Of a DNA stretch of 64,000 nucleotides, positions 1 through 64,000 are shown one piece after another. Every line of letters starts with the position of its first letter. Position 1 is the stretch's first letter. Under the pieces are notes generated by a model. It searched no databases. It worked only from the letters and a program-made list of their open reading frames with translations, and was not told where the DNA came from. A program made the translations under genes and the position numbers. Source of the stretch: Podarcis vaucheri (lineage: Eukaryota); NCBI GenBank assembly GCA_965113315.1, contig OZ220367.1. One strand, written 5' to 3'.

Positions 1-2523
1 CTGTTAAATACCACTGATGCTTTACTTATATGAGTACAGAGTTGTCAAAGTAGCTCTTATCTAAGCTTGTGTTAACGCAGCACGTGTTTTATTATTGATT
101 CAAGTATTATACAGGTTTTATATTTTCATTTTTTGAGTTAAACTATTGAAGGGATTACTATGCCCCTATACCCATGATAAAACACATGTGGGATATGAAA
201 TGGTTACATCTAAACCTAGAGGACTAAGTTTACAAGGAAGAACTGTGGAATATTAACATACAATGTTTTCATATTTTTCAGACACTGTCTAATAGGTTTT
301 CCCCTCAAACTTTTAAAAACACACTCAGGCCCACATCTAAGCTTATATTGCCTTCTAAGCCTCCCAACCCATCACCAACCATCTCTTTGGCAAACACTCA
401 GAAATGTCACACTCTGCTCTCTATATGCCACTGGCTCCTTTACATGAAGGTTTAATAGACTGGGGGCATTGCACTGGAAGAGGGAACTAGTAGAGTTCAT
501 ACACACATCCCCTGCACCGGTTGAAGCAAGTTGTGGAGGGAGCTGTGGGTTTGACCGGGCAAATCCTGCTGGTGCACATCACTGCACCATCGCCTAAAGT
601 CTGCACGTTCAGATTTCACTAGAAAGAGTTATACTTGCCTTCTGAAACACCATGCACAGCCCCTACATGTGAGGAGGAACCTTGTATACATTGGTGTGTG
701 AGTAGAATTCCTTCTGATGTAGTTTGAATGCACGGAGAACAGAGTGTAACAGCACCACATAGACAGCAGCCCCACCACTTTTCTTGGAAGCAGGAAACGC
801 CCATGTATTCCTTATCTCTTTGTAGGCACTATGACCCTCCAGCTGTTGTTGGGATACAGGTCCCATCGTCCCTGACCATTGGCTATGCTGGCTAGGATTG
901 ATGGGTTTCAGCAACATCTGGAGGGCCACAGGTTTCTCAGCCACATTCTGTGGTGAGCACAGCAAAGCAGTGATTGCAAAATTGGTCCTCCACAGCTGGA
1001 AAATTCTGTTGGCTGTTCTGAAACATGTGCCGATTCTCCCAATGTTTTTAAATCATCCATGCTGTTTTTGCAAGAAGGACTTTCATGCACCAAGTAAGAC
1101 TAGGGCGCAGTACCAATAATCTCTTAAACATGGTTACACATAGGAGTGGGCTGGTGAGAAGGCGCATGAACTCTTCCTCCACACACAGGCTTTAGCCGTG
1201 TTGGTATTGAGCACAACCAGGATCTGAATCTGGTTTCAGAACCCTGGTTAATGGAGAACTCTGGTTAACCTTAGTTATGCTTAAAGACAATGCTGATATG
1301 CTTTAAAGCTTGTGAGGAGAAGGGGGAGGGCAGGAGGAACAAGCAGGTGGTCTCACACCTTGCTCCCTTAGCCATGGTTAAAGATGGGCTGCACTGTGCT
1401 GTGGTCTTTATACAGTCTAGAGACCACAACCCCCATGATATAGTGCTAATGGGAGCACAGCAGGCATGTGTTAAGAGACATATACCTTTTTAAATAAAGA
1501 ATAATGCTGAATTAAATTAAACATCACTGGAATTCCCTGAAATTTAGTTGATGGGTCAAATTCAGGAACTGGAACTGCAAAGTGGGAGCATTTGAATAGC
1601 CACAGGTTTGGTCTTTGGCTTCTTTCCCATTACATTCCCATCTGTCTAATACAGATTGTGTGTTTACTGGGCGGGCAATATTTCTGTCTTAGTCAGGGCT
1701 TTGCAAGCTGCTGACGACAGATAAATGGCCAATTGTCAGAATAGTCAAGTTGTAGCAGCAGACCTGGGCCAGAATCTGCCACACCCTTATCTTTACAGTA
1801 ATGAAGACCACCCCACCCCACCCCCACATAATTCGGCTATAAAGCTAATAAAAGTATCACTGTGAGTAGCAAATGAATGTTTTTGAACCAAAAGGGTGAA
1901 ATGTGCAGCTTTTTGTGGGTCTTTGTAGGTGGGTAGGGGAGGGATATATGAGAAGTTTCGTTCAAAAAGGCTTTAGATTAGGGATCAGCAACTGGATGCC
2001 ATTAGGCTGAATCCAGCCCTTTGAGGGACTTCTTGTTTGTTTTGCCTCAGATGCCAACTTAAAAAAGGTGAAAGAGTAATATAGAGGGAGTGGAATCTTT
2101 AGTAATGGGATGAGCCAACGGGCCATTTCAGAGGGGTGGGGTTGTCACCTTAGTCCTCCCACGAAATCCGTTTTTTTGAGCACAGGGTGTTAACATGCTA
2201 AGGAATGTCTTCCATTCAAGTTACTTCTGTCTGTCTGAGGCTGTTAGAGTGATTGGACTAGCATCACACCTGATATAACCTGCTAAACTACTGGATTTAC
2301 AGGGATAAATGTCATTCTTTGTGCTTATATATATATTAACACCTTAAAGGGTTTTTCTTTCTCTCCTTTTTTTTTTAAAAAAAGTTGTGCAGATAACATA
2401 TAGTTGGCATTTATAATACAGGGGATGCACTGAGTTCACTTTCTAGCAACCATACTGAAGGGCAGCAGGCATTTTCTTTGGCTGTGTGTAGCTTCTGATT
2501 TCAGCCTGCTTTTCTGCTGGCAG

Positions 2524-2647
2524 GTGAAGATGCAATGACAGGAGACACGGACAAGTATCTTGGGCCGCAGGATCTAAAAGAACTGGGAGATGATTCTCTG
2601 CCTGCAGAAGGATACATGGGCTTCAGCCTAGGAGCCCGATCTGCCAG
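2524..2647 (+). CDS. ANK3: ANK3 exon, 124 nt (linker: GEDAMTGDTDKYLGPQDLKELGDDSLPAEGYMGFSLGARSA)
   Basis: ctggcag|GTGAAG acceptor, GCCAG|gtattc donor; peptide matches ankyrin-G; overlaps ORF 2535-2831. Confidence 0.96.
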
Positions 2648-4952
2648 GTATTCAGCATGTTCTTCACATATTCAATATAATATATACACCCATGCAGTGC
2701 ATTTTATCACTAGAGAAATGAAGCAGAGTTCCATAATTTGGCTGCCTGATTACTCTGTCATTCAAACATGCATCTGCTATTTAGTTTCATGCTTCTCTCT
2801 GCCCTCTGTGATGGCTTTGTTATGGCAATAGTTGAAAGCAGATTAATTCTTCATGTTTTCTTCTTCTTCTGGTATCTGCTCATGCTCTAGATATGTCAGA
2901 AGTGTTCCTTTGGAAACAGCTGGAAGCCTCTATCTATGAGCCAGACCATTTAGTCCACAACGAACATGTAGCCAAGAAGGGTGGGGGGAGGCTTTTGTTC
3001 AATAATTTGATTATAATACTTACTGACACTAATTTTCTTTCAAGAATGAAAATGACATAGATTCATGCCAGAAAAAAATGAAAGATGGTTGTTTGGCTAA
3101 TCCAATTACTTCACTTTCCCAAAAGGTGCAGATGGAGAATAATAATAAAAAAGTTTAAATCTGTTTGCAATTGTTTGCATTGCTAATTGCTGTCTTAAAT
3201 CCTTTGCAGTGTTTTGTTACCAAAGGAACGAGCAGTTTTCTTGCAAGGGAGTAAAATAGGTCACAGTTTTTTACATGAGTGATTGCTATCTTTGCACTTC
3301 GAGACATTCAGTCATTCATATTATTGGGAATTTCTGGTTCAGATATCTGGCCTTGCTTAGCGTCTGAAACAAACAAGGCACCACAAGCAACTCAAGAGAT
3401 TATTTTCATGGTTGTGGATTAGCAGCCTGTTTACTGACAGTTGAATTATTTTGAAGCTAATAATTAAACCTCACAAGCCTGAGCCCTGAGGACTTTTTCC
3501 TATAGCTTAATGATCTGTTGTAAAAAGTTCTTCCATTGTCTAACAGGGAGTGGCACCTCCCACAAGGTAAAACTTGGATGTTTGCATCTTTCAGTCTTGA
3601 TTGTTGTGACTGCATTGAGTACAGAAGCATGCACCCTAATTTTGCACTGTATTCTCTTGCTTTGCCTATAAAACCTCTTTGGTCATTTAATCAACTTCTT
3701 TTTGAATTATATGTGAAGAATAGCCGTTAAACAGTTGAATTTTAGTCATCTGTGTTTAGTTGCCCAAATAACATAGAATTCAGTTAAGCTACTTACGTGT
3801 GTACTTATTCTGTGAACTGTATTCTGTCGTTTTAACAAATAGACTCTTAGTAGTAATCTACTAAGTAGTACCTAGTGAATCAGTGACAGCTCCGCAGACC
3901 CACATATCCGTCAGATATTAATGGGATGTTAGCACATCATAGTAACTGTTTCTTAGAGATTGGAAATCCTGAGTGTACTTTGCTCATCTTTGACTCCTCA
4001 ATAAAACCTTAAAAAGTCGCATACTTCTGATTTAACAGTACCATTATTTCTCACTATGTAGCTCATGTTTACATCTGCAATATATTACATGTGTGTTACA
4101 CTCAGATGAAGCGAACTGATATCCAAACACATCTATGCACTGCAGACCCCAGATTGACTTTACTAGGTTAGATGTGCTTAAGTGTGTTAAAGATTGGATA
4201 TATTTAAAAAAACAAAACAAAACCAAAACATTCCATATCAAACAATGGCACTGAAATTCACTACTTTTTAGGGAACTTTGCAGATCGACTTAATCTGCCA
4301 CAGAACCTCTGTACATCGCAGATGATTCCAGATCATGTTCTAGAATGCACTCTTCCTTGCATACCTGCCACCCCAAATGAAGAAGTGTCTACCCTGGAAT
4401 AAAAACAAGCAAACCACCCACCCACCCCTGTTGCCACTGTGCACTACAAAGGAACATACCAGGATGTGCAATTTGTCCACATAGCCCATCTTTCTGCCCT
4501 GACAGGCAGTGGCTTGCTAGCATCTCATGAAGAGGTCTTTCTTATTGCCAGCTGTTGCCTTTTAACTTAAGATGCTGAAGTTTCAACCTTGTGACTTCTT
4601 GCATGCAAAGCTTGTGCTCTAATGCTGACCTACAGCATCTCCCAATAGTAAGGAGGAGGGTTGGGGAGGGGAACGTGTTCCACCAAAGCGTCTCAGCCAT
4701 TGCTGATCTTCTTAATGAGGAAAAGAACTGGAGGGGACCTGGGATCCCCTAGAATACAGTTTGAAAGCCACTACAACCCTTAACTATAGCCAAACACCCG
4801 CGTAGATTTCTGAGTGTAACATAACAGAACGAACCACATTGAATGTCTTAAGTCATCCAGCCATGGCATTGTGCTTTTTCCACTGTCTGATTCTTTGCTT
4901 TCTATCTCTCCTTGTTTCCCCCTCCCCTCCCTGTACATTTCTTAAAAAATAG

Positions 4953-4964
4953 TCCTAAGGTCAG
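4953..4964 (+). CDS. ANK3: ANK3 12-nt alternative microexon (reads S-P-K-V-S across the junctions)
   Basis: Long pyrimidine tract then aaatag|TCCTAAGGTCAG|gtaaga; phase 2-2, frame preserving; GCATG just downstream. Confidence 0.75.
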
Positions 4965-6996
4965 GTAAGAAAGCATGGCACCCTTGTGACATTTCTCAGC
5001 TTTTGCCATTCATCATTTATTTATTTTTACTCAGCATTGTGATGTGATGTGACTTTTTCTGTTGTGTCCCATGTTAGATCATACTATTTTGGTTACTGCC
5101 AACGTAATATATGACCTGATTTCATTGAATGTTTTGAAGGGGGAGAAAAGATGATGCGGGAGGGAAAGATGAATGTTTTTAAAGACCCAGGGCCCAGGTT
5201 GAAGTTGGTGGAGCTGAGCACCAGGATAAACGTTCTAAATGCAATATATACTGGGGTGGAATCTTGGGGGGAAATTATTAAGAAGTGCAAAGTGCATGTC
5301 GTAAGTTGTTAAAGGTATATACTGTTGTAAAAAAAAAACCTAGTTTAAAAGCATTTTTGTTTTGCTGGATGCAATTATTTTCTTTGACATTTTTCTTTCT
5401 TTTCAGTTGCAATAGTAAGCATGTCTGAATGCTGGCATGTTTTCTAACATATGCTCCATGTAGCTTCCAGGGTTAATGTGCGTGACACATAGACTCAACA
5501 TTTTCCTGGGTCTCAGTATATTCAAATTGTTTTCCTCTAAACTCCCAGAGAAGGAACGAAGGCAGGAAATGATCTAGATCAGTATTCATTTAGCAGATTT
5601 CAAGTGTTTAAAGTTCTTCCCATACTTTATTTTAGTAATACTCAGAACAGCCTTGTAAATTAATCCATTACGATTATCTCAATACTGCTGATGGGGAAAC
5701 CCAAGGCTGAGAGAATGATGCCTTGACTAAAGCCATTTAGATCATTTGTAACGAAGCAGTGCTAAATCCAGTGCATTTCTTCTGCGCTTTTTGTGTACTG
5801 TTTTTATGGCCAACCTAACTTACAGTGAGTCAGGCAGAAGAGGCAGCCACAAGCAAACTGTGGGGCTAGGATGAGCTTTCTACTCAGCCACAAAATGAAC
5901 TGTGCAGAATGCCCACCTCTCAAATAATAACCATTCATATAGAGTGTTGATTTCCTTTTTCTAGATCACTGTAATTTGTGCACCATTGGAAACTGCTGTC
6001 ATTTTTGTGGAGAATCAGTACAGACTGATCTCTGCATCTATAAGAAGTTTCTGTGCCTGTAATATAGCTCCTTACTGGAGGGAGATTTAACAAGCCCAGC
6101 TTTTCTTATTACTGCATCCTTGCAGTAATCACAGGTTCCAGAGATATCCCAGGTGCATGGTGATCAAAAGCAAAGGAGCCCCTTCAGGCTAGGGGCTGTC
6201 AGTTCCTGAGATGGATTGGTTTTGTTCTAAGCTGTAATACACTTTAAAGGAGGCCAATTTAGGGATAAGATGAGCCTTCTACTCCAGATGTAAATTTTAG
6301 AGAGCAAAAGTCACTGACAACAGTGGCAGCAGCACACTAGTGCAATCAGTACACTGGATTTATCTACCCTTTGATAATGAGGTCTCTTAATTAGCAGGGG
6401 GCAGGGAAATAATAAATATGCATTTGTGTGAAACTGGGCTAGCTAGAAAAGTCAGAGGTCCTAGGCCATATCATCATAAATCCCAGCAGCATTTTAGAAA
6501 GTTTCTGTTCATGCTAATCACACTTACTAGGGAGTCTCATTGAACTCAGTCACACTTTGAGTAAACATACTTTGGATTGCACTCCACAATTCTTGAATAT
6601 ATTTTTACTACATTTATCTAGAATCCAACTATATATTAACCTGATTTTAAGTGAATCAGTGCAATCCCTTGTCTGTCTACTAATAAGAAAATTCAACTGT
6701 GTTCAGTGGGGCTTACTTTCAGGTAATTGTGTTCAGAATTGCAGCCAATGGGTTGGATACCAATATTCCTTTATTATGACAAAAGTAGTGGGCGGAACTT
6801 TTTGGATCCAACACATTAGAGGAAAACCTCTTAAAAATTGTGGTACAATTCCTAGCATACTTTAAAATTCTGTTTCATCAATCATATTCTGTTTTATTAT
6901 CTTTCTCTTGTTCCCTGGAAGTTGCATGCATTAATTTTTCTTTTGTTCATCTCATTGTCATCTTCATACTCTGTGGTAAATTGTAAATACAACCAG

Positions 6997-7099
6997 CCTC
7001 CGCTCCTTCAGTTCGGATAGGTCCTACACTTTGAACAGAAGTTCTTTCGCCCGGGACAGCATGATGATCGAAGAACTCTTGGTGCCCTCAAAGGATCCG
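6997..7099 (+). CDS. ANK3: ANK3 exon, 103 nt (SLRSFSSDRSYTLNRSSFARDSMMIEELLVPSKDP)
   Basis: aaccag|CCTCCG ... GATCCG|gtgagg; phase 2-0; matches ankyrin-G linker; absent from the ORF track. Confidence 0.96.
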
Positions 7100-9474
7100 G
7101 TGAGGTTTTTTAATTGATTCTGTGGTTTGGAGCATTTTATAGAAATAAATAAATGTTTTATCATGCAGCTTAGCCTCTCCTGCTAGAACATACATTATTT
7201 ATGTTACAGTAGTGGGGTTCTGAAAGTTTTTTATTTATCAATTCTTTCAGTCAATCAAAGCTGAAATTTTAATCATAGAATCAAGCATCAATCGGTCAAT
7301 CATACCAAGTAATCCACTGGAATTTACAGCCCTGGTAATGGTACTTTCTCCATCAATACTGATACTATTGTCCCGTGTTTCAGAACAGTAGAAAGGAATG
7401 TAGAATTAATGTGGTGTCACAAGAGCTTTTCTGAATTAATACAGAGTATGTGGTTTATTGGCAAAAGAAGATGGTTTCTTTTCAAAACCTGAAAACCATA
7501 TATTGGGTATAATTGACTATGGTAGGGTTAGAGATAAATTTAACTTGAGAAACAGTTTTTGAACGCTACTTTTATACTGCTGAAATCTACAGGGCAAAAT
7601 CAGTGTGGCTGCAATAAATTCGAGAATGGTTATTCAAGCTACATATAATTGCAGTTGTTTGCCAGCTTGGGAGAATTTCAATAAATAACAGTGTTTTCTT
7701 TCTCTGCTAAGTTAGTATTTTTAAAGGATGTTGGAGTTAGCTTTTGCTTTATATCACAAAAGATCACAAAGCAAGGATGACTGACATATTGGTAAATGTG
7801 TTTGATCTATCAGAGTAGGGCAGTATCTGGATTTTGCATGCAATACAATAAGATTATTTTACACTGAATAGCCAATTTCTCTTTGTGAGAAAGGCATGTC
7901 CAATAATAGACAAGGCTTCTTATTTGTGTTAAATTGCTTTACAATGGCCATCCAGGTAATTATCTTCTTCAAGATATACCACTGAGGTTAGGTGTTCTTC
8001 TTAAACTGGTTTTCTTGGAACATTTTTCTTGTTACAAGAGACAAAAGCTTAGGATAGAAGGCAACAACTGTCTCTGTCTGAGATGAGTCTGTAGTACTGA
8101 CACCTACATGTTGCCAAAACCTGATTGTCTAACTAGCATTGTGATGTCACCACATCACCAGATGATCTCCAATTGGCTTGGATTATGTAGTTGCCTTTGT
8201 CCAGCCCCTAGTGCCAAGCATTACTGAAAAGACCAGAGAGCTGTCCAGTCGGTGCATGGGGGGAAGTATGTCAAAGATGCAGGGTGCTGCCCACCTCAAG
8301 AGTCACACCAAATTAGGAACTGAGAAGGATGTTGCTGCAGCAGTGGCTGGGATCTGGAGCAACAACAGTTCATGGTTCCTCCTTCTGAGTAGGGTGCAGT
8401 GATAGAACGCCACATGCTGTTGGGTAGGCATTTTCTAGTCTGTGCTTTAGTCCATGACTGTTTTTGCTGCTGGTGTCTCAGGGGGGTGACTGGGGAGAGG
8501 TTCAGCATGGGAGGGGAGGGTGAACAGGCAGAATAGGTCACCCAATTTTGCAGACTCCCTCGGTGGCACATCTTCTAAGATGGTGATCTCTGGGAGTTGT
8601 ACCTGTCCTCTTGGTCTCTGTATGTTAGGTCTGGGATGGGGCTCCTCTTCCTCTGATGGTAATGATTGCAAACATTCTTAACAATAGGGTTTGGGGAAAC
8701 TATTTTGGCCTCCTACCCAAAGTTCAATTTACTTCCTTTTATAAACCTACCATTTACTGTTCTGCTGCAAATTTTACGACCTCCAGGTTTCTCTCTCCTT
8801 CCTTATTGTCTCCCACTATTAAATTGTTAGCAGAGTTTGGTCGTCTTATTTTAAAAACAAAACACCTGTGCATGCTGCTTAGTTTTGAGAGGCTGCAGAT
8901 GAAACATTTTTGGAGTGTTCATTCCTTTTCAGGCCATATTCTACGGACAACTGCGTGAATATGCCAGTGTATTTCTTTTGATTAAAAGAAGTTTCACCCA
9001 GACAGTCAGAATATATAGCAGCTGGATATCCAGTTCTCATGCTGTAGAATAGGGTGTGTCTTTACAGATTGCTGTTTTCTGCAGGGAATATGAAAGAGTC
9101 CTTAATTCCCTAATGAAAGGGCTTTAAGAGAAGTGGCATTCATTAAAAGTTTAAATGTAGCATTCTTGTGCAGTGACCTGGATAGCAATATTTTGGTATT
9201 CCTGTCGTGCTTAGCAGGCTTGTGTGCCCACAGTGGCTTTCAGTATGCTTGAATTGCTATTCCTGACTTCCCTGATTTTGGCAGGAGTGGCAAATCTTAA
9301 TTTTAACCCTCTTGTGAAGTGTATCATATTACCTGTAATCTGCTCACAAGGGGGTCAGGTCAACCACAAATAAGCCTTAGTTTAAAACAACAGCAATAAC
9401 AACAAGAAGAGATGTGTTTGGCAATGGTTCCAGTTTAATGTAAAATAGGGAAATGCATTTAGGATTGTTTACGG

Positions 9475-9680
9475 CAGAGCTTTCCAGACTTTTCATGTTG
9501 GTGGCACACTTTTAAGACATGCATCATTTTATGAAACGGCCATTCAGTTTTACGAGCAAGCCGGAGGTTAAACTAACCCCTTTCCAGCCCCGGGAGGAGC
9601 CTGGGGAGCTTTCACGCAACACAACTGCACACTGCAGCTGACACACTAACATGTCATGGCACACAGTTTGGAAAGCTCTA
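9475..9680. mobile_element. hAT-family MITE, 206 bp
   Basis: TIRs CAGAGCTTTCCAGAC / GTTTGGAAAGCTCTA; 8-bp flanks GTTTACGG / GTTTACAG (7 of 8 match). Confidence 0.82.
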
Positions 9681-9972
9681 GTTTACAGTATAGGGGTTAA
9701 AGGTATATAGGGATGGTCTGTAATAGTCCTCCGTGTTGATTTCTCAAAGCTTCCTTTCTTCAGCTAAAAACCTCCAGTATTCATTTTTTGAAACAGAAAA
9801 TACTGAATACATAACACTTCTTACCTAAACTGCTGCATGAACACACAACTGTTAATGAGGTATTTAATAAGAGATTTCACCCAGTTACTGAAAGGTCATT
9901 TTTTCATTTTTCAAATCCACTTTAATTGGACTCAGACGCCCACTGTGCTTTTTTAGTTTTAGTTTTAGATAA

Positions 9973-9998
9973 ACACACACACACACACACACACACAC
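9973..9998. repeat. (CA)n microsatellite
   Basis: Direct reading; other (CA)n runs at about 18634-18657 and 31196-31220. Confidence 0.95.
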
Positions 9999-10082
9999 TG
10001 AGGGCACTTGGGGAAGCTAGAATTCAATAGAACTACAATCCCTGTGCTATAGGAAGATATGTGGAGTATGAACTGCCCTAGA

Positions 10083-10402
10083 TAGGAACATACAAAGCTG
10101 CCCTCCACTCAGACCATTGGTCCATGAAGCTCAGCATTAGCTACCAGGGTTTCCCAAACATTGCTCTCCAGCTGTTTTTGGACTACAACTCCCATCATCC
10201 CTAGCCATTAGGACCAGTAGTCGGGGATGATGGGAAGTGTAGTCCAAAAACAGCTGGAGACCAATGTTTGGGAAACCCTGGCACTGACTGGCAGTGACTC
10301 ACTACCATTTCAGACAGGATTTCCCAGTCCTGTCTCAAGATGCCAGGGACTGAACCTGGGATTTTCTGTGTGAAGACTCTGACACTGATCTATGGCTCTT
10401 CC
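10083..10402 (-). mobile_element. tRNA-derived SINE (squamate type), interrupted by MITE 10145-10280
   Basis: Minus strand has B-box-like GGTTCAGTCCC; body is collinear with the copy at 53740-53901. Confidence 0.65.
10145..10280. mobile_element. Fold-back hAT-like MITE, 136 bp, inserted in a SINE
   Basis: Near-perfect inverted repeat CAGGGTTTCCCAAACATTG...CAATGTTTGGGAAACCCTG with ggactacaactcccatcatccc core; degenerate relatives at about 828-942 and 52852-52985. Confidence 0.8.
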
Positions 10403-12550
10403 TACAACAATGTAAGAATACAATACTAAAATTAGTTTTGGGTCCATCTTCGGCATATGACTGAAGAAACTGTTTTCATAAAGACCTTCCTTGGAAATAT
10501 ATTACAGCTTTTTAAATGGCTTTGGGTGAGCTATAAAAACATGTTTATTTTGCCAAGCCATTAGTCTGGGTTGAATTTCGGTTCCCCTGCTTTTGAGTGG
10601 TTTTAGCTTTCTGTTACTACTTTTGATTATTTTATCTTATTGCATTGCATTTTATTGTTAAGATTAGAAGATGCCTTTGGTGTGGGCGGAAAGGTGGGTT
10701 ATTGTTATTCTTTTCAGATAAATAGAATAGTTATTTAAAAGCGAAACGCTAAAAAGCAGGAGAAACGTAGAAGCAGGAATATTTGGCGCATTCATTTTTT
10801 ATCTCGAAAATTCATCTTTGCAAAGGAAGGGAGAGAGCACTTTCCTAATCTGCCACTGGCTTCATCACCTTGGCTGCTCATCCCCATGCATAGCACATAG
10901 AGATGGAACTGATAAATTATTCCTGACATAGGAACCTGAAAATTATTTTTGAAACAGTCTGTGAGCTGGGAGGCTGGTTAATAATAGACGCAAGAAGGTT
11001 TCGTGTAAGTCAGGCTACAGTGGCTATCTTTATTCATGCTTTAAATATAGTCAGAAAACAACTTATTTTTAATTTTCGCTGTAGTTTGGAATGGGGTATT
11101 ATGCTACTGCCAGAGAGGCTACTGTTATTTTTTGGCTACCCTGACACTTTGTTTCTCAGGATTCTTGAGCTGGTTTGTCTGCTTTTGAGCACTAACAGAC
11201 ATTGAGGTTATGTGAGGCTTGAGGTGGTTTATCATTAGAATATATGGAAACAAGATGTGTCCCTGTAAGTCGGTCCCTTCTGAAAGCTACACTGTCTCCA
11301 GACTCTCACTATTCTTTGGGTACCATTTAATTGTTTGCCAGCAATTTTAGAGTATGCAGTTAAAGTGGATTTGGCACTCTGGCACGACAAGTCAGCTTCC
11401 CCATCCCTTCTCCAAAATGGAACTTCTGGGGTAGGGAAAATGAAAGGAAAACTTGCTGGAAAGTGTGAGATAACGGTGGTGCCAGGTGATATAACCTCTG
11501 TTACCAATGAATGCTAGATGAATGCTCAGTAAACAAGAAGAGCTCATAGATGCTAGCTGGCATGCAATATGACACAAAGAAGAAAAAACAGCTCATTTAA
11601 ATTGCCCTTTTAAAATTGCTATTTTGTCTTGCTTGCTTGTTTTATGGTGACTGCTCAAAGGCATTTCTGTTATCGCTCTGCAGGCCCACCTGCCCATTCG
11701 CCAGTCTGGATCAAGTCTGGTGCAGGGCAGTAGAATTCCAGTTGCTTGTCTGCCCACCTCTCAACATTTGACATATGTAAAATAGGACATGCATAGAAGG
11801 ATAAATCCAAGCCCTGTCTCGAGGCACATGATGCAGTTTTACTGGTGAAGCTGCCTGGACAGTAGGCTGCTTAGAAGCCATAGATCAACACTGGGTTTAG
11901 GTTCCCCTGCACCGGATGCTGAGCCGAGGTGCTGCAAAATAAGAATGAATAAAAAATGAATTATTGGGGGCACCAAATTTTGTCCTTGCTCAAGACGCCC
12001 TATTACCAAAGTCCTTCCCTGCATGAGATATAAGTAAGCCACTTTAAGGAAGAGAAAGGTATAAATATTCCATGGGCAAAATATATAACCCTGGTGGTGT
12101 GCACACAATCTCCTCCACTCCTCCCCTGGTTTTGAGGGACGAGGATCACACATTATCAAGTGCATGTACCATTTCAATGGGAGGCAGGTGGGGCCTGAAT
12201 CCACAGCCAAAACAAATATTGAATATACCCAGTTTGTCTGAAGTTGTCAATGTGCAGAGATTGTTACTGGGATCCCCATTGAGATGCCATGGATAACATA
12301 CTTGTTTATCGTTCTTTCAAATCACTGTTCTCTCTGAGCTCATTTTGTTGCATAGTGGTCAAGAGTGTCAATCTAGGACTGGGGAGATGCAGGTTCAACT
12401 CTCCAGTCAACCCTGAAGGTGACCTAGAATAAAATAAGGTGATAGACCAAGGCAGGATAGAACTGTAATAAATAAACAAAATGGGCACTACCATGAGCTA
12501 GGCTGCTATGTCCTACATAAACAAGGTCTGTAAAGTAATTAAAGTGATTG

Positions 12551-12606
12551 GTGTGGGTGGGTGGGTGGGTGGGTGGGTGGGTGTGTGTGAGAGAGAGAGA
12601 GAGAGA
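12551..12606. repeat. Compound (GGGT)n(GT)n(GA)n microsatellite, G-quadruplex-capable
   Basis: Direct reading; seven GGG runs separated by single T. Confidence 0.9.
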
Positions 12607-12733
12607 ATGATTGCAGGTATTACAAGTGCTAATAAAAGGCTGATTTTATTTCTCAGTTGTGATATACCACAGGAAATGCTTGACTTTTCTCTCTCTGCTG
12701 AGTTAATATTTCTTCTCTTTCATCTCTTTGAAG

Positions 12734-12840
12734 CATCTGACGTTTCCAAGAGAATTTGACTCTGATTCACTCAGGCACTATAGCTGGGCCGCAGACACCT
12801 TGGACAATGTCAATCTTGTCTCCAGCCCCATCCATTCTGG
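12734..12840 (+). CDS. ANK3: ANK3 exon, 107 nt (HLTFPREFDSDSLRHYSWAADTLDNVNLVSSPIHSG)
   Basis: ctttgaag|CATCTG ... TCTGG|gtgagt; phase 0-2; matches ankyrin-G. Confidence 0.96.
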
Positions 12841-14065
12841 GTGAGTTACCTGAAAGATTTCTCTCATGTCATTATATATGAAACGAAGCAATAGTTGGGG
12901 GGTAGACGGGAAATAGCCCTGGTGAAACTTCCATTTCTGATTTCCCCAAAGCCAGGGACTCGAGTGTAAGCATCATCGGAACAACAACCAACCACACCAA
13001 TGCATGCTATGTTTTAAAGTTACACGGTTGCACTTGGGCAAAAAAACTCTATAATACCATGGATAAATTAATAGGAAAAATAGTGTTACTTACTTTGCCA
13101 TTCCGGAAATATAAAAACATTTCTTTTAATATTTCTGATTTGGCTTGTTGAACTGCAGTTCTCTTCTGCAGGGCTTGCTGTGGGAAAGGGGTTTGGGAAA
13201 AGTCCCAGTGCATCTTTGGGTCCCACCCAATGTATGCTGATTATTTCTAATTTATTTGGAGGCTGTGGAGTGGTTCTCTTTAAGAAAACAGGGTAGAACT
13301 TAGCCCTTACTATTTTGCCAGATTCCATCTAATCTATTTTCAGTTGGTCAAACCATATGTGTGGCACATTTACATATGAAAAGCTAGGTGCATTTAATAC
13401 CAGGGCAAATAAATGCTTGTAATGAATGACAGTGGGTGCAATCCAGAGAAATACTGCGCCCAGTTAATGTTTGAGTTACCTAGATTTCAGTCAAGCCTTT
13501 TAAAATTAGAATTAACTTGTTTTGAATTGCCCAGAGAGTTGCAAAGTTCATTACATCAAAACCATGAATAAATTTAACAAATGTTAATAAACCTCTCTCT
13601 GTCTTTTAAAAAGGTTATTATTAAATGTTTAGATTTAGTTAGTATAATTACAGTGTCTCTCATTTCCCCTTCCACTCAGAAACACTGAAAAATGTAGTTG
13701 TTATAATAATAAACAACAAACATTACATAAAAATGAACGTAGAACAAAAAACAGGGAGCAGAGAGGCACAAGTCATTGTTTTAGAGGCTTACACAGCAAT
13801 GTTTAAGTCTTAAATTCTGTACTGTATTAGCATTTGTTTTTCTCTGGAGTTCATGTCTACAGTGCACAAATAAGAATAAGCGAAAAGTATGAACTTATGG
13901 AGCCCATCAGTGGTAGGATGTAAATAATGTAAGGATCAGTTTTGAAATGCCCACAAAGGATATTTCCTTTATTAAAAAAATGATAAAAATACAAATACAG
14001 CATATTTGTGTTTTATAATGCTACAGATGGAAGGGGGGGGGAATCACTCAAAGTGAGCAATTGTA

Positions 14066-14304
14066 CAGTGGTACCTCGGGTTACATACACTTCAGGTTAC
14101 ATACGCTTCAGGTTACAGACTCCTCTAACCCAAAAATAGTACCTCGGGTTAAGAACTTTGCTTCAGGATGAGAACAGAAATCGTGCAGTGGCAGCGCAGC
14201 AACAGGAGGCCCCATTAGCTAAAGTGGTGCTTCAGGTTAAGAACAGTTTCAGGTTAAGAACGGACCTCCAGAACGAATTAAGTACTTAACCCGAGGTACC
14301 ACTG
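14066..14304. mobile_element. Tigger/pogo-like MITE, 239 bp
   Basis: TIRs CAGTGGTACCTCGGGTTA / TAACCCGAGGTACCACTG, TA target duplication, internal CTTCAGGTTA repeats. Confidence 0.9.
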
Positions 14305-15007
14305 TACATACTTCTTCGGGAACTTTCCTTTGTTTTTATTATCAGCACTCCGTTTTAGCCCAGATGACAAACTTTAAATCAGTGTATTCCAATAGAATTA
14401 AATATATTGGTCTACGAAACCTCAACACACTTGTGTTTTATTTAACTTTGTGGAGGTGGGGAGAGTCCCCAACAGAAAACACATTCAAAATACAATCACA
14501 GTATTGTGGGTGACATTCATATTCTTAGCTGACACACCCTGTAGCCTATTAAAATAGATAGCATGCAATTGCATTTGAATGACTCCAGCTCATGTTACCC
14601 TTGCAAGTGAGGGAGATGCTTCAAAGAGGTGTTGACTCCTTCTACTTGAAGCTTTAAAGGTTAACTAGGAAACATGCAGATTCTTTGAAACACCACCAAA
14701 TTCTCAAAAATGTAGATCCTGGGAAATTACAGGAATTGGGAATTGGGGGAGGTGTGGCAATAAGCTAATTCATGAAAGGGGTATTGCTATTTCTTCACAA
14801 TGGAAGACTTTATATATAATGTCATGATTTCTAACTTTGATAAACTGTTAACAGGTTTTAATTACCCTTTCCCTTGCTGCAAATCGAAGCTACTGTGTTA
14901 CCTAGACACGTCACAGGTCACTATAGCAAATTTGGCTGCCGTTGCAGGCCCTTTCACAACCACACCACCCAGAATGCCTTGCTACAAGTGCAGGACACAC
15001 ACACATA

Positions 15008-15645
15008 GAGTGGTACCTTGGTTCTCAAACTTTATCTGTTCCGGAAGTCTGTTCCACAACCAAAGCATTCTAAAACCAAGGAATGCTTTCCCATAGAAAG
15101 TAATGCAAAACGGATTAATCTGTTCCAGGCTTTAAAAAACAACCCCTAAAACAGCAATTTAACATGAATTTTGCTATCTAATGAGACCACTGATCCATAA
15201 ATTGAAAGCCATAATCAATGTACTGTACTATAAAATAAATAAGGCAGTATTGTAGATGATAAAAAAATTTTTAAGAAAAAATCTTACCTGCACTGATAGT
15301 CACTATTAGGATGGCGGGGCTTTTATCCATTTCCACAGGCACACAGTCAATCAGTAGCTGAACTGGGTTCCACACAATCACAAAAACAAATTAACTGAGA
15401 AAGCCCCCAAATCAAAGACGCAAAATAAATAGCAAAAAAAAAAAGCACCAAACTTAATCCATTCCAGAAGTCCGTTTGACTTCTAAAATGTTCAAAAACC
15501 AAGGCACAGCTTCTCATTGGTGCAGGCGAAACAATAGGCAACAGCCACATTGGATGTTCAACTTCCAAAAAACGTTAGAAAACCGGAACACTTCCAGGTT
15601 TTCGGCGTTTGGGTACCAAGGCGTTTGAGAACCAAGGCACCGCTG
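15008..15645. mobile_element. Tigger/pogo-like MITE, about 638 bp
   Basis: Imperfect TIRs GAGTGGTACCTTGGTTCTCAAAC / GTTTGAGAACCAAGGCACCGCTG; flanks TA and TG. Confidence 0.8.
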
Positions 15646-17916
15646 TGCATGGCCCTTCCTAGAGCAAGGCAGCAGGGGATGATGTGGAGAGCTTCCCAGG
15701 TGGGCAGGAGGCAGTGAGACCGGCCTCTGGGGAGCACCAATTTGTGACCCTCCACTTGAGGCACTTGCCTCATTCTGCCTAATGGGAAGGGCCCTAATTG
15801 TTCTAACATGTCCCACTGATTTCAGTGGGTCTACTCTCAGCATGACTGAATTTGAATCCAACCCATTGGATTTACTTAATGAGGATATTTATGCAGAGTG
15901 CAGGTGAACATATCTTGAATAAACTGATATATGACTATATCTTTTACCCAGGCATGCAGCAACTTGGCTCCTCCCTTCATGGTGGGAACAAAGAATATTT
16001 CCCTTGCCTCTGCATACTTGGCAAAATATTTAGAGGTTGTTTGACCCCCTTGAGTTCTGAGTATGTAGATCTGATATGACCAATCTTTACTCTGCTGGTC
16101 ATTTGTGTGCTGTAATCTAAGCATAAAAATAATAAATTTACATCATTACCAATTCACATCATTATTATGATTTACATTATTATATTGGTCTTCCTTTAAG
16201 GAGCTAAGAAAAAACCTACCCTTCTATCCTCCCAACATCCATACAGGAGAGGGTAAGCTGGGAGATAGCAGTTGGTTACAAGATCCCCATGTGAGCTTTC
16301 CACTAGGAGATGCCATTCCATTTCCTTGTTGCGTGTTGAATTTACCCAGTTCACAAAAATGTGTCATGGGCACTCTGCTTGGGCCATTTTGCTTAAATCC
16401 ATCTCTGCCCCAGATATTCACAACCTACAGAAAAGTAAAGTAGCAATACACAAGTGTTAGTACTAAAAGGCCAATGCCATGAAACATTCAGCTTTCCGGC
16501 ATGCAAACTTTTATGTACTCTTGAAATTATTATTTTTTACTATGGGGTTTTTTTTTTAAGTAGACCTAACTGCTCTAGAAATGACAGAAGAATTAGAAAG
16601 GTTAGGTCTAAAATTATCAATACACAATTGCTCCTTTATTACATTACATTCTAATATACACAATATTTGGGAAATGTGATGTTGAGCTTCTGACACATGA
16701 TCAACACCAGCTTTATTGACTAACTGGAAACCAGCTGCCGTATTCTGGCACAACAGTGGCTTTCCCCCGTGCCTGCTAACATAAGTCCCAGGTCCCTGCT
16801 TGTCTACAACCCCAGTTTGTGGTAGGTGGAGAGAGACCGAGTCTGTTCTGTCCGGCATGGACCAGCACTGCTAGTGTGTTGGAAGCAGCATGAGTGCAGT
16901 GCTCTGCTGCAGGAGCCAATCAGCAGCACCAATTTGCTCCCAGGGGGAGGGGCCAGGGACTGGGCCAGAAAGCGAACTTTCTCTCTGTGGTCTGCTCCCA
17001 GGGCATAAATTGGAGGCTTGGCTTGTGGCTTCAACAATACCAGCATTGACTTTCCGCCCTGCCCTCCCTCAAATCTGGGCATCTGTTTGCTGTGTAGCTG
17101 GGAAGGGATTTTACCTAGGCACCCCAGTTGGGCTCTGCATTACATTGCAGGGTTTTTGCCTGCCTCCCAGCCAACCTCCCAGCAAATGTCTTTTGACATT
17201 TGTCACAACTAACAATTGGAGCTGCATGAGGAATTGAGCCGGACACAAGCAAGCATTAGCAGAGGTGGATATGTTGCTGTCCCAGTGTGTGATTCCCTTA
17301 AGGTGTGTCGAGGTGTCACCAGAAGAGCTTAGCCCCAAATTGTGAAGAGGGACTGGTATGGCTGCTACGCTTCAGGTTGGTTGATGGAGCCACATTATCC
17401 ATTCATACCATGGTGGGCCTGCTAGTTATGCAACTCAAGTCATGGTGTTCCTGTTAATCAGGCTGGGAAGGTGACACTGGCCAGCAATGAGGCTGCTCAA
17501 TGAAAGGATTCTGCTCACTGTCACACCAGACTCTGTTTGCTGTAACCAATCAAGTGGTGGCGAGTTATCCCCACTGCAGCCTACATATTGTTACTCAGTT
17601 GTGCATCCTAATGGTGCTGCGTCCACCATCCTGATTTCTTAAACGGTGTGCATTACCTTTGCCGGCACAATTACTAATTAGAATACTTGCTTTTATACAT
17701 ACTAAGTGGTGTTGGCCCTCTTTAGCAAATATTTAAAATGCAATTAAATGCATATTTTATATTACAGAACACGCACGTTTCCCCCGCTCTGATCAAACTG
17801 AAAAGCTTTGCTTTTGTTATTATTTTGCCTTTGCTTATGATCGACATTTTCTGTTGCTGGCTTCTAATTATCTCACATTAATTTTTTTCCAATTTGCTTT
17901 CTAAATTATTTTGCAG

Positions 17917-17949
17917 CTATTCCTCTCCACTCCCCCAGTATGATTCAAG
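17917..17949 (+). CDS. ANK3: ANK3 33-nt alternative exon just before ZU5N (YSSPLPQYDSS)
   Basis: ttttgcag|CTATTCC...GATTCAAG|gtgatg; phase 2-2, no stop; size and position match the known 33-nt Ank3 cassette exon. Confidence 0.85.
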
Positions 17950-18094
17950 GTGATGACACTGTCTGTGACTCCTTGTTTTGCTTCTATATATGTTTATTTA
18001 TTTATTTTCTCCACAGTTGAAATGTGCCTAGATGGTTTTTAGTGCATCTGATTTCCCAGCCCTTTCTACCTTTTATTGTAGACATCCCACTTCT

Positions 18095-18121
18095 TTGTTT
18101 GTTTGTTTGTTTGTTTGTTTG
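18095..18121. repeat. (TTTG)n microsatellite
   Basis: Direct reading. Confidence 0.9.
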
Positions 18122-19591
18122 TGTAGTTTTTAGCGGTTGTCCTGTAGCTCACGTCATTTACCTGGCAATAATTTAGACGACCATCAACTACTAATTGTGT
18201 TCTTACAGACTGTGCATGATGTGCTCAAAAACATAATGGATAGTAATGTGTAAACTAGTGGGGGGAAGAGTAGAGTTTTACCAGCAGGTGAGTTTGGACA
18301 AAATATCTAGAAGCAGCATTTTTAAAGGACAAGAAACAGTGGTTGAATTTGCTGCTGATGGACCGCAGGAGAGTACCATGGCACATTAGTTGCATTCACA
18401 GGGTGGGCAAACTGTAGAATCTGCAGGTGGCTGGGCAGCAATATTGTTGAATCAAATCTACTCATGTTAGAAGTGCCATCCTGGATTTTGTTGGTCCGAG
18501 TAGAGCAGTGTTCTTCAACCTTGGGTTCCTAGATGTTGTCAAAAATTTCATTTGAGGATGCACTGCTCATAGAGGGTGATGCCCAATGGGCCTTGCCTAT
18601 GCCTTGAGCGAATTATATATTATTTATTTATTTCACACACACACACACACACACACACCGTTTGACTGTAAAAACAACAACCTCAAAGCGGTTTACGAAG
18701 GGAACAAAGCAATAAAATTATCAGTTAAAATAATAGTTAAAAACAACTTTTTAAAACATCCAAAAATAAAATGAAATCGGGAATAAACTAAAAACAGATT
18801 AGCAGTGAACTGAAAACAGATTAATTAGGTGTGTGCTGAATTCAATATACCCCAGAACCCTCTGGAATTCATGGCAGATGACTGAGGGCTTCCTCAGCAG
18901 ACAGATCAATGGAAAAAGAATTCCCAGAAGGTATTAAGTTTGAAAAACACAGGTCTAAAGAGTGGATTGTATCAGTGACTCCTACAGAGCTGTCTACTGA
19001 AACAAATAGGACACATGTCCCACTGTCACACCTAGCCCCGGACAGGGCACTGGAAATTAATTACATTTGTTGTGCCTGTCTGTATTTGGACCTGTAGGAC
19101 AGGGCAGTGGAATATCTGACATTTCATATGTCTCCCACATATAGGACAGATGATGGTAACATCGGCAGAAAAATCTAGGTTTAGAAGCACCTCACATCCC
19201 CCATTGTTGGGCTTGCATGTCTCCTGTTGTTTGAAAAAAACCAGGAAGGGGATGGTCTTATCCATGAACTGTGCATCTTCATGACATGCCAGCATTTTGT
19301 GGCACGCGCCCAATAAAAAGACAGTGGCTTGGCATCAGACTGAATTAGTTCAATGTAGCTCCTGTTGAAATCACTACTTAAGCCCCATTGATTTTAATGG
19401 GAATTAAGTTCAACTAACTTAATCTGGATCCAGCTCATTCCCTAAAATGTGTAGTGACATCAGTAGCATTTTCATGTTACTATGATGAAATCACCATGAA
19501 TAGTTTACATCCTTATTTAATTGAACCATTGTTAGGCCATTATATCCCAAGCATGGAACTGTGATTTACAGGGCAATCTTATACACATCTA

Positions 19592-20620
19592 CCGTATTTT
19601 TTGCCCCATAAGACGCACTTTTCCCCCTCCAAAAATGAAGGGGAAATGTGCCTGCGTCTTATGGGGCGAATGCAGGCTTTCGCTGAAGCCTGGAGAGCGA
19701 GGGGGGTCGGTGCGCACCGACCCCTCTCGCTCTCCAGGCTTCAGGAAGCTTTGCGCAACCCTCAGGAGACCGGCTCCGAGGGTTGCACAGAGCTGCCTGC
19801 AGTCCCGGGATCAGCGCAGCTCTGCGCGGCCACCGGGAGCCGGGGGCGAAACTCCGCCCCGCTCCCGGTGGCCGCGCAGAGCTGCCTGCGGTCTTGGGAC
19901 CAGCGCAGCTCTGCGCTGCCATCCGGAGCCGGGGGCGAAGCTCCGCCCCGCTCCCGGTGGCCGCGCAGAGCTGCCTGCGGTCCTGGGACCAGCGCAGCTC
20001 TGCCCGGCCACCGGGAGCCGGGGGCGAAGCTCCGCCCCGCTCCTGGTGGCCGCGCAGAGCTGCCTGCGGTCCTGGGACCAGCGCAGCTCTGCGCTGCCAT
20101 CCGGAGCCGGGGGCGAAGCTCCGCCCCGCTCCCGGTGGCTGCGCAGAGCTGCCTGCGGTCCTGGGACCAGCGCAGCTCTGCCCGGCCACCGGGAGCCGGG
20201 GGCGAAGCTCCGCCCCGCTCCCGGTGGCCGCGCAGAGCTGCCTGCGGTCCTGGGACCAGCGCAGCTCTGCGCTGCCATCCAGAGCGGGGCGCTAAGCTCT
20301 GTCCCACTCCCGGTGGCCGCGCAGAGCTGCCTGCAGTCCTGGGACCAGCGCATCTCTGCGCCGCCATCCGGAGTGGGGCGCTAAGTCCCGCCCCGCTCCG
20401 GATGGCGGCGCAGAGCTGCCTGCCATCCCGGGATCAGCACAGCTCTGCCCATCGCCAGCCCCACAAGCTCGGGGGACAGTGGGAAGCAGAGCGTGCCTTC
20501 CCACTGTTCCCCGACCTGGTTCTTCCAGCCCCGCACCTGGCGGGGGAAATAATTTTTTTTTTCTTTAAAAAACTAGGTGCGTCCTATGGGCCGGAGCGTC
20601 TTATGGGGCGCAAAATACGG
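19592..20620. mobile_element. Non-autonomous Tc1/mariner-superfamily (Tc2-like) DNA transposon, 1,029 bp, carrying a GC-rich minisatellite
   Basis: TIRs CCGTATTTTTTGCCCCATAAGACGC / GCGTCTTATGGGGCGCAAAATACGG, TA on both sides (19590-91, 20621-22); no transposase. Confidence 0.88.
19786..20450. repeat. 89-bp GC-rich palindromic minisatellite, about 7.5 copies
   Basis: CAGAGCTGCC recurs at 19788, 19877, 19966, 20055, 20144, 20233, 20322 and 20411 (exact 89-bp spacing). Confidence 0.95.
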
Positions 20621-21630
20621 TATTCAAGTCCCATCAAATTCAATGTCTGTAAAAGATTGCATCTTTAATGCCAATTTACTAAGCAGGATCTTAAACACCT
20701 GCTTGAAGATGGTTTAAGATTCTGGTTAATAAAGTGAAAATAAAGCATGGTTCCCTATTTTGCATGTAATCTAACTGTGGTTCTGTTAAAAGAGAATGTA
20801 AACACTGAGAAAGGGAGAGGTGACGAAGGAGTGTGTCATCCTGTTGCTGATACCCAGCTGCTAAAGAAAATTAGATTTTTTTTTTACCAAAGCCACTTTG
20901 TGAATCTGCCCCTTCATGTTTAATTCTGTGCTTTAAAGACCTGGAAAATCTCAGTAGCAGAACAATGGGTTTGGAAAAACAAAATAAGTAGCTATCATAA
21001 TACTGAGCAGTTCTGTTGTGCGTGTCCGACTTGCTCTTTGAAAGAAACACAGGATGTTTGCAGCAGGCTGTCTAATGGTGCCATGTAGCCAATTAGTGCA
21101 TGAATAATACACTAATATTTTCACAATAGTAGATGAAGACACAGTTAACCCTAGTAGTTTGGACTTTGACACTGTATTCAACAAAGAAGTTTTGACTAAA
21201 TGTTTGTCTTGCTAGTAAAATAGTAGAATTTCATGCATATGGTCATTCTAAGAATTACTGTCATACCTTCTGCTAGGAAGGTGAGTATTCGCACAAGCCT
21301 ATGTTGCGTCTATTCAATATTAAGCCATCAAGTTCAGTGAGACTTACTCCCAGGTTAGTGGATATACTACATTTACTTGAGAATAAATCCCATTGAACAA
21401 AGTGTGACTTACTTCTGAGTAGACATTCTGAGGATTCTGCTGATGTCCACTTCCTTAGCACAAGGTACAAGGGTATTTATCAGCTGACATGTATAGGAAT
21501 GTTGTTGTGTTGTTTTTTTATTTTACATGATCTTCTTTCTCATTGGTTTCATTTTAGTCAACATTTGTGCTCATACTTCTTTTTTTAAACTACCCGATGA
21601 CACTTTCTTTCTGTGTTTTTTCTCCTGCAG

Positions 21631-21855
21631 TTTTCTGGTTAGTTTTATGGTTGATGCACGCGGGGGTTCAATGAGGGGCAGCCGTCATCATGGCATGAGG
21701 ATTATTATTCCACCGCGTAAATGCACAGCGCCCACTCGCATCACCTGCCGCTTGGTAAAGAGGCACAAACTGGCCAGCCCTCCACCAATGGTTGAAGGAG
21801 AAGGATTGGCTAGTAGACTGGTAGAAATGGGGCCTTCCGGAGCACAATTTCTAGG
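21631..21855 (+). CDS. ANK3: ANK3 exon, 225 nt, start of ZU5N ([16 protein letters not shown]...GPSGAQFLG)
   Basis: tctcctgcag|TTTTCTG ... CTAGG|gtgagt; contains the DAR spectrin-binding motif. Confidence 0.97.
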
Positions 21856-22545
21856 GTGAGTTGTTCTGTGAATTGTATTATTGGCTGCCATTTTGCATCT
21901 ATAATTTTGCTTTCCTTTACCATATGGATCTAAGTTGTTGGGTCTTTTAAAATTGAAATAACTTGAGGATTGGAGGTAGGCTTCCTTTCCTTTTGCTAGG
22001 TAAGCACCTAGCAATTTTATCCTAGGCCAAATTCTCTATGGTATCATGAATAATTTTTCCTATGGCAATATGTTATGTTTAAGGGGTGAGTGGGGGTGGG
22101 ACCCAAAACCTTCTCTCTGATTCTTGATTCATGCAGATATGTATACAAAGGCAGGATGTTGGGAGCACTGCTGAATTATATGCCCAGCACCCAGTGATTA
22201 TGGAATGCCATTGATTTCTAAAGGAGTACTCTGTACAAACCATCCGCTCATCCTCAAGAGCTGCAAACATTTACCAAGAGAAGACTGTGCAGCTGAATGT
22301 GAATTTTGTAGCAGCTACTCTGAGCCGTATACTAACACAAATGCCAACAGCAGACTTTCCCCCCCCCCCCAAAGCTAACATTAGGGGAAACAATCCACTA
22401 TGATATGGGAGTACATAAATTTATATATGATGATAAATTTTGTTCATTACCATACATGGTCCCCAGTAGAAAGTTCTGTCGGGAATGGCAGTTTGTTCCT
22501 AATTTCCCCTCTTGTTTTTCTTCCTGCTGCATGGATGTTATTCAG

Positions 22546-22644
22546 TAAACTGCACCTTCCCACCAATCCTCCCCCTCTAAATGAGGGCGAGAGCATGGTT
22601 AGCCGAATCCTGCAGCTGGGGCCTCAAGGAACAAAATTTATTGG
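22546..22644 (+). CDS. ANK3: ANK3 99-nt alternative ZU5N exon (KLHLPTNPPPLNEGESMVSRILQLGPQGTKFIG)
   Basis: ttattcag|TAAACTG ... ATTGG|gtagga; phase 2-2; peptide resembles the 3' part of the preceding exon and the equivalent ANK2 insert. Confidence 0.9.
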
Positions 22645-25600
22645 GTAGGATGTTTCTAAGAAAAGATATCAAATGTCTACAGTTCTTTTCTTTTCTTTTT
22701 ATTTAATTCCTTTTTGTTCTGACTTGCTTTTTTTTGGTTTTGTGTTTTGGTCATTCCCATTTTTTAATTTTTTAATTTTTTGGTTCACAACAACAACAAA
22801 AGCTTTCAGCTGATTAACCGTCACTGAAAGAAAAAATCATAGTGGCTTGATTTTATTCTAGCACTGCTCCTGTAATTGATCTTGTGCTTCTAGGCATGTG
22901 GAATTCACTGCAAGCATTTCTGCTTTCATAACTTTGTGCTTTTTCCCTATGTTTTAACCAATTTTGACTGTTTCAGCTGCATTGACTACACCTTTTAAAA
23001 AGCACTACAGCGACACCACACACATGGTCCTGTTTTAGTTCTGTTGGTAGAGAAGGTATTTGCATGGTTTTGGAGCCAGCTTCTGGCACAAATAAATAGC
23101 TTTGCCAAATTTGGACCGACAAGGAAGTATTTGTAAAGCAGGGGTGGATAAATATAAGCTTAAGACAGTGGTGTTCAAACTGTCTCCTGCAGGACCCTGG
23201 GATTTTATCACAATAAGAAGATCAGTAATGATGGCCAGGCATTCCTAAAAATACGAATTCCTCTATTACTGACCTTCCCCAACATTGTGCAACCAAGTGG
23301 GAATGTTCCAATGTGTAAACTCAGCTCATGTGAGGCAGTAACAAGGTCTTAACATATCAGTTATAGCATATAAGAGGGGCTCTCACAATGTGCCATAGAA
23401 CCACCCCTAATATCCTGAGCTTCCATAGCAAATAAAGTTATGTTTTATTGAGAGTGGGAAGTCCATCTCCCTTGCCATCTGCTACTGACTCAAGAGAAAG
23501 TTCAAAAAACACATTCCTAGAAATTCCACCTGCATCTGAAGTCTGTGATGTTTAATGTAGAATGTTATTCTGAATTCTGTGTTCAGCACATTCCCAAGGG
23601 CCCTATGAATGGCCTGAGAACATCTGAGGCCATAGCATTATTGAAGCTGGAGAAAGTTTCCAGGGGGTTGCAAGATATAAGTATAATTAATATATACCAA
23701 AATCTTCATGTGCTTGAGTCCTCACAATAGATACTCATTCTTTACCTTTAACTCTGGGCCAAACTAGACACAATCGTAATCATGCAAATAGCAGTTGCTG
23801 GTGATTGTTGTTTTTATATAAAAATAAATACTTAAGCACCCTGATGGGCGGGAGGTAGATCCAGATCATCAGCACAGTGGGGGGAAATATTTTTACCTCT
23901 TTGCCTCCATTGTGGTCTCAACAGGATTGTTACTCCTGCACAGCTGCTATTTGCAATGGGAGGAAACTCCCAGTTGCATGATAAACATCATTTCTAGTTT
24001 AGCTCTTTGCTTTCAGACAACTGTAGCTCATCACCTGTGAGACTCATTTTAGAATATTAAGAAGCATGAAAAGTCTGCCTAAACACTAAGAACTTAGAAT
24101 TTGATCTCCTAATTCCCCATCCCGCCAGTTGTCTATGGCCCAAATGTATAGGTGGGTGACTGATTGCTTGGTTCATGATGTACTCAGAGTGTGCCTATGC
24201 ACTGAGAATGCCACTAACTCTCTGTATGTATCTTGAAATGCCCAGGAGTGACAGTTTGGCCACCCCTGTGACCAAAGTTCTGTCTTGTTCAATAAAATTC
24301 AGTAAATGATCTGGTTGAATAAGATTGGTGAAAATGTTAACCCTTCTAAAACTGAATTATATTTCAGGTTTGAAAACAAAGTATGAATTTTGTGTATATC
24401 TATTTACAATTATTAGAAAACTGTGATATTCATATTTAAAAACTTGGGAAGATTTGACTATTTTGACTGCCTGCCTTCAGAGGTTGTGAGGTTCTAACGT
24501 AGCATGTTGTTCCAAGTCCTGTGTTCAATACCTGTCTAATACCTTCTCTGTGAGTATTGTTTATGTTCATGCACAAAACTGTGTGCGTCTTATACAGAGA
24601 GACAGTATCTTACATATTCGCCTGCAAAGATTGTATTCATAGGATAGTTTTCAATGGGCTTAAACATTTTCTGTTTTGCAAGGCCTGCACAAACATTAGG
24701 CAAACAAGTGAAACTGCTATCATCCATCTCTTGTTGAGATGATAGAACCAATAACCAAATGCAACATTAGAATATTTGGCGCTTCACAAAAATAAACTCA
24801 CAATCTGTCAGAAACGGAGCACTTTTTCATCCCATTGGGGTGATTTAAACAATGGCTTAATGCACCCATTGAAATCAATGAGATGTAAAAGTGATTAGCT
24901 GGGTCATATCCTAAATTGCCTTAAAAAAATACTGCTATTACTGTTTCTGATTCTCCCTTGTAAAAGAAAAAAATGTAACAGCTGAAGAAAGTCTCAGCTA
25001 GTAGCGCTGCTACTCTTTGATGTTTATGCAGAATGGTGAGGTGTTCTCTCTCTCTATATATATATATATATATGAGCAGAGCTAAGTACAACCTCTGTGG
25101 GAAATTAATGATACTGTCTGTTTAAATGTCTTAAGGCTGCATAATCCATAACTGCTCGTGTTTCTCTGATGGAATACTTCAAAGGCTTTCCTTGCCCATG
25201 AGCAAAGATTTCCATTTTATTAAAAAAAGAAAAAAAGGCACGGAAAACAACCTGTTCGTTTATTACACTGGCCACTTAATTATGCTCTTGTAATCTTTGG
25301 TTGAAGGCACACAGTCAGGTAACACTAGGTGTATTATTTAAGTAGGGGAGCAAATGGATCCGACCAGCTACCCAAGATAAATACAGCTACATAAGATCAT
25401 GGTTCTGTCAGAGGCCTACACAACTTTGTACCCACCAAGCTGAGCACAGCTCACCAGATATGTATGGCTGACCATCAGAGGCTGAATAAATCTCTCTTTC
25501 TGTTGTTAACATGGAGGCGGGTAGGAGGGATAGCAGGCCCTTCACCACAAATAAGTGTGTTTGGTTTTAAAAGGTAAGAGGTTGTGCAGGCCTTTGCTGC

Positions 25601-27657
25601 TCAATTCAGCAGCCAAGAGCTAGACCACCGATTAGTTAGCTGTTTGAATTGGTGCCCATTGTGAAAGTGTGGAAGACAGGGAGACCAACGTAGGCCAGAG
25701 CCAGTGACAGATGGAGCAAACTAATTCTGCTTTTGTACCCATCCTCCTCCCTGCTAAGTTCTACAAGTGCAAACTTAGGCCAGGGAGAAGGAAGTGGACA
25801 GGCAGCCCCAGCCCCTGGACTGATTGTAAGTTATAAGGACCAAAATATTTCCTCAAATCCTCCAGGTTAAGTTGTTGAGCCAATCTTTTCTACAATCATA
25901 GACTAATACCAGTAGGTTTTCTTTGACATATGAGGAAGATCACATCAAGCCATTCTGGCATGCAGATGCTCCCGTAAGTGACTAAAACTGCTACAGTTTT
26001 GTCCCTATATGATGAATATTTACCAGGGGCTTTAGTATATGTAGTGTTTGAAAAGAAACACATGCTCACACAAATGGTGCTGAAGGAAAATAGAAGTCAC
26101 AATACAGGTTCTCATAGCCCAGTCTTCTGCAGGCTTATTCCCCACTGAACTCCTCGTGCATTGGATTGCGCTGCACGTTATTTTATAAAATTAGACCATA
26201 TATATTTTCAGTTGCATTAATTCTTTGTATGAAAGATTTCATTGGATCAAAATGTACACTTTCCATTGAAGTCAACGTAAATATGGCATGCCAGCAAAAT
26301 GAACTTATGTTTGCTTGTTTTTTGTTTTATATCTGACTGTGTCTCTTCTACACCTTAGAATCAAGTTGGTCTTTGCCTATGCTGGTGCATCGCCCGTTGA
26401 TAATTGTTAAAGGGCTGTGTGTATTCTGTGATTCTGTGCAAGGGCAGAAAAGTAGAGACTATAGTACTGGGTGCCAAATTCAACTTCCTGAGACTTTCAG
26501 TGCTCTCCCTGGTTGTTGTTTTCTAATGTCTAGCCTTTATGACCATGCACATGGACTTGAAATTGCATGGGTAATTAAGATTGCCCAGTGGTAAGAGGAT
26601 GGAACTTCAGTGCTTTTTTATATCCTTCTACATCTGTACCTCCTTACTCCTCCCAAGATTAAAACATATTTAAAGTTATTTAGCGTATTTAAATATATTT
26701 AAATCAGGCAAAGTGAGCAAAACTTGCAAATCTGGCGAATTTCCACAATATATATTGGCTGGGAAAATGAGCTTTTCTTTAGAATATATTTGAAAAAATT
26801 GGTGCAAATTGTCAGTTCTCTTCTCTCTCTCTCTCTCTCCCCCCCCCCCTCATTTTCTTTATTTTAAGTCAAAGCTTCCACACAGCCCTAAGTAAACAGC
26901 ATTTCATATGCACAGAGTTGTTCAAGCACAAGAAAAGCAAAATTCAAACTCTGAGTTTCACTTTTTAGAAACAATTTTTAAAAGTAAGTTTGCAACTGGG
27001 TGGAGAGCATCAGGTGAAGTCTCAAAACAAAGTGTTGAAAAAGAAGATTTCCAGCAATCCGGGTCCTGTGCACCAGTGCCTTGGCATTGCTTCTTCCTTC
27101 TTCCTGTGACTAGCAGAAGCAGAATAAATTGTACAGAGTCAAATAAGTTGTCCAGACTGGCTTAGGTTGCATATTAATGCTGGTTGAAAGAATTCAGCTT
27201 TTCTAGACACGGAACATGGGTTACTTTGACACAGCCAAATGTTTATGTGTGTTAAGTGCCGAGTACACACAGCCCTGAGTAAATAGCATTATGTATGCAT
27301 AGCCAAGTGCAGGATCTAAGCTTGCCTGCTGAAACCCTTTCTTTTTATTTGCTTATATGCATTTTTGTAACTTGTTTTTGTTGTCTGTGTAAATTGATGT
27401 ATGTCAGCACTCCTGTGCGTGCTTATCTAAGTGTGTAATTGGAGTGGATTATTGAAAACAAAAACAAACAAACAAAAAACCTTGCAATTTGAATTGGAAA
27501 GGGTTTTGCAGCTTTGCCAATTATTAACCATTTCCCCCCATGAGCGCACTTGTAGCTGTGTGACAGACAACTCTTGAGTAAGGGAGCAGCACTTAGTAAA
27601 CTGAAAAAACGCATGTACAATATGAATTGCTTCTTCTTCTTCTTTTATTTGGTGTAG

Positions 27658-27812
27658 TCCTGTCATAGTGGAAATCCCTCATTTTGGATCGATGCGAGGA
27701 AAGGAAAGAGAACTGATTGTGCTTCGAAGTGAAAACGGTGAAACGTGGAAGGAACATCAGTATGACAGCAGGCATGAAAACCTCACTGAAATACTGAACG
27801 GCATGAATGAAG
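27658..27812 (+). CDS. ANK3: ANK3 exon, 155 nt, ZU5N ([33 protein letters not shown]...NGMNE)
   Basis: ggtgtag|TCCTGT ... GAAG|gtatat; phase 2-1. Confidence 0.97.
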
Positions 27813-27959
27813 GTATATATGCACTGTTACTGTTTTGGCCTGGGCAAATAGCAAGTAGAAACATGTGTTGGGTTTATTTTTGAATGATTAAAGGTGAATT
27901 AGGCGGTGACTATACAAAGAGCGTTACCACAGTGCCATGTGGCATGGATATAATACACT

Positions 27960-29595
27960 CTGGTTGAAATTATCAATTTGTTCCTTAACACAGGGACATT
28001 CCCAGGGGAGCTGAAGGAAGCAATGGTGTGTCCGCTCTTAAATAAAACTTCACTAGATCCTTTAGATCTATCCAATTACCGCCCAGTTTCAAATCTCCCA
28101 TATCTGGGTAAGGTAATTGAGAGAGCAGCTGCTGACCAGCTTGGTAGGTTTCTGGAGGAAACATCGGCTTTAAATCCATTTCAGTCCAGATTCCGTCCTG
28201 GTTTTGTAACCGAGATGGCTCTGGTCGCCCTAACAGATGATCTCCGCAGACAACTGGATCGAGGCGGGTCGGGACTGCTGATTCTCTTAGATTTGTCAGC
28301 AGCATTTGACATGGTTGATCATGAACTTTTGGACCACCGCCGATGTGCGGATACAGGGCATAGCCCATAAATGGCTGTGCTCTTTTATCTCTGGTCAGGG
28401 ACAGAGGGTGGCACTAGGGAGGGAGTTGTCATCGCGCCACCCCTTGGTGTGTGGAGTGCCACAGGGCAAAATCCTCTCCCCGATGCTTTTTAACATCTTT
28501 ATGCGCCCCCTTGCCCAGATTATCCGGAGCTTTGGGCTGGGTTGTCACCAATATGCTGATGACACTCAGCTCTGTCTGCTGATGGATAGCCATACCGACT
28601 CAATCCCTGACATACTGACCAGATGTTTGGAAGCTGTGGCTGGATGGTTTCATGGGAGCCGATTGAAACTAAATCCTTCAAAGACAGAGGTCCTCTGGCT
28701 GGATCGGGATGGTATGGGGGTGAGGGACCAATTCCCTTCTCTTGCGGGGGCCCAATTAGTGCCATTGCCTTCCGTTAAGAATTTGGGTGTAATCCTTGAT
28801 GCCTCCCTTTCCATGGAGGCACAGGTTACAGCAACAGCCAAGGCGACATTTTTCCACCTTCGCCGCATCAAACAGTTGGTCCCTTACCTTTCCCGCCCCG
28901 ACCTGGCCACAGTGATCCATGCGATGGTCACCTCCAGGCTTGACTACTGTAATTCGCTCTACGCAGGGCTGCCCCTGAAGCTGTCCCAGAAACTCCAGTG
29001 GGTGCAGAATGCTGCAGCGAGGCTCCTCACAGGGTCTCTGCCATGGCAGCATATTCACCCAGTGCTTTTCCAGCTGCATTGGCTCCCGGTGGAGTACAGG
29101 GTCAGATTTAAGGTGCTGGTTTTGACTTTTAAAGCCCTTCACGGCCTAGGACCCTCGTACCGCCTCTCCTGGTATGCCCCACAGAGGACCTTAAGGTCCA
29201 CATATAGCAACACCCCAGAGGTCCCGGGCCCTAAGGAAGTTAGATTAGCCTCAACCAAAGCCAGGGCCTTCTCAACACTGGCCCTGGCCTGGTGGAATGC
29301 TCTGTCTCTTGAGACCAGGGCCCTGCGGGATCTGATCTCTTTCCGCAGGGCCTGTAAGACAGAGTTGTTCCACCTGGCCTTTGGCTTGGAGCCAATTTGA
29401 TTCCCTCCCCCTCTTTCCTTTTCCTTTCTCGTCCTATGAAGAGATTGCTCCCTAATTGTTTTAATGTTGTATCTTAATCTTTTAAATTGTATTTTAATCA
29501 ACTTGCTTTTATTATTGGTTGTTAGCCGCCCTGAGCCTGGTCTTGGCTGGGGAGGGCGAGGTATAAATAAAAAAATATTATTATTATTATTATTA
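27960..29595 (+). mobile_element. 5'-truncated L2-clade LINE (ORF2 reverse transcriptase fragment with one frameshift, 3' UTR and (ATT)n tail); 5' boundary approximate
   Basis: ORFs 27978-28370 and 28306-29400 contain NYRPVSNLP, LLDLSAAFD, GVPQG, YADD and the L2-type C-terminus LDYCNSL...QNAAARLL...LHWLP; ends in ataaataaaaaaat(att)n. Confidence 0.93.
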
Positions 29596-30779
29596 AAAAC
29601 TATTACTGCAGGTACCACTGCATAATTTCTCTAACTTCTAGTTTTTGTTTGAATATCCATTATTTCCCCTCTTGCTGCTATTTCTGTTTATGCCAGCGTT
29701 AGAAAATGTTCACAAGTATTCAGTTGGAAAATTTGTGTTCACCTGAATTGCTGCCGGTGGCAGTAAGCAGGAACATGCTAAGTCAGACATTGCTTCCTCC
29801 ATGCAATTGTGAGTGTAGGAAAGGAAGAGAAACTGACAAATGTTTGAAGAATCAGCCCTATGTGGTAGCTTCCCTATGGAAGCAGCATACCTAAGTGATG
29901 CCATCTTGATTGACTTATAGGAGTGGTCTGGGTATACTATGACTTATTTGTTATTTAACTCAGTGGTGAGATAAATTAAACCATCCATTCAGTGTATCTT
30001 TTCCCTTTTATGAGGGAAAAATTACTGGGTTTGATGAAAGCAGCACCATCTACTGGCAAAGCTAGATATTAGAACCAAAACGTAATTTGTAGACCTGTAA
30101 AAATGGAACCAGCCTTTAAAAGTGGAACATATAACCCAGAAATGTTGCACATTGAATGGTGAGATATTCATTTATTAAATGCATAAATAATATTTTTTAT
30201 ATTCATCTGGTATTTCCTCAGATCAGACCACCATGAGCTAATCTAACCAACTGAGTTATGAGATACTTCTCGTCTCCCAATAAACCAAAACCCCAAACAA
30301 AAAAGGTTTGGATGCAGATTCATGTTTTGTTCCTTTCATTAATACACCTTTCTGGCATCAGGTTGATTTTAAAGGTGATTACTTAGCTTAGCCCTTTATC
30401 AGATCAAAATGAAATAGCCATGTTGAACCAGAAAGGGGTAAATAAGAGTAAAAAAAATAGTATCTTTCATGTGGTCCAATCAGTATTCACAGTGCAGTCT
30501 GTGCATTACTGAGTTACACCGAATTCCTATTCAGGTTGGGTGTTCAAATCCAACAAAACTGATGTTAAGTCTAGCTTGGCGTTACAGATTTTTTTGAAAT
30601 GGAACAGGAAGAGGTTCTTCCAGAAAACATTACATTGAGGACAGCATGTGCATTAGTATTCAAAGCAACTCGAAGACTTTCTTGGACAAGGCTGAAACAC
30701 TCTTTAAAAGCCCACTCACAATACCTGATCAGTAATATTTATAAATATTTATAAACATTTCTGATTTTCCCTTGCATAG

Positions 30780-30991
30780 AATTGGACAGCGCAGAGGAAC
30801 TTGAGAAGAAGCGTATCTGCAGAATTGTCACGAAGGACTTTCCTCAGTACTTTGCTGTGGTTTCACGAATTAAGCAAGAAAGCAACCAGATTGGTCCAGA
30901 GGGTGGCATTCTGAGCAGCACAACTGTGCCTCGAGTCCAGGCTTCCTTCCCTGAAGGAGCATTAACTAAGCGGATACGAGTGGGCCTGCAG
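30780..30991 (+). CDS. ANK3: ANK3 exon, 212 nt, ZU5N/ZU5C ([16 protein letters not shown]...KRIRVGLQ)
   Basis: ttgcatag|AATTGG ... CTGCAG|gtaata; phase 1-0. Confidence 0.97.
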
Positions 30992-31723
30992 GTAATAAGA
31001 TGTGCCTTTCTTTGCATTTTTGAAAACCAGAAGTAAGGTTTAGTGGGGCTGGATCAGATGATGTACCTCCCTAGATCTGGCTTAACAGGTTGAGGGAAAT
31101 GAGTGCCTGCAACTTCAGCCTGCCCACCATTCCTTCATGTAGACACAAGGATGGATTATGCAAATGCTGTCTATATGCCTATAGTTCAACATATGTACAC
31201 ACACACACACACACACACACTCTTCCTGATATAATGAGGAAATCAACCACATTCCTTACCTGCATGCATTAAACCTTACATACATAGGCAGCATGTGTGA
31301 ATGGCAGAGGTGGGACAGTGAGCAGAGGACCTGCCCACACGCTCCCCTCTACACAGTACACCACTTCCTAAGAGGTGCACTGTCCAATCTGGCCTGTTAA
31401 TAAAAGGAGCAGCTCTTCTCCCTCCTGCATGGGAAACTGTAGCTGCCAAAATGCCCACTTCTGTGCAACTTGTTAAAAGCTTACCTATCCTGCCCACCTT
31501 AGCGTTTGGTCATCCCAATGAACCTTATTCAGACCTGTAGTATAAGCATCTGCTAAGCAGGGAACAGCGGCCCTCTGGATGAAATCCAGATTTTTACAGC
31601 AAATCCACCTACATACAGCAGATATTTTCACATTGCAGTTGTTGGATTTTAGTTAGATCCCCCATTTCAGTGAACCAGATGACACTGTTGAAATTGATAA
31701 GAATACCAAAAAGAAGAAGAAAG

Positions 31724-31831
31724 GGGTTGTATTCAGCTAACTTTGAGTAGACCCATTGAAAACAATGGCTGTAACAAATTTAGGCTCATTAATTCAATAG
31801 GTCCTCGCTGAGTAAAAGTTGAATACAACCC
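31724..31831. repeat. Short palindromic dispersed repeat
   Basis: GGGTTGTATTCA ... TGAATACAACCC termini with internal ccattgaa/ttcaatag symmetry; related pieces near 6520-6745, 15800-15860, 19340-19435 and 21300-21440. Confidence 0.6.
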
Positions 31832-32102
31832 GAGGTTTGGGACTTGTTGAATTTTACAGAACTCTGTAATGGAATTTTACCCTAAAATCCTGGATTTGTG
31901 TAGCATTTATGGTGTATACCAGCAACAGAAATTTTACAGAAAAATAACATCTAGGTAAAGTATGGTACTACTGGAAGGATTTTTTAAATTTTGTTTCGAC
32001 TATGGCAGACCAACATGGCTACCTAACTGTAATTATAAATTGCATGTTTGAGAATCTTATATCCCATGATTTTAGAATCTCTTTTTCCTATATTGAAAAC
32101 AG

Positions 32103-32310
32103 GCTCAACCAGTTCCAGATGAAACAGTCAAGAAAATCCTTGGTAACAAAGCAACATTCAGCCCCATTGTCACTGTGGAACCAAGAAGAAGAAAATTCCA
32201 TAAGCCAATCACCATGACAATTCCTGTGCCACCCCCATCAGGGGAAGGGATAACCAATGGATACAAAGGAGACACAACACCCAGCCTTCGGCTACTGTGT
32301 AGCATAACAG
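32103..32310 (+). CDS. ANK3: ANK3 exon, 208 nt, ZU5C ([37 protein letters not shown]...LRLLCSIT)
   Basis: aaaacag|GCTCAA ... ACAG|gttagg; phase 0-1; translated by hand, frame not in ORF track. Confidence 0.97.
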
Positions 32311-32682
32311 GTTAGGCAAAGGCATAAGGAAGGGCATCCCCATTCATTCAACATATATTTTCTAAATTGGGGAAACTTTTCCTCTTCCTCTCTCTCAAGA
32401 GTCGCATTTCCCCCAGGAGCATCTTCCATATCACATATGGAATCAGCCGAAGTCAGCAGTATGTGGGGACACCACCTTTCTCTCTTTTTGTCACGCCCCC
32501 CCTTTTCTCCACACACACACACACAACACCCCTTTCTCTCTCCTTAACTGTCCCCCTTCTTGTCCAGTGGGCTGCTGGGGTGGAGACAGATGGCTTTGGC
32601 CAAAGTCCAAAAACACTATTTCAGATCTATGGAAACATTCAGATCCCTTTAAACAAGTGTGACTTCATCTTTTATTTCCTAG

Positions 32683-32779
32683 GAGGTACTTCACCAGCTC
32701 AGTGGGAAGACATCACAGGAACCACTCCACTGACTTTTGTAAATGATTGTGTCTCTTTCACAACCAACGTTTCAGCCAG
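32683..32779 (+). CDS. ANK3: ANK3 exon, 97 nt, ZU5C ([33 protein letters not shown])
   Basis: ttcctag|GAGGTA ... GCCAG|gtacag; phase 1-2. Confidence 0.97.
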
Positions 32780-33545
32780 GTACAGTAAAAGCAAATGAAA
32801 CACAAATAATTATGAAGGCTTGCTGGTTGTATTATGAAGATCAGAATAACTTGAGTGATACACACTAGAATAACTAGCTCAATAGGACTTTTTTTTTACT
32901 GATGGGAGAGGAGAGGAGCAAAAACAGATTCATAACTAGGGATATTTACCAAAAAATAAATAAAATCCTTCCATCTGAATTTCTCCTCAGATTTTGGTGT
33001 TCCTAATCACATCTTGTTGTTTTTAACAGAGTGGCACCAGTGCCTTAGTAATCCGCCATTCTTTCAATATTGATATCTAGATATTATACAGAGGAGCGGT
33101 TTCCACAACATTCACTTCCTTCTGGTCACTGAGATCTGTTTTTCCACACACGTCACCAATGTGCAAAAGTGCTTGTTTGCCAAGGAGGTGGCAGATCTGG
33201 CCTCCAAGGTGTGCACCACAGCCACCAGCAGTGGAGATTTCCCTTTTCCTAGATTACAGAAAACCAACACAGCACATTATGAGCAGACCAGAAAAAATAA
33301 TAAATATTGTATTGAACCTGTCTATAACATGCTTTTTGTTTGACAGTTCTCAGATCAGACACCTCTAAGTTTTGCCAGAAATAATTTATAAGTATATATA
33401 ATAAAAAGTAAGTTAGAAAACCCAGGAATGTGACTTGGTTCTGTTAGCTGGCGAGGTAGTTCAAACCACAGTAAAGTTATGGTGGGAAATCACCATTGTA
33501 TGAAGATGGACTGATTGGTCTTTACATCTATGTATGTGCATCCAG

Positions 33546-33774
33546 ATTTTGGCTAGCAGACTGCCATCAAGTTCACGAAACTGTCGGGTTGGCCACGCAG
33601 CTTTATAGGGAATTAATATGTGTTCCCTACATGGCCAAGTTTGTCATTTTTGCCAAAATGAATGATGTGGTAGAATCCAATCTGCGCTGCTTCTGCATGA
33701 CAGATGATAAAGTCGACAAAACTTTGGAGCAGCAAGAAAACTTCGAAGAAGTTGCAAGAAGTAAAGATATTGAG
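33546..33774 (+). CDS. ANK3: ANK3 exon, 229 nt, ZU5C/UPA (FWLADCHQ...VARSKDIE)
   Basis: catccag|ATTTTGG ... ATTGAG|gtatac; phase 2-0. Confidence 0.97.
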
Positions 33775-34651
33775 GTATACCATCATTCCGCAGTAAAGGC
33801 CTATTGTATATCTACAGGCTTTGTGGGTGCTTTCTAAAAGTTACAGTTCATATTCTAATAAAGAATAAATTGTGTCTATAAACCTGTCAATACAGTAAAC
33901 ATCACTGTGTTTATCAGTTAGCTTGGCCAATTCAGATATTTCAGGCACTTTAAAACCAGTCTGTTCACAGCTGTCAAGACAGTTACAAATTTCCTGCGTC
34001 TCTAAACAAATTCAAGATTGCATTGTCGGTAAAGTATCAAGAGATATCAAAACAATGACTATCGTCAGTTTAATTTTTCTACACCTGAGTCCAATAAGCC
34101 TGAGCATAGATGCCTAAGGATGGATAGAATATGCCCAGTCTTGCTAAACAAATGCTTCCAATACATGAATCTATCTGTTCAAAATATTTTATTTAATTTG
34201 AATGGAGTAAGATGCTAGTGTAATTCAGCTGATGTCTTCCAGAACTGGGGCATTGCTTACCCCCTTTCTTCCTGGTAGACCTAGGCATGACAGACAAGTA
34301 GTGGAATGGGTGAACTTACTTTCACATTGTCCATGAGTCCTTTTATCAGTTAGGGGGGGGGAGAGAAAGAAAGAAGAAGTAAAGAACTGAGCTTTGCCTA
34401 GCTAAAACTGCCAGCTGGCTGTTGAAGGGTCAGTTTAGAAATAAATATCTGTAGTCTTGACTGTGACCTTCCCCCCCACACCAAAGAACATACCACACAT
34501 CTCTTCCTGTTGAAAACACTGCAGTGAAGCCGTGTTGAAAGGCAACGTTAACTGTGGGTTTAAATAGTAATTTAACAGTTGGGATGCTTACTGTTTATTG
34601 CAATAGTTCGGCACGGAAATAGATCTAACAGATTTATTGTTGACCCAACAG

Positions 34652-34777
34652 GTTTTGGAAGGAAAGCCTATTTATGTGGATTGCTACGGGAATCTAGCCC
34701 CTTTGACAAAAGGAGGACAGCAGCTTGTATTTAATTTTTATGCTTTCAAAGAAAATAGACTGCCATTTTCTATCAAG
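34652..34777 (+). CDS. ANK3: ANK3 exon, 126 nt, UPA ([42 protein letters not shown])
   Basis: ccaacag|GTTTTG ... ATCAAG|gtaaaa; phase 0-0. Confidence 0.97.
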
Positions 34778-36192
34778 GTAAAAGTAACACTGCACTGGAG
34801 CAGTCACAATGAGAAAAATGACAAACTTTGTGTGTTTGTGTGTGTTTTTCAAAGCCTCTGTTTGTCTGTGGTGTTTGGAAAAGGTGTGCCATCCACTTCA
34901 CCTGTGCAACGGCATATTGCTACCACGAGATGTGAGCCCCCATCCCACCAATTGGGAATGGCAGGTTTGAGGCCTGCTTAAGGTACACGGAGGAAATTAG
35001 GTTGCTGGCAGAAAGGAGCTCCAGGGCTCTGGGATGAACTTCAAGATGATAGGCTTCAGTTTACCTCCTTGCTAGTATTTCGAAAGCTTTGTAATACCCA
35101 CCACTTATTAAGCTGCTTCTTTAAAATATATATATATATTATGGACTGCTGCTCAACTGCATTTTAATTTTACTTCTGAGTTGTGATTTTGTTAGGATTT
35201 TAAATGTGTTTGTAAAGCCCCCTAAATAGTTGGAGGTACAAGTTGGCAGTTCTTTAAAAGAAGTATTTAAATAACCACAATATCCACATGCAAAAAAGTT
35301 ACCATGTTATCCATCCAGCCAGGTTGCCAGTGTTCACAATATACCTTCAGAATGCTGTCTCCCAAACAGGAGAAAATGCAGCCACCAAGTGGCTTGTGTT
35401 GTTGCCTTGTTGATTTAGTTTAAGCGCTTTAATTTGTTTCCAGACAAAAATGGGAGGTTTTTTTCTTTCTGGCCTTAAGTCTAGGTTGCCAGAAAGAGCA
35501 CTTTCTTCCATGTTGATGGATGGATGGATTTAGTTTGTTCATATGCCACCTTTTCACATAATTAACATGAAGCTTAAGATTAGGTGGTGACCAGGGAAAG
35601 GTCCATATTACCACTTGGCAATTAGTTGGCAGTTTAATAAGATATTGCATGTCTGGGCTGTCAATTATGTTTTTATTTAATTTAATGTATTTCCTTTTTG
35701 CTACTATCAATTGGCTCAGTTTGACTTTGTGGTTTTATTGGATTTTATTGTAGAAGTTTTCTTTTTTAAAAATTTAAGTCACCGGTCTTATTATGATGGA
35801 AAGGCAGGATGGCTATAAATGCTTTAGATAATTAAATGCAATCTCAGACTTTGGCCAACTTCATCTAGTCTTATTAAACTGTCCTTGGAATAATGCAGAC
35901 ACCTTGTAATTGCTTTAGCTTTGTGTTTGTGACACCCTGTGGTAGAAATAATGTGGAGGATTAATGTGTAGGACAGATGAGAATTAATGTTTGGAGAGCC
36001 TGTTTCAGCGCAAGGCATTTGATCTGATTATCATCAGGTGCCTTCCCATTGTATGGTTCAAGGAACTTATCTTTTTGGGTTTCTTTGCGTGTTTTGTTTT
36101 TAAATTAGAGCTAATAGCTAAACTAAATTTAACGGAACCCAAAGGACTGTAAACATTTCAAACCAGTGTGTGAACATTTTATATATATATAG

Positions 36193-36315
36193 ATTAGAGA
36201 CACCAGCCAAGAACCTTGTGGTCGTTTATCATTTCTGAAAGAACCAAAGACTACAAAGGGTCTGCCGCAAACAGCTGTTTGCAATTTGAATATCACCTTG
36301 CCAGCACACAAAAAG
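36193..36315 (+). CDS. ANK3: ANK3 exon, 123 nt, UPA end ([41 protein letters not shown])
   Basis: atatag|ATTAGA ... AAAAAG|gtaaga; phase 0-0. Confidence 0.96.
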
Positions 36316-36674
36316 GTAAGATCACTAAGACTAGTTTAATTTCTTTTTTTTCTCCTTGTTTTTGCTGATTGTAATGAACCACTAGTAATGCGAATGCTTT
36401 GCAATCTGATTAAGCCTGTTTTATGTCTTAATGTTTTCATATATGCAGAAAGCTTTTTGAGACTTGTTACTGTGGTGCTGCGTTTCTGCAATTTTTGATT
36501 ACCGGGTCCTTCGTTTACAATTCATGCTTCAGCTTACAGTTCATATACTTTATGCTTTTAGTAATGTCATGTGTTGATTTGCATTTGATGTAAAGTTTTG
36601 TTTGTTAATTTATATTCTGTTGACATTTTGGGTTTGTTTTGCCTTTTATAAATTAGCTTGCATTTTTTGTGCTC

Positions 36675-36814
36675 NNNNNNNNNNNNNNNNNNNNNNNNNN
36701 NNNNNNNNNNNNNNNNNNNNNNNNNNNNNNNNNNNNNNNNNNNNNNNNNNNNNNNNNNNNNNNNNNNNNNNNNNNNNNNNNNNNNNNNNNNNNNNNNNNN
36801 NNNNNNNNNNNNNN
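36675..36814. other. Assembly gap (140 N)
   Basis: Run of n characters. Confidence 0.99.
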
Positions 36815-39263
36815 TTTTACTTTTTATTATAATCAGAATTCTTATCCATTAAAGATATATGGTATCACAAAAAAGATTTACTAAACCAAATAAATGAAGC
36901 CAATAACATGTGCTTGGAACAATATGAGCCTAGCCTCTGTCCCTCTGCCCTCACTCTTCACTAGCCTTAGATATACTATGTCTTCTGCTTTGCACACAGC
37001 AAAGCACCTGGCCATTTACCAATCATGGAGAGCTCTTGCATGCTTGCTTCACACAGAGACCCCAGCTTTCTGCCCTCTCCTCTTTGCGGGAGTAGCTTGT
37101 ACACCCAGAGAGAAACAGACCACTGGATGCATGCATGAGGTTTTGAAGGAGATCCCTTTATTATACCCATTGCTATTCATCTAGGTGAGGACCGGCAGAG
37201 AAGCTATTTTCCTTCCACTTCCTTAGTTCCAGCTAGACAGTATTTTTAATCCTCTTTAATATAGCAAACCACACTGTCTTGCCTGTCCATCCCTCCTCCC
37301 AATACCCAATAGGCAACTGAGATCCAGCAAATCCTTTGCTCGGGTATTCCAGGCCTAGTGGTCCTGCAATAATTACCTTTAGAAGAATGGCTCCTGACTG
37401 GAAGCTGCAAGCCACTTGCTCCCTTGGAGGAAGCAGATGGATCAGCACCATGGGATTCATGGTTTCTGACTGTTGTCTCTGTAAAATTTATGACTCTCTT
37501 GTTCACTGGGAGACACATTGTAAAGGAAGATGAAAGCATGATTCAGGCAAAGTTCAGCACTAATTTCAGTGGGGGGAAGTTAAGCATGTGTTCTGTTCTC
37601 CCACTGAAATCAATAGGGCCTTAAAATGTGATTGAGCTTACCAGGACAGCATCTTTAGATATTATAACATGGGCATTGGTTGTCTAAACAAAAAAACCCA
37701 AAAGTACTTTTTGACTTGTCCTATTTTCTTACCAAACTAAATATATATCTTTAAAAACACCCCACTATTAGCAACTAGAAACTTTACTAAAAACAGATCT
37801 ACAACCTGTATAGAGGTTTTTGAAGAAAGTTGTAATCTGTTAGTGATTGTAACCTGCTTTCTAATCTGCATCCCTGCATTTGTGCATATTTATAAAAATC
37901 CCAGTCCATTCCTCTTTTCATTTATTTATCTTTGTCCTTTATGTAGTTCCTTTAAAGTAGGTGTACATTGTGATATATGTGCTTTTGCAACAAACTGATT
38001 TTTGAAGAACTTATTTGGCTGGCCTAAGTTACAGCTATAGTGATATTCTACATGTCTAACTGTAACCTTGTGTGTGCCAAAAAAGATTACTAAAATGCTA
38101 GCTATATGATATGGGGGATTTACAATGATGGTGCTTTGTAATACAAAAATTAAGGCTTAGCAACTCACAAAGGTTCCTTAAAGAAACAAGTGTGTGATAT
38201 TTGGCCATGTTTTATATGTTCTCTAAATTACTAACAATGTTTTTGGCGTTACATTTTGCCAACATTCATCTTAATGCCTTGTGTCTTTAAAATCTGTGTC
38301 TTTCACTTTAAGAATACATAGATCTCTTTCACGACACAAGGCCTGTTAGAGTACTGAGTTTCTTTCTTTCCAGGATTCTACCTGGGATTATATTAGGAGC
38401 AGGCCTTGGGCTCATGCTGCATCCCACAGCCTTCCCCAGCTTCCCTCAATGTGAACAGACAACAACTAATGAATGGGAGATCCTATGTTTGTTCTAACAA
38501 AGGATCTCTGATCCTGTGGGGCAGAACTCACTTGTCTTATAAGGTCAGGTAGATCCCATGATCATACAAAACATGAACCCTCATGCCCTTCAGTCTGTGA
38601 GAAGGGAGTAAATGGGTGTGCCCAAAGCCTGCTCCAAGAGGCTGAATCCTGGATTTGGATAGCACCTGATTAGGCCTCAAAATGTTTGTTCTCTCCAAAT
38701 AAGCTCAAGAAGCTTTAGCAATGAAATGAGAACTTTGTAAATCTATTCTTCAAAGACAACACACATCTCATAGTTACAAGACTTGAATGTTGGTAAAATG
38801 TAATTTCAGGTGCAAGCTTGGTAGAAAGAAGGGATTTGGGGGCGGGCGGGTGGAATTTGAGTCAGTGAGCAGGGATAACTTTAAAATCATAGAAGTGGAT
38901 TGGGCTGTAATTTGAATTTAGCTTACTTTATTATTTTATTCTTAAAATTATACCACTTGATTGTAAATAAAAACCTCAAAGCAGTTTATATATGAATGAA
39001 TGAGGCCTTCGTAGAAAGGGGAGTGTGTGTAGGGGAAGTGTGAAAAAATATACTCTTTCACTTTCATGGCATGACTTAGCAATTTAAGTACATTGGTTGC
39101 CCTGTCTTTGAGACTGATTTGCTTTATAGGGTGATAGGCTAAAATGCTATGCTGAAGAAGTGCAAGTCACTGCTCCACTCTCCATATAAGCTCATAGCAC
39201 ACTTTAGTTGCAAATATTCTTCTCCAAGGCACAATTAGTTCTCCTGAAGATCTAAAAATATGT

Positions 39264-39267
<4 letters not shown>

Positions 39268-39305
<38 letters not shown>

Positions 39306-39327
39306 TAGTAGTAGTAGTAGTAGTAGT
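39268..39327. repeat. Compound (GT)n(AGT)n microsatellite
   Basis: Direct reading. Confidence 0.95.
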
Positions 39328-39480
39328 TTCCCATTTAAACAAAAACGAACAAGAATTATTGGTATATTCTGTCTGCCACTTTGGACAATATTTTGAAAAG
39401 TGGAATGTTTAGAAAGAAACCTGTCTAGACAGCAGCAACTGTATGTTAAAGGTACCAAACGGAAGTATGCTTTGTTACAG

Positions 39481-39562
39481 ACCGAGAAAACAGACCGGCG
39501 ACAGAACTTTGTGTCCCTTGCTTTACGTAAGCGCTACAGCTATCTGACTGAGCCTGGAATGA
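39481..39562 (+). CDS. ANK3: ANK3 exon, 82 nt (TEKTDRRQNFVSLALRKRYSYLTEPGM)
   Basis: ttgttacag|ACCGAG ... GGAATGA|gtgagt; phase 0-1. Confidence 0.96.
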
Positions 39563-41663
39563 GTGAGTTTCTTAACAAACCTACTAATGCTGTAAACTGA
39601 TCTTTCACAAGAAGAGACATTTTTTCTATAAATGTCATGTTTTGGTGTCATTGGAAAATGCCTGATTTAACAAGCAAAAGTCTCCATTTATCCAAGAACC
39701 CTTTGGAGTGCAGATAACTTGGGAAATTCAGGCTAATAAACCATAGTTTGTCTCTTGAAATATCCATGGACTAAAAGGATCATTAGGGTGGAATCACTAA
39801 TCGGTACTTCTATAGCAAAAGAAGACAGGCTATTCTACCTTTAATAAGACGAGGTGGTTAAATCATAGTAAGTTTTATGGAGTTAGTAACATATTGACCA
39901 GCAAAACACAGACCAAAAACACTTTTGAAGAGAATTCTGAAGGGAATGTAGAAGAGAATTACACACTTAAGAGTTCACTGTTCACTGTAGTAGTTTGCAC
40001 TGCCAAACAGATGAGCTGTTTTTAAAATGTTCTTTATATGTTTGTTTGTTGCATTTTTTCCCCAAACGAGCCTAACACATTTAGGGAATGTCCAGCAACA
40101 TCCCTGCAGATGATTAGAGTGATCAAGTTGTGTGGTCCCTGAGGAACCCTGGACCTAAGTTGTTCAGGGCTTTGTAAATTAATGCAAGGACCTTGAACCT
40201 GGCTTGTTAGTAGATGGGCACTAACATGGCTGTAGCAGAGAGCCAAACAATATTTTACATTAGAAATGCATTTTAAAAAATGTGCTGAATCTTTATTTTA
40301 AAGGAAAAACAGCTGGGTGGAACCTCAGTCAGAATCAGGGCCCAGAATCAGAATTGTCTCTTGGTGGCTGTTTACCTGCAAAGATGTTGTCTGCAGTAAA
40401 TAGCAACTTTGGGAGCAGTTAGGGAATATGATCCTGACTGGGACTCAGCATGTTTTCCATCAGCCACCATCCCGACAGGTAGGTTTTTAACTTGTCATGC
40501 TGATCCAGAGTTAGTATGTGTGTGTTGTAAATGTAAATACAAATGAAGTAGAACCAATGTACAAAATTTTCAAACTACTACTCACTGTACAGTGGGAAAA
40601 TGTATACATAATTTTCCACTGTACAATGGACAGCTCTTAGAGAAGCTGGTCTACCAATGCTTACTCTTTACTGGATAGAACCAGTTGATTATTCTGTACT
40701 TAATTATTGTTTGCCTTAAAAAAAACTGGCAAAAGTTTGTTTGAAATAATATCAGAGTAATGTCAGACAAAGCTGCGCTGAGAACGTATTTTTGTTTCCA
40801 TGCTAGTTCCTAGTGAAGAGATTGTGCCTTAATGTGTTTCTGTGTTTTACCATTTAAGCATTCGTGACAAAAGAACTCTGCCATGGGTCATAACATGACC
40901 AGTGGTGGCCCTTGCAAATCAGAGGAGCAGGCAAGTGCCGCTCCCCTTGCCTCCCCTCTTTACATCAAAGACTATGTGAGCCAGCTTCCCCATAATGACA
41001 CCCATTTGCATGGAGTCCCTTACAGGAAGGGGGAGGGGAGAAAAACTGCACAACTGGCTGTTGGTGTAAAGGCATTAGCTGAAGACACACTGAAGCGCCC
41101 AGCATCTTCAAGCAGCTCCTGGGCCTCACCTGCGTCTGCCAAGTTCCCCAGCTGGTGGCTTGCCTGCTGGCAGTGGCTGGGAAGGCACCTGCCATTGTGC
41201 ATTCCCCAGTGCTCTCAAGCGTCCAATGTAGTGTCACTCCAGGGCATCTAGGAAAATTAAATGGCATTTGGTTTTTCGGATGTAGCCAGCTACTGCCATC
41301 AAAGCAAGCCCACAGCTGGGAAAGCAAACAAATACGTGTGTGTGTGTGTGTGTTGGGGAAGAGCTGCCTCAGTACACCCTGCCTGGAGCTGCTTTAACAT
41401 GCAGCTGGCGTTGAAAATAGAGAAGGAAAATCCTTCTGCTATTCCTCTGAGAAGGCCACCACTGGTAACTTAAAAGACTGGAGTTCTGAAAGTCATTACT
41501 ATATTAAAAGATACTGGTGATGTTAATCTCAAATTACAGCTTCCTAGAGCTGACATTCCCAGCTAAGTATTTACTTAGCTATTTTTAAATATATATCCCG
41601 TCTTTTTTTTTTAAATGGTCTCCAGGCAGCTTGCAAGTTATAAAAACACATTATAAAATAGAT

Positions 41664-41664
41664 G

Positions 41665-41710
<46 letters not shown>
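41664..41710. repeat. (AAT)n microsatellite
   Basis: Direct reading; explains poly-Asn in ORF 41631-41846. Confidence 0.95.
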
Positions 41711-41712
<2 letters not shown>

Positions 41713-43120
41713 TCTTCAAAAATGTAAACAGCACATTAAGATCAGCAGCCAATATTCTAACAATTTCCATTAGTATTGACACTTTCTATGGGCAGACAAG
41801 ATGGATTCAACTGGCAACTGAAGACAGTGAAGACAACATCAGATGACCCTGTTTGGCAGGGGTGCAGTTTGGTAACCATGGTGCTACCACAGAAAAGTCC
41901 CTCTCTCTGGAAGCCCCCTGTTAATTTTGTGATAGGGAAGGTTGAGCTTGCTTTCCTTGAACTGCTAGGAAAACTGTCTTCAAAAGGTACCAAGACACTA
42001 CACCTTGTAGAAAAAGTGTACTCTTCTTTTTAAATGCCTCCTGTGGAAAGATTTTTGAACATTTGTATATTTTGCATAGTACACCATGCAAACTGTTTTA
42101 TTCCATGTGCTTGTTTTTGACATGATAAACCATGCATGAATAAAATTTAAAGTTTGGTTGCTTTGCTTGCTCACGTTTTTTCATTAATCGTATTTCCCAT
42201 TTTTTATGTATGACAAATGCTTCTTAAAGTCATTTCATGTGAAGCTTTTTATCTTTTAAGTTTTACCAAGTAAAAGGAATACCGCATGAAAAAGCCAACA
42301 AATGCAAAAAGCTTTTTTCCCCCCTTTTTGGTTCTTTTAATCCTTGAGTCAGAAAAGGTCTTGCTCTTATTGGCTTTGTGAGAGTGAAGCATATACAAAA
42401 TGTGCATGGGAGAGAGAGAAAGTTTTGACTTTATTCCCGTTGCTTCACAGTTTGCACATCAATTGCCTGTCACCTTAAAGGTATTTTGGGTTCTGCATGA
42501 AATAGTTCGGAGTGGTTTTCAAAGCAGACTTTAGCTACTCAATGTCATTTGCACAAGTTTACACCGTTTTGTGTTAACGAAACTGCTATACAGTAAATAT
42601 AAAATGTATTAATGAAACTGCAAAGGATATAATGATAGAAATTTTCCAGAGGACAATTTTGATACTTGCACAAAGCAAAGACATACTGATAACAGGCAAA
42701 ATGGAGCTGAGATACTTAATATCTTAACTTTAGCACATCAGAAAGTCAATAGGAAGTAAGAGAAGAATTTTTGGTTGTGGCTATTACTTTGGACCATAAT
42801 GGACTTCCTTCTATGTGTTTTCTGTTCTTTTATTGTTTGCAGACTCGGTTGCCTTGTGCTTTCCTGTCTTTCATTTCATGTTGGTTTCTTTCTTTCTTTT
42901 TTTAATTTTGGATCATCCATAATTATGTGACTCATTCCTATTTTTCCCTACCTGTTTAGCTGTTGATTTTACCTACTTCATTCTAATTCATACAAACAGT
43001 TGTACTTGCTTTTTTTGTAATATTACAACGTTTACTGACCAATTTTCTTCTCTGGTCTCTCTGTTTTTCAATCATTTTTGTTGATTTTTACGTTTGATTA
43101 TTTTGGTTTAACAATTTAAG

Positions 43121-45691
43121 AAACAGTTGAACGAAGTGCAGGAGCAACAAGATCCCTACCTGCTACCTATTCATACAAGCCATTCTTTTCAGCAAGACCG
43201 TATCAGTCTTGGACAACAGCACCAATTACTGTGCCTGGGCATTCCAAATCAGGCTTCACTTCTCTATCAAGCTCTTCCTCTAACACTCCAACAGCTTCTC
43301 CATTAAAATCTATATGGTCCGTTTCTTCTGCTTCACCAATCAAATCCACATTAGGAGCCTCCACTACGTCTTCAATTAAATCTGTTAGCGATGTAGCTTC
43401 TCCAATTAGATCATTTCGGACAATCTCCTCTCCAATAAAAACCGTGGTCTCACAGCCTCCATATAATATCCAAGTCTCTTCTGGTTCTTTCGTCAGAGCA
43501 CCCACAGTAACAGAAGCCACTAGTTTGAAAGGGCTGGCATCCGCATTCCCCTCTCGGACATCTCCAGTGACTACAGCTGGGTCTCTTTTGGAGAGATCAT
43601 CCATTACCATGACGCCTCCAGCATCCCCCAAATCGAACATTAACATGTACTCTTCAAGTTTGCCATTTAAGTCAATCATCACATCAGCATCACCGCTTTT
43701 ATCTTCACCTTTAAAGTCAGTGGTGTCTCCTGCTAAGTCAGCAGTTGATGCTGTTTCACCATCTAAGGTCACGATGGCTTCATCCCTCACTTCCCCTGTG
43801 AAACACACAGTCGGGCATACAGAGGTAGCCATGGTTAACGGATCCATGTCACCTTTGAAATATCCGTCCCCTGCCAATTTAATCAATGGAACTAAAGCCA
43901 CAGCCACATTTCAAGACAAGATCACTGCAGCAACCAGTTCTGCAAGTTGTGCTGTTAATGCAGCAACTGATACTGTTGAGAAAATGTTTCCAACCACTAC
44001 TGCAACCCCATTTTCTCCACTCAGGTCGCATGTGTCTTCAACTCCATCAGCCTTTCAGTCAATAAGAACTACTTCTGCAGGTGTATTGTACACATCTCTT
44101 GGGTCAATATCAGCAACTACCTCGTCAGTAACTTCATCAACTATCACAGTCCCAGTATATTCTGTAGTCAATGTTTTGTCTGAACCAGCACTAAAGAAGC
44201 TCCCAGAGTCATCTTCCCTTACAAAATCGGCAGCTGCGTTGCTATCGCCTATTAAAACATTGACTACAGAGACACGCACACAGCCTCACTTTAACCGAAC
44301 CTCATCTCCTATAAAACCATCCTTGTTTTTAGCACCCTCTGCTCTTAAGTTGTCCGTACCATCTTCTTTATCTTCTAGTCAGGAGATGTTAAAAGATGTG
44401 GCTGAGATGAAAGAGGACCTAATAAGAATGACAGCGATATTGCAGACAGATGTAATGGAGGACAAGGAATTCCAGCCAGAACTAACAAAGGAGGGTAGAA
44501 TAGATGATGAAGAACCTTTTAAAATTGTTGAGAAAGTAAAAGAGGACTTAGTAAAAGTTAGTGAGATACTGAAAAAAGATGTGTGTTTAGAAAAGAAAGC
44601 ATCAACCAAGCTATCAAAAAATGATAAAGGACACTCTTCTGAGGATGAATGGGTAGAGTTCAGTGCAGATGAGATTGATGAAGCAAGACGGCAAGGCATG
44701 ACATATCCTCCTATAACTATTCCTGAAAAGGTGCAAATTAAAGCGAAGGCTGTATCTGAAAAGGATTATAACTTGACTAAAGTCATCGATTATTTGACGA
44801 ATGACATTGGTAGTAGTTCTCTGGCAAGTCTGAAGTACAAGTTTGAAGAGGGGAAAAGAGAAGGCGAAGAGAGACAAAAGAGAGTTTTAAAACCAGCCAT
44901 TGCATTGCAAGAACACAAACTTAAAATGCCTCCAGCCTCCATGAGGCCTTCTACTTCAGAAAAAGAGTTGTGTAAAATTGCAGATTCCTTTTTTGGAACT
45001 GATACTATTTTGGAGTCTCCCGATGACTTTTCCCAACATGATCAAGACAAAAGTCCTTTGTCTGACAGTGGCTTTGAAACAAGAAGCGAGAAAACTCCTT
45101 CAGCCCCACAAAGCGCCGAGAGCACAGGGCCGAAACCACTTTTCCATGATGTACCCATCCCTCCGGTCATTACAGAGACAAGAACTGAGGTGGTTCACGT
45201 GATCCGTAGCTATGAACCTTCATCAGAAGAAGTTCCGGAACCTCAAGCAGAAGAGCCGCCATCAATGAAAACAGCACCTACTTTTATGGAACTGGAACCC
45301 AGGCCAAATGGAGGGTCTATCAAAGAAAAAATGAAAGCCTTTCAAATGAAAGCCAGTAATGAAGATGAAGACCACAAATGTGTTCTTGGTAAAGGTGTCC
45401 GTGTAAAAGAAGAAACTCATATAACTACCACAACCAGAATGGTTTACCATAAGCCTCCGTGCACTGAGAGTTCTTCTGAAAGAATTGAAGAAACCATGTC
45501 TGTTCATGATATCATGAAAGCTTTTCAGTCAGGACGCGATCCTTCCAAAGAGTTGGCAGGTCTGTTTGAACATAAGTCTTCGGTAACACCAGATGTTAGC
45601 AAGTCTACTGAAATTTCACCACAACATACAGAGAAGGACAGCAAAATGAAACCCAAACTGGAGCGTATAATAGAGGTCCATATCGAAAAAG
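43121..45691 (+). CDS. ANK3: Short form of the giant exon via internal donor (270-kDa ankyrin-G type), 2,571 nt
   Basis: ATCGAAAAAG|gtaatg is a good phase-1 donor; joining to 51497 gives IIEVHIEKG-PQSPCERT, the junction I recall for 270-kDa AnkG. Confidence 0.75.
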
Positions 45692-48600
45692 GTAATGAGG
45701 CTGAACCTACTGAAGTCATTATTAGAGAAACCAAAAAGCACCCAGAGAAAGAAATGTATGTTTATCAGAAAGACTTACCTCGAGGTGATTTGGAAAAACA
45801 TGATGCTCTTCCTTGTTCAGATGAACAAGGTCAGCAAGAAGAAGAAGAACTGACAGCAGAAGAGTCCCTACCTTCTTATCTGGAGTCTTCTAGAGTAAAT
45901 ACGCCCGTGTCTCAGGAAGAAGACAGTCGCCCTAGTTCTGCCCAACTTATGTCTGATGACTCGTACAAAACACTGAAGCTTCTGAGTCAGCACTCAGTAG
46001 AGTACCATGACGATGAGTTGTCAGAACTAAGAGGGGAGTCTTACAGGTTTGCTGAGAAAATGCTGCTCTCAGAAAAGCTAGATGTGTCTCACTCTGATAC
46101 TGAGGAGTCAGTTACTGACCATGTTCTACCCCTTAGCTCAGACTTTCAGGGGCATGATAAACGATGCAGAGAAAAAATAGCCACAGCCCCCCCAAAAGAA
46201 ATCCTCACCAAAATCTCTAAAGATATATCAGAAAATGGTGTAGGTAAAATGTCTAAAGATGATCATTATGATAAAGTGACAGTGTTACATTATACCGGAG
46301 ATGTTAGTAGCCCAAAGCACGCAATGTGGATGCGCTTTACTGAGAACAGATTAGACAGAGGTAGAGAAAAGTTGATGTATGAAGACAGGGTGGACAGGAC
46401 TGTTAAGGAGGCAGAAGAAAAACTGACAGAAGTATCACAGTTCTTCCGGGACAAAACAGAGAAACTGAATGATGAACTGCAATCTCCAGAGAAAAAGCAG
46501 CAGAAAAGGAATGGGAAAGAAGCACACTCTAGCCATAGTTCAACCAGCAGCAGCCCCGAAAAGGTGACGATTTCTGAGGTGCAGAGTTCAAAGGATGACT
46601 GGACTAGAGGAGGGCCCTTTGGCCATTGTGGGAAGAGCTTCCCAAAAGCTGATGAAAGAAAAGCAGCTAGTTTGCCTAGCAGTCCCGAGAGAAGGGCTCT
46701 TACACAACAGACCGAGGACTGTAAGCAGTTGATGGAGCAGAAAGGAACAGCTCAGAAGAGTAGGACACCCGAGGCTTCGCCAACCGGATTCCAGCTGAAG
46801 CAATCCAAACTCAGTTCTATTAGGCTGAAGTTTGAACAGAGCATAGGCTCAAAGAATAAGGACCTACATCATGATGATAAGAAGCAGGACACTCAATCTA
46901 AAATCCCAGTGAAAAAAATGCAAGAGAGCAAGCTCCCAGTCTATCAGTTTTATGCAAGAGAAAAGCATGCAAAAGAGGTAGACCTCGCAGATGGGAGTAT
47001 AACATTACAGAGGGAATCTCCTGCTAGCAAATTAAAAGATGGTGCCCAGGGTAAAGGCAAAGCGATGGAAGATGCTGCTGCTTCAGATGTACTCAGACAC
47101 AGAAATGAAATGCCAAGTAAGAATGTTCCAGAAGGCTTTGCAGAGCAGAAGCTGAAAGGTTTGGCGTACAGTACGAGCTCAGATACTGCATCAGCCAAGG
47201 GGCATTGGGATAAAAAGGTCTATAGGACATGGGAAAGCCCTGGAACATTTGCCCATAACACACAAAAAGAAAAACTGTCCCATGTGCTTGTTCAGGATGC
47301 AGTAAAAGACAATCACATTGACCACCCCGAGACTAAAGACCTGGGCAGAGCCAGTGAATTCATCACTGTGACAGAGCATGAGCACAAGGTGTCAACGAGT
47401 GGGTCCCATTCAAAGGAGGTGAAGGAAGTGACTGTAAAATCTCCATCCAAAAAGGTCCTTTATAGAGAATATTTTGTCAGAGAAGGAGAGCCCCCCAGTG
47501 AAGTGATGGATAAAACCTCAAAGAAAAAAGAACCATTGACTGCATCCCATATTCCAGTCAGAATTTCAGAAGAAAAACGAATGTTATCAGCTAGCATTCC
47601 CGATGGAGTTCATGAACAGCTAAAACATGCAGCACATGAACTGTCAGCTAAAGTGTCCCATGCTAGTGTGGCAAAGGAAAAAACTGAGAGGAATTTTGAT
47701 TATACAGAGCATGTTAAAAATAAGTATTCAGAATTTTGTCAGTTTAGCAGTAGGCACATCAAATTAAGTCCTCCTATGGAGGATGCTGAGCTATCCCTTA
47801 GTAAATCACCTGATTCTTTAGAAAATAGCCCAGGAAAGGAGTCTCCCTCGAGGGACTTTGACTCTATTCATAGTGATAACTTGGCAAAATCAGCCCCTTT
47901 AGCAACAGCTGAGGGAACAAAAGAGATAAAAACCTTACCTGTTTATGTCAGTTTTGTTCAAGTAGGGAGGCAATATGAAAGGGAGGTGCAACAAGGAAAT
48001 ATTAAAAAAATTGTAAGTCAGGAAAGTAAGACGGTACAAGAGACAAGGGGGGGCTTTTACACCACAAGGCAGCAGAAACAGCTTCCTTCTCCACAAGGCA
48101 GTCCAGAAGACGACACATTAGAACAGGTGTCCTTTATAGATAGTTCTGGGAAAAGTCCATTAACACCTGAAACTCCTAGCTCAGAGGAAGTGAGTTACGA
48201 ATTTACATCTAAAACGCCTGATTCACTAATTGCTTATATACCAGGCAAGCCCAGTCCTATCCCTGAGGTTTCTGAGGAGTCTGAAGAGGAAGCAGAGGCT
48301 AAGTCAACCTCTGTAAAACAGGCCATTGTTGAGCCACCAAAAATTGACAGAGTGCTGCCCAGTAGCTTAGACAGAGATTCTAATAAAAGGCCCAAAGGGA
48401 ACCGGGTTGCGTACATTGAGTTCCCTCCTCCTCCTCCGCTAGATTCCGATCAGACAGAATCAGAAAAGCAGCGCCACTCCTCTGAGAGTGAAATGGAGAT
48501 GATAGAAGTAAACCTACGGGATGAACATGACAAATATAAGCTGGCTGAACCACTCATAAGAGTACAGCCACCTTCTCCTGGGCCACCAGGAGAAGATCTT

Positions 48601-50842
48601 AGTGACTCCAGTGATGATGAATCCCTGTATCAGCCTGTTCCCATTAAAAGATACATGTTTAAATTGAATGACCTTGAAGATGGCCAGAAGGAAGGCCTCA
48701 AGCATAAATTGCCTGCGAAAAGAGAGAATGGGAAACCTAATGATTTTGATCTTAGCCTTGATTCTCCCCAGAACGATATTGCGCAAAATGGGAACAATGA
48801 CCAGTCTGTCACTGAGTGTTCCATAGCAACCACTGCAGAATTTTCCCATGATACAGATGCAACTGAAATTGACTCCCTTGATGGGTATGATCTACAAGAT
48901 GAAGATGATGGCTTAACCGAGAGTGATTCCAAACTTGCTGGCCCAGCAGTGGAAATCAAGAAAGACATATGGGCTACAGAAGGCATTTTGAAACAGACTG
49001 ATCGGTGTTTTAGCCAAAGTAAGCTGGAAGTTATTGAGGAGGAAGAAAAAGTTGGCCCTGAAGAAAACAAACTTTTATCAAAATGTCCAGCAGCTGAAAA
49101 AAGTGCCGATAAGACTGAACAAAAATCAGGGGCACAGTTTTTCACTTTGGAAGGCAGGCACCCTGACAGGACTGTGTTTCCTGATACATATTTCAGTTAC
49201 AAAGTAGATGAAGAGTTTGCAACCCCTTTTAAGACAGTAGCTACTAAAAGCCTAGATTTTGACCCTTGGTCCAATAACCGTGGTGATGATGAAGTGTTTG
49301 AGTCCAAATCGAGGGATGACGAGGCTAAGCCTTTTGGCCTTGCTGTAGAAGACAGATCTCAAGCGACAACCCCAGATACGACTCCAGCCAGAACTCCAAC
49401 TGATGAAAGTACACCAACTAGTGAGCCCAATCCCTTCCCGTTTCACGAAGGGAAGATGTTTGAGATGACTCGCAGTGGCGCAATTGACATGAGCAAGAGG
49501 GATTTTGTTGAAGAAAGACTCCAATTTTTTCAGATTGGTGAGCATACTTCTGAAGGGAAGTCAGGGGACAAGGGGGAAGGGGATAAAAATAAAGTCACTG
49601 CCATCACACAGCTGCAGTCAGGGGACAAAGCTGTAGGAAAAAACGTAGAGGGAGAAGTAGAAACACCAAAAGTTGAATGTAAGCTCATCACCCAGGCCAG
49701 TGGAGATTGTACGGAAGCAACACCCGGTAGTAACTCCCTGGAGAAATCATCGACCACTGTTAATGCTTCTAAAGTTGATCCCAAATTGCGCACACCTATT
49801 AAAATGGGAATTTCTGCTTCCGCCATGACGCTGAAGAAAGATGTCTCTGGAGAAGTAACAGATAAGCTAGAGGCTGTGACGCCAGGTGTTCAGGGGTTAG
49901 AATATGACGCCATAGAGGAGGTTACAAGCCAGTCAAGTGGTAGGGAAGCAGAAAAGCATGATTTCCAAAAAGATAATTTTAATAACAACAACAATTTGGA
50001 CCCATCCGCTTTACCTAACGATAGCGTTACCTGTAAAGTAGTGCTAAATGAACATTTTGAGCCTAAGTGTCCCACACAGAAAGCTACTCAATTGAAAAAC
50101 ACTTCAGGAAATGATACAGGTGCAACACAAGGACACTGTAAACCAAAAGTACACGGAGAACAGCAGAAGTCATCAGAGCCAGTAGGGAATAGAGCGAGAT
50201 CAAAACTTCCCATAAAGGCTACCTCAGCAAAAGAAGCTATCCCACATAGCAGTAGCCACGCCAGCAGAGTGAGTAAAGTCAGACAGGATAGTAAACTTGA
50301 CAAAAGGAAACAAAACAGCTCTTTCCCACATGTAGAAGTAAGGTCTAAGATTCCTGTAAAAAATACACAAAGGCATAACTTAGCCATAGCTAGAAAGACA
50401 CCAGCAGTTCAAAACCAAGAGCAGCTAGAGAGAAGCAAAGCCAAACCGCTTCCTTCTAAATTACCATTAAAGGTAAGATCTACCACCAGCACCTCTACTA
50501 CCACCACCACCACCGCTGCAGCAGCAACAGTTAAAGTAAAGCAGAGTCAGCTTAGGGAGGTATGTAAACATTCTATTGAATATTTTAAGGGAATTAGTGG
50601 AGAGGCTTTAAAGCTTGTGGACCGCCTGTCTGATGAAGACAAAAAGTTGCAGTCAGAGGTGTCCGATGACGATGAAGAAGAAGACAGTACATCAAGAAAC
50701 ACGTCCCTGTCCGAAGCCACTCAAGTTTTCCAGCCTTCCATTACATCGAAGCCCGCTAGAGATATGAGAACAGAGGCAGCATCTTTAAAATCAAAGATTG
50801 AAAAGTCCGACAGTGAGAGGAGGAGGAGGAGTAAGAGGACTG
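43121..50842 (+). CDS. ANK3: ANK3 neuronal giant exon, 7,722 nt / 2,574 codons (serine-rich domain plus tail of 480-kDa ankyrin-G)
   Basis: tttaag|AAACAGTTGAACGA (KTVERSAGATRSLP) to AAGAGGACTG|gtgaga; phase 1-1; same frame as ORF 43231-50913; S/T-rich N-terminal part, LIR motif and SxIP motifs. Confidence 0.97.
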
Positions 50843-51496
50843 GTGAGAATGGAGGGAGTCAGGTTTCTGGAGCTCTCGTGGCTCACCTCGTGGAGATCAA
50901 GCCTAGTTTGTAAAACTTTCAACTTGTTGATCCTAGTGCATGAACTGTTGTGATTGCCTGTGAAGTGACTTACTGTAGTTCTCATTCTGTCATTGTCATC
51001 TGTATGTGCTGTCTTTTATACTCTTCTTTCTTCCTTTAAGTGAAGCCTATACTATAGACAGCTAGTGAAGCATGCTAAATACATTCATGTAATAGTTTAG
51101 GTCTTAGAAGACTTCATTTTGTGACAGCAAAAAAAAACACCCCTCATTTTGTCAAACAGAGAAAACTTTTTTTCCCCCTTTAAGTACTGGTGAACTGTTT
51201 TCCACCACCCCACCAGTAGTTAAAGCACTGTTGAACAGTTGAGTAGATAGATTGTTGGCATGTTTGGTTTCATTTACACAATTAACATCATGTAGTTTGA
51301 CACTCGGCCTTATAAAGGTGGCATTTTTTTTCAAATCTGTGACAAAAAATATATTTATTTATTGTAGGTTTTAGGGCACTCAGTCATTTTAGCAATTGAT
51401 CTGAGCACCAGTTAACATAGTACAATGTATTAAAATGCTGTTAGTGCTAAGAATTCTTTCACAGCACCTTTTTAATCAATAAATTATAAATCACAG

Positions 51497-51571
51497 GTCC
51501 ACAGAGTCCATGTGAACGGACAGATATAAGGATGGCAATAGTGGCCGATCACCTGGGACTTAGTTGGACGG
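51497..51571 (+). CDS. ANK3: ANK3 exon, 75 nt, death domain start (PQSPCERTDIRMAIVADHLGLSWT)
   Basis: atcacag|GTCCAC ... GGACGG|gtaaga; phase 1-1. Confidence 0.97.
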
Positions 51572-53294
51572 GTAAGATTTTATTTTGTGGTGATGATATT
51601 GCAACTAGCAATTCCTTTGGATACCCAGGCTGAGGGTGTATATGTGTGTGTGTTAGAGTGCAGTTTAGTTCTCAGGGCATCTTTTGTCTTCAGAAAAAGA
51701 GGGATACAGTGGACAAGCGAGATTGCAAGAGGTCTTTATGAAATGTGCTCTAGTAGTACTCCTTATAAAATTTCCATAAACACGGTTTATGGAATACAAT
51801 CTTACTTGGCTATGAGTGATCGCCAAAGAAGAGGAAGAAGATTATAAAACTGGTGTTTATAAAGCATTTGTGACATTTGTATCCCATCATTTCTTCAGGG
51901 AGCTAAGTCTGATGTGCCAGCCACACAACCACCCTGTGCAATCAGTTAACATGATAGTAACCTGGTCAGGACACCCCTAGCGAGCTTCATAGCATTAGGT
52001 GGGCAAGCAGGAAACTTAGTCTTGAGACCATCACATGTTGCATGGGGTTTTTGTTCACAATTTTGTTACCCCATTATCTCTAGAATCCACTGCATTGGTC
52101 CTGTCTCCTCACAGGCCTCAGATATTGTAGGGTGGGGAGAGGTTAACAAGGTTTATTCTTCCTCATCTGTCCTGTAGAAATGTAAGAAATAAATACTTTT
52201 GAAGTAGCACAAAGGCCCTTTTTATAAAGACCTCTCTCCAAAGCAAAGCCAGCGAGTTAGACTTCTCTTCATTCTCACCAACTAGTATTGTAATATAGGC
52301 ACTAAAAAATGTGTAGCTTCCAGGGCCATGAGAGGCATCGGTTGCAGCCATGTTGCCTTGGCAGTAAGGCAGATGACCAGTCCTGCTCAAGGAGCAGGCA
52401 GATCTCCTGACATGCCCCTCTTGTCCACTGTTGACAAAAGAATGGAGCTCTCATTGCTGCCTTCTCCTGCTTCCTCCTACATACCCCAGGCATGTCATAA
52501 ATATTTTATAGCTTTGTATACAATATTTGACAGCTTGGATTCAAAGTATTCTGTATGAGAGTGGAAGGTACCTGCTTGCACTTTGAAGACTCTTTGTGTG
52601 TCTGCTTTGGCCATTTTCCCTCTCTCTGACTGCAGTTCTCTTGCTACATCATATACCTTTCCAGAGATTTATCTGAGTCTTCAGGGTAACTTACAACATG
52701 AGGAGGCGAAGACAAGAAAGCCCTGGTGCATGCATAAAACACCAGCTTCAGTTCTTTGAGTTGAAGCCAATGTGTTGCTATGCCACATAGTAATTGTGAG
52801 GTCATCAGTGATTGTCTACCTGACTGGAAGCCTGATTTAGTCCTATTAGAACAGACTTCCTCAGCCTGCTGCTGATGTTTTAGAACACAACTCCCATCAT
52901 CCCTGACAGTTGGCCATGCTGGCTAGGGTTGTAGACCGAGGTGTAGTCCAAAAAACCTAGAGAGCAGCAGGTTGGAGAAGGCTATATTTAGACACAGCAG
53001 GAAACTAGAGAAACTGTGTAACCTCTTGACCTCTCTTGGGTGGGGTTTGTAGAACTGGTGAAGGAAGGATACAGCCCAAAGCTCCACAAACAGTGGCTGA
53101 TAGGTTTCAGACAGCAGGATGAAATGATACCTGCTCTCTCAGAGGACTTTCTCCTTTCCGATTTCTATGACAAGTTACACTGAAAAGGCAGAAATCTGAA
53201 CCAAACTTGGTTTTTCCATGTGTGACCTGCTGAACAGAGTTTTCAAAATAAACTTTGTTATCTCTCTCTCCCCTCCATTTCCCCTGTGTTATAG

Positions 53295-53426
53295 AACTAG
53301 CAAGAGAGCTGAATTTTTCTGTTGATGAAATTAATCAAATCCGGGTAGAAAACCCAAACTCTTTGATTGCTCAGAGCTTCATGTTGTTAAAGAAATGGGT
53401 GACCAGAGATGGGAAAAATGCTACAA
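53295..53426 (+). CDS. ANK3: ANK3 exon, 132 nt, death domain ([44 protein letters not shown])
   Basis: gttatag|AACTAG ... CTACAA|gtaagt; phase 1-1. Confidence 0.97.
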
Positions 53427-53739
53427 GTAAGTTTCATAACTATTATTGTTTTAAGTATGTAGAAGTCCATATTTTGCTGAACTTCATACACAGACTAGAC
53501 CTATCACTTAATGACTGTAGCCTCAACCAGTATGTTAGAATAAAATGCCACAGATCAAAGACTATAGATATAATTTTCAATTCATACATTCATTCATACA
53601 TTTCAATTCATGCATTCAGCTGTGGGTCATCAAGTTTTGAGAAGTCAAGGAATAAGGAATCTGCATGCATGTGTGAACTGGATTTGTCTCGATAGTCTTA
53701 AAACAACACAATTTCACAGTTCTCACAGTGAGAACAGAT

Positions 53740-53901
53740 GAAACTGCCTTATATTGAATCAGACTATTGATCCTTCTAGTCCAGCATTGCCAACTGTAAC
53801 TGGCAGCAACTCCCCATAAGTCTTTCTAGCCCTGCACAGAGATATCTGGGACCTTCTGTGTGCAAACCATGTGTTCCCCTACTGAGCCATAGCCCTTTCC
53901 C
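53740..53901 (-). mobile_element. tRNA-derived SINE (squamate type)
   Basis: Minus strand starts GGGAAAGGGCTATGGCTCAGTAGG (A box); more diverged copies at about 4450-4645 and 57990-58160. Confidence 0.65.
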
Positions 53902-54296
53902 AAAGTAGTTACATGCACATACAATGCAGTGAGGAGAATGCTGTCCACTGTTTTAGAGATTGTGATAAGGCATGGCTATGGGAGGTACTGCAAGGCAATA
54001 GAATTATTCCATTTTTACAGTAGCATGCACTTATACACAGAGTATTGACGAAGAGCTGATTTGTGCTTTATTGGCACTCTACGACACCAGTATTCGCTAT
54101 GGTAGATACATGAAGTGTGAAGGTGAGACACATGTCTCTAAACACTTGGGAACGTGCACTGGTTGATTGAATCCATTGCATGCATAAAGATTCCCATGCT
54201 ATACATGTTACTGTTGCGACCACTGGCCATACTCATAGACAGTTACAAATTTCAGTTATGAAATACTTTTCATCTATTTTGTTCTTCCTTCCACAG

Positions 54297-54440
54297 CTGA
54301 TGCCTTAACCTCTATATTGACAAAAATCAATCGGATTGACATTGTAACTTTGTTGGAAGGACCAATATTTGATTATGGAAACATTTCAGGCACCAGAAGC
54401 TTTGCAGATGAAAATAATGTTTTCCATGATCCTGTTGATG
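54297..54440 (+). CDS. ANK3: ANK3 exon, 144 nt, death domain end (TDALTSILTKINRIDIVTLLEGPIFDYGNISGTRSFADENNVFHDPVD)
   Basis: ttccacag|CTGATG ... GTTGATG|gtaact; phase 1-1. Confidence 0.97.
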
Positions 54441-55463
54441 GTAACTGAATTTGTTTCATTTTGACCAATATTTATCCACACAGAAAAGTCTTTTCATCTA
54501 ATAACATAAACCATGCAAGATGATACTGTTTCAAATAAAATATATATTTATTTATCTCAAATATATAAAAAAATCAGGGTATGTATCAGTGAACACTTCA
54601 GAGTTGTTCTCTCCATTAACTTAATTTGAACTCAGTCTAAAATTACTGTGAAATCGTTCCCTTTGGTAAAATTACAACTGCTTATTGTTTCTTTACATTC
54701 TAAAATTACCCTAATGGGATAATGAAATTCTGGTACTCTAATCAATGCCCAGATTTATGCTGAGATTTAACTTCAATTTTTGTTCTTCAACTGTAAATGC
54801 TTTTATTGAGCAGATAAATATATAAATGAATCTGTACTACTGATCAGGTGCTAAAAACTAATTCTGACTTTGAAGATACATTAAGCTGCTTTCCAAATAC
54901 TTCCCTTTTTTGTTTCATTTTGTAAGCTATGTTCTTCTAAACACAATGAATCTCCCTTTTTCTTGTATTTTATTCAAACACATGCTGTTTTTGCTGCCTT
55001 CTGCAAGGATTTTCTGGCTGTGTGCAGCGCTTATGAGCTTAATTCATCCCCAAGCAACATTCTTGGTCATTGAATCACCGCATTGCAGAAATTAAAATTC
55101 TGTGGACATTTTAAGAAGTTTTCTCTTGAAATGTCGCTTGTGCCTTTTAATCAGAGACAAGTATCTTTTCTACAAAGAGAATGTGCTTCTCTGTGTTGCT
55201 GTCTATCCTTCCTCTCCTCTGAACCTTCCTCAAGCTTCTTGTCCTCACCAAGACCAGACTACCTTTTAACTTTCTCTCAGTTGATTCAGTTGCAGAACAC
55301 GGGGACATTAGTGCACATTGCTCTCCAGGCAGCACAATGTAATGCTGATCTCTCTCCCCATCCCAGCCTTTCATCAGCTCATCAGTTTAATATTTACCTC
55401 TGAGAATATGGTTTACAGTTCACTGTCATTTCATTTGTCTATGTTCAAGTCTAACTGCCAGAG

Positions 55464-55855
55464 CAGGGATGGTCAACCTCTGTATTCCTGGGGGCTGCTC
55501 CATTCACCAGCTGCTACTCTGGGCTTTGGGAGCACTTTTCACAGAAGCAAGCAGACCTCATTATGGATGATCAGGCAAAGCTAGCAGTAAGGGCTCTATA
55601 GGTATGGAGCATTCACATTCGGGTGGCAAAATATCATTAATTGCTGGGTGGAGGAAGTAATGTCCTTCCAGAAAGATTCTGTCATGAGGCTGATTGGTAG
55701 CTTGCTTTTGCCTTTTCAGGATGCTCTTAATATAGCTATACACTAAATTCTACATGCAATATCCTTTGGGCAATTGTTTGTAAGACACATTTATTAAAAT
55801 TGGGGAGCTACTTCAGGGCTGATCAGGCTCACAGGTCTCCAGCGGGCCATCCCTG
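55464..55855. mobile_element. Probable old hAT-family non-autonomous element
   Basis: Termini CAGGGATGG / CCATCCCTG; flanks TGCCAGAG / TTCTAGAT only partly match. Confidence 0.5.
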
Positions 55856-55922
55856 TTCTAGATAATTATTGTTCTCTCTTTTTTGTTGCTTATGTTTTTC
55901 TTTTCTCTCTTTATTCAATCAG

Positions 55923-56041
55923 TGTTTCTGATTGTACCCATGTCACCAAGATCGCCTCAGTCTCCAAGATCACCAAGATCTCCTTATTCATCACAATCCT
56001 CTCATCTCTGTAGTTTTACTGTTCCCGAAATTTATATCTAG
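55923..56041 (+). CDS. Candidate alternative ANK3 exon, Ser-Pro rich (VFLIVPMSPRSPQSPRSPRSPYSSQSSHL...); either an 87-nt cassette ending 56009 or a terminal exon ending at TAG 56039-56041
   Basis: About 55-nt pyrimidine tract then caatcag|; reads in phase 1 with the upstream exon; repeated SP motif uses varied synonymous codons; donor TCT|gtagtt is weak. Confidence 0.45.
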
Positions 56042-56721
56042 ATCCTCCCTATCCTGTAGTTTTTGTTTTAGATTTTGACTCTACAGTCACTGAGAATATG
56101 CTATACTTTTCTGCCCTCTTTAAGGTTCATTTGTTTCTAACAACTGCGTTATCATGATGCAGTGATTAAAGTTGAAGTATCTACAGATGATATTTCACAT
56201 TTGTAATGGTATAAAGCCAAGTAGTTTTATCTTTTGGAAACTGGATGATAAAAATGTACACCAATTTTTAAGAAATCCTGGCTGTCTTGCTTTATAACAT
56301 AATTCATTACATCTAAACTTTTTGAGTAAATCCAAATACAAGCAGAAAAGTTATTTTGCCACAAAATACCACTCTTGATATAAAAAGACAGCAAGCAGCC
56401 ATCCAGATTCAGTCCATTTGCTATTGAGAAGAGAAATATAATACTACTTAAATTACTGGAAAACCAGTAATTGAAAAATTGCAACCATGTGTGCTGTAGG
56501 CCAATAATAGTAATAAGCTGTGCTGTATTAGCCATTTCATCTACTTTGGTTTTGTTGCATTCTTTAAGGATGTTACATTCATTATTACATTCCTAATTAA
56601 AGTGTTGTTATCATTTCATACATTTTCCCCATTTTACATAATTAACTGGCCACTCTGCATGCTTGATTATATGTCACTCCATACTTCATTGCAATCAGTC
56701 CAAATGTGCTGTCTTCCATAG

Positions 56722-57379
56722 GTTATCCCACCATCCAAGTGGAACTGGAAACTCCCACTGGGTTGCGCTTCGTGCCACCCACCCCTTCCCAGCAAGATGA
56801 TTTCTTTAGCGATTTCTCTAGCATAGAGTCACCCCTTAGAACTCCCAGTAGACTGAGTGACGTGTTAGTAACTCCACAGGGAAACATAGATGATACAGCA
56901 GCAGAACCTCCAGTGGTGACTGAAGAAGACACTTCACTGGAAGACGGCAAACACGATTTCTCAGTGCCTAGAGAAGGAGCATCTAAAGATGTAGGCCAGA
57001 TCCAATTGGATGAAATGGACCTTAATGATTACCCACGCTATCTTGGTAGTTATGCCGAGGTACCAAAACAAAAGCTAAGCCAAGAGACTAGTCCAACTTT
57101 AGTGAGAACTGAGCAGCAGGAGAGAGAAAAGTCTGGTACTGATGAGATGACGGAAGAAAAGCTTAAATCTCTGTTTGAAGACATTCACCTTGACGAAGTA
57201 GTTGAGTCTGAGGAGATGACAGAAGAAAAAGTCTTGTCTATTCTTAAGTATGTGCAGCAGGCAGAACAGGAACTGTCTTCAATTACAGGTTGGCAGAGTG
57301 AGGCCTCCAGCGTCAATGTGGAGCCGCCAACACCAGGACGCAGAATAAGCGGTGATTTGCTGGATCGACTAGATGACAG
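56722..57379 (+). CDS. ANK3: ANK3 C-terminal exon, long form, 658 nt (acidic insert GYPTIQVELETPTGL... plus GWQSEASS...DRLDD)
   Basis: ttccatag|GTTATC ... GATGACAG|gtatga; phase 1-2; ORF 56706-57395. Confidence 0.92.
57289..57379 (+). CDS. ANK3: ANK3 C-terminal exon, short form, 91 nt via internal acceptor (GWQSEASSVNVEPPTPGRRISGDLLDRLDD)
   Basis: tcttcaattacag|GTTGGCAG; same phase as the 56722 acceptor; gives the canonical DPVD-GWQ junction. Confidence 0.88.
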
Positions 57380-58503
57380 GTATGAAAGTGTTTAACTAAC
57401 CAAGTATTCTCATTTTGAAAACACATGACTTTTTTCCTCAAACCCATGGTCAATGTATTTCTAGAAGTACCTATATAATGCTTATGTAAATAAGCAGCAA
57501 TCCAGATTATAAGGCACCGATATTCTCAAGGCAAATTTACAGTATGGCATTTAAAACAGTGAAATCCCAAACACTGTTAAGATTGGGGGGGGGGTGCACA
57601 ATAAAATCAGGCTCAGAACAGAATGGGCAGCAGGAAATACATAAGCCTGGTTCCCAAAGGAACAGAAGAATATTTGACCACTTTTCCAATTTCAAAAAAA
57701 AGTAAAGTAAAAGTTGCACAGGCCTCCTGGAGAGAGGATGGGTATACTGAAGTCCCAGAGCAGTGACAAAAAATCCTGACCCTGCTCTTTTTGCATTTGC
57801 ATTGGATGTTAATGCAAAATCCAAAGGTGATTATACTTTTAGGAGGGTCTTGTTAGCTGATCTCAATACTCTGGGTAGGGAGGGAAATTATGTAAGGGGA
57901 TATGCTTCCTGAAATAAGCTAGGACTACAAGATCAACACCAGCACTGGTAAAATGCTAATTAGCCATACTGGCATGTGGATATATGAATCTTCCTTATGC
58001 TATTAACAATCGGGCACACTGTTGGCAGCTACCACCCAAGGTCTTGGGGACAAATGCTTTTCCTACACCTGCTTACTGAAATCCTTTTAAGAGGAATTGT
58101 AAGGGACTAAACCTGGGACATTTTGAATGCAAAATTTATTGCAGAGTTATACTCCCTCCCACTGTACTTAATGGAAAGCTCTAGTCTGAATTGTGTGTTA
58201 AACACACACACAAACTTTATTCTGCTCTTTGTTTGAGAAACCAAAAAAGCAGAGCTTCTTTTGCCTTCAGATCATCATCAAATTTTCTCTGAGCCATAGA
58301 AGCTCATTGGTAGATATTGAGCTTTTGGTGCATATTCTCATTCTCAGGCTAACCGGCCTCACAGGTTTTTTGTGAAGAAAATATTTAGCCATATATGTCA
58401 CCCTGAACTCCTTGGAGGTGGAAGGGTGGGACAGAAGTACAGCACATAAATTAACACTTATCTATTTTCCAGTGCTTGATCATGTTTGCTTTGTCTCTTG
58501 TAG

Positions 58504-58882
58504 CCCTGACCAGTGTAGAGATTCTATTACCTCATATCTCAAAGGAGAAGCAGGAAAGTTGGAAACCAATGGAAGCTACTCAGAATCTACAACAGAAGCA
58601 AAGACTAAGCCTTTCGTTCAGGAGTCTGCAAAGATCCTAGGAAAACAGAGCGACAAGGAAACTGTGAAACCAAAAACGCAAAGTTCTCTCCGAACTGAGC
58701 AGCAAACCATCTCATTAACGTCGCATCAGAAATCTTTGCAAGAGGCAAGCAAACCAGCAGTCGATACACCTAAAACCTCTGTGCCTGTCAGCATGAAAAA
58801 GACGAGCTGGAATACTTCCGATGACAGCAAGCTGAGACCAAAAGCCCAGGAAGAGGAAGGAGCAACATCGTCCGAACAAAAG
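58504..58882 (+). CDS. ANK3: ANK3 exon, 379 nt, C-terminal regulatory domain (SPDQCRDSITSYLKGE...ATSSEQK)
   Basis: cttgtag|CCCTGAC ... CAAAAG|gtataa; phase 2-0. Confidence 0.95.
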
Positions 58883-60351
58883 GTATAAATGCCATCCGCC
58901 TTACTTTGTGTGGGAGTTTTCATTCTTAATTCAGCTAAAGCATTGTGAATATAGAATGAACTTCCCTCTGTGGCTTCCCTTTTATATTTCTCCCAAAAAA
59001 CTTCCCAGCTAGGGCCAACCATGCAGTGCTGAAACTTCAGTTTAGAGAGCAACAGAGTTTAGTGATCTCCCCTCTCTTACGCAAACTCCATCCCTCTCAT
59101 CAGCCACTTTAAAAGCCTCGCTTAAACCCAGGTTTAAGCTTTCCTTGAAATGAAAGCAGAGAAGCAGAATTGTGGTGAGGGAGCAGGAAGAAATGATGGG
59201 GGTGATTTTGAGCCTGCTCAAAAAACTGCAAAGGGTCCCTTCTGAGAATCTGGCATTTGCCCCCAAATGGGTTAAAAAACCCCAACTCTCAATAAATCTT
59301 TCTGAACCAAGGAATGTGTGTGCATGCTGCTCACTGTTGGCAGTGGAGAGCAGCATGCAGCTACTGAAAGTTAGGTCAGTGAAGGAAACTGTGATGGAGT
59401 CAAGGCTCTTGCTCAGCCCCAAACCTATTTTGGAGACTGGTCAAGGGACCTCAGAGGTCTAGTGCCCCATCAGGAGAACCCTCTAGACATGAAGCCAGCA
59501 CCCCATGAGTCCTGCTGGCCACCCAGGTCCATAGACTCAGCATAAGAGGAAGCCTACATAAAGGACTAGGGTTGTGGTGCCAAGCTCTCCAGGATCCTCT
59601 CGCCAGTCAGTTGAGACAGCCACAGGAGCAGATGAAAGGCAAAAAAATTAAAATGCTCTTTACTCTCTTCTCTACCCTCTGTCGCAAGTTCCTTGTGGGC
59701 TTCTACTTAGAATCATAGAATTATTTCTGCTAATATTCTTCAGTCTTTTGGCTTTTTGTATTGCTTCTTCAAACTGTGGTTTGCAAATGAGGAGCCAACC
59801 ACAAGAGCCTTCCAATGCCCTTCCTCCTTCCCTGTAGCCCTGAACATTCCTAAACAAGAGTCTCCACTTAACCAGAATTTGAAACCCTGGTCTTGTGCCC
59901 AACCCCTGATATACAATCAATGGTTTGCTGATGTAATATAAAACCACACTTGAGATCAACAAGGGACAAGAGGGGGGAAATGTGCACCGGAAGTGGGAAG
60001 GGAGTACATGTCCCCAAGGGTGTGCCTCCCTGTCAGTAAACTATGGTTTGCATGTAGCCTGCCACGCATTTATGGCTATGCCAGGCTATACCTGTACAAA
60101 ACTGTGATGTATTTTGAAATATTTTTAAGGCAGCTCTGAATGCAGAATGCCTACCTCACTTGTGGACATGGCAAAATGCTCCTAACTGAAATATTACCTA
60201 CCCTGAAAGCAAGATTGCAGACATCCCCCCTATGGTGTTTTTCAGGATGAACTAATGTTGGGTATAACCATTTTCCCCCTCTATTCCTGCTCAGATTCAT
60301 GTTTGTCTTTTAAATGAGCTGGTAAAATGTACTAAAAACTGCATTTATCAG

Positions 60352-60462
60352 GAGTATAGTGAGAGTGACAGTGACAGTGACATTGAGATTCAGAGTGATT
60401 CAAGCTCAGATGAAGAACAGAGAATCACTACAAGGGTTTATCGGCGACGTTTGATTCTGAAG
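60352..60462 (+). CDS. ANK3: ANK3 muscle-type alternative exon, 111 nt (EYSESDSDSDIEIQSDSSSDEEQRITTRVYRRRLILK)
   Basis: tttatcag|GAGTAT ... CTGAAG|gtatcg; phase 0-0; TTRVxRRRxIxK is the ankyrin obscurin-binding signature. Confidence 0.88.
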
Positions 60463-60809
60463 GTATCGCATGACTGTAGTTCCCACTGGCATGGAGTTGG
60501 TCTTGGACTGCAGTACTAATAGTGTTCACATTATACTCCTTCTCTTGGTGTGGTATGTATTTCATAACTGATGGCTGCCCCTTGTATAATCTTAAGACTT
60601 GTGGTGGAAAACAACCAAATTGCACGATGGGTTTCCTTTGGTAATCCCACTGTGTGCAGCATGACTTTGCCTCTATAGGTGCACTTTGACTAAATATATA
60701 CAAATGCCGCTCAGTATAGTGAAATTATAACCTGGATCAACAGCAGTTTTGCAACTATGACCATTATAGCTTGGCTAGTAACAACTGTGAAAGATATATT
60801 AATTCTGAT

Positions 60810-61160
60810 TTTGAAGCTGAATGTTGGAAGATTTGGGACAGATAAAAAGAAAGTACTTCACACAGCTATGGAACTCCTCCCACAGGAGGTAGCGGTGGCC
60901 ACCAAGTTGGATGGCTTTAAAAGAGGATTGAACAAATTCATAGAGGACAAAGCTATTGATGGCTAGTAGTCATGATGGGTATTCTCTGCCTCCACGGTCT
61001 GAGGTAGTACTGCTTATGAATAACACTTGCTGGAAAGCACAGGGTGAGCACTCTTGTGCTCTGTTCCCACTTGTGGGTTTCCTACAGGGATCTGGTTGGT
61101 TACTGTGAGAACAAGATGCTGGGCTGTTGGCCTGATCTAGTAGGATCCTATGTTTTTGCA
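60810..61160 (+). mobile_element. CR1 LINE 3' fragment, boundaries approximate
   Basis: ORF 60757-60966 ends KLNVGRFGTDKKK...LPQEVAVATKLDGFKRGLNKFIED, typical of a CR1 ORF2 C-terminus, followed by 3' UTR-like sequence. Confidence 0.75.
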
Positions 61161-63418
61161 GTTTTTGTTTTTAATAGCATTCTTCTGAACAGTCTAAATC
61201 AGGGGTGGTTAGCCTTTTTCAACCCAAGGATGGCATTCCCCGTTGGCCAAGAAACACTCTGGGGGCTGTATGCTAGTGGCAGGTGTGACCCCACACTCTT
61301 GCACATCCACAAACCACACACATGTACAAGACCCACAGCCCCCCTCCATGAGCTGATCCATACAATCAGCTGTGGGGGAAAGGTTATCCCTACTCCCTCA
61401 ACTGATGATCAATTGGCTGGTTTTAGCTGCTGTCTGCAATAAGTTACAGTTTTGTTTTTTTAAAAAACCTTTTATGTAATTTTTATTATTTTGAGCAATC
61501 CTGGGCTCCCTTGCGGAGAAGAGTAGGTTATAAATGTGAATAATAAATAGATGACTAGCTAGGGAGTTCTTTGCATTACTATCCATCTGGTGGGCTGATA
61601 CCTACTTTAATTACATAATATGTCTAGCTTAGGTTTATTCCCCCATTTTGCCACCACTGGCAAAATTTATGGGTTCTTGGAGGGAGGCAGAAAAATATTC
61701 ATGGCCCCCCAACATCTTTCTCCTCTTCTCTTTGGTCCTCAGTAATTTATGCAATTCATGCACATTCTTGACTAACACTTAAATATCTATCCGAAAGCAG
61801 ACACTGTAGAGTGTCTGTCTGCTCCTACCAGGCACTTGGCAGTGATGCAGAGGGCTAGACCTCAGGGCCAAAATCAAAGGCACTGCAACACAGCACCCAC
61901 CCACCCACCCTATAGAGTCCGAAATGTCAGGCTAACAGGCCTGGTGTCAGCAGCTGGGCCAGCACAGGCATGCCCAGTCACCACAACATCTTTCTATTTT
62001 TTAAAAAAAAGATGCTCACTTTATTCTGTTTACTGTAAAATATATTATCATTTTCTACAGCAAAATTGTGCTTATTCATAAATAAGCATTGTTGTGGGGA
62101 GGGTGAGGAATGTTAGTTGTGTGCTTCACAACTGAGCCAATACACATGGCCATCTAAAGAGGGAAGTGTAGGGCAAGACCATGAAGCCCAGGGCCTGAGA
62201 TTACCTAGCTACACTACCGGTGGAGGCAGTTGCCTGGGAAACTTCATGCCGTGAGAAATTAGTTCATCTAAAAGGGAAGAAGACACAACAAGAGTCAGTC
62301 AGAAAGACCTACATGGGTTGCAGGGCTCTTTCGCTTTCTTCTTCTAAGAGCAGCCCCTAGGATGCAGAGATTCAGCTTCTGAACATGTGGTCTGCTTCCT
62401 AGGGGCTGTTCCACTTCAGAATGCATGTGTTGGACAGTTATCTCATGGCTGGTTGGTTGGTTTTTGTTGTTGTTGTTTAAAAAAACCCTCTCTGAATGTT
62501 TAAGGTTAGCATATCAAAGAAAATGATTTTACCCTAAACTGCTTTCCCATTGTTTTGTTCCAGCTTTTCATAACAGTTATTATTCAAACACAAAGAGTAG
62601 TCAAGCATGATAACAGCAACTGCAGTATTAAGTGATGTAGTCAAGATGAACTATTTCTGCATGCCAGAATTGACTTTCTAAACACACTAATTTGTTTGCT
62701 TCTGTAATTTATTACCTGGCCATCAATGACTAATCAGCATTTCTGGTATGACTTATTAAAAAAACCCTATAGTGTAAGGGAAGGCCTATTCAAAATGTGA
62801 AGTTAAAAAGAATCATGGGGGTAGATGGAACCTTAGTTTTTGTCTGCTGGAATAGTCAGCAAGAAAGGAAAACCATTATTTTCTGGGGGGGGGGGAATCC
62901 TCTGAGTAGAAGTAAACACCATGCTACTACAAATATTCTATCAGCGCAAGTATTTCAGCTTGCCAAACAGAATGAAACACCCCTACATATTGTTCTGAGG
63001 GTTCTCCTGACTCCCGCTAGCAAATTTTGCGGGGTGCTGGGGGAAGGACTGAAAGCCCTGTTGCACAAGCTAAAGCCCTTGCACAGGGCTTCCACTGATG
63101 GGGTTTGTTAGGTAAATCCCACCCATTTTGGGCGGGGGGTTCCTTCATAGCATGGCACGGATCAAGATAGGCCTGTGCATGTACACAGAGTACTTCCACT
63201 ACAGGCAAACTCTCCTTCCAATGACAGCCCATCACAGATGGCTTCTGTCTAAGTTTAAGAAGACTTTTAAAATGTGACACATTACCATGTGGACATCAGT
63301 AGCTGCTGTTTCTGACAAGTAAAATCCAACATGGCATGATTTTATTGCTCGGAGTGGTGTTGAATAGCCAATATTTGGGAATATGGGTAACTGGCTAATA
63401 TTGTAACACATTCTTTAG

Positions 63419-63502
63419 GGTGAGGAGGCAAAAAACATTCCTGGTGAATCTGTTACAGAAGAACAGTTTACTGATGAAGAAGGCAACCTCGTCACCCGAA
63501 AA
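63419..63502 (+). CDS. ANK3: ANK3 muscle-type alternative exon, 84 nt ([28 protein letters not shown])
   Basis: tctttag|GGTGAG ... CGAAAA|gtaatc; phase 0-0; conserved [17 protein letters not shown] motif. Confidence 0.93.
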
Positions 63503-63650
63503 GTAATCCCACCTTGCATTTTCATTCTTTTCTCCCTCTCCCTCTCCCTCTGCCTCTCTCTGTTGACTCTTTTTACATTAGCTTTGTCCTTTCAGAGTCG
63601 GGTGGAAAAAGTATCGATTTTTGGTTTTTTTCCATATTTCTTCCCTACAG

Positions 63651-63710
63651 GTTACCCGGAAAGTGTTAAGGCGTGTTGTTATCCCACATGAGAAAAAACC
63701 TGGTGACATG
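63651..63710 (+). CDS. ANK3: ANK3 muscle-type alternative exon, 60 nt ([20 protein letters not shown])
   Basis: ccctacag|GTTACC ... GACATG|gtaacc; phase 0-0; second basic obscurin-binding-like motif. Confidence 0.88.
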
Positions 63711-64000
63711 GTAACCAGCGTGTGTGTGCAGGAATAGCAAATAAGGGCTGTTCTCTAAATGCTAAAGATTGCTTGCAGTTTAACATTAAAGCAATGCAAA
63801 GCAAGAGTGCCTGTGCTTTTGACAAGCTGTGCATTTGAACTCAGAAAAGGCGAGGTCTCACAAATAGTGTGTTGTGTGCTGGCAGGGTTCTTCAGTTTTT
63901 CATTCAGTGCCTTCAGATTCTTGAGAGAAATGTATTTCATTTTGATATTCTAGTAGGAAACGTTAGCATTAGGAGTGGTTTTTAATACAGCCATTTGAAA

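What the first reader, a model, noticed from the sequence alone, without database searches (positions are those of the whole stretch)
55923..56041. Unrecognised Ser-Pro repeat exon candidate right after the death domain
Seen: a ~55-nt pyrimidine tract and CAG acceptor open a frame in phase with the upstream exon (ends 54440, phase 1). It reads VFLIVPM-SPR-SPQ-SPR-SPR-SPY-SSQSSHL. The 9-nt units vary largely at synonymous positions (TCA/TCG/TCT, CCA/CCT), which fits protein-level constraint better than simple slippage. It could close at TCT|gtagtt (56009; 87 nt, frame preserving) or run to TAG at 56039, truncating AnkG after the death domain. Inference: an isoform with five clustered proline-directed kinase sites. 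I do not recall this peptide in described ankyrin-G isoforms.
Basis: partly seen in the sequence, partly recalled or inferred. Interest (0 to 1): 0.72.

Follow-up and report, generated by a model that had tools for sequence, protein, structure and literature searches.

The report
Candidate hidden last exon of ankyrin-G
A short stretch inside an intron of a reptile's ankyrin-G gene is conserved in other animals and likely encodes an alternative, serine-proline-rich protein end that would cut ankyrin-G off after its death domain, but no spliced RNA using it was found.

Summary
The sequence is as described. A CAG at 55920-22, behind the most pyrimidine-rich tract of 60 candidates in this intron, opens a phase-1 frame of 39 codons ending at TAG 56039-41. 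Five unnamed Logan ORFs carry the same 39 residues without gaps and stop at the same codon. The four scored are 31-33 of 39 identical. The five 9-nt units keep Ser-Pro more often than neutral decay predicts (p 0.0014 in frame, 0.005 in any frame). Its donor scores below all 16 real donors, and the GT is excluded in 3 of 4 distinct ortholog tails. An alternative last exon fits best (about 0.45). Use is not shown. None of 4 RNA-like runs spliced into it, one showed the skip, and 0 of 108 ANK3 proteins continue into it. Those runs were biased to unspliced RNA, and the human/mouse long-read survey could not see a last exon. A conserved non-coding element (0.25) or a poison exon (0.18) remain open.

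The parts
54297..54440 (+). Constitutive ANK3 exon (144 nt, mouse exon 43) ending in phase 1; the presumed upstream partner
   Evidence: length equals mouse exon 43 in PMC4449188 Table 2
55464..55855 (.). About 400-nt insertion with 9-bp terminal inverted repeats (MITE-like), just upstream of the tract
   Evidence: Inverted arms 55460-72 and 55847-59. The spacing from the LQAAQ block to the acceptor is about 400 nt longer than in ortholog ORFs (counted by hand). Its left-end 16-mer occurs 8 times in the genome, the control 0 times.
55861..55922 (+). AG-free pyrimidine tract and CAG; possible branch A at 55892 (by eye, consensus recalled)
55923..56041 (+). Candidate coding part of an alternative last exon: 39 residues and TAG
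   Evidence: splicing into it not seen
55943..56005 (+). Seven degenerate 9-nt units SPR SPQ SPR SPR SPY SSQ SSH; the sixth is SPQ in three ortholog ORFs. The frame also holds 6 YCAY motifs.
56010..56011 (+). GT proposed as cassette donor; rejected
56125..56126 (+). First donor-like GT after the acceptor (score 4.0; another at 56209, score 5.3). Both lie after the stop, so their use would make a stop-containing exon.
56165..56170 (+). ATTAAA, possible poly(A) signal 124 nt after the stop; weak
   Evidence: 924 of 5028 intronic 130-nt windows hold AATAAA or ATTAAA
56722..57379 (+). Known exon 44 (inner acceptor at 57289), the competing acceptor
   Evidence: spliced skip contig in run X11

Best explanation
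The stretch 55923-56041 is conserved in other species and is likely a rarely used alternative last exon of ANK3, which would end ankyrin-G shortly after the death domain with a 39-residue Ser-Pro tail. Shown: acceptor-like anatomy, matching phase, a gap-free conserved frame to a shared stop, and no usable donor before the stop. Inferred: in some tissue the donor at 54440 joins the CAG at 55922 instead of exon 44, and the transcript is cleaved downstream, perhaps after ATTAAA at 56165. The acidic C-terminal regulatory region (exons 44-45 onward) is then replaced by a short basic tail. Speculative, from recalled motifs: five P-x-S-P sites fit MAP-kinase preference, the S-x-x-S spacing fits CK1 relay phosphorylation, and the end E-I-[YF]-I fits a class II PDZ ligand.
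For: (1) Five unnamed ORFs (four distinct tails) align over all 39 residues with no gap and the same stop; the four scored are 31-33 of 39 identical to the window. That is about the level of real exon 44 against turtle, alligator and chicken (77-81%). (2) For 5 of 6 ortholog pairs the 39 residues are more alike (32-37) than the 39 before them (18-28). (3) The upstream frame is not kept: cluster member P0122 ends just before the acceptor, and the window has a stop upstream. (4) Unit decay spares two codon columns: p 0.0014 in this frame, 0.005 in any frame. (5) It has the best tract in the intron. (6) No donor above -1.9 lies before the stop. (7) 18 runs of five other coded organisms hold 12 of 13 sampled words of 55880-56060, while run X11 differs at 62 of 2248 positions over the intron. 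(8) Precedent: AnkG119 has a truncated 5-kD regulatory domain (PMC2120834 abstract).
Against: (1) None of 4 runs shows a joint or loose end at 55923. All cross it unspliced, and X11 holds the skip form (contig depth 542) and a whole-intron contig (27.3). (2) 0 of 108 ANK3 proteins that have the HDPVD motif (among the best 120 of 1661 hits) continue into it. No named protein came up. (3) The close pair P0124/P0127 differs at 2 of 39 residues in the frame and 3 of 112 upstream, so there is no sign of protein-level constraint there; P0124 has lost two prolines. (4) The replacements are not clearly conservative (mean BLOSUM -0.08 against -0.64 neutral, p 0.14). (5) The orthologs could only be found as open frames, so the lack of stops is built in, and no ortholog DNA was available for dN/dS. 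(6) The poly(A) signal is a weak variant at chance level (18%). (7) The matrix score of the acceptor is mediocre.
Confidence: 0.45

Rival explanations
1. A conserved intronic element that is not spliced in: a regulatory sequence for the exon 44 acceptor choice or for intron retention (for example a YCAY cluster), or a decayed former exon. The Ser-Pro frame would be a by-product of a TC/CA-rich 9-nt repeat.
For: No junction in 4 runs; 0 of 108 proteins. The intron upstream (about 55165-55350) is also alignable to the orthologs. Six YCAY in 73 nt is the maximum of the window. No extra constraint in the P0124/P0127 pair.
Against: Third-position decay of the units. YCAY needs no separate cause: synonymous recoding of the peptide gives a mean of 4.5, and 6 or more in 26% of recodings. 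No stable RNA fold (z +1.16) and no Rfam match. Gap-free length to a shared stop.
Confidence: 0.25
2. The acceptor is real but the exon is a poison exon. It closes at a donor after the stop (56124 or 56208), or runs on into exon 44, so the transcript holds an early stop and is likely removed by nonsense-mediated decay.
For: Donor-like sites scoring 4.0 and 5.3 lie 83 and 167 nt after the stop. Decay would explain the missing contigs and proteins. Exon 44 is known to have several acceptors (PMC4449188).
Against: A poison exon needs no conserved peptide, yet the repeat keeps Ser-Pro. The human and mouse brain long-read tables list no exon in this intron, although mammals may lack the element.
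Confidence: 0.18
3. An 87-nt in-frame cassette exon (55923-56009) inserts 29 residues between the death domain and exon 44.
For: A GT is present and 87 is a multiple of three.
Against: The donor scores -4.6, below all 16 real donors. The GT is excluded in 3 of 4 distinct ortholog tails. The residues after the donor stay conserved to the stop. No loose end at 56009. Not listed in mouse heart RT-PCR or in human/mouse brain nanopore tables.
Confidence: 0.07
4. An intronic promoter gives a short transcript translated from the ATG at 55940 as a 33-residue peptide, in the manner of the small Ank1 isoforms with their own first exon.
For: The ATG is kept in all five tails. Small Ank1 muscle forms with a novel N-terminus exist (PMC2134284, search listing only).
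Against: The six residues before the Met and the pyrimidine tract are conserved too. The ATG context is weak (by eye). There is no donor to join downstream exons.
Confidence: 0.05

Closest known systems
ANK3 exon 44 / region 9 alternative acceptors (PMC4449188; PMC13646255)
   Same: Same intron, same upstream donor and phase; competing 3' splice sites change the region after the death domain.
   Different: Those are in-frame and keep the C-terminal tail. This site lies 799 nt upstream of exon 44, has a stop and no good donor, and is in neither paper's exon table.
AnkG119 (PMC2120834, abstract only)
   Same: An ANK3 transcript with a truncated regulatory domain.
   Different: AnkG119 has 13 repeats and a 5-kD tail. 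I did not see its tail sequence or exon, so identity with this stretch was not tested; the peptide searches found no named match.
Alternative last exons made by intronic polyadenylation (general class; PMC5928244 seen as search listing only)
   Same: An acceptor in an intron, a short new coding tail, a stop and a possible poly(A) signal.
   Different: Cleavage and splicing are not shown here, and the tail is more conserved than a chance read-through.
Nova-regulated YCAY clusters (PMC2014790, passages)
   Same: A dense YCAY cluster near a splice site in Ank3.
   Different: That paper's Ank3 target is called exon 31; I did not map it. The count here is explained by the peptide's codons.

Membership tests
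Alternative last (terminal) exon | 3' splice site: tract, YAG, AG-free zone | tested here: met
   29 of 36 pyrimidines, 59-nt AG-free zone, best of 60 in the intron; matrix score mediocre
Alternative last (terminal) exon | Spliced junction from the upstream exon in RNA | tested here: inconclusive
   0 of 4 runs. They are contigs only, of unknown tissue, and were ranked by a query that favoured unspliced holders.
Alternative last (terminal) exon | In-frame stop with no usable donor before it | tested here: met
   TAG 56039; the seven GTs before it score -1.9 or lower
Alternative last (terminal) exon | Cleavage and polyadenylation within the intron | not testable with these tools
   ATTAAA at 56165 is at chance level; contigs cannot show ends
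Protein-coding exon | Purifying selection on codons (dN/dS below 1) | tested here: inconclusive
   Repeat-unit test positive; BLOSUM test p 0.14 and close-pair test negative; no ortholog DNA
In-frame cassette exon | Functional, conserved 5' splice site at 56009 | tested here: not met
Poison exon | Donor after the stop, and NMD sensitivity | not testable with these tools
   Candidate donors exist; no NMD data
Structured non-coding RNA | Stable fold or Rfam family | tested here: not met
   z +1.16; 0 matches at E up to 1

The most novel reading that the evidence does not exclude
An old, unannotated last exon of ANK3, shared across reptiles and birds and possibly mammals, makes an ankyrin-G that keeps its membrane-, spectrin- and death domains but swaps the regulatory tail for a 39-residue phospho-switch. 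Amplicon long-read surveys missed it because they require a primer in the usual last exon.
Probability: 0.25. Interest if true: 0.7.

Novelty: new variant of a known kind. Interest (0 to 1): 0.45.

Why it matters
ANK3 organises the axon initial segment and is linked to bipolar disorder, and its minor isoforms are under active study (PMC13646255). A conserved isoform without the C-terminal regulatory region would be a new form to test. The 2026 nanopore catalogue kept only reads with a primer in the final exon, so it was blind to such a form. One RT-PCR or 3' RACE can settle it. If it is non-coding, it is still a conserved element beside a regulated acceptor choice, which is of less interest.

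Tried and rejected
1. No listed holder is on record as RNA: no RNA holder listed. The runs laid are guessed to be RNA, and that blank is not used as evidence.
2. In one search, runs X1, X7 and X9 have no cover from 56224 to 56660, but their contigs end at different places (56113, 56084, 56218). This is not taken as a 3' end. Their 5' ends at 55076-55209 are not taken as a start either.
3. Table 3 shows no substitution in 55885-56051, but 36 rows are hidden, so this was not counted.
4. Metagenome scans: 0 of 48 pattern hits confirmed; all 22 DNA hits are short chance matches.
5. P0125 and P0126 are unrelated repeats and were dropped before counting orthologs. P0123 differs from P0001 only upstream and was not scored separately.
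6. No paralogous copy in the own genome: only the site itself and 3 hits with E about 2-3.
7. Pfam finds nothing on the peptide. The Atlas gave no answer.
8. 'Region 8, putative, not confirmed' in PMC13646255 is not this stretch: its probe peptide maps to the giant exon.
9. The Nova cluster and an RNA structure as sole causes were weakened.
10. The scan's earlier findings gave nothing.
11. Literature: no paper holds the peptide words. Listings showed no description of it; most were seen only as listings. Hopitzan 2005 and Peters 1995 are recalled and were not read. Ensembl, VastDB and PolyASite could not be checked.

Full report
Setting. The window is part of ANK3 in a 1.6-Gb genome. Reptile and bird ANK3 proteins map on it exon by exon, and the exon lengths match the mouse table of PMC4449188. 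The finding lies in the intron between the 144-nt exon 54297-54440 (mouse exon 43, end of the death-domain region) and exon 44 (56722-57379, inner acceptor 57289).

Observation. CAG at 55920-22 follows an AG-free, pyrimidine-rich tract. It has 29 of 36 pyrimidines, the best of 60 YAG sites in the intron, reached by 9 of 1777 intronic YAG sites and above 16 of 17 real acceptors. A position matrix from those 17 sites is less kind: score 1.1, below 13 of 17. That matrix is noisy. The upstream exon ends in phase 1, and the frame gives VFLIVPMSPRSPQSPRSPRSPYSSQSSHLCSFTVPEIYI-stop. Such an open length follows 315 of 1769 intronic YAG sites, so only the content matters. The Ser-Pro array is the only one in the window.

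Is the repeat coding-like? Differences among five units fall at third positions in 7 of 11 cases (p 0.039), and among seven units in 10 of 19 (p 0.065). When a perfect five-unit array is mutated at 11 random sites, two codon columns stay invariant in 0.14% of trials in this frame and 0.5% in any frame. That null ignores re-duplication of units, so it overstates the case somewhat.

Conservation. Three searches found unnamed Logan ORFs that end in this peptide: P0001, P0124 and P0128. P0123 and P0127 came as cluster members. Their upstream parts align to this intron, so they are orthologous read-through ORFs, not spliced proteins. All align without gaps and stop at the same codon; the four scored are 31-33 of 39 identical to the window. 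Real exon 44 is 77-81% identical to turtle, alligator and chicken. In 5 of 6 ortholog pairs the 39 residues are more alike (32-37) than the 39 before them (18-28); the sixth, closest pair gives 37 against 38. Member P0122 ends just before the acceptor. The organisms are not given, so the depth of conservation and presence in mammals are unknown. These ORFs can only be found when open, so the lack of stops is not evidence. The replacements are not significantly conservative (p 0.14). The P0124/P0127 pair has 2 of 39 changes in the frame and 3 of 112 upstream. Among closer relatives, 18 runs of five coded organisms hold 12 of 13 sampled words of 55880-56060. One of them differs at 62 of 2248 intron positions. 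These runs were ranked by that share.

How does it end? The proposed donor TCT|GTAGTT scores -4.6; the 16 real donors score 2.0 to 10.4, and 2440 of 2912 intronic GTs score as well. The codon holding that GT is Tyr, Tyr, Asn or Ser in the four distinct ortholog tails, so it is excluded in three. The residues beyond it (TVPEI) are invariant up to the stop. The cassette is therefore unlikely. The first plausible donors, 56124 and 56208, lie after the stop. ATTAAA stands at 56165, but 18% of intronic 130-nt windows hold such a hexamer. The anatomy fits a last exon best and a poison exon next.

RNA. Four of the 24 listed runs, from four studies and guessed to be RNA, were laid on 54400-56660. None shows a joint or a loose end at 55923 or 56009, and all cross the acceptor unspliced. 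Run X11 has a contig that leaves at 54442 into exon 44 (depth 542) and an unbroken whole-intron contig (27.3); contig depth is a poor measure of level. The limits are serious. My query included intron flanks and so ranked unspliced holders first. Contigs drop rare forms, tissues are unknown, and the tool leaves out human-like contigs, which may have removed exon-43 contigs in X1, X7 and X9. The result counts against common inclusion, not against rare or tissue-restricted use.

Annotation and literature. Of the best 120 of 1661 ANK3-like hits, 108 hold the HDPVD motif, and none continues into this peptide. PMC4449188 (parts 2-4 of 6 read) lists no exon between 43 and 44 in mouse heart. PMC13646255 (parts 1-3 of 8, passages, and parts 1-2 of 5 of supplement 1 read; figures not seen, supplementary PDF only searched) lists none in human or mouse brain at 17,583-164,000 reads. 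It kept only reads holding a primer in the final exon, so it tests the cassette and poison forms but not a last exon. Its unconfirmed region 8 maps to the giant exon. PMC2120834 (abstract) reports AnkG119 with a truncated regulatory domain. PMC2014790 (passages) concerns another Ank3 exon. No paper in the library holds the peptide words.

Non-coding rivals. Six YCAY motifs in 73 nt are the densest in the window, but synonymous recoding reaches six in 26% of trials. There is no stable fold and no Rfam match.

Mechanism and odds. Most likely (0.45), the donor at 54440 is sometimes joined to 55923, translation ends at 56039 and the RNA is cleaved in the intron. That would give an ankyrin-G with its death domain and a short basic Ser-Pro tail in place of the regulatory region. 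The kinase and PDZ readings of the tail are recalled motifs and untested. Rivals: conserved non-coding element 0.25, poison or extended exon 0.18, in-frame cassette 0.07, intronic start 0.05. Verdict: a real, conserved and apparently unannotated element; a good exon candidate, not a shown exon. Interest 0.45.

Noticed in passing
window 55464-55855: MITE-like insertion with 9-bp terminal inverted repeats and a decayed 8-bp flank repeat (5 of 8 alike). It is absent from the ortholog ORFs and sits directly against the pyrimidine tract. Its left-end 16-mer occurs 8 times in the genome.
   Followed up: partly
window 55165-55350: A second intronic block that aligns to the distant ortholog ORFs. It holds the best-scoring AG of the intron by matrix, at 55296.
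   Followed up: no
window 55996-56017 and 56042-56063: A 22-nt direct repeat, each copy ending in a pyrimidine run and TAG.
   Followed up: partly
window 54441-56660: Run X11 holds the intron as one unbroken contig beside the spliced form: possible intron retention or pre-mRNA.
   Followed up: no
window 43120-50910: The giant neuronal ANK3 exon, an open frame of 2597 codons.
   Followed up: no
window 27954-29397: Open frames that look like a LINE reverse transcriptase fragment, by eye from the translation.
   Followed up: no
window 19536-20665: GC-rich tandem repeat with long open frames on both strands.
   Followed up: no
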